From an uncultured Anaerolinea sp. (GTDB lineage: Bacteria; Chloroflexota; Limnocylindria; Limnocylindrales; CSP1-4): a stretch of DNA of 49,284 bases. Of this stretch, positions 1-49,284 are shown one piece after another. The notes beneath the pieces are model-generated. The model was not told the origin of the DNA. It worked only from the letters and a program-made list of their open reading frames with translations, and made no database searches. Positions within the stretch are counted from its first letter, which is position 1; each line of letters starts with the position of its first letter. The stretch spans positions 1 to 49,284 of the forward strand of contig CAZOJS010000250.1 of NCBI GenBank assembly GCA_964580175.1. The letters are read 5' to 3'. Made by a program: the position numbers and the translations under genes.

Positions 1-266
1 GCCCGCTCGACGAGGTGGTCGGTGGGTTGCTGGGCCTCGTCCAGGGCGCGCTCATCCTCGCGGCGTTCTACCTGATCACGGACCCGTTCTTTACGGTCGT
101 CGGCCAGACCGCCCGGAGCAACGAGTTCCCGTTCGTCAGGCAGATCTACGAGACCCTCCATGGCTCGGTAACGGAGAGCATCGTGCGCGACCAGATCGTC
201 CCGCTCGTGCTGGTCTTCTTCGGCGGGCTGTTCCCCTCGGATGTGACGTCCGTATTCAACTCCTGA
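1..266 (+). CDS. cvpA: CvpA-family membrane protein, C-terminal fragment (5' end outside window)
   Basis: Frame is open from base 3. Hydrophobic helices (LLGLVQGALILAAFYLI, VPLVLVFFGGLF). Sits directly upstream of mutS2, as cvpA does in Bacillus-type synteny. Confidence 0.5.
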   Translation, partial: PLDEVVGGLLGLVQGALILAAFYLITDPFFTVVGQTARSNEFPFVRQIYETLHGSVTESIVRDQIVPLVLVFFGGLFPSDVTSVFNS

Positions 267-301
267 CTCGCGCCGGGTGACACACCGATGGCGCGATCGG
301 T

Positions 302-2707
<2,406 letters not shown>

Positions 2708-2773
2708 GGTCCCGCGGTCCGGCAGGGAGTGCGTTCCGTATGTCGGGCGTGGCCGCCGGGAGACGTGCTTCAG

Positions 2774-5539
2774 CTAGGGCGGCGGTTCGTCCGTGGACAG
2801 GGTCGGCTCCGGCGTCAGCTCCGGTGGCGGTTCGATGCATGGGGTCGGAAGGGGCGTAGCGAACGGATCGAAAGTAGCGAACGGATCGATCGGAGCGACC
2901 GTGGCGAACGGGTCGAAGGTCGTCCCAGGATCGCAGATCGGTGGGAACACCGGCGCGCAGACCTCGGTCGGGGCAAACAGCCCGCCCCAGCTCTTGCCGA
3001 ACGGCGCGAAGCTGTTGTTGTAGAAGTAGCTCGTCTTCGTTTCTTCCGGCCCGCCGGCCACGCCCGGGCCCTGCGCGGCCCGTGTCGCCCAGTCCTGGGT
3101 GAACTCCTGCCAGGCGGGGAACCGCGGCTCGACGCGACTGAAGTCCAGGAAACCCTGGGTGACCATGGGCCCGGCGCATCCGTCCTGCCAGAGCAGCCCC
3201 GTCGCCTCGTCGATGGACAGTTCAAGGTGCAGGTCGTCGGTCCGTGTCGGGACGGTCCCCTCGATGAACAGTTCCTTGACGGTGCTCGCCGTGTAGGGGC
3301 CCGGGAGCAGCCCGCTGAAGGCATCCACCTCCGCCGTCACGAGCCCCGCCGGGCGAATGAACTTGGCGACCGGAAGGCCGAGACTGATTTCGGTCATGAT
3401 CCGCGACCACAGGGGAGCCGAGGAATCAAGCGACAGGCTGCCGGAATTCGGGGTGGCATCCGAGTTGCCCATCCACACGCCAACTGCCAGCGCCGGCGCG
3501 ACCGGGTCCTCTGGTGCGGCGAGATAGCCGAACGCCAGGACGTCCTTGTTGTCCGAGGTCGTGCCCGTCTTGTAGGCGGCCGGGCGCCGCTTGCCGTCCT
3601 CGCGCACCACCCACTTCGACCAGTACGGGTTGACCGCGTTGATCGTATTGCCCTGCAGAATGTCGGTGATGATGTAGGACGCCTGCGCACTGGCCACCTG
3701 CGTCCCCGTCGGCACATCCGACGGGGTCGGGAATACAACGTCGCCACCGGCATTGCGGACCTCGGAAATCATCTGGCGGGGCATCAGCACGCCACCGTTG
3801 CCAATGGCACCGTATGCGGAAAGCAGCTCGATCGGATGGATCTCGAGTGTTCCGATGGACATCGAGGTCACCGGAATGGCGGTTCTGGGAAACGTCAGCC
3901 CGAAGTCCTTCATCCGCTGGAAGAGGTGATCGAGTCCGTTCACCAGGCCCGCCTTGATCGACGGGATGTTGAGTGAGAACTGGAGCGCTGAACGGAGCCG
4001 AACCGGGCCGCGCTCGACCTGGTCGGCCTGGGTCGGGGTAAAGGGCTTCTGCCCGCCGAAGTCCGTCGTCACGTCCATGAACATGGACGCGGCGGTCATC
4101 GATCGGTCGTCAATACCGGTGATGTAGTTGATCGGCTTGATCGCTGAACCCGGCTGGCGGAAGCCATCGGAGAGGACGTCGTACTGCGGCTGGAATGCGA
4201 CCTCGCCGGTCGCGTAGTAGCCGGCACTGCCGGCATAGGCGAGGACCTCGCCGGTCCGGTAGTCGATCACCGCCGATGCCGCATTGTGGATATTGCTGTC
4301 CACGAGCTGGAGAATCCACTTCTGGTCGGCCTCGGGGATCCCAAGCCGCTCAAGGGAGGCTTGTGGGTCGGCGAAGTTCGGCGATCTGGCCGCCGCGAAC
4401 ACCCACTTGTCGACAACCTGCTGCATGTCCCAGTCGAGGGTCGTGGTGATCCGGTAGCCTCCGGTGTCGACTTCCTCGCAGGTGTCGGCAAGCTCCTCGC
4501 CGCACAGAATGGTGCCCAGTTGCCGGCGCACCTGCCAGATGAAGTGGGCGGCCTTCCAGGGTGTGGACGCCTGCCTTGAGAGGACCACAGGCTCCAGCTT
4601 GGCTGCCTCGTATTGCTCGATCGTGTGAGCGCCTCCGGACAGGACGCTCCGGGTCTTCATCAGATCAAGCACCTTGTTGCGACGCACCACGATGCTCGAA
4701 TCCTGGGGCACCACCAGCTGGACGCTGGCCGCGGGGCAGTCCTCTCCCGCGACGATCACAACGGCGCACTCGCTGGCGGCGTTCTTGACGAGATCGAACT
4801 CCGAGGGTGACTGCGGGATTGCGGCGAGGATGGCCACCTCGGCGAGCGTCAGGTCGGCGAGCGTCTTGTTGAAGTAGGTTCGCGCGGCGGCGACCACGCC
4901 GTAGCTCTGGTTCCCGTAGAAGTTCTGATTGAGATAGGCCGTGATGATCTGTTCCTTGCCGTCCTGACCCGGGAATGCCTGGGTCAGGCGGATCGACTGG
5001 ATGATCTCGCGGAACTTTCGTTCGTAGGTCGAGCCCTCGAATGCCTCCTCGGGAAGCAGGCGTGCCCGGACTAGCTGCTGGGTGATCGTGGAACCGCCAC
5101 GTGGACGGCCCTGGAGCGTGTCCACCGTCGCGGACAGGAAGCCGCCGATGTCGAAGCCTGGATTGCTCCAGAAATCCTTGTCCTCGACCGCGGTGGTGGC
5201 ATCAAGCAGTTCGAGGGGAACATTGTCGAAGGTGACGATCTCGCGCTTGTGCTCGCCCAGACGGGCGAGTTCGACCGTGCCGGTCCGGTCGTAGATGATC
5301 GAGGGCTGGTCAAACCCGAGATCCGCGAAGGCCTTGGCTGGATCTGGCAGGTCGCGACTGTAGTACGCATACGCACTGACGACCCCGATGAACGCCGCGC
5401 CGCCGAGGGCAAGGAAACTCGCAAAAAGGAGGATCGGAATGACGAGCGCAACGCGGCTGACGGACTTGCCGCCGCCCCGTCCACGACGCGCAGCGCCGGT
5501 ACGGCGGTGACGCTGACGCCGTGAGAGGCTGGTCTGCAT
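2774..5539 (-). CDS. Class A penicillin-binding protein (transglycosylase/transpeptidase)
   Basis: Glycosyltransferase motifs EDKDFWSNPGFD and RGGSTITQQLVR. Transpeptidase motifs SAIKP (SxxK) and KTGTT. N-terminal TM helix. Start set at ATG 5539 (MQTSLSRRQRH...) rather than the ORF-track 5680. Confidence 0.9.
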   Translation of the reverse strand: MQTSLSRRQRHRRTGAARRGRGGGKSVSRVALVIPILLFASFLALGGAAFIGVVSAYAYYSRDLPDPAKAFADLGFDQPSIIYDRTGTVELARLGEHKREIVTFDNVPLELLDATTAVEDKDFWSNPGFDIGGFLSATVDTLQGRPRGGSTITQQLVRARLLPEEAFEGSTYERKFREIIQSIRLTQAFPGQDGKEQIITAYLNQNFYGNQSYGVVAAARTYFNKTLADLTLAEVAILAAIPQSPSEFDLVKNAASECAVVIVAGEDCPAASVQLVVPQDSSIVVRRNKVLDLMKTRSVLSGGAHTIEQYEAAKLEPVVLSRQASTPWKAAHFIWQVRRQLGTILCGEELADTCEEVDTGGYRITTTLDWDMQQVVDKWVFAAARSPNFADPQASLERLGIPEADQKWILQLVDSNIHNAASAVIDYRTGEVLAYAGSAGYYATGEVAFQPQYDVLSDGFRQPGSAIKPINYITGIDDRSMTAASMFMDVTTDFGGQKPFTPTQADQVERGPVRLRSALQFSLNIPSIKAGLVNGLDHLFQRMKDFGLTFPRTAIPVTSMSIGTLEIHPIELLSAYGAIGNGGVLMPRQMISEVRNAGGDVVFPTPSDVPTGTQVASAQASYIITDILQGNTINAVNPYWSKWVVREDGKRRPAAYKTGTTSDNKDVLAFGYLAAPEDPVAPALAVGVWMGNSDATPNSGSLSLDSSAPLWSRIMTEISLGLPVAKFIRPAGLVTAEVDAFSGLLPGPYTASTVKELFIEGTVPTRTDDLHLELSIDEATGLLWQDGCAGPMVTQGFLDFSRVEPRFPAWQEFTQDWATRAAQGPGVAGGPEETKTSYFYNNSFAPFGKSWGGLFAPTEVCAPVFPPICDPGTTFDPFATVAPIDPFATFDPFATPLPTPCIEPPPELTPEPTLSTDEPPP

Positions 5540-5621
5540 GTCGGCGGCGACGATACCATAGGGACCGTGGAGGACCTTCCCCCGATTCGGCCAGCTCCGT
5601 GACGCCCTGTGACCGTGTCCT

Positions 5622-6917
5622 GTGACGAGCTTCGATCCCGGCCCCGCCGGACTGCTCGATGAACTTCGCTGGCGCGGCATGTTCCACGTCGCATCCGAGG
5701 GCCTGGAAGCCCGTCTGGCGACGGGTCGCCCACTGTCGGGCTACATCGGGTTCGATCCGTCCGGTCCCTCGCTCCACATCGGTCATCTCGTGCCGATCTT
5801 TGGACTCATCCACCTGCAGCGCCATGGCGGGAGTCCGGTTGCCCTCGTCGGCGGGGGAACGGGCATGATCGGCGATCCCTCCGGGCGGTCGACGGAGCGG
5901 AACCTGCTGGATCGGGACACGCTGGCGTCCAACGCCGACTCGATCCGGCGGCAACTGGAGCGGTTTCTCGACTTCGGAACAGGGACCGACGGCGCGCGCC
6001 TGGCCAACAATCGCGACTGGCTGGAGTCGATGACCGTCATCGATTTCCTGCGCGACGTCGGGAAGCACTTCACCGTGCCCTACATGCTGGCCAAGGATTC
6101 GGTCCAGGTCCGCCTGGATCGCGGCCTGTCCTACACCGAATTCAGCTACATGCTCCTGCAATCCGTCGACTTCGCACACCTGCGACGGACGATGGGTGTG
6201 GAGATGCAGATGGGCGGCGCCGACCAGTGGGGCAACATCACGGCCGGGCTTGAATTGATCCGGCGCACGAGCGGCGCGTCGGACGAAGGGTCGTCCGCGT
6301 ACGCGCTCGCCTACCCACTGCTGCTTTCGCCATCGGGGGGCAAGTTCGGCAAGTCGGCCGACGGCGACTCGGTCTGGCTGGACCCGGAACGGACCACGCC
6401 GTTCGCGTTCTACCAGTACTGGCTTAACACCGATGATCGCGACACGGGCACGTATCTTCGATGGTTCACCACAATGGACCCGGCGACGATCGAGTCGCTC
6501 GACGCGGAGTTGGTGGCCAATCCGGGCGCTCGCGAGGCCCAACGAGCCCTGGCGCTGGACATCACCGCCCGAACCCACGGAGCGCCCGTCGCGAGGCAGG
6601 TAGCTGAAGATTCGATGGCCCTATTTGCGCCCGACCCGATCAGCGATCCGGCCCTCCTCGAGCGCCTGCACGGCAGCGTCGGTGGGTTCAGCGTGGCGTC
6701 ATCTGCGTTGACTGAACCGGCGGTCTCCGTGCTCGCTGACGCCGGCATCTTCGGTTCGCGCGGTGAGGCCCGCCGGATGATCCAGAACGGCGGCCTGACG
6801 GTCAACGGCGAGGTGCTCCACGAGCCCGGCGACGCCCTGCCTCCGCCGCTGGCGGGTCGTTGGTGGGAGGTCCGGATCGGCAAGCGCCGGCGCGTGATCG
6901 GCCGCCTCGAGCGCTGA
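5622..6917 (+). CDS. tyrS: Tyrosine--tRNA ligase
   Basis: HIGH-type motif SLHIGHLV, KFGKS (KMSKS-type), C-terminal S4-like domain. GTG start. Confidence 0.93.
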   Translation: MTSFDPGPAGLLDELRWRGMFHVASEGLEARLATGRPLSGYIGFDPSGPSLHIGHLVPIFGLIHLQRHGGSPVALVGGGTGMIGDPSGRSTERNLLDRDTLASNADSIRRQLERFLDFGTGTDGARLANNRDWLESMTVIDFLRDVGKHFTVPYMLAKDSVQVRLDRGLSYTEFSYMLLQSVDFAHLRRTMGVEMQMGGADQWGNITAGLELIRRTSGASDEGSSAYALAYPLLLSPSGGKFGKSADGDSVWLDPERTTPFAFYQYWLNTDDRDTGTYLRWFTTMDPATIESLDAELVANPGAREAQRALALDITARTHGAPVARQVAEDSMALFAPDPISDPALLERLHGSVGGFSVASSALTEPAVSVLADAGIFGSRGEARRMIQNGGLTVNGEVLHEPGDALPPPLAGRWWEVRIGKRRRVIGRLER

Positions 6918-6936
6918 TCTGGTCGGCCGAGCGACT

Positions 6937-7614
6937 TCAGCCGGCGTGGCGTTTCTGCAGGATCTCGACGACCCGGCGCGGATCGACGTCTCGTTCTGCC
7001 AACAGGACCAACGCGTGGTAGAGCAAATCGGCAGCTTCTCCGGCTAGAGCCTCCGTCGTTGCGGCTCGGTCCCGACCGGCCACCTCAGCGGCCGCGTCGT
7101 TCTTGGCGGCCAGCAGGACTTCGGTGGCCTCCTCGGTCACCTTCCGACCGACGACGTCCACGCCACCATCCAGGAGCGTGGTCGTGTAGGAGTCAGCCGG
7201 TCGCGCGCGGCGCCGCGCGTCGATCACCGCCCATAGGGTCTCCAGCCAGACAAAGCCCTGATTGGCCACGCGCGCGACGAGTTGATCAGCGGAATTACCA
7301 CCGTCATCGGCGTCGAAGCAGCTGCGTGAGCCTCGATGACACGTTGGGCCCGCCGGCCGGACCGTCGCGAGGAGGGCGTCCCCGTCGCAGTCGAGCGCCA
7401 GGCGGACCACCGCCAGGACATTGCCGCTCGTTTCGCCCTTGCGCCAGAGGCGATCCCGGGAACGTGAGTGGAAGTGCATCTCCCCGGTCGCAAGCGTCGC
7501 GGCAAGGGCGGCCGCGTCGCTATAGGCAACCATCAGGACCCTGCCGTCGGCCTCGTCCTGGACCACGACCGGCACGAGCCCCGCCTGATCGTAGCTGGGT
7601 CGGATGTCGCTCAT
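6937..7614 (-). CDS. hisIE: Bifunctional phosphoribosyl-AMP cyclohydrolase / phosphoribosyl-ATP pyrophosphatase
   Basis: N-terminal HisI ([26 protein letters not shown]) fused to a HisE-like C-terminus ([22 protein letters not shown]). ATGA overlap with the hisF stop. Confidence 0.92.
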
Positions 7615-8402
7615 CCGGCCATCCGATACGTGCGCCGGACCGGGATTCCGGCGGCCAGCATCGCGGTCTTGACCGCCTCGATGGAGTGCAATCCGCGATG
7701 AAAGATGGAGGCCGCGAGAACCGCGGCGGCACCACCCTCTGCCACTGCCCGCACGAAGTCATCCGGCCCAGCCGCGCCACCCGAGGCAATGACCGGGACC
7801 TCCACCCTGGATGAGATCGCGTGCAGCAACTCGGTGTCGAAGCCGTTCTGCGTGCCGTCTCGATCGATCGAGGTCACCAGCAATTCGCCCGCGCCGAGCC
7901 CGGCCGCCTCGACGGCCCAGCTGACCGCATCGCGCCCGGTCGTGTCACGCCCGCCGCGCACGAGCACTTCCCAGGTCGGCGACGCATCCGGCGTCCCGCC
8001 AGCCCGACGAGCGTCGATCGCAACGACGACGGCCTGCCGCCCGAACCGACGTGCACATCGACTGATCAGATCGGGGTCTCCGACCGCAGCCGTGTTCAGC
8101 GATACCTTGTCCGCGCCCGCCCGCAGCACGGCGCGCATGTCCGAGTCCGAGCGCACCCCGCCGCCGACCGTCAGCGGGATGAACGCGCGCCGAGCCGTAC
8201 GTTCGACGAGCTCCAGCATCGTGGCCCGTCCGTCGCTCGACGCGGTGATGTCGAGGAACACGAGCTCATCGGCCCCTTCATCCGCATACCGGGCTGCGAG
8301 TTCGGTGGGATCGCCCTCGTCGGTCAGATCGACGAACCGGGTGCCCTTCACGACGCGACCGCCCGCCACGTCCAGGCAGGGGATGACCCGACAGCGAAGC
8401 AT
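7611..8402 (-). CDS. hisF: Imidazole glycerol phosphate synthase cyclase subunit
   Basis: [20 protein letters not shown]..., [17 protein letters not shown]. Start moved to ATG 8402, because the upstream part of the 400-aa ORF is Arg/Pro-rich non-protein-like sequence. Confidence 0.93.
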
Positions 8403-8403
8403 C

Positions 8404-9096
8404 TCAGTCACCTCCGGCGGTGCCGCCGGCACCGACCGGACTGCGCTCGGCCCCCGCGCCCGCCGACAGGGCGGTCGCCCAGCGCACGAAATTGCCGAGC
8501 ATCCGGATCCCGTTGCCACCGCTCCGCTCGGGGTGGAATTGGACCCCGAGCACGTTGCCGCGCTCGATGGCCGAGACGAACGGCCGTCCGTGGGTCGTCT
8601 CGGCGAGGATGGCGGATTCTCCCGCGGCGCCCACCGGAGCGCCGGCGTAGGAGTGGACGAAATACAGGTCGGCGCCGTTCTCGATGCCGGTGAACAGCAC
8701 GTGCTCCCGCCGCCGTACCACCTGGTTCCAGCCGATGTGCGGGAGCGACGGGGCGTCGGGAAGCACCACGGTCCGGCCAGGCAGAATCCCGAGCGTCTCG
8801 GCATTATCCTCATCGCTGCGCTCGAACAGGAGCTGCATTCCCAGGCAGATGCCGAGGAATGGCCGGCCGAGCGCGATCCAGCGGCGGATCGGCTCGACGA
8901 AGCCGGCTGCCGCCAGCCGGTCCATCGCCGGTGCTGCGGCCCCGACGCCGGGCACGATCAGGGCGTCGGCGTGGTCCAGGTCCCGGCCTGACGTCGCGAC
9001 CCGTACTTGGGCCCCGACGAACGTGAGAGCCTGGTCGATGCTGACGAGGTTCCCCGCGTCATAGTCGACCACGGCCACGCGGAGCGGGCCATGCAT
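8404..9096 (-). CDS. hisH: Imidazole glycerol phosphate synthase glutamine amidotransferase subunit
   Basis: [12 protein letters not shown], catalytic [21 protein letters not shown]. Start set at ATG 9096. Confidence 0.9.
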
Positions 9097-9122
9097 TCCT
9101 CCGCCAGCACCCGGCCCGCCGA

Positions 9123-9749
9123 TCACCGGGCCATGCCCTTCGTGGACGGGATGCCGGCCCGGCGCGGGTCGGGCTCGCAGGCCGAACGCAGGGCGCGGGC
9201 GATCGCCTTGAACGCAGCTTCGGCCAGGTGATGGTCGTTGCGACCCGTGCCGCGGACGTGCAGCGTGCACCCGGATGTCCGGGCGAACGCCTCGAGGGCG
9301 TGCTCGATCAACTGCGTCGGGAGGGTGCCGATGCGCTCGGCCCGAAACGGCAGGTCGACGACGGCGTAGGGCCGACCTCCGACGTCGACGGCAGCGCTGG
9401 CGAGGGATTCGTCCATCGGTACCGAGGCCTCACCAAACCGTCGAATGCCGGCCCGGTCCCCGAGCGCCGCGTCGAGCGCCGCCCCGAGCACCAGGGCAAC
9501 GTCCTCGGCCGTGTGGTGCTCATCGACCTCCAGATCGCCGGTGGCCCTGATCTCGAGATCCAGGAGGCTGTGATGCGCCAGCGAGGTCAGGAGGTGATCG
9601 AGAAAGCCGATGCCCGTGGACACGTCGGCCCGCCCCTCACCATCGAGCACGAGGCGCACGGAGACGTCGGTCTCCCGGGTAACGCGCCGAAGGGCGCTCA
9701 TGCGGGAGCCGGAGTCGAGGATCTCGAGCGCGCCGAGCGGGCTGGTCAT
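9123..9749 (-). CDS. hisB: Imidazoleglycerol-phosphate dehydratase (monofunctional)
   Basis: GIGFLDHLLTSLAHHS, DEHHTAEDVALVLG. No fused phosphatase domain. Confidence 0.93.
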   Translation of the reverse strand: MTSPLGALEILDSGSRMSALRRVTRETDVSVRLVLDGEGRADVSTGIGFLDHLLTSLAHHSLLDLEIRATGDLEVDEHHTAEDVALVLGAALDAALGDRAGIRRFGEASVPMDESLASAAVDVGGRPYAVVDLPFRAERIGTLPTQLIEHALEAFARTSGCTLHVRGTGRNDHHLAEAAFKAIARALRSACEPDPRRAGIPSTKGMAR

Positions 9750-10889
9750 TTAGTCGGTCTCCAATGGGTCGGTCGCGGCGGCCATGAGGCGATCGTTCTC
9801 GGGGATGCTCCGGATGGTCAGTCGAAGACAGTGAGCCAGGGGGTGGTCGGCACCGAACGTCCGTGGGACCAGGCCGCGGCGGAGGAGGTGCTGCGCTGCG
9901 GCGGCGGCCCGGACCGCCGTCCCGAAGTCGACCAGCAGGAAGTTCGTGACCGATGGTCGGACCGTCCAGCCCGCGGCGACCAGGCCCGCAGTCAGGCGTG
10001 ACCTTTCGGCAGTCACGCGGGCAAGGTTTTCAACCAGGATGTCGTCATCCCGCAGGGCCGCCTCGACGATCGCGACCGATGGAACCGACACGGAACCGGG
10101 TGGCCGGTAGGGCGCCATCGCGGCGATCAACTCGGGGCGAGCGAGGGCAAAACCCACCCGCAGGCCGGCCAGTGCATACGCTTTGCTGGCAGTCCGGATC
10201 ACGATCAGCCGCGGGAAGCGCGCGCGCAGGCCCACCAGTGAGCGATCAACGAACTCCGCATACGCCTCGTCGAGGACGACGATCGGCGACGCCACGCCTG
10301 CGGCACGGCCATCGGCCGCAAGGTCGGCAAGGAGGGCCTCAATGGCACCGTCCGGTTCGGCCAGTCCCGTCGGATTGTTCGGGCTGCACAACCACACGAC
10401 GTGGGCGCCCCGGGAGGCCACCCGAACCGCAGCCGGATCAAGGGCGAACCCCGCATCGGGACCAAGGCGCGGCACGGAGCGCACGGCGGCGCCCCGCTGC
10501 TCGCTGTTGACGCGATACATGGCATAGGACGGCGTCGGGATGACGGCGCTGCCACCCATCGGGAGAAATGCCTTGGCGATGAGATCCAGCACCTCATCCG
10601 CACCCGCACCTACGAGGATCTCGTCCGCACCCACGCCGTACCTTCGTGCGGCGGCGTCGATCAGCTGTCGGTAGTCCGAGGGCGGGTACTCAGAGATCGA
10701 CCGATCAAATCTATTTGCATTCAGGAGTCGGACGGCGAGCTCGGGCGGGGCAGGGGACGTGTTGAGATCGAATCGGGCGACCGAGCCCTGGGGGATGCCA
10801 TACCGGGCGGCGACTTCCTCGTCCGTTGCCTCCCAGGCGTAGCCCGCGGGCGCAGTCGGCGACATGAAGGTCTCCGGCGTCGGTGTCAT
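9750..10889 (-). CDS. hisC: Histidinol-phosphate aminotransferase
   Basis: Class II aminotransferase. PLP lysine in SKAYALAGLRVGFA. Directly abuts hisB and overlaps the hisD stop. Confidence 0.9.
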   Translation of the reverse strand: MTPTPETFMSPTAPAGYAWEATDEEVAARYGIPQGSVARFDLNTSPAPPELAVRLLNANRFDRSISEYPPSDYRQLIDAAARRYGVGADEILVGAGADEVLDLIAKAFLPMGGSAVIPTPSYAMYRVNSEQRGAAVRSVPRLGPDAGFALDPAAVRVASRGAHVVWLCSPNNPTGLAEPDGAIEALLADLAADGRAAGVASPIVVLDEAYAEFVDRSLVGLRARFPRLIVIRTASKAYALAGLRVGFALARPELIAAMAPYRPPGSVSVPSVAIVEAALRDDDILVENLARVTAERSRLTAGLVAAGWTVRPSVTNFLLVDFGTAVRAAAAAQHLLRRGLVPRTFGADHPLAHCLRLTIRSIPENDRLMAAATDPLETD

Positions 10890-12250
10890 CGGGGTGCATC
10901 CGATGGCGGCATGGCGGTCGGCAGTCCGAGCGGAACGCCGGGGAAGCGGGCCTCGACCGCGTCACGGTGAGCGAACAGCCCCTCCGCCTCGGCGAGCGTC
11001 GCGATCGTCGGGCGCAGGGACGCCAGGCCGTCGCGCGTGATCCGCTGGATCTGGACGAACTTCCCGAATGTCTCGGCCGCAAGGGCCCCGCTGCCCCGCG
11101 CCAGGCCGCCGGTCGGCAACACATGGTTGGCGCCGGTTGCGTAGTCGCCGGCCGATTCGGGTGCCCACGGTCCCACGAAGACCGAGCCAGCATTTTTCAC
11201 CTGGGCGACCGCTGCCTCGAGGTCGGGTACGTCGATGGAGAGGTGTTCCGGGGCATACGCATTCGCCACGGCGATCCCGGCGTCGACGTCGCTCACCAGG
11301 ATGACCCGACCGTGCCGCCGGAGGGCCTCAACGAGGACGCCGCTGCGCGGTGCGACGGCCACCCGAGCCCATAGGGCCGCTTCGACGGCCTCGGCGAAGG
11401 CGTCGTCGGTCGTGACGAGGATCGCCGGCGAGTCGGGACCGTGTTCCGCCTGGGTGAGCAGATCTGCGGCAATCCGGTCCGGGTCGGCCGGAGGTGTCGC
11501 CAGGACCAGGCCCTCGGACGGGCCTGCCGGCAGGTCGATCGCGGTCCGGCCCGCCAGTTCAATCTTGGCGGCGGTCACCCAGGCGTTGCCCGGCCCCACG
11601 ATGAGATCGACCTCGGCGATGCGCAGCGCAGGCAGCCCGAATGCCAGGGCGCCGATGGCCTGGGCCCCGCCCGCGACCAGGATTGCGTCGATCCCGAGCA
11701 TGCCGGCAGTGCCGAGCAGAACAGGGTCAACGAGCCCGTCCGGCCCAGCCGGACTGGCGACCACGATCGAGCCGACGCCGGCGACCTGTGCCGGCACCAC
11801 GGTCATCACCAGACTCGACGGATAGGCGGCCCCACCACCCGGAACGTAGGCTCCAGCACGCCCGACGGGAACCCAGCGTCGCTCGATCTCGACCCCCGGC
11901 TCGATCGTCACGGTCGTCGTCGTGGGCCGCTGAACCAGGGCGAACTTGCGCACGTGCTCGATGGCCACGTCCAGGGCGTTACGAACGGCAGGGGCGAGGT
12001 CCCCGGCGGCCCGAGCGAGTTCGTCACGCCAGAGCACCAGCCGACCATCTCGCTGGCCGCCGCCGTATTGCGTATTGGCTGCCGTGACGGCCCCGGCGCC
12101 GCCCTGTTCGACGGCGGCGAGAATGGCCCGGGCGGCGGCCCGGACGGCCGGATCGGGAACGGCGCCCCGCCTGGCAAGTGCCACCACGGCGGGATCGGAC
12201 GCGGCGGCGGCCCCGCGGGCGCGCAGATCGAGACGCGCAATCGCGGTCAT
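10886..12250 (-). CDS. hisD: Histidinol dehydrogenase
   Basis: QAEHGPDS, ANAYAPEHL, HVLPTGG. Start set at ATG 12250 (MTAIARLDL...). Confidence 0.92.
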   Translation of the reverse strand: MTAIARLDLRARGAAAASDPAVVALARRGAVPDPAVRAAARAILAAVEQGGAGAVTAANTQYGGGQRDGRLVLWRDELARAAGDLAPAVRNALDVAIEHVRKFALVQRPTTTTVTIEPGVEIERRWVPVGRAGAYVPGGGAAYPSSLVMTVVPAQVAGVGSIVVASPAGPDGLVDPVLLGTAGMLGIDAILVAGGAQAIGALAFGLPALRIAEVDLIVGPGNAWVTAAKIELAGRTAIDLPAGPSEGLVLATPPADPDRIAADLLTQAEHGPDSPAILVTTDDAFAEAVEAALWARVAVAPRSGVLVEALRRHGRVILVSDVDAGIAVANAYAPEHLSIDVPDLEAAVAQVKNAGSVFVGPWAPESAGDYATGANHVLPTGGLARGSGALAAETFGKFVQIQRITRDGLASLRPTIATLAEAEGLFAHRDAVEARFPGVPLGLPTAMPPSDAPR

Positions 12251-12285
12251 CACGTGCGGCTGGGTCGGGCGCTGTCCGACCGGAC

Positions 12286-13149
12286 TCACGGCACGATCTT
12301 CTCGATCGGCAGGACCAGGATCCCGGACGCGCCGGCGGCCTTGAGGCGGGGCAGCAGGGCCCACACGTCATCGGCGCCCACGACCGCGTGGATCGCGATC
12401 ATCCCCTCGTGGGCCAGGGGAATGACCGAGGGCGACTCGAGTCCAGGCAGGAGTCCTTCGAGCTCGGCGAGCCGGTCCGCGGGCGCGTTCATCATCACGT
12501 ACTTGCGGTCCCGTGCCGCGATCACTGCGCCGATCATCGTGTCCAGGCCCGCGATCCCTCGTTCCTGAGCGGCGGACAGGTCCGGCCTGGCCACGAGGAC
12601 GGCTTCGGAAGCGAGGACGTCCTCGACGCTGCGCAGGCCGTTCATGGCCAGCGTCGACCCGGTCGAGACCAGATCGACGATGCCCTCGGCCAGCCCGAGC
12701 CGCGGCGCGACCTCGACGGCACCCGACAGGGCGATCACCTCGACGTCGAGATCCCGCTGCCGGAAGAAGGCACGCGCGATGTTGGGGTGTGCGGTCGCGA
12801 CACGTTGCCCGACCAGGTCCTCGGAGCGTGCGACAGGGCTGCTCGTCGGGACGGCCACGGCCAGCCGGCAGCGCCCGTATCCGAGACGTCGCATGACCGG
12901 CAGCGATGAGCCGGACTCAGCCAGAAGATCGGCCCCGGTGATCCCCAGATCCGCCACACCGTCCGCGACGAACTCGGCGATGTCCGCCGCCCGCACGAAC
13001 AGGATGTCCAGGTCGAAGTTCTGGACAAGCGCGACCAGGCTCCGATCATGCTCCTCGAAGACCAGCCCGGAGCCATGCAGGAGCGCGATCGTGGGATCGA
13101 CGAGGCGCCCCTTGTTCGGAATTGCCAGGCGGAGGCGGTCGCGCGTCAC
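12286..13149 (-). CDS. hisG: ATP phosphoribosyltransferase, long form
   Basis: LRLAIPNKGRL, 287 aa with a C-terminal regulatory domain. GTG start overlaps the hisR stop (GTGA). Confidence 0.92.
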   Translation of the reverse strand: MTRDRLRLAIPNKGRLVDPTIALLHGSGLVFEEHDRSLVALVQNFDLDILFVRAADIAEFVADGVADLGITGADLLAESGSSLPVMRRLGYGRCRLAVAVPTSSPVARSEDLVGQRVATAHPNIARAFFRQRDLDVEVIALSGAVEVAPRLGLAEGIVDLVSTGSTLAMNGLRSVEDVLASEAVLVARPDLSAAQERGIAGLDTMIGAVIAARDRKYVMMNAPADRLAELEGLLPGLESPSVIPLAHEGMIAIHAVVGADDVWALLPRLKAAGASGILVLPIEKIVP

Positions 13150-13442
13150 CGGGCCGCCGTCCGGTCGAGCAGCAGGCGATAGCCTCCTTCACCGTGACGG
13201 AGCCACGACGCGATCCGGGTGATCGTCGCGGTGCTCGCCCCCGTCCGCTTGGAGATCTCGGCGTAGTGGAGGCCCTGATCGAGCAGCCGGGCGACCGACC
13301 AGCGCATGGCCAGGTCGCGCAGCTCGCCCAGGGTGCACAGGTCGCGGAAGAACTGGTCCGCTTCGGTGCGGTCGTTCAGGAGCAGGATTGCGTCGAAGAG
13401 GGCGCCCGTCTCGTCGGTTCTCCAGGATTCGTCGGCGGCCAT
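13146..13442 (-). CDS. hisR: TrpR-like YerC/YecD-family regulator (HisR-type)
   Basis: 98 aa. Family-typical LCTLGELRDLAMRWSVARLL and an HTH (YAEISKRTGASTATITRIASWL). First cistron of the his operon. Confidence 0.8.
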   Translation of the reverse strand: MAADESWRTDETGALFDAILLLNDRTEADQFFRDLCTLGELRDLAMRWSVARLLDQGLHYAEISKRTGASTATITRIASWLRHGEGGYRLLLDRTAAR

Positions 13443-13483
13443 CGCGTGGACCTCACGGTGCGGGTTCGGAGTGGGGCTGGCCC

Positions 13484-13518
13484 CTACAGCACGTGTTACT
13501 GTAGTAGTGTGCTAACAC
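13484..13518. promoter_or_regulatory. AT-rich nested inverted repeats in the hisR/hisA divergent intergenic region (candidate HisR operator)
   Basis: CTACAG-N9-CTGTAG (13484-13504) and GTGTTA-N14-TAACAC (13493-13518), with a central CACGTG. This is the only AT-rich patch in the 96-bp spacer. Confidence 0.35.
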
Positions 13519-13538
13519 AATAGCAGGGACGGAGAAGG

Positions 13539-14282
13539 ATGACAAGCTTTTCGTTGCTTCCCGCCATTGACCTGCGCGGCGGCAAGGTCGTCCGGCTCCA
13601 ACGCGGCGACTTTGCCCGGGAAACGGCCTTCTCCGGAGATCCGCTGGCCGTAGCCCGAAGCTTCCTCGATGGGGGAGCGACGTGGCTGCACGTCGTCGAC
13701 CTGGACGGTGCGCGCGTCGGGCGTCCGGTGCACGGCGAGGTCATCAGCGGGATCGTCGAGCTGGCCGGAGTACGGGCGCGCGTCGAGACCGCCGGCGGTC
13801 TCCGGACCAGCGCGGCGGTCGAGGTCGCCCTCGGGCTGGGCGCCGCGCGGGTCGTGGTCGGCACCGGAGCACTGGCTGATCCGGACTTCGCCGGCCTGCT
13901 GGTGGAGCGACATGGTTCAGATCGGGTGGTCGTCGCCCTCGATGTTCTCGACGGTCATGCGGTTGGGCAGGCCTGGCAGGCCGAGGGACTACGGGTCCCG
14001 CTCGAGCGTGCCATGGGCGAGCTCTGGGAGGTCGGTGTCCGATCCTTTGAGGTGACCGCGATCGAGCGCGACGGAATGCTGAATGGACCCGACCTCGTGA
14101 TCCTGGGACAAGCGGTCGCCTTCCGGCCGGCTGAGATCATCGCCGCCGGCGGCATCGGATCCGTCGCGGACATCCGGGCGGTGCGGACGATCGGCTGCGC
14201 CGGCGCAATTGTTGGGCGTGCGCTGTACGACGGAACGCTGGAGCTCAGCTCGGCACTCGAGGCCGCCGGAGTCGGCCCGTAG
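13539..14282 (+). CDS. hisA: ProFAR isomerase
   Basis: LLPAIDLRGGKVVRLQRGDF, GGGI, GAIVGRALY. GGAG Shine-Dalgarno 4 nt upstream. Confidence 0.92.
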   Translation: MTSFSLLPAIDLRGGKVVRLQRGDFARETAFSGDPLAVARSFLDGGATWLHVVDLDGARVGRPVHGEVISGIVELAGVRARVETAGGLRTSAAVEVALGLGAARVVVGTGALADPDFAGLLVERHGSDRVVVALDVLDGHAVGQAWQAEGLRVPLERAMGELWEVGVRSFEVTAIERDGMLNGPDLVILGQAVAFRPAEIIAAGGIGSVADIRAVRTIGCAGAIVGRALYDGTLELSSALEAAGVGP

Positions 14283-14308
14283 AGTGGCCGCGATGCCGGA
14301 ACGGCCGA

Positions 14309-16393
14309 TCAGTGGCCCCCCGCGGCCTCGCCCTCCTTGCGATGGAGTTCGATGACCTTTTCAGCAAGGTGGGCCGGCACCTCGTCGTAGTGATCGAGGG
14401 TGGCCGTGAACGTGCCCCGACCGCCGGTGATCGAGCGCAACTCCGTTGCGTACGAAAAGAGCTCCGCCTGGGGCACGCTCGCGTTGATGACCTGCATCGC
14501 GCCGTCCGTGTCCATTCCGAGGACCCGTCCGCGGCGGCCGTTGAGATCGCGGTTCACTTCGCCGAGGAAATCCTCGGGCACGTGGATCGCCACCGTCATG
14601 ATCGGCTCGAGGAGGGCCGGCTTGGCCTGGTGTACGCCGTCCTTCAGCGCCATCGACGCGGCAATCTTGAACGACAACTCATTCGAGTCCACGTTGTGGA
14701 ATGACCCGTCGTACAGGGTCGCCTTGAAGTCGGACAGCGGGTAGCCGGCGATGACGCCCTCCGCCGCCGTCTCCCGGATGCCCTTCTCGATGCCGGGGAA
14801 GAACTGCTTCGGGACAGACCCACCGACAACCCGTTCTGCGAAGACCACCCCGGCTCCCGGGTTCGGCTCAAGCTCCAGCCAGACGTCGCCGAACATGCCA
14901 TGCCCACCCGTTTGCTTCTTGTAGCGCCCGTGGACCTGGGCCTTGCCGCGGATCGTCTCCCGATACGGGACCCGAGGACTCTTGGTGACGATCGCGGAGC
15001 CGAACTTCCGCTTCAGGCGTTCGATGATGACCGCCGTGTGCGCCTCACCCATGGTGATCAGGATCTGCTCGCCGGTGTCGCTGCGCTCCAGGCGGGCGGT
15101 CGTTTCTTCCTCCAGCATCCGCTGCAGGGCCGGACCCATCTTGTCCAGATCGGCCTTTGTCTGCGGCTCGATGGCGACCATCAGGGTCGGCCTGGGGAAG
15201 TCGAGCGGGGCGAGGACGAGCTGATGCTCCTTGCTGCTCAGGGTGTCGCCGGTCGCGGTTGCGGCCAGCTTGGCGACCGCCCCGATCTCGCCTGCCTTGA
15301 GCTCGCCGACGGCCTCCTGTTCCTTGCCGTGCAGCAGCAACAGCTGACCGACCCGCTCGTCCTCGTTGCGGGTCGCATTCCAGACGTGGGACTGGGAGTG
15401 GAGCGTTCCCGACAGGACACGGAGGTAGGTCAGCCGACCGACGAACGGGTCGGCCGAGGTCTTGAACACGCGAACGAGCAGCGGGCCGCCGGCGTCGGGC
15501 GCGACGTCAACGCTTGCGCCACTTCGGTCGGCGGCCGTGGCGGGAGCCTCGTCGGCAGGGGACGGGAGGTACCGAATGAGGGCGTCGAGGAGCGCCCGAA
15601 GCCCGATGCCGACCGCCGCGCTCCCCACCAGCACCGGGGCGAGGACGGATTCCTTGACGCCCTTGCGCAGGCACGCCTCGAGTTCCGCGTCCGTGATCTC
15701 CTCGCCCTCGAGGTACTTGGTGAGGACCTCGTCATCCGCTTCCGACGCTGCTTCGAGGAGCTGGTCGCGACGCCGGGCAACCTCGCTCTCGAGCTCCGCG
15801 GGGATCGGGATCTCGGCGTCCTTGGTGCCGTCCCAGCGATAGGCCCGCCGATGAACGAGGTCCACGTAGCCCGAGAAGGTGTCCCCGGCGCCAATGGCCA
15901 GCTGGAGCGGGGCGACCTTGTTGCCGAAGGCCGCACGCAGCGCATCGAGGGCGGCCGTGGGATCCGCGTTCTCACGATCGCACTTGTTGATGAAGAAGCA
16001 GGTGGCCGTGTTCGTGGCTCGCGCGAGGGAAACCGTGTTCTCGAGACCGGCCTCGACGCCGCCTGCAGCATCGATCACCAGGAGTGCACCGTCCGTGGCG
16101 TGGAACCCCGATACGACCTCGGCGGCGAAGTCGAGGTAGCCGGGCGTGTCGACCACCGTGATCCGCGTCCCATCGGTCTCGAACGTGGCGACGGCGAGAC
16201 TCAGTGTTTCGCGCCGCTTCTGTTCCTCCGGCTCAAAGTCGAGGTGCGAGGTGCCGTCATCGACGCGTCCCAGCCGGTTGATCGCACCGGCTCGAAAGAG
16301 CAGCTGTTCGCCTAGCGTCGTCTTGCCGGAACCGGCATGGCCGGCGAGCACGACGCTCCGTAGGTGGGGCAGGTCGACGTTCTTCATGGTCAT
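14309..16393 (-). CDS. Elongation factor G-like GTPase (EF-G paralog)
   Basis: G1 AGHAGSGKTT, G3 DTPGYLDF, G4 NKCD. 694 aa with EF-G domains II-V. Not in a str-operon context. Confidence 0.85.
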   Translation of the reverse strand: MTMKNVDLPHLRSVVLAGHAGSGKTTLGEQLLFRAGAINRLGRVDDGTSHLDFEPEEQKRRETLSLAVATFETDGTRITVVDTPGYLDFAAEVVSGFHATDGALLVIDAAGGVEAGLENTVSLARATNTATCFFINKCDRENADPTAALDALRAAFGNKVAPLQLAIGAGDTFSGYVDLVHRRAYRWDGTKDAEIPIPAELESEVARRRDQLLEAASEADDEVLTKYLEGEEITDAELEACLRKGVKESVLAPVLVGSAAVGIGLRALLDALIRYLPSPADEAPATAADRSGASVDVAPDAGGPLLVRVFKTSADPFVGRLTYLRVLSGTLHSQSHVWNATRNEDERVGQLLLLHGKEQEAVGELKAGEIGAVAKLAATATGDTLSSKEHQLVLAPLDFPRPTLMVAIEPQTKADLDKMGPALQRMLEEETTARLERSDTGEQILITMGEAHTAVIIERLKRKFGSAIVTKSPRVPYRETIRGKAQVHGRYKKQTGGHGMFGDVWLELEPNPGAGVVFAERVVGGSVPKQFFPGIEKGIRETAAEGVIAGYPLSDFKATLYDGSFHNVDSNELSFKIAASMALKDGVHQAKPALLEPIMTVAIHVPEDFLGEVNRDLNGRRGRVLGMDTDGAMQVINASVPQAELFSYATELRSITGGRGTFTATLDHYDEVPAHLAEKVIELHRKEGEAAGGH

Positions 16394-16491
16394 GGAACGG
16401 TCGGTCCTCTCTGCTCGCGATCAGTCGAAGGAGGCCGCGGAGGGTGCGCCGCGGGCGGTCTGGGCATGATAGTCCGGTATACTCCCGCCCG

Positions 16492-17244
16492 ATGTCAGGA
16501 CATTCCAAGTGGTCGACCATCAAGCGCCAGAAGGGCGCCAACGATGCCAAACGGGGCGCCCTGTTTACCAAGGTTGCCCGCGAGATCATGGTGGCCGCGC
16601 GCTCCGGCGGCGGTGACCCCGACGCCAACTTCCGGCTGCGCCTGGCGATGGACAAGGCGCGCTCCGTGAATATGCCCCTCGACAACATCAAGCGGGCGAT
16701 TGAGCGGGCCACTGGCGCTGGCGAAGGCGATCAGTTCGAGGAGATCGCCTACGAGGGCTACGGCCCCGGCGGCGTGGCGATCCTCGTTGAGGCAGCCACC
16801 GACAACCGCAACCGGACGGCTTCGGATATCCGTTCCATGTTCACCAAGGCCGGCGGTCAGCTCGCCGGCAGCGGCGCCGTCGCCTGGCAATTCGAGCCGC
16901 GTGGGCTCATCTCCATCCCGGCGGGCGGGCGCGACCGCGATGACATCGCCCTGTCTGCCATCGACGCCGGCGCGGCCGACGTGGACACATCGGATCCTTC
17001 AGTCATCGAGGTCTATACGGACCCAGCGGACCTGGAGCGAGTGCGCACGGCGATCGAGGCTGGCGGCATTCCGGTCGAATCCGCCGAGTCGACCATGATC
17101 GCCAGGACGACCGTCGAACTCGATGCCCATCGCGCCCGCCAGAACCTCCGCCTCATCGAGATGCTCGAGGACCTCGATGATGTCCAGCGGGTGACCGCGA
17201 ACTTCGACATTCCAGAGGACGTCTTCGCCGAGATCGCCGGGTGA
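16492..17244 (+). CDS. yebC: YebC/PmpR-family transcriptional regulator
   Basis: Canonical N-terminus MSGHSKWSTIKRQKG. Start set at ATG 16492. Confidence 0.92.
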   Translation: MSGHSKWSTIKRQKGANDAKRGALFTKVAREIMVAARSGGGDPDANFRLRLAMDKARSVNMPLDNIKRAIERATGAGEGDQFEEIAYEGYGPGGVAILVEAATDNRNRTASDIRSMFTKAGGQLAGSGAVAWQFEPRGLISIPAGGRDRDDIALSAIDAGAADVDTSDPSVIEVYTDPADLERVRTAIEAGGIPVESAESTMIARTTVELDAHRARQNLRLIEMLEDLDDVQRVTANFDIPEDVFAEIAG

Positions 17245-17858
17245 TCGTCCTGGGGATCGACCCGGGAACAGCGGCCCTCGGCTGGGGCCTTGTCGAACGC
17301 ACCGGCGGCTCGCTCCGTCTCGTCGACGTCGGATGCCTCGAGACGAGCCCGGAACAAGGCCTGCCGGACCGCCTGCTGCTGATCTACCGGCACCTCGAGA
17401 CCTTGATCGAGCGGCACCGGCCCGACATCGTGGCGGTTGAGCGCCTGTTCTTCTCGAGGAACGCCCAGACCGCGTTTGCCGTCGGCCAGGCCCGTGGCGT
17501 CGTCCTGCTGGCGGCCGCGGCGGCCTCCACGACGGTGCGCGAGGCGACCCCGAGCGAGGTCAAGCTGGCCGTCACGGGATCCGGGACTGCCGACAAGAAG
17601 CAGGTCGGCGCCATGGTGGCGGTCTGCCTCGGTTTGGCCCAGGCCCCACGCCCGGACGATGCCGCCGATGCGCTGGCGGTAGCGATCTGGGCGGCCAACA
17701 GCGAACGCGCAGGCGGGCCGGCCGCGCCCGGAGCGCCGGTCATGGATCGCGCCGCGGTGGCCCCGCTGGCGCGCGGCGAGTCGGGCTACGAGCGGGCGGT
17801 CCATGCGGCCATCGCCCGCGAACGGGCCAGAAGCACCACCACGCGGCGCGGGCGCTGA
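17241..17858 (+). CDS. ruvC: Holliday junction resolvase RuvC
   Basis: IVLGIDPGTAALGWGL, AVERLFF, DAADALAVAI. About 40 aa of C-terminal extension. GTGA overlap with yebC. Confidence 0.9.
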   Translation: MIVLGIDPGTAALGWGLVERTGGSLRLVDVGCLETSPEQGLPDRLLLIYRHLETLIERHRPDIVAVERLFFSRNAQTAFAVGQARGVVLLAAAAASTTVREATPSEVKLAVTGSGTADKKQVGAMVAVCLGLAQAPRPDDAADALAVAIWAANSERAGGPAAPGAPVMDRAAVAPLARGESGYERAVHAAIARERARSTTTRRGR

Positions 17859-17871
17859 GCGGCGTCCGGTC

Positions 17872-18465
17872 GTGATTGCGTCGCTGGAGGGCATTGTCGG
17901 GGCGATCTCGGCTGATTCAATGGTCATCGAGGTCGGCGGCATCGGATACCGCGTCCACGCGGGACCGGCCCTGCTTTCGTCGGTCAGACAGGGCGGCCGC
18001 GTGAAGGTGCATACGCACCACCTCGTGCGCGAGGACCAACAGGCGCTCTATGGGTTCAGGACGGGCGAGGAACTCGGGTTCTTCAACCTCCTGCTGACCG
18101 TCACGGGCGTAGGACCAAAGGTGGCCCTGGCCATCGTGAGCAGCCGTCCCACGGCCGAGCTGCAGCTGGCGATCATGCTCCAGGATCAGGCGGTCCTGGT
18201 GTCGATTCCGGGCATCGGCAAGCGGCTTGCCGAGCGGGTCATCTTTGAGCTCAAGGAGAAGGTTGCGGCGGCCGGGATCGCGGCAGCCGGCGCGCTCCCG
18301 GGCGGCGGCAGCGGTGACGGGGACGTGGTGGCTGCCCTGCAGGCCCTCGGCTACTCCCTGTCGGAGGCACGCGAGGCCGCTCGGGCCGCGCTGGCGGGAT
18401 CCGGTGCCGGCGGCACCCTCGAAGAGCGGGTCAAGGCGGCCCTCCGAGGGCTCGCCCGAGACTGA
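17872..18465 (+). CDS. ruvA: Holliday junction branch migration protein RuvA
   Basis: IASLEGIV..., VGGIGYRV, HhH (IPGIGKRLAERVI). GTG 17872 chosen as start, just after the ruvC stop. Confidence 0.9.
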   Translation: MIASLEGIVGAISADSMVIEVGGIGYRVHAGPALLSSVRQGGRVKVHTHHLVREDQQALYGFRTGEELGFFNLLLTVTGVGPKVALAIVSSRPTAELQLAIMLQDQAVLVSIPGIGKRLAERVIFELKEKVAAAGIAAAGALPGGGSGDGDVVAALQALGYSLSEAREAARAALAGSGAGGTLEERVKAALRGLARD

Positions 18466-18507
18466 CCTGCCCCTGCGACATCACCACGACCGCGGCCGCG
18501 GTGTAGT

Positions 18508-18521
18508 AGAACATCTGTACG
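18508..18521. promoter_or_regulatory. LexA/Cheo-box-like site AGAACATCTGTACG
   Basis: Matches the Gram-positive-type CGAAC-N4-GTTCG except at the first base and one base of the right arm (GTAC instead of GTTC). Lies 16 nt upstream of an extended -10 in the ruvA-ruvB spacer. Confidence 0.3.
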
Positions 18522-18536
18522 ATATGGCGCACACGG

Positions 18537-18545
18537 TGGTAGAAT
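18537..18545 (+). promoter_or_regulatory. Extended -10 promoter element TGgTAGAAT
   Basis: Read directly from the sequence. Overlaps the ATG at 18544 and ends 7 nt before the in-frame GTG at 18553. Confidence 0.3.
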
Positions 18546-19635
18546 GCCCGACGTGACGGACGATGCTCTTCACCTGCTGGCGGCGGATACCGGGGATCCG
18601 CTAGAGATCGCGATCGAGGGTTCGCTGCGGCCGCGCTCGCTGGGCGAGTACATCGGCCAGCGTGAGGTCAAGACGAATCTCGGCGTGCTCCTGACCGCGG
18701 CTCGCGCTCGTGAGGAGGCCGCCGACCACGTCCTCCTGTACGGACCGCCCGGCCTCGGCAAGACCACCCTCGCGACGATCATCGCGCGCGAACTCGGGGT
18801 CAACGTCCGCTACACCTCCGGCCCGGCGATCGAGCGGGCGGGGGACCTGGCGGCCATCCTGACCTCGCTGGACGAGCGGGACGTCCTGTTCATCGACGAG
18901 ATCCATCGGCTCAATCACGCCGTCGAGGAGATCCTCTATCCGGCCATGGAGGACTATGCGCTCGACGTCATGATCGGAAAAGGACCCTCCGCGCGGTCCC
19001 TCCGGCTGACGCTGAAGCCGTTCACGGTCGTCGGTGCGACGACGCGGGCAGGTCGGATTTCCTCGCCGCTGCGGGACCGCTTCGGGGCAACCTATCGGCT
19101 CGATTTCTACGACGAGCGTGATCTCACCGAAATCGTCGAGCGCTCTGCCCGGATCCTCTCAGTGGAGCTCGAGCCGGCCGCGGCAACCGCGATTGCGCGC
19201 CGTGGGCGCGGGACACCCCGGATCGTCAATCGCCTCCTCAAGCGCGTTCGCGATCACGCCGAGGTGCATGGCGACGGCCACGTGACCGAGCAGGTCGCGC
19301 GCGAGGCGATGCGACTCCTCGAGATCGATGACGAGGGTCTCGATTCGACGGACCGCAAGCTGCTGGCCGCGATCGTCCAGAAGTTCGGGTCCGGCCCGGT
19401 CGGGGTCGCGGCGCTCGCCGCCGTGCTGTCCGAAGAGGTCGAGACGATCGAGGACGTCTACGAGCCGTTCCTGCTCCGCCTGGGATTCCTGGATCGAACA
19501 CCGCAGGGCAGGATCGCCACCGAGCTGGCCCGCGCGCATCTGTCCGGCCTCGGCTACGAGATCCCGCCGCCGCGCCGCGCCGAGCCGGACATGCCCAGCC
19601 TGTGGGCGGACGACACGGGAGCTGGGGATCGCTGA
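18544..19635 (+). CDS. ruvB: Holliday junction DNA helicase RuvB
   Basis: [12 protein letters not shown], Walker [17 protein letters not shown]. The start may instead be GTG 18553 (see findings). Confidence 0.93.
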
Positions 19636-19723
19636 GCTCGCGGTCGCGAGCGGCACCAAGCTCGAGATCGCGTCGCCCGCGTCCACGGCCATCCCGGCGG
19701 CGCCTGGACCGCTGCGGTTCACC

Positions 19724-20860
19724 GTGCTGGCTCAGGCCGGCGGAGCCGGCACGTCACGGGCCCGCCTTGGGCGTCTGGAACTGCCGCACGGGGTGATCGA
19801 TACCCCCGAATTCATGCCGGTCGGCACGAATGCGACCGTCAAGGCGCTGGACCCGGACGACCTTCGCGAGGTTGGTGCGTCGATCGTCCTGGCCAACACC
19901 TATCACCTGTTCCTGCGTCCGGGGCACGAACGGATCGAGCGGCTCGGCGGGCTCCACAAGTTCATGAACTGGGACCGGCCGATCCTCACCGATTCCGGCG
20001 GTTACCAGGTCGTGTCACTTGCCGATGCGCGCGTCGTCGACGACGACGGTGCGACGTTTCGGAGCCATATCGACGGTGCCACCCACCGGCTCACGCCCGA
20101 ACTCGCAATCCGCGTCCAGGAAGCGCTCGGGCCGGATATCGCGGTGGCGTTCGATCATCCGGTCTATCCATCGTCACCTCGGCACGAGGTGGAGGACGCG
20201 ATGGAACGGACGCATCGCTGGGCGGCCCGCTGCGTGACCGCGCACGTGCGCTCGGATCAGGCCCTCTTCGGGATCATCCAGGGCGGCGTTGATCCGGAAT
20301 TCCGTGAGCGCTCCACGAGATTCATTGCCAGCCTTCCGTTCGACGGCATCTGCATCGGCGGCCTGGCCGGCGACGAGACACCGGTCGAGCGAGCGGCGGC
20401 ACTGGAGGTCGTCGTCCCGATCCTCGATGGCGATCCGCGGCCGCGCTACCTGATGGGGCTGGGTTCGCCGGCCGACATCCTCGAGGCGGTTCGGCTCGGC
20501 ATCGACCTGTTCGATTCCGTCCTGCCGGCGCGGGTCGCCCGCAACGGCCAGTTGTGGGTTCCCGGAGGCCGCCTGAACCTACGTAACACGGCGTTCCTGG
20601 ACGACTCTCGTCCGGTCCAGGAGGACTGTCAGTGCCGGCTCTGTCGCGGGTTCTCGCGGGCGTATCTGGCCCATCTGTTCCGAGCCAGGGAGCTCCTGGC
20701 CTACCGGCTCGCAACTTGTCACAACCTGACCTTCACCCTAGACTTCATGGGCAGGATCCGGACTGCGCTGCGGGCCGGAACCTTTCCCGAATCGCTCGCC
20801 TCGTTGCGGGCGCACGCGGGCCCGACGAGCGGCGGCAAAGCCGCAGTGGAGCCGGCGTGA
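19724..20860 (+). CDS. tgt: tRNA-guanine transglycosylase
   Basis: TPEFMPVGT, LTDSGGYQV, zinc site CQCRLC...H. Conserved region begins near 19712. GTG 19724 is the only canonical in-frame start after ruvB, so the start is uncertain. Confidence 0.88.
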   Translation: MLAQAGGAGTSRARLGRLELPHGVIDTPEFMPVGTNATVKALDPDDLREVGASIVLANTYHLFLRPGHERIERLGGLHKFMNWDRPILTDSGGYQVVSLADARVVDDDGATFRSHIDGATHRLTPELAIRVQEALGPDIAVAFDHPVYPSSPRHEVEDAMERTHRWAARCVTAHVRSDQALFGIIQGGVDPEFRERSTRFIASLPFDGICIGGLAGDETPVERAAALEVVVPILDGDPRPRYLMGLGSPADILEAVRLGIDLFDSVLPARVARNGQLWVPGGRLNLRNTAFLDDSRPVQEDCQCRLCRGFSRAYLAHLFRARELLAYRLATCHNLTFTLDFMGRIRTALRAGTFPESLASLRAHAGPTSGGKAAVEPA

Positions 20861-20902
20861 ACCACCGTTGGATACCGTCATTCCAGAGCGGAGGAACCCT
20901 CC

Positions 20903-21061
20903 ATGGGCTCTCGAGACAGACCTTCCAAGGAAGCCAAGAAGAAGCCGAAGGACAGGTCCGGCCTGCCGAAGCTCCAGCCGCTCTCCGAGCCGCCGACCAA
21001 CGTCGAGCAGTATCGGAAGCCGCGGAAGCCACGCGCGGACGAAGACCGAGACGAAACCTGA
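20903..21061 (+). CDS. Small basic protein (52 aa), function unknown
   Basis: ATG preceded by GGAGGA with a 7-nt spacing. G/C-biased third codon positions. MGSRDRPSKEAKKKPKDRSGLPKLQPLSEPPTNVEQYRKPRKPRADEDRDET. Below the ORF-track length cutoff. Confidence 0.45.
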   Translation: MGSRDRPSKEAKKKPKDRSGLPKLQPLSEPPTNVEQYRKPRKPRADEDRDET

Positions 21062-21125
21062 CCCGTCGCGCGGACAACCTCGTCCGCTCCATCGGCGTCA
21101 GCAATGACAGGAGCGTGATTGGGAC

Positions 21126-22181
21126 ATGGCCATGACGACCGAGCGGACCATTGAGCGGGCCGCGAGCGAACGGGGCAAGGCGGTCGAAGCCGCCATCCTC
21201 TCGATCGAGAAGCAGTTCGGCACGGGCTCGATCATGAAACTCGGCGCCACCGCGCGACAGCACGTCGAGTTCATCCCGACGGGCTCGATCGCCCTCGATC
21301 TGGCGCTCGGCGTGGGCGGGATTCCGCGCGGTCGCATCACCGAGATCTTCGGTCCCGAATCATCGGGCAAGACAACCGTCTGCCAGCACGTCATCGCGGA
21401 GGCACAGCGCGCCGGCGGCGTCGCTGCCTTTATCGATGTCGAGCACGCCCTGGATCCCAGTTACGCTCGGGCCTGCGGCGTGAACGTCGACGAGCTCCTG
21501 GTCAGCCAGCCGGACACCGGCGAGCAGGCGCTCGAGATCACGGAAACACTCATTCGATCCGGTGGCATCGACGTCGTTGTGGTCGACTCCGTCGCGGCAC
21601 TCGTGCCGAGGGCGGAGATCGAAGGCGAAATGGGCGACTCGTTCGTCGGCATCCAGGCCCGGCTGATGAGCCAGGCGTTGCGCAAGCTGACCGGGGCGGT
21701 CAGTCGTTCGAATACCTCGCTCGTCTTCACCAACCAGCTCCGCGAGAAGATCGGGGTCATGTTCGGGAACCCGGAGACAACACCGGGCGGACGGGCCCTC
21801 AAGTTCTACGCGAGCGTGCGCCTCGACATCCGACGGATTGAGACGATCAAGTCGGGCACGGACTCGATCGGCAACCGGGTCCGGGTCAAGGTCGTGAAGA
21901 ACAAGGTCGCGCCCCCGTTCCGAGTCGCCGAATTCGATGTGATGTATGGCGAAGGCGTGTCCCGGGAAGGCGGCCTGCTCGATGTCGGTGTCGCGATGGG
22001 CGTCGTGGACAAGACCGGCTCGTGGTTCACCTATGCGGATACGCGACTCGGCCAGGGCCGCGAGGCCTCCAAGGACTTCCTCAAGCAGAACGCACCGATC
22101 GCGGCCGCCATCGAGGCCAAGATCCGGGGCAGGGTTGACGAGGTCCAGTTGCCCGTCGAGGGCATCACCGAGGCCGAGTAG
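21126..22181 (+). CDS. recA: Recombinase RecA
   Basis: Walker [19 protein letters not shown], typical RecA throughout. Confidence 0.95.
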
Positions 22182-22833
22182 CACGGCCGCCGGGGCGCGT
22201 CGCGAGACATTTGCCGATCGGCGCGCCCGTCGGGCCGAGGTCGATAACCCGACCGTTGTCCTCGACGCAGCGCTCCGGTTTCTCGAGGCGCGCCAGCGCT
22301 CGATCGCCGAGGTTCGTCGACGGCTGACCATGGCCGGGTATCGGGATGACCTGGTCGCGTCCGCCATCGATCGCCTGGCCGATCTGGGGATGCTGGACGA
22401 TGCGGCCTTCGCGAGGCAATGGGTGGAGTCGCGGGATCGGGCGCGCCCGCGCGGCGAGCGTGCCCTGCGCTCTGAACTGGCACAGCGCGGCGTCGACCGG
22501 GCCGTCGTGGAGTCGGTCCTCGAGCTGCGCCGGACCCTGGCCGACGCCCAAGCCCCTGACCCTGGGTCTCAGGACGCAACGACGGCCTCGGCCGATGAAA
22601 CCGCCGCCGCTCGGCTCCTGGCCCGGCGCGGCAGATCAATTGCGCGAGTCGCCGACCTGCGTGCTCGTCGTGAGCGGGCCTACGGGCTGCTGGCCCGGAA
22701 CGGCTTCGACTCGTCGGTCGCCTCGAGGGTGGCAGCGCGCTGGGCGCTCGAGATCCAGGATCTGGCCGGTTCGGATGGTGCTGACGGGCCTGACCGGACC
22801 GACGAATCGTTCGGCGCCGTCCCGGAGCCGTGA
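22135..22833 (+). CDS. recX: Recombination regulator RecX
   Basis: RecX helical repeats ([39 protein letters not shown]). No ATG or GTG after the recA stop. TTG 22135, overlapping the recA 3' end, is the nearest canonical start, so the start is uncertain. Confidence 0.72.
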
Positions 22834-23006
22834 TGAGCCGTCGGTCGGCGCGACCGCTCTGACCGGTCGGCCCGAATCGGCGCGCTCCAGTCCGTAGTAG
22901 GCTACGCGGCACGGCTTGCGCGGAGCCCGAGGAGACAGCTCCGATCCGCGTGGCCCGTTGAACGATGTCAGACGTCCGGCGGTTCGCCGCCGGATGGGAG
23001 GAACAG

Positions 23007-24527
<1,521 letters not shown>

Positions 24528-24613
24528 CGGAGTCGGGCGGCCAGGCCGGCCGTGTCCGGCTCGGAAATCCGCCGAACGGGAATGCTCCGCGACCGCCTGG
24601 GGCGTGCCGCGTC

Positions 24614-25396
24614 CTGCTGATCGGCGACGTCATCGGCAAGCCCGGCCGGCAGGCGGTCGAGGCCCTGCTGCCCGGCATCCGCGATGAGCGGGGGATCGAT
24701 TTCGTCACCGCGAATGGCGAGAACCTCGCTGGTGGCATGGGCCTCACCGCCTCGACGGCCGATGCCCTCTTCGCGCATGGCGTGGATGTAATCACGTCCG
24801 GTAACCACATCTGGGACAAGCGCGAGATCTACGAGTCGCTCGAGAAGAACGACCGGATCCTGCGGCCGCTCAACTACGGCACGCACGATGTTCCGGGCAG
24901 GGGCTGGGGGACCTACCACGCCCAGGAGGGGACCGAGGTCGCCGTCATCAACCTCCAGGGCCGAACCTTCATGCAACCGATCGACAACCCGTTCACCGAG
25001 GCCGACAGGCTGCTCGATGAATCCTCGGAGCCGCTGCCGCCAATCCGGCTCGTCGACTTCCACTGCGAGATCACGTCGGAGAAGAACGCCCTGGGCGTCT
25101 ATCTCGACGGCCGCGTCTCAGTGGTCGTCGGCACGCACACGCATGTGGTGACCGGCGATGAGCGGATCCTGCCCGGTGGAACCGCCTACCAGACGGACCT
25201 GGGAATGACCGGTCCGATCTGGAGCGTGATCGGGTTTGATCCAAGGACGGTGTTGCCGCGGTTCATCAACGCGCTTCCGACCCGATTCGCCGTCGGCGAT
25301 GGCCCGGTCATCTTCAATGCCGTTCAGGTCGACGTCGATCCGGCCACGGGGCGGGCGCTGGCCATCGAGCGGATCAGCCGGCTCCACGAAGGCTGA
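24614..25396 (+). CDS. ymdB: YmdB-family metallophosphoesterase (2',3'-cyclic-nucleotide phosphodiesterase type)
   Basis: RVLLIGDVIGKPGR, NGENLAGGMGL, SGNHIWDKRE, GTHTHV. The conserved N-terminus begins at ~24608 but no ATG, GTG or TTG is in frame there. CTG 24614 is used provisionally. Confidence 0.78.
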   Translation: MLIGDVIGKPGRQAVEALLPGIRDERGIDFVTANGENLAGGMGLTASTADALFAHGVDVITSGNHIWDKREIYESLEKNDRILRPLNYGTHDVPGRGWGTYHAQEGTEVAVINLQGRTFMQPIDNPFTEADRLLDESSEPLPPIRLVDFHCEITSEKNALGVYLDGRVSVVVGTHTHVVTGDERILPGGTAYQTDLGMTGPIWSVIGFDPRTVLPRFINALPTRFAVGDGPVIFNAVQVDVDPATGRALAIERISRLHEG

Positions 25397-25398
25397 GC

Positions 25399-26304
25399 GT
25401 GACGGCGCGTCGACGACGGCACGACCTGCCCGCCAGGTCCCCCGTCCCGGCGGCTCCCGCGACGATCGACCTTCACACGCACACCACACGTTCGGACGGT
25501 CTGCTGGAGCCGCCCGCCCTCGTCGCGGCGGTTGCGGCGACCGGCGTCCGGCTCCTCGCGATCACCGACCACGACACCCTGGCAGGCGTCCGCGAGGTGC
25601 TGGCCGCAGGCAGTCTTCCAACCGGCCTCGAGCTGCTGGCGGGGATCGAGCTCAATGCGGTGACCAACCGACCCGACCTGCAGGAAAGCGAGGTCCACAT
25701 CCTCGGTCTGGGTGTGGATCCAGACGACGATGGGCTCGAGACCACGCTGTCGCTGCAACGGGACAGGCGGCGCGTCCGGTTCGAGCTGATGGTGGCCCAG
25801 CTGGCGGCGATCGGATACCCAATCGATGACGCACTCGAAGTCCTCCCCGCGACAGGGGCGGACGATGCACTCGGTCGACCACGGGCGGCCAGGGCGATGA
25901 TCGAGAAGGGCTATGTGGGCAGCGTCGAGGAGGCCTTTGACCGATACCTTTCCCGCGGACGCCCGGGTTATGTGCCGCGCGAAGGGCTCGGTCCCATCGA
26001 GGCCATCCGGGCGATCAAGGCTGCCGGTGGCCTCGCGGCCCTCGCCCACTTCTCCGACGCCCCGAACCGGCCTGACGTGATCCACGAGCTCCAGGAGGCC
26101 GGCCTTGACGGCCTGGAGGTCTACTACCGCACGTTTGATGCACGAACCGTGGCCGCGATGATGAACTTCGCCGCCAGGACGAGGTTGGTCGCGACCGGCG
26201 GATCCGACTACCACGGCGATCGGGAAACCTACGGCGAAGCCCATGCCGGGCTGGACGTACCGCCCGAGGTCGCCGACCGCGTTCGCGCTGCGCTCGGGCG
26301 CTGA
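25399..26304 (+). CDS. PHP-domain phosphoesterase (TrpH/YciV-like)
   Basis: IDLHTHTTRSDG, LAITDHDT, GGSDYHG. GTG start 2 nt after the ymdB stop. Confidence 0.8.
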   Translation: MTARRRRHDLPARSPVPAAPATIDLHTHTTRSDGLLEPPALVAAVAATGVRLLAITDHDTLAGVREVLAAGSLPTGLELLAGIELNAVTNRPDLQESEVHILGLGVDPDDDGLETTLSLQRDRRRVRFELMVAQLAAIGYPIDDALEVLPATGADDALGRPRAARAMIEKGYVGSVEEAFDRYLSRGRPGYVPREGLGPIEAIRAIKAAGGLAALAHFSDAPNRPDVIHELQEAGLDGLEVYYRTFDARTVAAMMNFAARTRLVATGGSDYHGDRETYGEAHAGLDVPPEVADRVRAALGR

Positions 26305-26316
26305 CCCGCGGCGCGA

Positions 26317-27108
26317 TCAGTCCCTTGGCGTTGCGACGGCTTCGTCTGCTACTTGGTCGTCGACGACGATCTCCTTGAGAAACGACGGGCGCAGGTGGAC
26401 CGGCGGTTCGCGTCGGCGGAGCCGCAGGTTGAGCATCTCCACGAAGACCGAGAAGCCCATCGCGAAGTAGACGTAGCCCTTCGGGACGTGCAGATCGAGG
26501 CCGTCCGCGACGAGCGACATGCCGATCAGCAGCAGGAAGCTCAGCGCCAGCATCTTCACGGTCGGGTGGCGCGAGACGAAGGAGGCCAGCGGGCCCGCCG
26601 CCACGAGCATGACCCCGATCGCGATCACGACCGCCGCGATCATCACGAGCACCTCGTCGGCCATGCCCACGGCCGTGATCACCGAGTCGAGCGAGAACAC
26701 GACATCGAGCAACGCGATCTGGACCAGCACGGCGCCGAACGATGCGCTGCCCCTCTTCACTTCGTGGGCCTCGTCGCCCTCGAGGGTCTCGTGGATCTCC
26801 AGCGTCGCCTTGGCAAGGAGGAATAGGCCGCCGCCAATCAGGATCAGGTCCCGTCCGGACAGCTCCTGGCCCAGCACCGTGAGCAGTGGAGCCGTCAGCC
26901 CAATGACCCACGAGATGGTGACGAGCAGCAGGATTCGCATGCCCATGGCCAGGCCGAGACCGATCCTCCGCGCCCGAGCCTGCTGTTCCAGCGGCAGCTT
27001 GCCGGTCAGGATCGAGATGAACACGATGTTGTCGATCCCGAGGACGATCTCGAGGACGGTGAGCGTCAGCAGGGCTATCCAGGTCTCGGGGCTGGTGAGC
27101 AGTTCCAT
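26317..27108 (-). CDS. TerC-family integral membrane protein
   Basis: LEIVLGIDNIVFISIL, LDVVFSLDSVITAVGM, multiple TM helices. Start set at ATG 27108 (MELLTSPETW...). Confidence 0.85.
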   Translation of the reverse strand: MELLTSPETWIALLTLTVLEIVLGIDNIVFISILTGKLPLEQQARARRIGLGLAMGMRILLLVTISWVIGLTAPLLTVLGQELSGRDLILIGGGLFLLAKATLEIHETLEGDEAHEVKRGSASFGAVLVQIALLDVVFSLDSVITAVGMADEVLVMIAAVVIAIGVMLVAAGPLASFVSRHPTVKMLALSFLLLIGMSLVADGLDLHVPKGYVYFAMGFSVFVEMLNLRLRRREPPVHLRPSFLKEIVVDDQVADEAVATPRD

Positions 27109-27214
27109 GGCGACAGGGTATCGTTTGCCGGTGCTAGAAGCTCCGCGCCCACGACGGGCCACTCTCCCCATCCTCGAGATCGTGCCGCCCGCGCCGTCGG
27201 CCGCCCGCGCCGCG

Positions 27215-28783
27215 ATGTCGCCGGCCGACGTACGGCTGGGTGAGTTCCGGCCTGAGTCGCGGGCGCTGCCGCGCTTCTTCGTCTGGACGCTTGGCTGCCA
27301 GATGAACCGGAGTGATTCGGAGGAGATGGCGGGACGCCTCCTCGCGACCGGTGCCACCGAGGCGCCGACCATGGAATCGGCCGATCTCGTCGTCATCAAC
27401 ACCTGCGCGATCAGGGAGCTCGCCGAGACCAAGGTCATCGGCCGGCAGGGCCATCTGCAGCGTCTCAAGGCGGCCAATCCGTCCCTGCGCGTGGTGCTGA
27501 CGGGCTGCGCCGTTCGCGAGCGGGATCGGGATGGCCTGGAGCGCCGCTATCCGGCCGTCGACCTCTTTCTGCGCCCAGACGAGGAGCCGGAGCTGGCGGA
27601 CCGGCTTGGCTTGGTCTCGGCCCAGGCACCAGTCGGAGCCGTTGGCGCAACGACGGTCGTCGGTCGGACGGTCGTCGGCGTGGCCGATCACCTCTCGGCC
27701 ACACGCGCGTCGGCGGTCGCCGCTGGCTCCGTCCATCGAGAATCGGCCATTTCCGCCTGGATCCCGATCATCTACGGCTGCGACAAGACCTGCACCTATT
27801 GCATCGTGCCGTTCAGCCGCGGCCCAGAGCGTAGCCGGCCCTACGACGAGATCGTCAGCGAGGCGCGTGCCATAGCCGCGGCCGGCTTCCGGGAAGTCAC
27901 GCTGCTCGGGCAGAACGTGAACTCCTACGGTCACGACCTGCCGCCTGACCAGCGTTTTGGCCACATCAAGACCCAGCGCTGGGCCGGTCGGCGCCTCGAC
28001 CTCGGCTCGAAGCCGGACCTGGCGGAGTTGATCCGGGCGATCGACGGGATCCGTGCGGACGACGGCGTTCCGGCGATCCCGCGGCTTCGGTTCATCACGT
28101 CGCATCCGTGGGACCTGTCCGATCGGTTGATCGAAGCGATGGCGGACTGCCCATCCCTGTGTGAATCGCTGCATCTGCCGGTCCAGTCGGGCGACAACGA
28201 GGTCTTGCGGCGAATGGGCCGCCAGTACACCACGGAGCACTATCTCGAGCGGCTCGACCGGATTCGTGGCGCCGTACCCGGGATCACCACCAGCACCGAC
28301 GTGATCGTCGGATTCTGCGGCGAGACCGAGGCGCAGTTCGAACGCACGCTCCGATTCCTCGAGACCGTGCGCTACGACCAGGTCTTCGCGGCGGCCTACT
28401 CGGAGCGGCCGGGCACCCCGGCGACGCACCTCGCGGACGATGTTCCGGCGGCGGACAAGCGCCGCCGCCTCAATACGCTGCTCGCCGTCCAGGAACCGAT
28501 CGGCCTCGAGCGGAACCAGGGTTGGCTCGGACGCGAGGTCGAGGTGCTCGTCGAGCGCGTCGCCCGCCCCCGTACGCACGAGCACGATGACCCCGAGCCG
28601 GCGGGGGAGGGGAGTGCGCCACGCGGCGTGCAACCGCGTCCGGGCGAGGTGGCAATGTCCGGTCGGTCGCGCGGCAACAAGCTGGTTCACCTGGCGGGTC
28701 CGGCCGATTGGGTCGGACGGCTCGTCACGGTCCGCGTCGAACACGCCGGACCGTATGCACTACGAGGCACGCCGGTCGCGTGA
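27215..28783 (+). CDS. miaB: tRNA-2-methylthio-N6-dimethylallyladenosine synthase
   Basis: FVWTLGCQMN, radical SAM site CDKTCTYCIVP, C-terminal TRAM domain. Start at ATG 27215. Confidence 0.92.
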   Translation: MSPADVRLGEFRPESRALPRFFVWTLGCQMNRSDSEEMAGRLLATGATEAPTMESADLVVINTCAIRELAETKVIGRQGHLQRLKAANPSLRVVLTGCAVRERDRDGLERRYPAVDLFLRPDEEPELADRLGLVSAQAPVGAVGATTVVGRTVVGVADHLSATRASAVAAGSVHRESAISAWIPIIYGCDKTCTYCIVPFSRGPERSRPYDEIVSEARAIAAAGFREVTLLGQNVNSYGHDLPPDQRFGHIKTQRWAGRRLDLGSKPDLAELIRAIDGIRADDGVPAIPRLRFITSHPWDLSDRLIEAMADCPSLCESLHLPVQSGDNEVLRRMGRQYTTEHYLERLDRIRGAVPGITTSTDVIVGFCGETEAQFERTLRFLETVRYDQVFAAAYSERPGTPATHLADDVPAADKRRRLNTLLAVQEPIGLERNQGWLGREVEVLVERVARPRTHEHDDPEPAGEGSAPRGVQPRPGEVAMSGRSRGNKLVHLAGPADWVGRLVTVRVEHAGPYALRGTPVA

Positions 28784-29727
28784 CCGGCGCCCCGCCGCTG
28801 CTGGTCATCGCCGGTGCCACGGGTACCGGCAAGACGGGACTCGCCGTCCGCGTCGCACGGGCCCTCCAGGCCGAAGGTGTGGCCGCCGAGATCATGTCGG
28901 CCGATTCCCGGCAGGTCTTTCGCGGGTTGGACATCGCCACGGCAAAGGTCACACCTGAGCAGCGCCAGGGCATCCCGCACCATGGCCTCGATCTGGTGGA
29001 CCCGGATCAGCCGTTCAGCGTGGCCGACTTCGCGGACCACGCGAACGCGCTGCTGCCGCCGATCGCCGAGCGCGGCGGCATCGTGATCCTCGTCGGCGGA
29101 ACGGGCCTCTATCTCCGGGCCATCGCCCGTGGCCTCGATACAATCGCCCTGCCGTCCGACGCGACGGTGCGGGCGAACCTCGAAGCCGAGCTGCTGGCCG
29201 GTGGGCTCCCGGCGCTCGTCGCGCGTCTCGTGGAACTGGCCCCTCAGCGGGCTGCCGATATCGACCTGCGCAATCACCGCCGTGTCGTACGGGCGCTGGA
29301 GATTGCGACCCTCGATGGGGGAGCGGGCCCGCTGCCGGCCCCGCGCGGGTACGCAGGGCCGCTCGCGTGGATCGGTCTGACGGTCGAGGCCGCAACGCAC
29401 CGCGCCCGGCTCGGCGCCCGCGCCCGTGCGCAGTTCCACGCCGGCCTGATCGAGGAGGCGCGATCACTGCGAGAGCGCTTCGATCCCGCCTTGCCGGCCT
29501 TCAGCGCCATCGGGTATCGCGAAGCCTGGGCCGTCCTGGACGGGAAGATCGACCGCGAGGCAGCGATTGCCGGGAACGTGCAGCGCAACGTGGCCTTTGT
29601 GAAGCGCCAGCGAACCTGGTTTCGTGCGGAGCCGGACATCGCCTGGCTGGATGCCACGATCGGCACCGCGGACACGGTGGCCCTGAAGACCGCGCGGCGG
29701 CTCCTCGGCAACCTCGATCGGCGCTGA
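28780..29727 (+). CDS. miaA: tRNA dimethylallyltransferase
   Basis: P-loop GATGTGKT, SADSRQVFRGLDI. GTG start overlaps the miaB stop (GTGA). Confidence 0.92.
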   Translation: MTGAPPLLVIAGATGTGKTGLAVRVARALQAEGVAAEIMSADSRQVFRGLDIATAKVTPEQRQGIPHHGLDLVDPDQPFSVADFADHANALLPPIAERGGIVILVGGTGLYLRAIARGLDTIALPSDATVRANLEAELLAGGLPALVARLVELAPQRAADIDLRNHRRVVRALEIATLDGGAGPLPAPRGYAGPLAWIGLTVEAATHRARLGARARAQFHAGLIEEARSLRERFDPALPAFSAIGYREAWAVLDGKIDREAAIAGNVQRNVAFVKRQRTWFRAEPDIAWLDATIGTADTVALKTARRLLGNLDRR

Positions 29728-29754
29728 TGCCGCACCCCGCGTATCCTTCCGGCC

Positions 29755-31059
29755 GTGCCGAAACGTAACTCGATTGATCTGACGCCGCCTGTCGAGCGGG
29801 CATTCCTGGTCGCGGTCGACACGGGTTCGGACGCGGGCTGGACAGCGGAGGACTCGTTGGTCGAGCTTTCCCACCTCGTCACCACGGCGGGCGCCGAGGT
29901 CGTCGGGGCCGAATGGCAGAACCGACGCCACATCGACCCGAACTGGTATGTGGGCAAGGGCAAAGCCGAGGAGCTCGTGTCGGCCAGGTCGGAGACCAGC
30001 TTCAACCTCCTGGTCACGGACGACGAGCTCTCACCCTCGCAGCAGAAATCGCTCGAGTCGCTGCTCAACGTCAAAGTGATTGACCGCAGCCGGCTGATCC
30101 TTGACATCTTTGCCCAGCACGCGAAGACCCACGAAGGTCGCCTCCAGGTTGAACTGGCACAGCTCGAGTACCAGCTCCCGCGCCTGACCCGTCTGTGGAC
30201 GCACCTGTCCCGGACCGGCGGCGGTATCGGCACCCGCGGCCCTGGCGAGTCGCAGCTCGAGACGGACCGCCGCCTGATCCGCGATCGGATCAAGAAGATG
30301 AAAGCCCGCGTCGAGGAGGTCCGCCAGAACCGGGCCACCACCGCGCGAGGGCGCGATCGACGGCTGATGGCGACCGTCGGCATCGTCGGCTACACGAACG
30401 CGGGCAAGTCAACGCTCCTCAACACGCTCGTCGGGTCCGTGGTCGCGCTTGCCGAGGACAAACTGTTCGCGACGCTTGACCCGACCAGCCGTCAGGTCAA
30501 GCTCGGTGACGGTCAATCGGCGATCGTGACCGACACGGTCGGGTTCATCCACAAACTGCCGCATCAGCTGGTCGATGCCTTTCGAGCCACCCTCGAGGAG
30601 GTCAATCGAGCGGACGTGCTGCTCGAGGTCGTGGATGCCTCTGACGCCCACTTCAGGGAGCACCGGGCGACGGTGCAGGAGGTCCTCGACGACCTCGGAG
30701 CCGGCGACAAGCCCCGGCTCGTCGTGTTCAACAAGGCTGATCTGCTCGCTCCGGCTGCTGCCAATGGGAACACCCCGGCCCCGGCGATCGCCGGGAGTGT
30801 GTTCGTGTCGGCCCTGACCGGCTACGGGATGGACACCCTCAAGGGCGCGCTGTCGGCGCTATTGGCGTCGCTCTGGGTCGAGGTCGACGTGCACGTGCCC
30901 TACGCCGCCGGCGAACTGCTTGCCCGGATCCGGGAGCGCGGCACGATTGCGCTTGACTATCAGCCTCGCGACGTCCGGGTTACCGGTCGCGTTGCACCCG
31001 TGCTGGCGAACGAGCTGGAACGAGCCGCCGCTAGCTGGAGCGAAGCGCTCGAGGCGTAG
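29755..31059 (+). CDS. hflX: GTPase HflX
   Basis: HflX N-domain (QVELAQLEYQLPRL), GYTNAGKSTL, DTVGF, NKAD. Confidence 0.92.
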   Translation: MPKRNSIDLTPPVERAFLVAVDTGSDAGWTAEDSLVELSHLVTTAGAEVVGAEWQNRRHIDPNWYVGKGKAEELVSARSETSFNLLVTDDELSPSQQKSLESLLNVKVIDRSRLILDIFAQHAKTHEGRLQVELAQLEYQLPRLTRLWTHLSRTGGGIGTRGPGESQLETDRRLIRDRIKKMKARVEEVRQNRATTARGRDRRLMATVGIVGYTNAGKSTLLNTLVGSVVALAEDKLFATLDPTSRQVKLGDGQSAIVTDTVGFIHKLPHQLVDAFRATLEEVNRADVLLEVVDASDAHFREHRATVQEVLDDLGAGDKPRLVVFNKADLLAPAAANGNTPAPAIAGSVFVSALTGYGMDTLKGALSALLASLWVEVDVHVPYAAGELLARIRERGTIALDYQPRDVRVTGRVAPVLANELERAAASWSEALEA

Positions 31060-31133
31060 GGTGCAGGGACGCACACTTCCCACGGGGACGCATTGGGGAT
31101 CGCGGGTACCCTGAACTGGTACAGGTCGATGAG

Positions 31134-32117
31134 ATGGTGTCCGCTTCGGGCACCTCGGCCCGGAGTTCTCCCTTGACAGACACCATCGCACGAGATCTGC
31201 ACGACGATCTGGCCCTGCTGATCGAGCTTGAGCCCGAGGCGGCCCGCCTCTACGACCGCCACGCACGGGTCGCCGAGGAATGGTTTCCCCACGATGTCAT
31301 CCCGTACCGGCTCGGGCGCGACTTCGACAAGGAGCCCTGGACCCCTGACCAGCCGCGCCTGACCGGCGTAGCCCAAACGGCCTTTGAGGTGAACCTCCTC
31401 ACCGAGGACAACCTGCCCGCCTACCACCGGCTCATCCACGGGATGTTCGGGGCCGGCGACGGTGCCTGGATCAACTGGATCGGTCGCTGGACCGCCGAAG
31501 AGGGGCGCCATGCCATCGTCCTGCGCGACTACCTGACCGTCACCCGGAATCTCGATCCGATCGCGCTCGAGCGGGGACGGATGACGCAGCTCCAGCATGG
31601 CTACGATCGCGACACGATCGACACACTGCGCGGCCTGGCGTACGTGGCGTTCCAGGAGCTGGCGACCCGTATCTCCCACAAGAACACCGGGCGCTATTCC
31701 GACGATCCGGTCGCAAACAGGATCATGACCCGGATCGCGGCCGACGAGAACCTGCACATGGTCTTCTACCGCGACATCCTGGGCGCGGCGCTGCGGATCC
31801 AGCCGTCACGAGCCGTCCGGGCGATTGTGGCCGAGGTGCTGGCGTTCCAGATGCCTGGCCACGGCATCCCCGGGTTCCTGCGCAAGGCGGCCGCCATCGC
31901 CAAAGCGGGGATCTACGACATCCGGATCCATCGGGACGAGGTCCTGGTCCCGATCATCAACCACTGGAAGATCTTCGAGTTGACGGGCCTGGACGCCGCG
32001 GCGGAAGAGGCCCGGTGGGCCCTGGCGGCGCATCTCGCCACGCTGGAGGCAGCGGCCAAACGGTTCGAGGAGAGGCTCGCCTTGTCGACCGTCCCGAGGA
32101 TCGTACGCGCAGGCTAG
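31134..32117 (+). CDS. Acyl-ACP desaturase (soluble di-iron, DesA-type)
   Basis: NLLTEDNLPAYH, di-iron ExxH motifs EEGRHAI and DENLHM. Confidence 0.85.
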   Translation: MVSASGTSARSSPLTDTIARDLHDDLALLIELEPEAARLYDRHARVAEEWFPHDVIPYRLGRDFDKEPWTPDQPRLTGVAQTAFEVNLLTEDNLPAYHRLIHGMFGAGDGAWINWIGRWTAEEGRHAIVLRDYLTVTRNLDPIALERGRMTQLQHGYDRDTIDTLRGLAYVAFQELATRISHKNTGRYSDDPVANRIMTRIAADENLHMVFYRDILGAALRIQPSRAVRAIVAEVLAFQMPGHGIPGFLRKAAAIAKAGIYDIRIHRDEVLVPIINHWKIFELTGLDAAAEEARWALAAHLATLEAAAKRFEERLALSTVPRIVRAG

Positions 32118-32200
32118 TGCGGCGAGTCGCCCACCCCGAGGGCCCCTTCCGCCCCAATCGTGGACGAGCTGTGGACGGGACCCTCGAAATGGCCATTGAA

Positions 32201-32388
32201 TCGCGAAATGTCGTGGATAAGTGGGTATCGGACCCGGGTGGCCGCAGGGTACATTACGTCTTGCCCGGAGAGGCAACGAACCAGAACGATCAGGTCGATG
32301 CTTGCATGGACCACAGAACGCAGGGTGCTTGCACCAGGCGGGATGGATCGGGAAGGGGAGTGGTTTCTCCGGGCGTTTTCGTGTCCCC
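32201..32388 (+). repeat. Copy A of a diverged ~190-nt tandem element (candidate structured RNA or leader)
   Basis: Shares five collinear conserved blocks with copy B, located 364 bp downstream (details in findings). Lies in a 645-bp non-coding region. Confidence 0.5.
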
Positions 32389-32406
32389 GGCCGGGAGCGA
32401 CGGTCG

Positions 32407-32427
32407 AGCTGGACGCGTCCAGCTTTC
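32407..32427 (+). terminator. Perfect 18-nt palindrome AGCTGGACGCGTCCAGCT followed by TTT (terminator-like hairpin)
   Basis: 7-bp stem plus a CGCG loop, 18 nt after the end of copy A. Only three U follow, so terminator function is uncertain. Confidence 0.3.
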
Positions 32428-32564
32428 CGGGGGCAATGAGGGCCTGTCCGGGTGTGCGGACGCAGACCTCCGGGCTTGTGGTCCGCCGTGTCGATGGGCC
32501 CGGCCCGCGGGGCCCGACCCGGTCGTGGATCGGATGTGGACGAGATCCTCAATTCGGACTCGGT

Positions 32565-32752
32565 TCTCGAAAACTAGTGGATAAAGCCCCTTCCGTCGCC
32601 CTGGGCCCGCCCGTAGATTAGGTCTTGCCCGAAGGGGCCCCAAACGATCGGTGGACCCACCCGTGCTTGCACAGGTCCCGCCCCGGAGCTTGCTCTGGTG
32701 GCGGAGGGGACACAGGTCGAGAGGCGGTTCCTTCGGGCGTTTTGCTGTCCCC
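32565..32752 (+). repeat. Copy B of the tandem element, directly upstream of the PLP-enzyme start
   Basis: Same blocks as copy A. Ends 5 nt before an AGGA Shine-Dalgarno and 16 nt before GTG 32769. Confidence 0.5.
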
Positions 32753-32768
32753 AGCACAGGATGTGACC

Positions 32769-33752
32769 GTGCCGTTCAGCGCCCGACACGATCCCGAGCT
32801 CGAAGTCGATGCGATCCGGTCTGCCCACCAGCGGATCCATCCAGCCTTCCGGAACAGCCCGCAATTCGTTCACGAAGGCCTGTCTGACCTGGCCGGGATC
32901 GACGTCGTCCTGAAGGTCGAGACGGTGAACCCGATCCGCGCGTTCAAGGGACGCGGCACCTGGCTTGCCATCGCGGGCCTGGCAGGGGAGGGGAGCATCG
33001 GGCCCGATCGGGCGGTCGTGGCCGCGTCGACCGGAAACTTCGGTCAGGGCGTGGCATTTGCTGCGCGCGCGCACGGCGCCGCGGCCGTCATCTTTGCCGA
33101 CGAGCACGCGAATCCCACCAAGCTCGACCGCATTCGAACTTTTGGCGCGACCGTCATCCAGCAGGGGAGGGACTTCGATGCAGCCCGAGAGGCGTCGGAG
33201 GCCTACGCGGCCAGCCACGGTGCGTTCCTGCTGCTCGACGGGGCCGATGCGCGCGTGGCGGCCGGCGCCGCGACCCTGGCTCTCGAGGTAACGGATGGCG
33301 TGGCCGCCGGTGCCCTGCCAGCACTCACAACGGCGTATGTCCCGCTCGGAAACGGTGCCTTGATCGTTGGCGTCGGCGCCTGGCTGCGCCACGCTGCCCC
33401 GAAGTGTCGAATCGTTGGCATTGCAGCGTCAGAAGCGCCGTCGATGGTCCTGTCCTGGGATGCCGGCAAGCTAGTTGAGACGCCGGAATCCGCCACCTAC
33501 GCCGAGGGCATTGCCTGCCGGGTGCCCATCCCAGAAGCGCTCGACATGATGGTCGGGCGCGTCGACGAGCTTCTGCTCGTGTCCGAGGCGGAGCTGCATG
33601 CGGCCGAGGCGCAACTGACAGCGGCGACCGGCATTACAGCGGAAGGCGCTGCGGCAGCCTCCTGGGCGGGCATGCTGGCCGACAGCCGCCGAGATGGCCC
33701 GGCCCTGGTCATCCTGACCGGCAGCAACGTTGCGACCCCGGCACGATCCTAG
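32769..33752 (+). CDS. PLP-dependent threonine/serine dehydratase-family enzyme
   Basis: PLP lysine in NPIRAFKGRG, STGNFGQGVAFAA, fold-type II pattern. GTG 32769 has AGGA 7 nt upstream (GTG 32763 is an alternative). Confidence 0.85.
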   Translation: MPFSARHDPELEVDAIRSAHQRIHPAFRNSPQFVHEGLSDLAGIDVVLKVETVNPIRAFKGRGTWLAIAGLAGEGSIGPDRAVVAASTGNFGQGVAFAARAHGAAAVIFADEHANPTKLDRIRTFGATVIQQGRDFDAAREASEAYAASHGAFLLLDGADARVAAGAATLALEVTDGVAAGALPALTTAYVPLGNGALIVGVGAWLRHAAPKCRIVGIAASEAPSMVLSWDAGKLVETPESATYAEGIACRVPIPEALDMMVGRVDELLLVSEAELHAAEAQLTAATGITAEGAAAASWAGMLADSRRDGPALVILTGSNVATPARS

Positions 33753-33819
33753 GGCCTGATGTCGAGGGAACCCGAGTTGCTCCCAGGCAGCTCGATCGTG
33801 GTGGAAGGGAGGATTAGTA

Positions 33820-33856
33820 GACTAACCTTGACTAACCAGACTGGTCGGTCTAGGGT
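33820..33856 (+). promoter_or_regulatory. Candidate promoter/operator of TA module 1
   Basis: Direct repeats GACTAACC at 33820 and 33830 (10-bp phase). TTGACT (33828) -17 nt- TAGGGT (33851), ending 6 nt before ATG 33863. Confidence 0.35.
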
Positions 33857-33862
33857 TCCTCC

Positions 33863-34102
33863 ATGGGAGAATCCGTCAACATCCACCAAGCCAAGACGCA
33901 TCTTTCACGACTTGTCGAGCGGGTGGAGGCAGGGGAGGAGATCGTAATCGCGCGCGGCGGCCGGCCCGTGGCCAGGCTGGTGCCGCTCGGCCGTCAGACT
34001 CGACCACGCGAGCTCGGGACCCTGCGCGACAAGATCTGGCTCGCGCCGGATTGGGACTCCCCGGAGCTCAACGAAGAAATCGCGCGCGACTTCGAGGCAT
34101 GA
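33863..34102 (+). CDS. Type II antitoxin, Phd/YefM family
   Basis: VNIHQAKTHLSRLVERVEAGEEIVIARGGRPVARLVP is the family-typical N-terminus. ATGA overlap with the toxin start. Confidence 0.85.
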   Translation: MGESVNIHQAKTHLSRLVERVEAGEEIVIARGGRPVARLVPLGRQTRPRELGTLRDKIWLAPDWDSPELNEEIARDFEA

Positions 34103-34476
34103 TCCTGATCCTGGATGCGCACGCCATCCTGTGGGCGGTCTCCGCGCCCGGATCGCTCACGAAGGAAGCCCGGAGCGCCATCGAAAGTCCGTCCAACGAC
34201 GTCGTGGTGTCGGTCGGGTCCGTGTGGGAGCTCGAGATCAAGCGCGCGCTCGGCAAGATCAGGATCGAGGTTGACCTGCTCGACGAGTTCGAGCGTGTGG
34301 GCTTCGACGTTCTGCCGATTACTGCCGCTGACGCTACAAGCGCGGCGCGGCTCCCACAGCACCATCGCGATCCGTTCGATCGCATGCTCATTGCACAGGC
34401 GCGTCGCCTCGGCGCCTTCGTCGTGACTCGTGACGTGATGTTCAACCGCTATGAGATCGACATCCTCGCAGCCTGA
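34099..34476 (+). CDS. vapC: Type II toxin, PIN-domain VapC family
   Basis: MILILDAHAILW, SVGSVWELEIK, HHRDPFDRMLIAQA. Acidic PIN residues present. Confidence 0.88.
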   Translation: MILILDAHAILWAVSAPGSLTKEARSAIESPSNDVVVSVGSVWELEIKRALGKIRIEVDLLDEFERVGFDVLPITAADATSAARLPQHHRDPFDRMLIAQARRLGAFVVTRDVMFNRYEIDILAA

Positions 34477-34717
34477 TCTTCCAGATCGCAGCAGACCCGT
34501 GGCATTCGTCGGTCCCTCAAGGCCTGGTGGCACCGCATGAACTACCGATAAGGTAAGTTATGTCTGCCGCCATCGAAAAGGTGATCAGTCTCTGGATGGA
34601 CCTTCTGGCTCCCATCCGCTAGACAACCCTAGTGGTCAACGTGGGGTCGATGGCCGCTCGCGGCTGATGCAACTCAGTCGGTTGACGTTGTGCGGCTGTT
34701 TGTGCGACCATCCGCAC

Positions 34718-34918
34718 ATGCCGACCAACCTGAATATCGACCCACGCCTCCTGGATCAGGCCGTCAAGGTGAGTGGTGAGCGCACGAAGACAGCCGCGGT
34801 CACGCGCGCCTTGCGCGAGTTCGTCGCTCGACATGAGCAGAAGCGGCTGGTGGAGCTCTTCGGCGCCTTGGATTGGGATCCGGCATACGACTACAAGGCA
34901 GATCGTTCGCGTTCGTGA
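34718..34918 (+). CDS. vapB: Type II antitoxin VapB (short type; by-eye resemblance to DUF2191)
   Basis: MPTNLNIDPRLLDQAVKVSGERTKTAAVTRALREFV. Start set at ATG 34718. Stop overlaps the toxin GTG (GTGA). Confidence 0.8.
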   Translation: MPTNLNIDPRLLDQAVKVSGERTKTAAVTRALREFVARHEQKRLVELFGALDWDPAYDYKADRSRS

Positions 34919-35319
34919 ATCTCTTTGTTGACACGAGCGTCTGGTCGCTGGCGCTACGACGTGACCAGACCAGTGGCCTGCCGAGTGTCCGGCGCTTGCG
35001 CGATGCCCTTGACAGCGCTGAGGGCGTCTTCACGACCGGGCTCGTGCTCCAGGAACTGCTCCAGGGTTTCCGAGGACCCAAAGCGCGCGACGCGATCGTT
35101 GATCGCTTTGCGTCGTTGCCGTTGCTCATCCCCGACAGGACCGACCATGTCGAGGCTGCCGAGTCACGGAACACGTGCCGTCGGAATGGGATCCAAGTCG
35201 GCACGATCGATGTGCTGCTCGCTCAGCTGTGCGTCCGCCACGACCTCGTCATGCTCTCGACCGACCGTGACTTCCCGCTCATGGCGCCACATGTCGGACT
35301 AACCATCTGGGAACCCTGA
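34915..35319 (+). CDS. vapC: Type II toxin, PIN-domain VapC family
   Basis: NLFVDTSVWSLALRR, LQELLQG, TIDVLLAQLC, STDRDF. Confidence 0.88.
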   Translation: MNLFVDTSVWSLALRRDQTSGLPSVRRLRDALDSAEGVFTTGLVLQELLQGFRGPKARDAIVDRFASLPLLIPDRTDHVEAAESRNTCRRNGIQVGTIDVLLAQLCVRHDLVMLSTDRDFPLMAPHVGLTIWEP

Positions 35320-35344
35320 CCATCGTGCGATCGAGCTCCGCGCC

Positions 35345-35500
35345 TCAGGGCCGGCGGACGGCGGTCGGGTGACGCCCAGTCGGCGGCGCCACGGGCGGTG
35401 ACGGTGCCAGGCTCGTCGTGAGGTAGTCGATCGTTGCGCGGAACTCGCGTGCAAGGTCGGAATTCGGACCGGAGTCGAGCAGCCAATCGATGACGGTCAT
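35345..35500 (-). pseudogene. 51-codon ORF coupled (ATGA) to the ester-cyclase stop, either a gene remnant or a small protein
   Basis: MTVIDWLLDSGPNS..., followed by a Pro/Ala-rich tail. GC-rich third positions. Ends 25 bp from the convergent vapC stop. Confidence 0.25.
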
Positions 35501-35928
35501 GTCCCCTGTCCAACCACGAGGCCCAGCTGCCGAACGATGGTCGTCGCGTCGTAGTAGTCGCGCCCTTCGACGACCATCCCGTCCGCCACACGCATTACGC
35601 TGCAATAGCGGACTTCCGATCGGCGACCCGTCGGCGGGAAGGTCCCGAGACTGGAGTGCAGCGGCCCGGTGTGCGTCCCGCGATTGATGTACTCCACAAC
35701 GGCCCAGTCGTCCTGGACGATCACGTTGAGGACCTTGCATTCGCCGTCCGGGAAGGCCTCCCGCCAGCGCTCGTAGTCGCGCTTGTAGCCCTCAGGCCCG
35801 GGCAGGAGCTCACTTCGAGCCATGTCTTCGAAGTGGCAGTCCGGGGCGATGACGGCCGCACCGCGCTCCGGATCGCGCAGATCCCACGATTCGTGGAAGA
35901 TCCGGACGATCCGCTCGGTTTCGTGCAT
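35497..35928 (-). CDS. SnoaL-like ester cyclase family protein
   Basis: GTHTGPL..FPPTGRRSEVRYCSVMRVADGMVVEGRDYYD fits the ester-cyclase pattern. ATG 35928 used (ATG 35949 is an alternative). Confidence 0.78.
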   Translation of the reverse strand: MHETERIVRIFHESWDLRDPERGAAVIAPDCHFEDMARSELLPGPEGYKRDYERWREAFPDGECKVLNVIVQDDWAVVEYINRGTHTGPLHSSLGTFPPTGRRSEVRYCSVMRVADGMVVEGRDYYDATTIVRQLGLVVGQGT

Positions 35929-36104
35929 CAGGGACTCCGTTCGAAGCATTCGCGCATCGGTTCGAAGTCTAGCCGCCCACCAAAGCCGCGGTGCAGCCGC
36001 GCTCACCAGCGAGTGCTCGACTTCCTGGCGCGCGTCTGACCCGTTGCTCTACGGGACGAGGCCGCCGCGCGAGCTCCGGGGCTCGTGGGTCGTCGGCGCG
36101 GCGG

Positions 36105-37274
36105 TCAGCCGACGCGGACGCGCACCGTGGCGAATCGTTCGGCGGCCGCCTCGATCATGGCATCGGACGCGGTCAGTGAGATGCGGAACCAGCCCGGCAT
36201 CTTGACCGTGGTCCCGGGCAGGATAAACAGGTCGGCGGCGGCCATTCGCGCCACGAAGGCCTCATCGTCGGGATCGGGACTGCGAGCCATGATGTAGAAC
36301 GTGCCCTCCGGCGTCGTGGGCTGGTAGCCGTGTTCCTCGAGGACCGCAACAAGCCGGTCTCGTCGCCGTTCGATGGCTCGGAGATCGATGCACAGGTGGG
36401 CGAAGTCCGGCAATGCGCGCTGGAGGACATTGTTCGGAAAGCCGAAGCTGTTCACGAAGCGCGTCACCGTCGCCGCTGCTCGGAGGGGCTCGGGATCCGG
36501 GATCCACGGTGAGATCGCCAGGTAGCCGATCCGCTGCCCGGGTGCCAGGAGCTGCTTCCCATACGAGTACAGGACGAGGGTGTGCTCATAGTGCTCGGCC
36601 GGGCTTGGTGCCCGCCGTCCGTCGAAGACGATGAGCCGGTAGGCCTCATCGCTCAGCAGGTAGATCGGCCGGCCGAAGCGGGCCGATGCAGCACGGAGAA
36701 CCTCGGCGATCCCGTCGAGCTCTCCGGCATCGAGGATCCGCCCGGATGGGTTGTGCGGCGTGTTGATGAGCACCGCCCGGGTCCGCGGCGTGATCGCGGC
36801 CGCAAGCTGCGCCGGGTCCGGCGAGAACCGCGGCGCCTCGAGGGCCAGGACAACCGGGACCGCCTCCGCCCCGCGGACGAGGATGTCGTAGAAAAACCAC
36901 GGCGGGTCGTAGTAGATGACCTCGTCGCCTGGCTCGGTGAGCATGCGGAGCGCCAGCGCGATGGCGCCCCAGCCGCCGGTGGTCATCGCGACGTCCTCGG
37001 CGAGCCATGCCATCCCGGTGTGGGCCGACAGATCGGCTGCGACGACGGCAGTCGCCGCCGGGTGGTCGAACATGTACGCGTACCACGATGGATCCTGCGG
37101 CTCGGCGTGACGACGGACGGCCTCCACGAACGCGGGGATCGGCATGTCGTGCGGGTTCCCGAACAGGAGGTCCATCACGCCGGGCCTTCCGGCGCGGGCG
37201 TTGTGGGGCGACCCGGCGTACCACGCGTAGAAGGGCAGGCTCGCCTGCAGGGTCCCGATCCGATCCTGGGTCAT
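36105..37274 (-). CDS. PLP-dependent aminotransferase, class I/II
   Basis: INTPHNPSGR, YLLSDEAY, PLP lysine in YSYGKQLLAPGQRIGY. Confidence 0.85.
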   Translation of the reverse strand: MTQDRIGTLQASLPFYAWYAGSPHNARAGRPGVMDLLFGNPHDMPIPAFVEAVRRHAEPQDPSWYAYMFDHPAATAVVAADLSAHTGMAWLAEDVAMTTGGWGAIALALRMLTEPGDEVIYYDPPWFFYDILVRGAEAVPVVLALEAPRFSPDPAQLAAAITPRTRAVLINTPHNPSGRILDAGELDGIAEVLRAASARFGRPIYLLSDEAYRLIVFDGRRAPSPAEHYEHTLVLYSYGKQLLAPGQRIGYLAISPWIPDPEPLRAAATVTRFVNSFGFPNNVLQRALPDFAHLCIDLRAIERRRDRLVAVLEEHGYQPTTPEGTFYIMARSPDPDDEAFVARMAAADLFILPGTTVKMPGWFRISLTASDAMIEAAAERFATVRVRVG

Positions 37275-37343
37275 GTCTGCGCTCCCTGTCCGCGTGGTTG
37301 AGCTGCCATGCTACCGCCCGCGGCGGCGGTGTCTCGGGCGCGG

Positions 37344-37892
37344 TCAGCCGGGCACGGCCGCGGGGTCGTCGCGCCGGAGCAGGAGGCCGAGGACGACTTT
37401 CCAGGCGCCGACATCGGCATCCCGGGAGCCCGCGAGTCCCGCGAACACCTGCGCGATGTGGTCGAGGTCGTGGACTGCCCACGTCGCGAGCAGCTCCCGC
37501 AGAGTCACCTCGCCGAGGACCGCGTGCAGGCCGCGCCGGTCGAGGTCGGCGGTGGTCACCGTCGCCTGAAACTGTGCGAGGTTGTCGCTGCGGAGCTGGG
37601 CGAAGCGCTCAACCAGCTCGTCGAGCGACGCGTTGCGGTCCCGCTCGGTGTGGGCGAACCGATCGAACGGGTCGAATGCCAGGGCCGGACCGTGCTCCAG
37701 GATCCGCCGTACCCGCGGCATCCAATCGTCGAGCTCGGCGCTGATGAGGTGGCCGACGACGTCCTGGGGCCGCCAACCCTCGGCCGTGTCGGGCGTCTGC
37801 GTCCAGGAGTCGGGCAGGCCCGCGAGGAGCGTCCGGAGCAGCTCCGGCGTCCGTCGCAGCAGATTCATCGTGTCGCCCAGGAATTCGCTCAT
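37344..37892 (-). CDS. DinB-family protein
   Basis: DVVGHLI...HDLDHIAQV four-helix DinB pattern. Start set at ATG 37892. Confidence 0.78.
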   Translation of the reverse strand: MSEFLGDTMNLLRRTPELLRTLLAGLPDSWTQTPDTAEGWRPQDVVGHLISAELDDWMPRVRRILEHGPALAFDPFDRFAHTERDRNASLDELVERFAQLRSDNLAQFQATVTTADLDRRGLHAVLGEVTLRELLATWAVHDLDHIAQVFAGLAGSRDADVGAWKVVLGLLLRRDDPAAVPG

Positions 37893-37941
37893 GGGGGCGA
37901 TTGTATTGCCCTCGACGCCTAGGCCGGACCGCAGCGCACGC

Positions 37942-38922
37942 TCAGCCAGTAACGATGACCTTGCCGCGGGCGTGACCCTCGTCGAGGTAGCGGAGCGCTT
38001 CGATAACCTGGCTGAGCGGAAAGCGCCGATCGATGTGCGGCGCGAGCTTGCCGGCCGCAATGAGGGCGGTCACGGTCTCGACGTCGGCCGCCTTGAATGG
38101 GGACCACCAGAGGAGCAGGCCAGACCAGCGGTCACTGAACCTCGAGATCAGCGGGCCGAGGAGCATGGCCACCAGGATCGTGAACGCAGAGCCGCCGAGC
38201 GTCACGTAGGCACCACCCGGCCTGAGCGCACGCCGCGCCCGGAGGATCGAATGATGAGACTCAGCATCGACGATCCAGTCGTAGCGTTCGCCTGTCTTCG
38301 TGTAGTCAACCTCCGTGTAGTCAATGACGTGATCGACCCCGAGGGACCGTACGAAGTCGACCTTTGCGGTTCGGCAGACGCCGGTGACCTCGGCCCCCAT
38401 CGACTTCGCGATCTGGACGGCGAACGGCCCAACGTTGCCCGACGCGCCATCGATCAAGACCCGGTCGCCGGGCTTGATGGTACGGCCGTCGCGAAGCCGA
38501 AGCGCCTGGAGCCCCAGGATCGCCGAGTGTGGAAGCGCGGCCGCGACCTCGAATGACATGTCTGGTGGAATCGGCTGGAGGGCCTTCTCGCGTGGGCACA
38601 CGTACTCCGCAAACGCGCCCTGCCCATAGGAATACAAGTCTCCAAAGACCCGATCGCCCACCTGGAACCGGGTTGCCGAGGGTCCCAGGGTCTCGACGAC
38701 GCCGGCGACATCAAGGCCGATCCGCGCGTTCTTCGGGGATCGCAGGCCGGTGAAGAGGCGAACGAATCCCGGTTTGGGCGCAAGTCCATCCAGATCTGCC
38801 CGGTTGACCGACGCGGCCACGACGCGGACGAGCACGCGGTCCTCGGTGGCGGTGGGTCGATCGACCTCGCGGAGCTCGAGAACATCGAGTGAGCCGTAGC
38901 GCTCCTGGATTGCCGCCAGCAT
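37942..38922 (-). CDS. NAD(P)-dependent quinone oxidoreductase / MDR-family alcohol dehydrogenase
   Basis: VRVVAASVNRADL, IDGASGNVGPFAVQIAK (Rossmann fold). Confidence 0.85.
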   Translation of the reverse strand: MLAAIQERYGSLDVLELREVDRPTATEDRVLVRVVAASVNRADLDGLAPKPGFVRLFTGLRSPKNARIGLDVAGVVETLGPSATRFQVGDRVFGDLYSYGQGAFAEYVCPREKALQPIPPDMSFEVAAALPHSAILGLQALRLRDGRTIKPGDRVLIDGASGNVGPFAVQIAKSMGAEVTGVCRTAKVDFVRSLGVDHVIDYTEVDYTKTGERYDWIVDAESHHSILRARRALRPGGAYVTLGGSAFTILVAMLLGPLISRFSDRWSGLLLWWSPFKAADVETVTALIAAGKLAPHIDRRFPLSQVIEALRYLDEGHARGKVIVTG

Positions 38923-39033
38923 CAGTGCCTCCCCTGATCGACTGTGATCGAGTCGTGAGGATACGGGAATGAGCTGCGCACTCGTCGTCGCGTCGCCGCG
39001 GCCCCGACCGGGACGAACACCCCGGGTCGCGGT

Positions 39034-39960
39034 TCAGGCGCCATTCGTAACCGGGAGTCGCGGTCGGCCTCTTGAACGGGCAACGACGACACCACCGATG
39101 CAGAGCGCCCCGCCGGCGATTGCGACGACGGGCGGCACCTCGGCCAGCATGATCCAGCCGAGGACGATGGCGATCGGCGGGACGAGGTAGGTCGTGGATC
39201 CGAGTCGGCCTGCGGGCGTGTGGCTGAGCGCGTAGGCCCAGGTGGTGAATGCGATCGAGGTCGGGAAGAGGCCAAGGTACACGAGCCAGGCGGTCATCCC
39301 GATCGGTGCGGCGGCCAGCTCCGTGACGAGCGTTGGCGCGAATGGCAGGCACACGATGGCCCCGGTCAGGCACGCGATCCACGTCACCTGGAGCGCGGGC
39401 ACGTTTCGCAGTGCGGGCTTCTGCAGGGTCACGCCGACGGCGTATGCGAGGGCCGCGAGGAGACAGAGCACGATCCCCCACTGCGCCTCGGCACCCGAGG
39501 CGCCCTCGCCGGCCGCGGCCGAGGTCGCGACCCCGATGACGACGGCCCCGGCGAATGCGATCGCGATCCCCGCGAGGAGCCGCGACGGCATCCTCTCGCC
39601 GAGGAAGAACCCCGCGAACAGGACGATGAAGATGGGCCCAACGTTCGTGAGCATCGAGGCCGTGCCCGCGTCGACGGTCCGCTCCGCTTCGTTGAGGACG
39701 AGGTTGTAGAAGGCGAACCAGGCGATGCCGGACCCGATGATCAGGGCGAGATCGCGGCGTGTCGGCGTGCGCCAGCCGCGAACGGCTACCAGGATCCCGA
39801 GCACTGCGCTCCCGATCAGCAACCGGCCCAGGGCGATCGAGCCGGGCCCGAAGGCACTCGCGGCATCGCGGATTCCAACGAATGCGGACGCCCACAGGAC
39901 CACCGTCACGAGCGCGGCGGCCATCGCCAGCCGCTCTACCCTTGGATTAGGACGCTGCAT
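39034..39960 (-). CDS. EamA/DMT-family transporter
   Basis: About ten TM helices with a duplicated EamA pattern (VVLWASAFVGIR...). Confidence 0.85.
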   Translation of the reverse strand: MQRPNPRVERLAMAAALVTVVLWASAFVGIRDAASAFGPGSIALGRLLIGSAVLGILVAVRGWRTPTRRDLALIIGSGIAWFAFYNLVLNEAERTVDAGTASMLTNVGPIFIVLFAGFFLGERMPSRLLAGIAIAFAGAVVIGVATSAAAGEGASGAEAQWGIVLCLLAALAYAVGVTLQKPALRNVPALQVTWIACLTGAIVCLPFAPTLVTELAAAPIGMTAWLVYLGLFPTSIAFTTWAYALSHTPAGRLGSTTYLVPPIAIVLGWIMLAEVPPVVAIAGGALCIGGVVVARSRGRPRLPVTNGA

Positions 39961-40146
39961 CCCTGGACCTCATCTGGACGCTGGAATCGGGTCACGCACA
40001 TAAGAACACAGGTCGGGCCCGCCTGGCAGGCCGGTTCGTGGAAAAGTTTTGAACCATTGCCGACCTCGGGACGCCCATACTCATGGAGGGATCTGCCGAC
40101 CTGACCGGCCTTGGGGCGGGGGGCGGCGAGTGGAGGTGAGCCGGAC

Positions 40147-41940
40147 ATGCGAGAGGTCCCGGGCCGCAGCAGCACGGCCGGTGCGGTGCTCGTCGCGCTC
40201 GTCGCAGGTGGCCTGATCTTCACCGGGTGTGCCAATCGATCAGCATCGAACGATCCGGCGAGCACGGACCATTCAGCGAGCCCGGACAATCCGGTGAGAT
40301 CGATCGTCATGGACGACTTCGAGTCCGGCGCGCTCGCTGACTGGCGTGCGGTCGGCAGCGGCGCTGGCCGGTGGTTCATCTATACGGACGGCAAACAGGC
40401 ACCCGACCCCGCCTTGAGTGATCCAAACGTTACGTTCAATGTGCCGGACCCGCCCCAGGGAACCTATGCGGCCGTCACGGACATGGACGGCCCGGGGACG
40501 CGCATCCTCTACCGGGACCTCAGACTGGAGGGGCAGCTGACCCTCCACATGACTGTTTTTTACGTGGGCAGCGCACCGTTCAGCAGCCCGCAGTCCCTGG
40601 CCCACGACCTGCCCGAGGAGAACCAGCAGTTCAGGATCGACCTCATCGATCCCTCGGCGCCGATCGATTCGGTCGCGACCGGCGACGTCCTGGTCAATAT
40701 CTTTCAGACCAAACCCGGCGCGCGCACCCGCCTCGAGCCCACCGAGGTGAGTGTCGACGTGTCTCCGTGGGCCGGCCAATCCGTACGCCTCCGCCTTGCA
40801 GGAACGGACAACGTGGGGCCGTTTCGGGTCGGCGTGGACAACATCGGCTTCGAGCCGATCGATCCGGCCTCGGTCGGCGGCATCCAGCTCCTGGATACAC
40901 CCGAGGCGACGAGCGCCATCGATCTCGTGCTGCACAGGCTGACCGAAGCGGACGCGCTGGCAGCCCTCTCCGCCCGCGCCGAGGACCGTGCCGGCGCGGA
41001 CGAGTTCTCCGGTGCCCTGCTCGTGACTCGAGACGGGACCGTCCTGCTCCAGGACGCCTGGGGTCTGGCCGACCGCGATGCCGGTACGCCGAACACGCTC
41101 GACACACGATTCCGCCTCGGTTCGATGAACAAGATGTTCACCGCGGTCGCGATCCTCCAACTTGTGGAGGCGGGCAAGCTGGCGCTGGACGATCCAATCG
41201 GCACGTATCTGCGCGACTATCCCAACGATGACGTGGCGCGGAAGGTGACCGTGCGCCATCTGCTCACGCACACGGGAGGCACCGGCGACATCTTCGGTCC
41301 GGAGTTCGATCGGAACCGCCTGACCCTCCGCGAGCACGAGGACTATGTTGCCCTGTTCGGCGGACGGGGGCCGGCATTCGAGCCGGGGGCGCGCTTCGAG
41401 TACTCCAATTACGGGTTCGTCCTGCTCGGCGCGATCATCGAGGCAGTGGGCGGTGAGTCGTACTACGACTACGTACGCCACAACGTGTACCGCCCGGCCG
41501 GCATGACCGCCACCGACTCGCTCCCCGAATCCGAGGACGTGCCGAACCGTGCTGGCGGGTACATGAGGTCCTCCCCCGGCGGTTCCTGGGCGCCGAACAC
41601 CGACACCCTGCCGTGGCGCGGCACGGCCGCGGGTGGCGGCTACTCGACCGTCGGCGACCTCCTGCGGTTCGCCGAGGCGTTGGAGTCGGGCGCGTTGATC
41701 TCGAAGGCGTCCCTCGTCGAAGCGACCCGCCCGAACCCGGAGCAGTACGGGTTCGGCTTCGGCATCAACGGCGATGGCACTTTGTTCAGCTACGGTCACG
41801 GCGGCGGAGCACCGGGCATGAACGGCGAGCTCCGAATCTTCCCGGAGCTCGGCTATGTCGTCGTCGGCCTCAGCAACCTGGACCCGCCGGCGGCATCGGC
41901 CCTGGTGGAATTCTTCACGCTCCGAATGCCGGACAAGTAG
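40147..41940 (+). CDS. Probable lipoprotein with an N-terminal domain of unknown function (~250 aa) plus a class C beta-lactamase-type serine hydrolase domain
   Basis: GGAGGTGA Shine-Dalgarno 8 nt upstream. Signal/lipobox LIFTGC. SxxK motif in GSMNKMFT. YSNYG. Confidence 0.83.
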   Translation: MREVPGRSSTAGAVLVALVAGGLIFTGCANRSASNDPASTDHSASPDNPVRSIVMDDFESGALADWRAVGSGAGRWFIYTDGKQAPDPALSDPNVTFNVPDPPQGTYAAVTDMDGPGTRILYRDLRLEGQLTLHMTVFYVGSAPFSSPQSLAHDLPEENQQFRIDLIDPSAPIDSVATGDVLVNIFQTKPGARTRLEPTEVSVDVSPWAGQSVRLRLAGTDNVGPFRVGVDNIGFEPIDPASVGGIQLLDTPEATSAIDLVLHRLTEADALAALSARAEDRAGADEFSGALLVTRDGTVLLQDAWGLADRDAGTPNTLDTRFRLGSMNKMFTAVAILQLVEAGKLALDDPIGTYLRDYPNDDVARKVTVRHLLTHTGGTGDIFGPEFDRNRLTLREHEDYVALFGGRGPAFEPGARFEYSNYGFVLLGAIIEAVGGESYYDYVRHNVYRPAGMTATDSLPESEDVPNRAGGYMRSSPGGSWAPNTDTLPWRGTAAGGGYSTVGDLLRFAEALESGALISKASLVEATRPNPEQYGFGFGINGDGTLFSYGHGGGAPGMNGELRIFPELGYVVVGLSNLDPPAASALVEFFTLRMPDK

Positions 41941-41957
41941 CGCCTGGCGAGAGGGCC

Positions 41958-43001
41958 CTACGCTGCAAGTCGCTCGATGAGCAGGGCCGTCGTCGCGATG
42001 ATGTCGGCGAGTGTCTCGTAATCGAGCGTCTCGGGCGCATCTGTGGGGCGGTGGTAGTTCGGATTGCGGAAGTTGCCCGTGTTGGTGACGTGGATCGCGG
42101 GCAGACCGGCTCGCCAGAAGTGCACGTGGTCGCTCCGGGAGAAGTTGCGGGCTACGGGGACCCTCGCAGCGAGGCGCCCGACGATGGGCAGGTCGACCGG
42201 GTCACGGAGCAGCAGGATCCTGTCTCGACCGATCGTTGCAGCCAGGCAGCGCGCCCACTCGCGGACGAGTCCGGCCGATTTCTGCCGATAGACCGCGACC
42301 ACCATGTCGCCGGCATCTCCCCGCGCCCGCAAACGTGCCACCTGACCCGGGTAGAGCCTGTCAATGCCGGGCGGCACGGTCTGAGTCCCGGGCGTTGGAT
42401 CCATGTAACCGATCGGGTCGAACACGATGGTGGCACTGACTCCGTAGCGGTCCGTGAGCCACGGGACGAGCGGCCCCGAACCGATGAGCCCGATCTCCTC
42501 GAAGTCGGGCGCCGCCAGCACGATCGTCTTCCGCAAGCGGCGGCCCTCGAGGAGGCGCGCCAGCTCCAGCAGCGCCACCACGCCGGCCCCGTTGTCGTCG
42601 GCACCCGGTGCGTCCTTGACGGTGTCGTGGTGGGCCACGATGACGATGGCCTCGCGAGCCTCGCCGGGCAGCTCGGCAATCAGGTTCGCGCCGTCCAGGC
42701 GCGCGTAGATGTGCGGCGTCCTCGGGGCTCGGCCAGGGACTTCGTAATCGAGTCCCCCAACGACATCCCTGAGGTGTAGTTCCTGACGCTCCACGCCCCA
42801 GCCGGCAGCACGCCATGCGTCCAGGATGAGGGCGTCCGTGGCCGCCATGGCCTCGGGAGCGTGGAGTCGGCTCCTTGGTGCGGGAAGGGACTCGACGAGG
42901 CGCCGGAGCTGGGCGGGTTTGATCTGTGCCCGCCAGCGCGTGGCGGCGGACTCGAGCGCGCCGTCGGGATCCGGGTACGCCGGCTCGCCGGTCCAAGCCA
43001 T
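41958..43001 (-). CDS. M28-family metallopeptidase
   Basis: VAHHDTV, DDNGAGVVALLELARLL, SDH. Start set at ATG 43001. Confidence 0.8.
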   Translation of the reverse strand: MAWTGEPAYPDPDGALESAATRWRAQIKPAQLRRLVESLPAPRSRLHAPEAMAATDALILDAWRAAGWGVERQELHLRDVVGGLDYEVPGRAPRTPHIYARLDGANLIAELPGEAREAIVIVAHHDTVKDAPGADDNGAGVVALLELARLLEGRRLRKTIVLAAPDFEEIGLIGSGPLVPWLTDRYGVSATIVFDPIGYMDPTPGTQTVPPGIDRLYPGQVARLRARGDAGDMVVAVYRQKSAGLVREWARCLAATIGRDRILLLRDPVDLPIVGRLAARVPVARNFSRSDHVHFWRAGLPAIHVTNTGNFRNPNYHRPTDAPETLDYETLADIIATTALLIERLAA

Positions 43002-43116
43002 TAGCGTTTGACCTCGTGCGTTGGGAGTTCCATTGGATCGCCCTGTTGGCGATCGTACGCCGCCAGCGACGACGGGAAGCCTCGTCCACAATGGCGCGAA
43101 ACCGCAGGAGCCATCG

Positions 43117-43725
43117 ATGACCCACGATCATGACGAGCCCGCACACGACCACGCGCACGGTCACCACGAACACGAGCCGGTCGAGTACGGCGATGCGGTT
43201 CGCGGGTTTCGCGAAGACAAGGACGACTACTTCCGGACCGGCGCCGGAAGCCCCCTGCCGGCAGCGGAACGGGCCGGCTTCGGGGGTCTCCCCTACTTCG
43301 CCATCGACGAGGCGCTCCGTTTCGAAGGGCTGCGCCTCGAGCAGTATGTCGGCAACGAGCCCACGAGTTTCACGATCCCGACGTCGGACAACAAGTTACG
43401 GCCCGCAGAACGTGCCGGCACCTTCCGCTTCAACGTTGGATCGGTCCCCTGCTGGCTGACCGCGTACACCTTCGAGGCCGGTGAACCTGGCTCAGTGTTC
43501 GTGCCGTTCCTGGACGGGACGACGGGCGCCGAGACCTATGGTGCGGGCCGCTACCTCGACCTTGAGCCCGAGGAGGACGGCACCTACGACCTCGATTTCA
43601 ACCTGGCCTACCACCCGTCCTGCGTCTACGACATGCGCTTCTCGTGTCCGCTGACCCCGGCTGAGAACCGCCTGCCGGTGCGGATCGAGGCCGGGGAACG
43701 CCTGGGCGAGGGCCACGCGGGCTGA
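43117..43725 (+). CDS. DUF1684-domain protein with a His-rich N-terminus
   Basis: FREDKDDYFR, LPYFAID, NLAYHPSCVYDMRFSCPLTPAENRLPVRIEAGE. Start at ATG 43117. Confidence 0.8.
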   Translation: MTHDHDEPAHDHAHGHHEHEPVEYGDAVRGFREDKDDYFRTGAGSPLPAAERAGFGGLPYFAIDEALRFEGLRLEQYVGNEPTSFTIPTSDNKLRPAERAGTFRFNVGSVPCWLTAYTFEAGEPGSVFVPFLDGTTGAETYGAGRYLDLEPEEDGTYDLDFNLAYHPSCVYDMRFSCPLTPAENRLPVRIEAGERLGEGHAG

Positions 43726-43776
43726 CCCGCAGCGGCCACCGTGAGGACGACAACCCGCAGGTCCAATCCGTGTCCT

Positions 43777-45009
43777 TTAGCAGGCCTTTCCCCGCACCAG
43801 GTCGATGAGCCTATCGAGGACGCGTTCACCGTCCGCGCGGAGCCCGTTGTGCTGGAATTCGTCCGTCTGCCACGTCCGCAGACCTCGAATCGTGGCCGCC
43901 GTCTGCTCCGCAAAGTCCCGCTCCACGTACAGATCGTTGACATAGATCGTCGCGGCCACCGGAACGTCGTTGCGTCGGAGCTGGTCGGCGTCGTAGAGCG
44001 CCGGCCAGGGATGCTCCGCGAGGATCTCCGCGGCCGCGCGCTGCGGCTGCAGGGCGGCGTAGTCCTCCCACATCCACGGGAAGACATGCTCCGCGGTGAA
44101 GTAGCCCTCCTCGGCTATCTCGCCGGGCAGCAGACGCTGCGACGACCAGCGCGTGGCAACGCCGTCCGCATACGACGACTCATGGAGCGTCGCGTAGATC
44201 GGGTTGCGGCTGAACCGGACGCCGGCTTCGACATCGTGGAGGAACGCTCTTGACCCGAAGGGCAGCTCGATCACGTGGTGGAGCAGCTCGAAGCCCGCAC
44301 TGTCGCCAAGCCACAGGCCCAGCTGGCGAAATCGCCGCCCGGTCAACCGGTCACCGGACGGCAGCCGAACGTCTCCAGAGTCCAGCCGGCCCAGGATGTC
44401 TCGAACGCGCGCCTGGTCATCCGGATAGCGCTCGAAGTACCGGCGATTTGCCGCCAGAAGTCGCCTGTATGTCGCGCCGTAGATGTCGTCGACCGGTCGC
44501 CCGATCGGCGACAGCCCACCCGTGATGAACGCCTCCCGGAGCCCATCCGGCGCGATCGAGAGATAGGTCATCGAGGTGAACCCACCAAAGCTTTGTCCAA
44601 GGACGCTCCAGCGCTCAACGCCCAGCTCGACGCGGATCCGCTCGGCGTCCCGAACGATCGAGTCCGCGCGGAAGTGCGTCAGGTACGCGGCCTGATCCTC
44701 CGGCGTGTCGCCGGGAATCGCCGATCCGACCGGCGTCGATCGGCCCGTTCCGCGCTGATCGAGCAGGAGCACGCGATATTCCGTGAGGGCCCGCTTCATC
44801 CAGCCGGTCGGCGGGCTCGTCGGTCGGGTCGCCTCGAACCCTGGGCCACCCTGGAGGAACACGAGATAGGGCTTCTCGAGGCCGTCGGGCGAGGCCACTT
44901 CGCGGGTGAATACGACGATCGATGGGCCGTCCGGCCGTCCGTGGTCAAGGGGGACGGTGTGCTCGCGCTCAATGAGTCTTGCGCCGGGCACCTGGTAGGT
45001 CGCGGTCAT
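43777..45009 (-). CDS. Prolyl aminopeptidase-type alpha/beta hydrolase (S33)
   Basis: FLQGGPGFEA, nucleophile elbow GQSFGG. Start at ATG 45009. Confidence 0.82.
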   Translation of the reverse strand: MTATYQVPGARLIEREHTVPLDHGRPDGPSIVVFTREVASPDGLEKPYLVFLQGGPGFEATRPTSPPTGWMKRALTEYRVLLLDQRGTGRSTPVGSAIPGDTPEDQAAYLTHFRADSIVRDAERIRVELGVERWSVLGQSFGGFTSMTYLSIAPDGLREAFITGGLSPIGRPVDDIYGATYRRLLAANRRYFERYPDDQARVRDILGRLDSGDVRLPSGDRLTGRRFRQLGLWLGDSAGFELLHHVIELPFGSRAFLHDVEAGVRFSRNPIYATLHESSYADGVATRWSSQRLLPGEIAEEGYFTAEHVFPWMWEDYAALQPQRAAAEILAEHPWPALYDADQLRRNDVPVAATIYVNDLYVERDFAEQTAATIRGLRTWQTDEFQHNGLRADGERVLDRLIDLVRGKAC

Positions 45010-45103
45010 CGCAGAAGGATAGCCGCCGGCAGCACTCGACACGGGGCCTGCGGACCACGATCCCGGCAATTGCGTTCGGGAAGTGACCGCGCGCGCCGGC
45101 CGC

Positions 45104-45511
45104 TCATTGGAACTCCGGCTCGAGTTGTTCGAACAGCGTGAGCTGGAGCCCGCCCGGCCCGTTCAGCCGAGCGTTCCGTGAGCGCCACGGCGTCTCGGTC
45201 GGGGGCGCGATCAACTCGGCCCCGGCCGCGAGCGCCGCTGCGGTTGCCCCGACTGCATCCGCAACTTGGAGTGCCACCCTGAGGTGCCCCGCAGCCCGGT
45301 GGCCGACCTCGATCTGATCCACATATGCCGCGTGCGGCGGATCCGCGATCTCGAGCGTGGCGCGCCCGGCATCAAGGATCACGACCCGGGTTTCGGTCGT
45401 GCTGAAGGCCGCGAGCTCGGCCATTCCGAGGGTGTCGCGGTAGAACGCGAGCGCGGCCTCGTAGTCAGGCGCCGTCACGACTAACCGCATTTCGAGCACC
45501 CCTGCACCCAT
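45104..45511 (-). CDS. VOC/glyoxalase-family protein
   Basis: About 135 aa. AFYRDTLGM and paired beta-alpha-beta-beta-beta modules by eye. GGAGG Shine-Dalgarno 6 nt upstream of ATG 45511. Confidence 0.75.
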   Translation of the reverse strand: MGAGVLEMRLVVTAPDYEAALAFYRDTLGMAELAAFSTTETRVVILDAGRATLEIADPPHAAYVDQIEVGHRAAGHLRVALQVADAVGATAAALAAGAELIAPPTETPWRSRNARLNGPGGLQLTLFEQLEPEFQ

Positions 45512-45630
45512 CCCAGACCTCCTTCGCGCCTACTTCAACGTCGATCACCTGACGCTAGCAAACGGCGCGGCGGATGTCCGAGTCGAATGGACGGCGAATA
45601 GTGCGGTACTCTCGAGTGCCGGAGGATCGA

Positions 45631-46029
45631 ATGGCCCCACAGAAACCCCGCCCGAAACCCGAGCGCATCAGGATCGAGAACGTCAATCATCCGGGCAAGA
45701 CCACGCCTGTGGATGCGGGCATGTACAGCGCCATGCGCGACGCCCTGCTCGGCGTGCTGCCCGAAGCGGCGCCGGGCATGACCGAGGGGCAGATGCGCGT
45801 GGCAGTCACACCTAAACTGCCGGCCGAGCTGTATCCAGGCGGGGCCAGGGTCGGCTGGTGGTGCAAGGCCGTCCAGCTCGATCTCGAGGCCAAGGGAGAA
45901 ATCACCCGGGAGCTGTCGCGGCCCTTACGCTGGCATCGGCCGGCGGAAGTTTCGCGGCCGTCGGACGTCCGCTTTTCACGCGACGGCGGGAACCGTCCGC
46001 ACCGGCACGGTGGCGACCGTACGCCCTAG
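45631..46029 (+). CDS. Hypothetical protein
   Basis: GGAGGA Shine-Dalgarno 5 nt upstream of ATG 45631. IRIENVNHPGKTTPVD..., then a basic disordered tail. Family not confidently recognised. Confidence 0.55.
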   Translation: MAPQKPRPKPERIRIENVNHPGKTTPVDAGMYSAMRDALLGVLPEAAPGMTEGQMRVAVTPKLPAELYPGGARVGWWCKAVQLDLEAKGEITRELSRPLRWHRPAEVSRPSDVRFSRDGGNRPHRHGGDRTP

Positions 46030-46060
46030 GACCGGCTGATCGGACTCGGCCCCTCCACCG

Positions 46061-46732
46061 TCACCCGAATTCCCAGAACGGCCCTCCGAGTCCGAGCCCA
46101 TCCAGGATCGTCTGGCTCTGCTCGCGGGTGCGCGGCTGCCAGTCAGGATCCAACCGGTCGCTCCACCACGCGTTTGCGAGCTCGGCGAGCTTGCTGAGCG
46201 GGAGTGTTGCCCCGCTCGCACGGCCTGCGAGCCACGCCCTGACATGTGCTTCCGACCGGAAGAGCAGCATCGTGCTTCAGGTGAAGCCGATGTCCTGCCA
46301 CCAGGAGACCGCCGGCACGAGGACGTGGAAGACGAGATTTGAGTCATCCGGCAGACCGTCACGGACCGTGATCTCGAGTGGCGCATGGCAATCCGCACAC
46401 TCCGCGCGGATGGTGCTGTCCACCTTCAGTGCAGCGCCGATCCCGAACGCGTCCCAGCCGCAGTTGGCGAACCAGGACCGCCCTCCGGCTTCGACCCGAA
46501 AAGGGGTCGGCTGCGCGGAGAACGGATTGGCCATCCGGATTTCGCCGCCGTGGTCAAGGACGAGCGCGTGGCCTTCGTGGAGCCGCGCCCACCCGTCTCG
46601 GACCGCTGACTCCGCAAGACCGCTCGCCGCGGCCACCTCCCCCACGAACGGTGCCCTGCCGAGCTGGACGAACAGGCGGTAGGTTTCATTCCGAATCGCG
46701 AGATCGATGGGTTCCATGTTGCGGCTGATCAT
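46061..46732 (-). CDS. Alkylmercury lyase (MerB)-family protein with one in-frame TGA at 46279-46277 (candidate selenocysteine, or a nonsense pseudogene)
   Basis: NCGWD aligns with MerB WCALD (Cys96/Asp99). The TGA aligns with the MerB Cys159/160 pair. The two ORF-track pieces (46277-46732 and 46061-46270) are in the same frame. Confidence 0.65.
46249..46262 (-). promoter_or_regulatory. SECIS-like hairpin CUUCC-GGUC-GGAAG downstream of the in-frame UGA
   Basis: 5-bp stem with a GGUC tetraloop. The loop starts 22 nt after the U of UGA. Confidence 0.35.
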
Positions 46733-46819
46733 AGGCCGCCGACCCGTCGATCGGGCGTCCAGGTGCCGTGCAATCTCGGGTACATTCTCAGGCGACCCGC
46801 CCGCGGACCGGAGGATCGG

Positions 46820-47893
46820 ATGACCCAGCGACTCGCCCTGCTCATCGGAACGCCCAAGGGTGCCTTCATCTTCGAAGGCGATGCAGGCCGGCGCGACTGG
46901 CGCCTTCGTGGCCCGCTGTGCGAGGGCTGGCCAATCCACGACATCTCCGTCGATCCCGATTCCGGTGCGCTGCTGGCGGGCGGTGCCAGCCCCTGGTACG
47001 GCGCCGCGGTCTGGCGGAGTGCCGACCTGGGCGCTTCCTGGACCCACTCCAGCGAGGGCCTGACCTACGGCGAGGACGGCCCGAAGGTGACGGCCGTCTG
47101 GAACGTGACCGCGAGCCACGGAACCATCTACGCCGGGGTCCAGCCGGCGGGCCTCTTTCGAAGCAGGGATGACGGGGCGACCTGGGAACACGTGGAGGGC
47201 CTGACCAACCACCCAACACGCCCGGAGTGGCAGCCCGGAGCCGGCGGCCTGATCCTCCATTCGATCGTTCCCCATCGCACCGATTCCCGGCGGATGTGGG
47301 TGGGCATCTCGGCGGTGGGCACGTTCGAAACGCAGGACGGCGGAGCGACCTGGGAGACGAGGAATGGCGGCGTCCGCGCCGATTTCGCGCCGGTGCAGTA
47401 TCCCGAGTTCGGGCAGTGCGTCCACAAGCTGGTCATGGCGGCTGATGGGGGCGAGCACCTCTACCAGCAGAACCATTGCGGCGTCTACCGCTCCGCGGAC
47501 GGCGGCCGGGTGTGGGAGGAAATCACGCCCGGGCTGCCTTCCGAATTCGGCTTCCCGATGGCTGCCCACCCGCGGGACGCACTGATGGTCTGGACGATCC
47601 CGCTCAACGGTGCCGATCGCGGCCGCTATGTGCCCGACGGCAGCGCCGGCGTCTGGCGGACCCACGACGGCGGCAACTCCTGGCTTCGCTCCGGCGATGG
47701 ACTGCCGCAGCAGGAGGCGTACCTGAGTGTGCTCCGAGAGGCGATGGCAATCGATCGCCTCGATCCGGTCGGGGTGTACTTCGGCACCGCCAGCGGGCAC
47801 CTGTACGGAAGTTCCGATGAAGGGCGGTCCTGGCATCTCATTGCCGACAACCTGCCACCAATCTGGTCCGTTGAGGCCGCCGTTCTTGAGTGA
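46820..47893 (+). CDS. BNR/Asp-box repeat (sialidase-fold-like) protein
   Basis: Six SxDxGxxW boxes (SADLGASW, SRDDGATW, TQDGGATW, SADGGRVW, THDGGNSW, SSDEGRSW). GGAGGA Shine-Dalgarno 4 nt before ATG 46820. Confidence 0.8.
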   Translation: MTQRLALLIGTPKGAFIFEGDAGRRDWRLRGPLCEGWPIHDISVDPDSGALLAGGASPWYGAAVWRSADLGASWTHSSEGLTYGEDGPKVTAVWNVTASHGTIYAGVQPAGLFRSRDDGATWEHVEGLTNHPTRPEWQPGAGGLILHSIVPHRTDSRRMWVGISAVGTFETQDGGATWETRNGGVRADFAPVQYPEFGQCVHKLVMAADGGEHLYQQNHCGVYRSADGGRVWEEITPGLPSEFGFPMAAHPRDALMVWTIPLNGADRGRYVPDGSAGVWRTHDGGNSWLRSGDGLPQQEAYLSVLREAMAIDRLDPVGVYFGTASGHLYGSSDEGRSWHLIADNLPPIWSVEAAVLE

Positions 47894-48167
47894 AGCGCCG
47901 GCGCCCGCCATCGTTCACCTGCCGCGGTCCCTGGTTGCACTGTTTCCCGGTGCCTCGAGACGCCTTGAGGCGTGCGGCGCGACGGTGGCCGAAGTGATCG
48001 ATGACCTCGATCGTCAGGTCCCTGGATTGCGCAACCGCGTCCTGGACAGTGGTCCCACGATCCGGACACATCTCAACGTGTTCGTCGCCGGCCAGCTCGC
48101 GGCACTCAGCACCCCGGTGCCGCCCGGCGCAGGCGTTCACATCATTCCCGCCGTCTCGGGCGGATAG
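47886..48167 (+). CDS. MoaD/ThiS-family ubiquitin-like sulfur-carrier protein (C-terminal GG)
   Basis: IVHLPRSLVALFPG...GATVAEVIDDLDRQVPGLRNRV...HIIPAVSGG-stop. The only canonical start is TTG 47886, overlapping the upstream stop. Confidence 0.78.
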   Translation: MSEAPAPAIVHLPRSLVALFPGASRRLEACGATVAEVIDDLDRQVPGLRNRVLDSGPTIRTHLNVFVAGQLAALSTPVPPGAGVHIIPAVSGG

Positions 48168-48258
48168 CCCCGTTGTCCGCACCGGCCGTTGCGGTTTCTC
48201 CAGCCAGCGCCCATCGGAAGAAGTCTCGGCAGCGGAAGCCGACCCTCGGGGCCCCTGC

Positions 48259-49284
48259 TCAGAACTGCGGTCGCAGCCAACCCCCGGAGTCAGCCTCGAT
48301 GGCGGCGGCCCCGGCGAGCGCGAGATCCTCGCGCCAGGGTGGCGCCACGACCTGAACTCCGATCGGCAGACCCTCGGGGGACGTTCCGCCTCGCACCACG
48401 ACCGACGGCCAACCCGTGAGGTTGTGGACGTCGCTGTAGGTATCGCCGAACCACGGTTCCGTGCTCTCACCGTGACGAATCGCTGGCAGCGGCATGGCCG
48501 GGCAGACGATCAGGTCGACCGCTCGCATCCAGACCAGCAGTCGGGCGCGAATTTCGTCGGCGCGCTCGATCAGGGCGGTGAGCTGGTCGGAGGGAATGGG
48601 CGGCCGCCGAGTGACCCAATCCCTCGTGTCATACGAGCCCATGCCGGGCGTGCCGGCGGCGGTGATGAACCGCTGGAGCCACGCGAACCCGTCGGCACGG
48701 ATCAGCCCGCCCCAGCACTCCCAAGCGTCCTGAAGCCCTGGGGCCACCCGCTCCTCTACGCGAGCACCACGATCGGCGAGTGCCTTCGCCGCATACTGGA
48801 CCGCAGCAGTCGTTTCCGGGGTTGGCGTTCGGATCCCGTTGTCTCCGAAAGTCGCCACCCGCAACCCGCTGATCTGGACCGCACGAGGATCCCCGAGTGG
48901 CACGGGCATGACGTGGGGATCCTCTCCGTCTGGGCCGGCCATGATGGGGAGCAGGAGGCCCAGGTCCTCGACCCGTCGCGCCATCGGGCCCAGCTGCGTG
49001 AATGATTGGAAGAGCCCCTCGTACCCGGGCCAGTGGCCCGTCCTGGGGACCCGTCCGCTGGTCGGCTTGATTCCTGCAATTCCGCACACGTGCGCGGGCT
49101 GGCGGATGCTGTCGCCGGTGTCGCTGCCGATGTCGAACGGCGAACCGCCGGCTGCCACGATCGCTGCCGGTCCCCCACTGCTGCCGCCCGGGGTACGGGA
49201 GAGGTCATACGGGTTCGACGTCCGGCCATAGACATCGTTGTCGGTTTCGTTCGACCAGGTGAACTCGGGCGTGTTCGTCTTGCC
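48259..49284 (-). CDS. Amidase-signature family amidase (5' end outside window)
   Basis: GGSSGGPAAIVAAG, GSDTGDSIRQPA, IKPTSGRVP. The frame stays open to the window edge. Confidence 0.88.
   Translation of the reverse strand, partial: GKTNTPEFTWSNETDNDVYGRTSNPYDLSRTPGGSSGGPAAIVAAGGSPFDIGSDTGDSIRQPAHVCGIAGIKPTSGRVPRTGHWPGYEGLFQSFTQLGPMARRVEDLGLLLPIMAGPDGEDPHVMPVPLGDPRAVQISGLRVATFGDNGIRTPTPETTAAVQYAAKALADRGARVEERVAPGLQDAWECWGGLIRADGFAWLQRFITAAGTPGMGSYDTRDWVTRRPPIPSDQLTALIERADEIRARLLVWMRAVDLIVCPAMPLPAIRHGESTEPWFGDTYSDVHNLTGWPSVVVRGGTSPEGLPIGVQVVAPPWREDLALAGAAAIEADSGGWLRPQF

Follow-up and report, generated by a model that had tools for sequence, protein, structure and literature searches.

We identified two head-to-tail repeats downstream of hflX in a Limnocylindria contig that, with moderate confidence, are autonomous transcription units: each would give rise to a small hairpin RNA, and the last copy would in addition serve as a leader. 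As judged from sequence comparisons, the predicted RNA belongs to an undescribed family. In kind it is familiar, and the promoter-like module dedicated to it is unusual. With approximately 190 copies and strong covariation, it is well supported as a new structured RNA family, and the two copies found here are best explained as old paralogues of an autonomous cassette. Limnocylindria are abundant, uncultured Chloroflexota of soil and freshwater, and we are not aware of any regulatory RNA reported from them so far; a full-text literature search for Limnocylindria and non-coding RNA yielded no paper.

The Locus and the Repeat Unit

The repeats are located in an intergenic region of the window, i.e., the whole stretch of 49,284 nucleotides that was analyzed. 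The locus comprises the following features:

28708-29727: miaA, upstream of hflX
29755-31059, + strand: hflX (TIGR03156 GTP_HflX, 7e-137)
31134-32117: acyl-ACP-desaturase-family gene, directly 5' of the intergenic region
32118-32768: intergenic region with the repeats, bounded by the desaturase-family gene and the gene for a PLP-dependent enzyme
32407-32424, + strand: palindrome after copy A (AGCTGGAC GC GTCCAGCT, then TTCC), read from the sequence; possible second terminator-like hairpin
32758-32761, + strand: Shine-Dalgarno sequence AGGA of the PLP gene
32769-33752, + strand: PLP-dependent Ser/Thr-dehydratase-family gene, GTG start at 32769 or 32763 (Pfam PALP, 2.7e-53)

The PLP protein shows 100% identity over 327 aa with database protein P0001, and its close relatives are named Chloroflexota. 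Its matches to the NCBIfam threonine-dehydratase models fall under their equivalog cut-offs.

A sequence-only reading of this DNA had described five sequence blocks shared by two copies of an element of approximately 190 nt. All five blocks were recovered in place, with the 364-bp offset between the copies, and a composite pattern of blocks 2, 4, and 5 occurs only at these two sites in 49 kb (shuffles expect 0). The element itself is longer than had been proposed, as the similarity extends approximately 50 nt further upstream (32149-32185 versus 32514-32550, 76% identity). Each unit thus measures approximately 245 bp, with unit A at about 32159-32391 and unit B at about 32524-32755. Copy B indeed ends immediately before the Shine-Dalgarno sequence and start of the PLP gene (its UUUU ends at 32743, 20-26 nt from the start), and the terminator-like palindrome reported after copy A is present (AGCTGGAC-GC-GTCCAGCT). 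The dip in GC content that had been noted for the region is marginal, with values of 0.62-0.68 across the repeats versus 0.65-0.70 in the flanks, and never below 0.61.

The region had also been described as lacking a convincing ORF. Two ORFs of 153 and 155 aa do overlap it, at 32160-32621 (+) and 32290-32757 (-), but neither matches Pfam. A coding origin was rejected on this ground and because differences in copy length between relatives are not multiples of three. Similarly, we discarded a MITE, another mobile repeat, or a duplicated gene fragment, in line with the RNA interpretation of the initial reading: only two copies occur in the 49-kb window, each genome has a single, syntenic locus, the unit has no match in plasmids and phages, and the overlapping ORFs are unmatched in Pfam.

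A Promoter-Like Module Precedes Every Copy

Upstream of every copy the same order of elements is found: TTCGTGGAC-N4-TGTGGAC, approximately 35 nt, GAAAsTCGTGGATAAG, approximately 28 variable nt, TAnnnT, and the helix of the RNA. In the window, the module consists of:

32159-32165, + strand: copy A box 1, CGTGGAC; such a GTGGA box lies 5' of essentially every copy
32170-32176, + strand: copy A box 2, TGTGGAC
32211-32221, + strand: copy A box 3, TCGTGGATAAG, the reverse complement of which contains TTATCCAC, the DnaA-box core
32250-32255, + strand: copy A -10-like hexamer, TACATT
32524-32530, + strand: copy B box 1, CGTGGAT
32535-32541, + strand: copy B box 2, TGTGGAC
32575-32585, + strand: copy B box 3, TAGTGGATAAA
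32614-32619, + strand: copy B -10-like hexamer, TAGATT

Box 3 is the most conserved stretch of the unit. The spacings between the elements are fixed to ±1 bp, and the sequence of the spacers varies. Boxes 1 and 2 start 11 bp apart in 168 of the 173 unique modules, box 2 and box 3 are spaced by 42 or 41 bp in 166/173, and the TAnnnT hexamer follows box 3 at 37±1 nt in 170/173. The hexamer's last T precedes the first base of helix P1 (see below) by 7 nt in 140 of the 173 modules, which is probably an undercount, as the script took another TAnnnT match in most of the others. We counted 23 different TAnnnT hexamers; T1, A2, and T6 are each kept in 97% of the copies or more. The retention of these three positions across 23 hexamers, at 7 nt before P1, is the pattern typical of a sigma-70 -10 element and places the predicted transcription start at the first base of P1. 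In silico, each copy therefore appears to have a promoter of its own, as would an independent small-RNA gene.

The three-box module and the RNA copy occur in a 1:1 ratio in all loci, and when the box pattern was matched in metagenomes, an RNA followed in 78 of 80 cases. Within the 49-kb window, TTATCCAC is found only at the two copies (0.15 occurrences expected), and the GTGGA boxes are likewise confined to them. At two loci, L006 and L011, boxes 1 and 2 lie within the 3' end of the hflX ORF, which fits a signal that acts at the DNA level.

No -35 element is recognizable in the module, and a generic promoter and terminator scan called nothing at the locus. Such a scan is blind to this design, because its rules need a -35 hexamer and a loop of at most 8 nt. 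Promoters of the sigma-54, ECF-sigma, and sigma-28 types were rejected, as their spacing does not fit by eye. Box 3 (GTGGATAA) does loosely resemble a sigma-28-type -10 element (GCCGATAA); if it were one, the start could lie approximately 40 nt further upstream. The unusually rigid architecture of this putative promoter provides a first handle on transcription signals in Limnocylindria.

Structure and Covariation of the Predicted RNA

The predicted RNA features of the two copies are:

32262-32379, + strand: copy A RNA, predicted 118 nt (CM match 148/126 bits, fold, and covariation; ends inferred)
32262-32274 with 32363-32375, + strand: copy A helix P1
32287-32291 with 32346-32350, + strand: copy A helix P2
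32293-32312, + strand: copy A hairpin P3
32319-32340, + strand: copy A hairpin P4
32376-32379, + strand: copy A U-run
32626-32743, + strand: copy B RNA, predicted 118 nt (CM match 134/114 bits, fold)
32626-32638 with 32727-32739, + strand: copy B helix P1
32662-32672, + strand: copy B apex of P3
32686-32697, + strand: copy B apex of P4
32740-32743, + strand: copy B U-run

RNAalifold analysis of nine copies, from the window and three relatives, folds block 2 with block 5 into a helix of 12-13 bp, P1. The mini-hairpin with a UNCG loop previously read in block 5 is thus the 3' strand of a long-range helix of which block 2 is the 5' strand. Where copies A and B differ within P1, the changes compensate for each other (GGAGAGG/CUUUCUCC versus GAAGGGG/CCUUCCUUC). 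From the outside inward, the structure consists of P1, which joins both ends, an internal loop, P2, and a three-way junction bearing P3 and P4. P3 and P4 are each capped by G(CUUG)C here, and other copies carry CUCG, GCAA, or UUUA tetraloops.

This fold also changes the correspondence between the copies. The two GTGCTTGCAC sites, read earlier as a shared fourth block, are not homologous: the site at 32325 is the apex of P4 in copy A and aligns with 32686-32697 in copy B, and the site at 32663 is the apex of P3 in copy B and aligns with 32298-32307 in copy A. Likewise, the fourth base pair thought to be swapped between two equivalent hairpins (GGTC/GACC versus GGTG/CACC) results from a comparison of non-homologous segments. 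In the covariation-supported fold of copy B, GUG at 32651-32653 pairs with CAC at 32712-32714.

The RNA varies in size between lineages, with predicted lengths of approximately 90 or 165 nt in others versus 118 nt here. About half of the metagenome copies are of a short form of approximately 90 nt, a single rod without P4, and a third hairpin is present in a few copies. The invariant nucleotides are those of the P1 strands, the apex of P3, the trailing UUU, and the -10 hexamer; the junctions are variable. P1 carries an invariant tandem G·U, and its invariant G·U pairs establish that the RNA has the sequence of the + strand. The MFE folds showed no pairing in place of the 13-bp P1.

RNAalifold gave a poor consensus on the gappy CM alignment A4. 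We therefore derived a model of 40 pairs as the consensus of per-sequence MFE folds, and used it in a second CM to re-align 91 copies (alignment A5). In A5, 86.9% of the cells at paired positions can pair, versus 38-48% when the partners are slid, and double changes occur at 25 of the 40 pairs. The covariation score is 0.285, versus 0.130 for shuffles (none of 500 reaches the observed value) and 0.02-0.08 for slid partners. An independent set, A6, was obtained by querying metagenomes with the upstream box pattern alone, without any RNA sequence. Its 106 sequences show 90.7% of cells paired (38-48% slid), double changes at 31/40 pairs, and a covariation score of 0.252, versus 0.116 for shuffles and 0.01-0.06 for slid partners. 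Both CM alignments were fitted to the structure, so that the paired percentages are somewhat inflated. The covariation in A5 and A6 bears out the proposal, made from the two copies in the window, of a conserved structured RNA with compensatory changes.

Distribution, Gene Order, and Search for Known RNA Classes

In total, the family comprises approximately 190 copies at approximately 130 loci in Limnocylindria (Chloroflexota), each with one to three tandem, co-oriented copies. An exact-pattern scan of 185,579 species genomes yielded 48 loci, one per genome and nearly all in Limnocylindria/Limnocylindrales MAGs; the phylogenetic range given here is bounded by such exact-pattern scans. A few bins are labeled as other phyla, which we take as mis-binning. 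A search with CM R1 retrieved 92 copies from 52 sources, with only the two copies in this window. Relatives have two to three copies, and their position is kept.

By tblastn, hflX was found upstream and on the same strand in every genome or relative locus with more than approximately 1.3 kb visible 5' of the first copy, and it is upstream in most metagenome loci. In general, the genes are arranged as miaA-hflX-[RNA ×1-3, in some loci with a desaturase or hydrolase gene]-(PLP)-CPBP. The PLP gene lies downstream in some lineages only; other genes that follow a copy encode an alpha/beta hydrolase, an EamA transporter, an Amidase_2 protein, or a Rce1/CPBP protease.

The Rfam searches agree with the earlier impression that the element belongs to no known class. 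A gathering-threshold scan of the whole window against Rfam 15 returned only ASdes, within the desaturase CDS, and a scan of 32050-32850 at E <= 10 only chance matches to eukaryotic miRNA and lncRNA. The copies at 18 related loci and at L011 were unmatched in Rfam as well. No Rfam match was thus obtained to the glycine, T-box, lysine, TPP, SAM, cobalamin, ykkC, ZTP, or ydaO classes, nor to 6S, Y_RNA, YrlA, 5S, SRP, or Chloroflexi-1. 5S rRNA, SRP RNA, tRNA, and tmRNA were dismissed on the absence of both Rfam and ARAGORN matches.

Two further candidates were set aside. The high G+C content and the ASdes match gave the window an actinobacterial look, and Ms1, a 6S-like RNA, was considered for this reason. 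It differs in synteny, which is an oxidoreductase and a HAD hydrolase (PMC9130861), as well as in size and shape, and the host here is a member of the Chloroflexota. The uORFC-6-1 motif of Bacillales is positioned upstream of hflX (PMC8632094), not downstream of it, and we regard it as unrelated.

The 3' End and the Downstream Gene

Directly after P1, UUU is present in at least 97% of copies, in the form G-UUU-Y, and the conserved sequence GYUGUSCCCGG comes next. This tail is the beginning of a second hairpin (CCCGG..CCGGG), itself ending U-rich, in several of the upstream copies. If P1 and G-UUU-Y are taken as a terminator, its "loop" amounts to approximately 90 nt, and a standard scan makes no call. 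The CCCGG of the tail could pair with the 3' strand of P1; it shows no covariation there and is located after the U-run.

The last copy always lies 20-60 nt ahead of a co-directional start codon. As this gap leaves no room for a further promoter, the promoter of the next gene must be within or upstream of the RNA unit, and the gene-proximal copy must form the 5' leader of that gene. For the PLP gene in the window, with its gap of 20-26 nt, the only possible promoters are in or upstream of copy B. The view of the repeats as a tandem cis-regulatory RNA dedicated to the PLP enzyme therefore holds in part: the gene-proximal copy is indeed inside the leader of the next gene, but every copy has its own promoter-like module, hflX is the constant neighbor, and the downstream gene varies. 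The likeness to glycine or T-box tandem leaders that was suggested along with it is not supported, because conservation resides in the promoter and P1 and not in the junctions, one hairpin is dispensable, and no alternative P1 pairing was found. What the eye reads as a tandem riboswitch can instead be duplicated promoter-RNA-terminator units.

Proposed Mechanism and Alternative Explanations

In the explanation that we favor, a DNA-binding protein would occupy the three GTGGA boxes, which lie on one face of the helix and begin approximately 102, 91, and 49 bp before the predicted transcription start. The boxes may be DnaA-box-like sites, or 11-bp direct repeats for a response regulator of the OmpR/PhoB type, and would feed a sigma-70-type promoter with a clear TAnnnT -10 element and without a good -35 element. 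The transcript would begin with the first base of P1. The RNA, whose ends are predicted and whose fold is supported by covariation, would form a very stable rod with its ends paired by the 13-bp P1 and capped by the three-way junction with its two CUUG hairpins. P1 and G-UUU-Y would act as an intrinsic terminator that releases the RNA of approximately 118 nt, and read-through would carry transcripts of copy A on into copy B, and those of copy B into the PLP gene. In this manner, the proximal copy would be a small-RNA gene and an attenuating 5' leader at once. Conservation is concentrated in P1 with its invariant tandem G·U, and not in the loops, which suggests that a protein recognizes the paired ends and speaks less for a metabolite pocket or a seed for base pairing.

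The best of the alternatives is a purely cis-acting leader, i.e., a riboswitch or a protein- or tRNA-dependent attenuator of the PLP and CPBP genes, whose upstream copies would be duplicated leaders, for example after gene loss. We consider this possible, though not probable. Every last copy immediately precedes a co-directional ORF, the adjacency of RNA and PLP gene persists down to approximately 57% PLP identity and also in a lineage with the short variant, and loci of the order hflX-RNA-hydrolase-RNA-CPBP have one copy directly 5' of each gene; the conserved U-run after P1 would suit attenuation. However, the genes downstream (PLP dehydratase-like, CPBP protease, alpha/beta hydrolase, EamA, amidase) share no common pathway, and what comes after copy A, and after many first copies, is another full promoter module rather than a gene. 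Unlike a ligand pocket, the interior is variable, and some copies lack the P4 arm altogether. P1 is 13 bp long and G+C-rich, a competing antiterminator pairing was not found, and if transcription starts at P1 there is no upstream RNA to compete with it. Taken together, an interior that varies, an arm that can be missing, downstream genes without a functional relation, and the very stable P1 argue against a metabolite riboswitch. As all loci are syntenic, gene order cannot separate an independent small RNA from a PLP/CPBP leader.

The autonomous transcription unit could also produce a protein scaffold or decoy, comparable to Y RNA or 6S RNA, in which P1 with its tandem G·U and the U-tail would be the protein site and the upper module would be lineage-specific. 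This special case of the cassette explanation accounts for the near-invariance of P1, including G·U G·U, below an upper part of one to three hairpins, and for the tandem paralogues; the paired 5' and 3' ends with a U-tail also recall the architecture of Y RNA. Nevertheless, we regard it as unlikely: Y_RNA, YrlA, and 6S are unmatched in Rfam even at E <= 10, a candidate partner gene such as rsr was not seen in the conserved neighborhood, and P1 may instead be conserved because its 5' strand coincides with the region of the start site.

A DNA-level element, such as the DnaA-box clusters of oriC, datA, or a DARS-like site, with an incidental hairpin, is very improbable. The consensus of the DnaA box is TTATCCACA/TTGTCCACA. 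Box 3 (TTATCCACg) and box 2 (cGTCCACAg) come near to it, the boxes are phased at 11 and 42 bp, and the same pattern drew the unrelated region L092, where boxes are dense in both orientations beside an A+T-rich stretch; but the repeat unit has three boxes only, all in one orientation, no A+T-rich unwinding stretch (GC at least 0.61 throughout), and miaA and hflX as neighbors instead of dnaA and dnaN, the cumulative GC skew does not switch strand near 32 kb, and compensatory changes with conserved G·U make sense only in a + strand RNA. An origin of replication was rejected on the skew, the missing A+T-rich stretch, and the RNA-type covariation.

Binding of DnaA at the promoter is still compatible with an autonomous small-RNA cassette. 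A tentative and rather doubtful extension of that explanation holds that DnaA does bind the three phased TTATCCAC-type boxes, and that the repeat is a DnaA-gated unit that makes a hairpin RNA with a terminal helix. If true, a dedicated small RNA or attenuator, together with the PLP and CPBP genes downstream of hflX, would be coupled to the status of the replication initiator. We know of no small RNA for which a DnaA-gated arrangement of this type has been described. At this locus, a connection of a DnaA-box-like regulator site with a small RNA and with the conserved miaA-hflX neighborhood can be put to the test.

Comparison With Known Systems

DnaA-box-controlled promoters include those of dnaA and mioC in E. 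coli. As in these, TTATCCAC-type boxes are predicted here upstream of or overlapping a promoter. In contrast to them, the three boxes are co-oriented, at fixed positions, and in a 1:1 relation with a small-RNA unit; boxes 1 and 3 end in CACG, not CACA, and the DnaA sites are putative.

The cassettes share with tandem riboswitches and T-box leaders a covarying leader RNA, a U-run after the closing helix, and sometimes more than one copy. They differ in that each copy has a promoter module, the interior is unconserved and an arm dispensable, the downstream genes are functionally unrelated, and neither an alternative expression-platform pairing nor an Rfam match was found. Whereas tandem glycine aptamers lie on one transcript from a single promoter, every copy here has the three-box and TAnnnT module.

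The Y, YrlA, and 6S RNAs resemble the cassette RNA in their sequence-conserved terminal helix, variable upper module, U-tail, and paralogues. Unlike them, it has no Rfam match, no Ro/Rsr gene nearby, and no 6S-like central bubble, and at 90-165 nt it is small compared with 6S.

Tandem small-RNA genes are represented by the NsiR1 repeats upstream of hetF in Nostoc, PrrF1/PrrF2 in Pseudomonas, and OmrA/OmrB in E. coli. The cassettes have no sequence or Rfam relation to these, their RNA lacks an obvious single-stranded seed, the last cassette abuts the next ORF as a leader, and three phased GTGGA boxes are present. In their layout they are nevertheless alike: diverged copies stand head-to-tail at one locus, and each is predicted here to have conserved regulator-type sites of its own, a -10 element, and a short, structured RNA product with a terminator-like end.

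Size variants of the RNA

In addition to the ~118-nt form of the predicted hairpin RNA present in the window, shorter and longer forms were found among the related loci. The short form (L053, L055-L058, L064, L067, L071, L073, L076 and others) is a single rod hairpin of ~88-92 nt without the P4 arm, one of the apical hairpins, and its apical loop reads UUUA, GCAAA or CUUG. The upstream GTGGA boxes, the -10 hexamer, P1 (the helix pairing the RNA ends) and the U-run behind it are all retained in this form. The long form, matched by the covariance model over ~164-185 nt, has three apical hairpins in total, with the extra hairpin capped by GCUUGC or GCAAUC:

L023, 633-807, long form
L039, 3993-4156, long form
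L060, 2042-2225, long form
L079, 1729-1913, long form
L100, 957-1140, long form
L108, 1912-2095, long form

The U-run is followed by a tail, GYUGUSCCCGG, at the same position in most loci:

Window, 32376-32391, tail after the U-run
Window, 32740-32755, tail after the U-run

The beginning of the RNA (GUCUUGCCCGG) is similar to this tail. No covariation was detected between the tail and P1; the tail might base-pair with P1 on its 3′ strand or else form the opening of a second hairpin.

Genomic context of the locus

In two related loci, the final codons of hflX contain the first copy's boxes 1 and 2:

L006, 2546-2586, boxes 1 and 2
L011 (oriented), 2038-2078, boxes 1 and 2

The C-terminal HflX peptide encoded across these boxes is ...FVDELWT-like in both, and the promoter-like module thus overlaps the coding sequence in lineages with the RNA directly behind hflX.

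Just 3′ of the PLP-dependent dehydratase-family gene, two relatives carry a gene pair at a position occupied by a CPBP protease gene in many other lineages:

L001, 5236-5837, PhdYeFM antitoxin/PIN toxin genes
L004, 4057-4670, PhdYeFM antitoxin/PIN toxin genes

According to their record titles, several contigs with a Limnocylindria-type locus (L008, L011, L015, L019, L021, L027, L049) derive from bins labeled Sulfomarinibacteraceae, Dormiibacterota, Acidimicrobiia, Patescibacteria, Polarisedimenticolia, Binatia or Eisenbacteria, and are probably mis-binned.

Resemblance to known elements

In this Chloroflexota MAG and two relatives, the Rfam model ASdes, a TB sRNA, exceeds its gathering threshold on the strand opposite the coding sequence of the acyl-ACP desaturase:

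Window, 31500-31567, minus strand, ASdes match
L003, 1067-1134, minus strand, ASdes match
L052, 5587-5654, plus strand, ASdes match

Conservation of the desaturase coding sequence, rather than an sRNA, probably underlies these matches.

The three-box pattern also retrieved an unrelated metagenome contig, L092, with a cluster of boxes adjoined by an A+T-rich stretch:

L092, about 560-960, minus strand as read, ~15 TGTGGA/TCCACA boxes in both orientations

Neither dnaA nor dnaN is evident among the ORFs near this cluster. The box region has the look of an origin of replication or a cluster of DnaA boxes.

Follow-up and report, generated by a model that had tools for sequence, protein, structure and literature searches.

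A MerB-family gene with a conserved in-frame UGA in Chloroflexota and Actinomycetota very likely encodes a selenoprotein of a clade separate from SaoL

The stretch of DNA analyzed here (the window; 49,284 nucleotides, equal to the whole contig) originates from an uncultured bacterium of the Limnocylindrales and has a gene content of the housekeeping type (mutS2, PBP, tyrS, hisBDG, EF-G, ruvB, tgt, recA, rny, miaB/A, hflX and others). On the minus strand it carries a MerB-like gene, the neighbors of which specify a BNR-repeat protein, a glyoxalase, an alpha/beta hydrolase, a DUF1684 protein and similar products. The reading frame of the MerB-like gene runs from ATG 46732 (or 46717) to a terminator TGA at 46063–46061 and contains a single in-frame stop, TGA 46279–46277, after which the same frame continues with AGC ACG ATG. 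The earlier note on this DNA had described a frame open save for this one TGA, and the description was accurate. A start equivalent to ATG 46717 is present in all homologues, which share the pattern M-[DE]-x-x-D (MEPID... in the window protein); the alternative start at ATG 46732 would add five residues (MISRN). Counted from ATG 46717, the complete coding sequence (46061..46717, minus strand) comprises 218 codons, including the one assigned to selenocysteine (Sec), and the stop TGA 46063–46061.

Three parts can be distinguished within this frame, all on the minus strand. The N-terminal 146 codons (46280..46717) specify a winged-helix-like N-terminal region plus most of the MerB core, and are annotated in the databases as an 'organomercurial lyase' of 146 amino acids. 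Codon 147 is the TGA (46277..46279), the putative Sec codon, assigned to the position of MerB's second catalytic Cys. The 71 codons that follow (STMLLFRSEAHV...FWEFG; 46064..46276) are integral to the MerB fold; the segment 46061–46270 is annotated as a hypothetical protein of 69 amino acids (P0121). The Pfam MerB model (PF03243) matched the joined protein over residues 71–189 with 88.2 bits (cutoff 27), which means that a single MerB domain spans the TGA.

The active-site residues were assigned by hhalign against a plasmid MerB reference sequence, which is 100% identical to the annotated merB of Serratia marcescens plasmids. Cys86 (TGC, 46460..46462, minus strand) corresponds to Cys96 of MerB, and Asp89 (GAC, 46451..46453, minus strand) to Asp99; the match of FANCGWD to YAWCALD, made previously by eye, is reproduced with a probability of 89.7%, and the spacing of 61 residues between the first Cys and the TGA was also counted correctly. 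In the alignment of Sec-type sequences both Cys86 and Asp89 are invariant, and across the wider family the conservation of Cys86 is 90% or higher. A further motif, Cys107-Ala-Asp-Cys110 (46388..46399, minus strand), has its first Cys aligned by hhalign with the structural Cys117 of MerB, and the Cys107/Cys110 pair (columns −40 and −37 relative to the Sec column) is conserved in 99% of 80 orthologues.

The register at the TGA itself requires some care. In the hhalign alignment of the family with plasmid MerB, F-T-U-S-T-M-L-L-F is set against F-C-C-(gap)-H-V-H-F-F, which literally places U opposite Cys160, and because the gap adjoins U the register relative to Cys159/Cys160 is uncertain by one residue. 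MerB2 (PDB 5c17) has a lone Cys at this place, and in an ungapped HMMER alignment the UGA falls on that Cys. Similarly, the Cys-type relatives (about 30 full-length sequences) have a lone Cys (T-C) exactly in the UGA column. MerB requires Cys96, Asp99 and Cys159, whereas Cys160 is dispensable (PMC10114901). From this pattern of conservation we conclude that U147 would be the functional equivalent of Cys159. The earlier assignment of the TGA to catalytic Cys159 is made probable by MerB2 and the Cys-type relatives, with a literal pairing to Cys160, and a tolerance of one residue, in the alignment to plasmid MerB.

The distribution of the in-frame stop was assessed in protein and DNA databases. 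A search of 5.8 billion proteins yielded 1353 relatives, and the best 120 of these are nearly all 146 amino acids long with the ending ...DIG[F/Y]T, showing that gene callers halt at this one codon across numerous independent assemblies. The one full-length match, P0002 (60% identical), has Cys in the Sec column, encoded by TGC. When the 71 residues after the TGA were used as query, 76 orphan open reading frames of 69 amino acids were retrieved, P0121 of the window among them. A DNA search with one genome per species confirmed 534 relatives; the best 80 were used for alignment, and in almost all of these genomes tblastn covered query residues 1–218. Together with the window they make up a set of 81 orthologues (60–93% protein identity) from Chloroflexota/Limnocylindria and Actinomycetota, the hosts being Limnocylindria/Chloroflexota, Gaiellales, Thermoleophilia, Acidimicrobiia and Geodermatophilaceae.

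The codon in the Sec column is TGA in 79 of the 81 orthologues (the window and 78 other loci) and TAG in the remaining two; a sense codon, Cys codons included, was found in none. TGA is likewise present in four genes from clusters of ∼40% identity, where another 71–80 in-frame codons come after it. Among the best 150 clusters at 50% identity, about 75 end right before the Sec column (...FT), about 30 are full-length with Cys in this column, and a few have W, H, A or Y. The column singled out previously for a comparison of homologues is one of Cys in the about 30 full-length relatives and of TGA or TAG in all 81 orthologues. The genuine terminator of the same gene in the orthologues is divided between TGA and TAG in a ratio of 44:35, against 79:2 for the internal codon, so that the latter does not behave like a stop. 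An assembly or base-calling error at 46277–46279 is a general possibility for a metagenome-assembled contig, with nothing beyond this to recommend it; as numerous projects, using various technologies, have independently assembled the identical feature, we regard the probability of an error as negligible.

The part downstream of the UGA bears the marks of a coding sequence. Pairwise comparison gave mean differences at the first/second/third codon position of 0.25/0.20/0.49 over codons +11 to +45 and of 0.19/0.21/0.38 over the 20 codons that precede the UGA, a pattern indicating purifying selection on the protein on both sides, and the ∼70 downstream codons are free of stops in all orthologues. 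These observations bear on the possibility that a nonsense mutation (TGC/TGT to TGA) has turned the MerB-like gene of this organism into a pseudogene. A single base separates TGA from TGC and TGT, and the public annotation indeed treats the gene as truncated. However, a pseudogene is extremely improbable given the occurrence of TGA or TAG throughout the 81 orthologues and also in clusters further removed, the purifying selection on a stop-free stretch of 70 codons, and a conserved RNA element 3′ of the TGA (see below).

Structure prediction was performed for the Cys homologue P0002. The AlphaFold2 model, computed from an alignment of diverse full-length relatives, had a pLDDT of 97.8 and a pTM of 0.93, with all 219 residues above 90; a run with an alignment of fragments had given a core pLDDT below 50 and was discarded. 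In a Foldseek comparison of the P0002 model with the PDB, the best 11 matches were all MerB or MerB2 (E-values of 6e-10 to 2e-6, TM-scores of 0.47–0.70, 193–220 aligned columns). A profile search of the PDB with the fragment alignment covered the N-terminal 146 positions only and therefore says nothing on the Sec column. Judged by the predicted structure, a product of 146 amino acids would miss one third of the MerB fold.

Downstream of the UGA the gene contains a conserved SECIS-like element. An invariant block of 16 nucleotides (CTCTTCCGGTCGGAAG; 46249..46264, minus strand) can form the apical hairpin CUUCC-GGUC-GGAAG, in which the 5′ strand of the stem is at 46262–46258, the GGUC loop at 46257–46254 and the 3′ strand at 46253–46249. 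The hairpin is located 15 nucleotides 3′ of the UGA, and the loop occupies nucleotides 23–26 if numbering begins with the U of UGA. The string CTCTTCCGGTCGGA[A/G]G, 13 nucleotides after the TGA, is identical in all 81 close and all four distant Sec-type genes (85/85). Close relatives that code for Cys and lack conservation of the SECIS would have spoken against the Sec reading; none was seen among the 81 orthologues.

The hairpin overlies the codons for L-F-R-S-E, and their usage is essentially frozen: CTC in 63/63, TTC in 80/80, CGG for Arg in 80/80 and TCG for Ser in 80/80 genes, with zero synonymous variation over codons +5 to +8. The Glu codon is GAA in 68 of 80 genes, against the GC bias, and the alternative GAG retains a G-U pair. 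Elsewhere in the gene, invariant Arg residues are specified by five different codons, and the divergence at codon position 3 is 0.05 in the hairpin versus 0.38–0.49 in its flanks. Five Cys-type genes (TGC/TGT) whose products share the F-R-S peptide served as a control. They have lost the hairpin, with 2–4 of the 5 stem pairs left, and encode Arg by CGG, CGC, CGC, CGG and CGA and Ser by TCT, TCG, TCG, TCC and TCT, respectively; an Ala-type relative has CGT-TCC at these two codons. Since the Cys-type genes keep F-R-S but lose the hairpin, the constraint on the RNA is linked to the recoded stop and not to the peptide. Among the non-Sec types compared, the hairpin has stayed intact in just one gene, a Trp type whose TGG is a single base change away from TGA.

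With the 5-bp stem invariant, no base-pair covariation is possible, and RNAalifold retained this stem alone. The minimum free energy fold of a 42-nucleotide segment suggests, tentatively, an extended SECIS (46238..46276, minus strand) with a lower stem between the ATG codon and the His-Val codons, for which covariation was not above that of shuffled alignments (40/500 and 61/500). The folding energy of the hairpin was no better than that of GC-matched shuffles (z-scores of +0.56 to −1.22, with +0.56 for the extended 42-nucleotide segment), a comparison that is uninformative in sequence this rich in GC. A scan of the window with the Rfam gathering thresholds gave no SECIS or tRNA-Sec family, the only match being ASdes elsewhere in the window. 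A search of 1.2 Mb of flanking DNA for further genes with TGA or TAG plus a GGUC hairpin, with a strict loop of 4 nucleotides, returned only shadow frames.

A third explanation for the layout is a split gene, in which translation would stop at the UGA and restart at the ATG two codons further on, the chains of 146 and 69 amino acids assembling into a MerB-like fold. In favor of a restart, all 81 close orthologues have ATG at codon +3, roughly half of them have a Shine-Dalgarno-like GAGG ahead of this ATG as part of TGAGG, and gene callers annotate the 69-residue frame. However, in the distant Sec-type genes L083 and L084 codon +3 is ATC, and a split protein would lose the catalytic nucleophile that is kept by the Cys-type relatives. 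Restart also leaves unexplained the ratio of 79 TGA to 2 TAG at the internal codon (44:35 at the true stop), the switch to TAG in a lineage that reads UAG as Sec, and the hairpin shared with the SECIS of a formate dehydrogenase gene (both described below). We consider a split gene very unlikely.

Selenium-related genes were searched for in the window and around the orthologues. None of selA, selB, selC and selD lies within the 49-kb window, and ARAGORN found no tRNA-Sec in the window and 50 loci, the window being devoid of any tRNA. Four odd tRNA calls of 91–97 nucleotides, two of them 'tRNA-Cys GCA' near the MerB-like gene, were dismissed as false positives with mismatched stems and unstructured extra arms. 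A tblastn search of 1.2 Mb of DNA with the annotated E. coli SelA, SelB and SelD gave one strong match, a SelD in a metagenome-assembled genome of the Limnocylindrales (L023); for SelA and SelB only generic GTPase-domain matches, for example to EF-G, were obtained. The selD gene of L023 precedes the MerB-like gene by 0.8 kb and scores 325.6 bits with TIGR00476 (cutoff 125). Directly downstream of the MerB-like gene of L023 is a gene for the formate dehydrogenase alpha subunit (fdhA; best model TIGR01591, 639 bits), which has a canonical Sec site, ...NNIDSCNRT-TGA-HAPSVAGL. This fdhA, found by its peptide motif, had escaped the strict hairpin scan because its loop has 5 nucleotides. Its SECIS reads GUCGCC-GGUCU-GGCGAC, with GGUC at nucleotides 22–25 compared to 23–26 in the MerB-like gene.

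The element of the window gene resembles the SECIS of the E. coli fdhF type in being a hairpin inside the coding region soon after the UGA, with an apical GGUC ∼20 nucleotides after the UGA. It differs from the fdh SECIS in the sequence of the stem and must, in addition, encode L-F-R-S-E, and its role as a SECIS is putative. In E. coli fdhF, the loop bases G23 and U24 are reportedly essential, a finding attributed to Huttenhofer and Bock.

In principle, the UGA could be read through site-specifically with another amino acid, either Cys via a tRNA-Cys resembling tRNA-Sec or Trp via near-cognate decoding. Cys tRNAs of this kind are said to have been proposed, by Mukai and colleagues in 2017, as opal suppressors in some bacteria, and the Trp-type relative (TGG) with its intact hairpin would also fit. 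In these genomes, however, UGA is the normal stop; the long tRNA-Cys calls of ARAGORN near two loci are poor structures, and the hairpin is similar to the SECIS that a canonical Sec enzyme has in one and the same genome (L023), beside selD. Insertion of an amino acid other than Sec is therefore unlikely.

The two orthologues with TAG (L052 and L060, from Blastococcus jejuensis JCM 15614) are syntenic with 81–88% DNA identity and thus represent one lineage. A tRNA-Sec with a CUA anticodon is documented in the Geodermatophilaceae, Blastococcus included, as are selenoprotein genes that use UAG as the codon for Sec (PMC5330540). The Sec codon of the MerB-like gene thus appears to track the anticodon of tRNA-Sec; with one evolutionary event, this is suggestive and not conclusive.

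Overall, the data indicate that the two annotated open reading frames are one gene for a MerB-family protein of 218 residues, with Sec, inserted by SECIS-directed recoding, as its second active-site nucleophile; we put the probability of this at roughly 0.88. At the level of the family the selenoprotein reading is strongly supported, and for the window gene it is very likely. The earlier note had preferred Sec over a nonsense pseudogene, and the family upholds that choice through the conserved TGA, the Sec/Cys pair and the frozen SECIS-like element. The switch to UAG in a lineage in which UAG stands for Sec, and the presence of selD and a Sec-containing fdhA beside one orthologue (L023), point the same way.

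A Sec-containing homologue of MerB has been published under the name SaoL (NCBIfam NF040728; Haft & Gwadz, bioRxiv 10.1101/2022.07.06.499078, J Bacteriol 2023), and the earlier statement that no Sec-containing enzyme of the MerB family had been described is wrong. SaoL has a C-U motif, the Sec of which superposes on MerB Cys159 (Haft & Gwadz, bioRxiv 10.1101/2022.07.06.499078), occurs in strict anaerobes (Firmicutes, Deltaproteobacteria and Spirochaetes) and marks the nine-gene SAO operon (SaoB, C, E, P, T, X and others). It is listed in the selenoproteome reviews of 2022 and 2026, and the clade of the window gene is not included in the latter, which names only SaoL. SaoL and the clade of the window gene have in common PF03243 and a UGA-encoded Sec at the column of the second catalytic Cys, and they are alike in the truncation of database entries at the Sec codon, the ∼50–70 residues beyond it and the rarity of Cys members.

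The window gene was nevertheless rejected as a SaoL. Its product scores 45 bits against the SaoL model NF040728 (cutoff 140), with a match confined to residues 37–126, and the motif of its clade is T-U-[S/G] in 81/81 orthologues instead of C-U. The genomic context is different as well. In 79 loci no conserved neighborhood, SAO-like or mer-like, was found: no neighbor family is present in more than 11 of the 79, none is like an ABC-transporter set, and the nine-gene SAO neighborhood typical of SaoL is missing. The hosts are soil and freshwater Limnocylindria/Chloroflexota and Actinomycetota, whereas those of SaoL are strict anaerobes, and the window clade has UAG-encoded members, unlike SaoL. 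Neither the literature searched nor any model of NCBIfam release 20 treats this clade as a selenoprotein, although it may have been listed before. It apparently forms a second, separate and unannotated clade of Sec-containing MerB-family proteins, and is not the first Sec-containing MerB. With SaoL known and the window gene belonging to a different clade, the novelty is smaller than originally claimed but not zero.

The protein is predicted to share the fold of MerB (R831b / Serratia pDU1358 type; PDB 3F0P, 3F2F) and of MerB2 (Bacillus megaterium, PDB 5C17). As in MerB, it has equivalents of Cys96, Asp99 and Cys117 and a nucleophile at the Cys159 column. The differences from MerB comprise an identity of only ∼19%, the replacement of Cys by Sec, Cys110 as an additional CxxC partner and the lack of merA, merR, merT and merP near the window gene. 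The earlier note had placed the gene outside a mer operon, in agreement with its neighbors in the window and with the 79 loci. Scores with the NCBIfam MerB equivalogs NF033555 and NF009710 were 23.7 and 27.9 bits, below the cutoffs of 200 and 193, respectively. The Cys-type relatives (for example P0002, P0204 and P0220) are closer, with 30–60% identity over the full length and the same T-[C/U]-x-T-x-x-x-F-R-S region; they differ in having TGC or TGT, no hairpin and, in some cases, CxxC rather than CxxD at the first catalytic motif.

The following mechanism can be proposed. The UGA at 46279–46277 would be recoded by SelB and Sec-tRNA(Sec), steered by the hairpin CUUCC-GGUC-GGAAG in the coding sequence, to give a protein of MerB fold with a Cys86/Asp89/Sec147 triad. 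By analogy with MerB, an organometal(loid) may be held by the Cys86 thiolate and the Sec147 selenolate, with Asp89 delivering the proton for cleavage of the carbon–metal bond by protonolysis. At neutral pH most of a selenol is in the deprotonated form, and it binds soft metals tighter than a thiol does. The use of Sec could hence favor the capture of trace substrates and hinder product release, with no MerA nearby to remove Hg(II). The pair Cys107-x-x-Cys110 might serve in metal hand-off or have a structural role, which is speculation. Sec insertion in the window organism is what we infer from the comparisons above, and the same applies to lyase activity and substrate; mercury is at most a candidate substrate, and no merA or mer operon accompanies the gene.

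Taken more widely, the gene could represent a widespread, undescribed and misannotated family of Sec-dependent, MerB-type organometal(loid) lyases, present in at least 534 species-level genomes, chiefly those of aerobic Limnocylindria/Chloroflexota and Actinomycetota from soil and freshwater, without MerA or a mer operon, which has followed the change from UGA to UAG in the Geodermatophilaceae. This wider proposal is tentative, with the odds in our view slightly against it. Surveys of merB that require Cys96, Asp99 and Cys159 (for example PMC8261052) would discard the UGA-shortened proteins, so that the MerB-like capacity of Chloroflexota and Actinomycetota is under-counted. If the proposal is true and the substrate is methylmercury, much of the demethylation potential of soils would be invisible to surveys that demand Cys159; if the substrate is not mercury, the family would represent new Sec-dependent carbon–metal(loid) chemistry in aerobes. 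According to reviews, selenoproteins are rarely kept by aerobes, against which the family would stand out, its members from lineages of oxic soils nearly always carrying Sec. For annotation, the consequence is a gene split into entries of 146 and 69 amino acids in more than 1000 database clusters, affecting hundreds of soil bacteria. The Geodermatophilaceae would gain one further UAG-encoded selenoprotein, and the natural series of Sec, Cys and Trp forms, with decay of the SECIS, offers material for studies of Sec-to-Cys conversion.

Two relatives of the MerB-like gene bear on the loss of selenocysteine. In the Trp-type relative P0207 (L089:255-950), the Sec column is occupied by TGG and the downstream SECIS-like hairpin is fully intact; the change from TGA to TGG therefore looks recent. 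The Cys-type relative P0002 (L087:174-833) carries TGC in the same column, and its hairpin is partly decayed (TCG to TCT, and G to A in the following codon). Taken together, these two genes look like snapshots of Sec loss.

The third codon after the Sec codon (window 46268-46270) is ATG (Met) in 81/81 close Sec-type genes. Cys-type relatives have I, L, M, V or T at this position, and the distant Sec-type genes at L083 and L084 have ATC. The constant ATG may reflect base pairing between AUG and the YGU in the His-Val codons, within the lower stem of the SECIS-like element, or it may have another cause. Its presence accounts for the orphan ORF of 69 amino acids that gene callers report. The pair Cys107-x-x-Cys110 (window 46388-46399) was kept in ∼99% of the Sec-type genes, and in alignment A5 the Cys-type relatives lacking this pair tended to have CxxC, not CxxD, at the first catalytic motif (for example CAWC and CLYC). 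The window's version of the pair reads CADCH and resembles the haem c motif CXXCH; this mimicry accounts for cytochrome c names given in error and for weak matches to Pfam.

The surroundings of the gene were compared between loci. A compact, selenium-related cluster was found in a Limnocylindrales MAG (L023:859-5649), comprising selD in its Cys form (859-1983), a small ORF (1980-2426), the MerB-like gene (2656-3309, TGA at 3094-3096) and a gene for formate dehydrogenase alpha that has its canonical Sec UGA at 3988-3990. Among 80 loci, L023 was the only one with selD in the flanks. The sole hint of a recurring neighbour was a glyoxalase/VOC-family gene, which adjoins the MerB-like gene in the window (45104-45511, minus strand) and lies directly upstream of the distant Sec-type genes at L083 (238-627) and L084 (1081-1470); its recurrence was without significance in the clustering of 79 loci. 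Divergent from the MerB-like gene is a BNR/Sortilin-repeat gene (window 46763-47893), followed by an ORF (47727-48167, plus strand) ending in ...IIPAVSGG. This Gly-Gly C-terminus is like that of the MoaD/ThiS sulfur carriers. The window spans one entire NCBI contig (49,284 bp), and its gene content also includes RNase Y and YmdB. Of the species representatives, the one most closely related to it is L001, a Candidatus Limnocylindrales MAG (92% protein identity for the MerB-like gene).

ARAGORN reported unusually long tRNAs (91-97 nt) at four loci (L062:11310-11406, L076:15641-15735, L020:13428-13522 and L043:240-330), two of them as 'tRNA-Cys(GCA)' at 2-5 kb from the MerB-like gene. As drawn, their stems are mismatched and the extra arms unstructured, and the calls are therefore probably false positives in GC-rich DNA. 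A match to ASdes (Rfam RF01781), a mycobacterial antisense RNA, was obtained at window 31500-31567 (minus strand; 45.8 bits versus a gathering score of 40). It sits within, and antisense to, a fatty-acid desaturase gene (31035-32114, plus strand), and may simply be conserved desaturase coding sequence. Two Blastococcus-like loci (L052:3590-3872 and L060:1-267) share a tandem repeat whose period is ∼30 nt, seen as laddered blastn matches of 93-97% identity.
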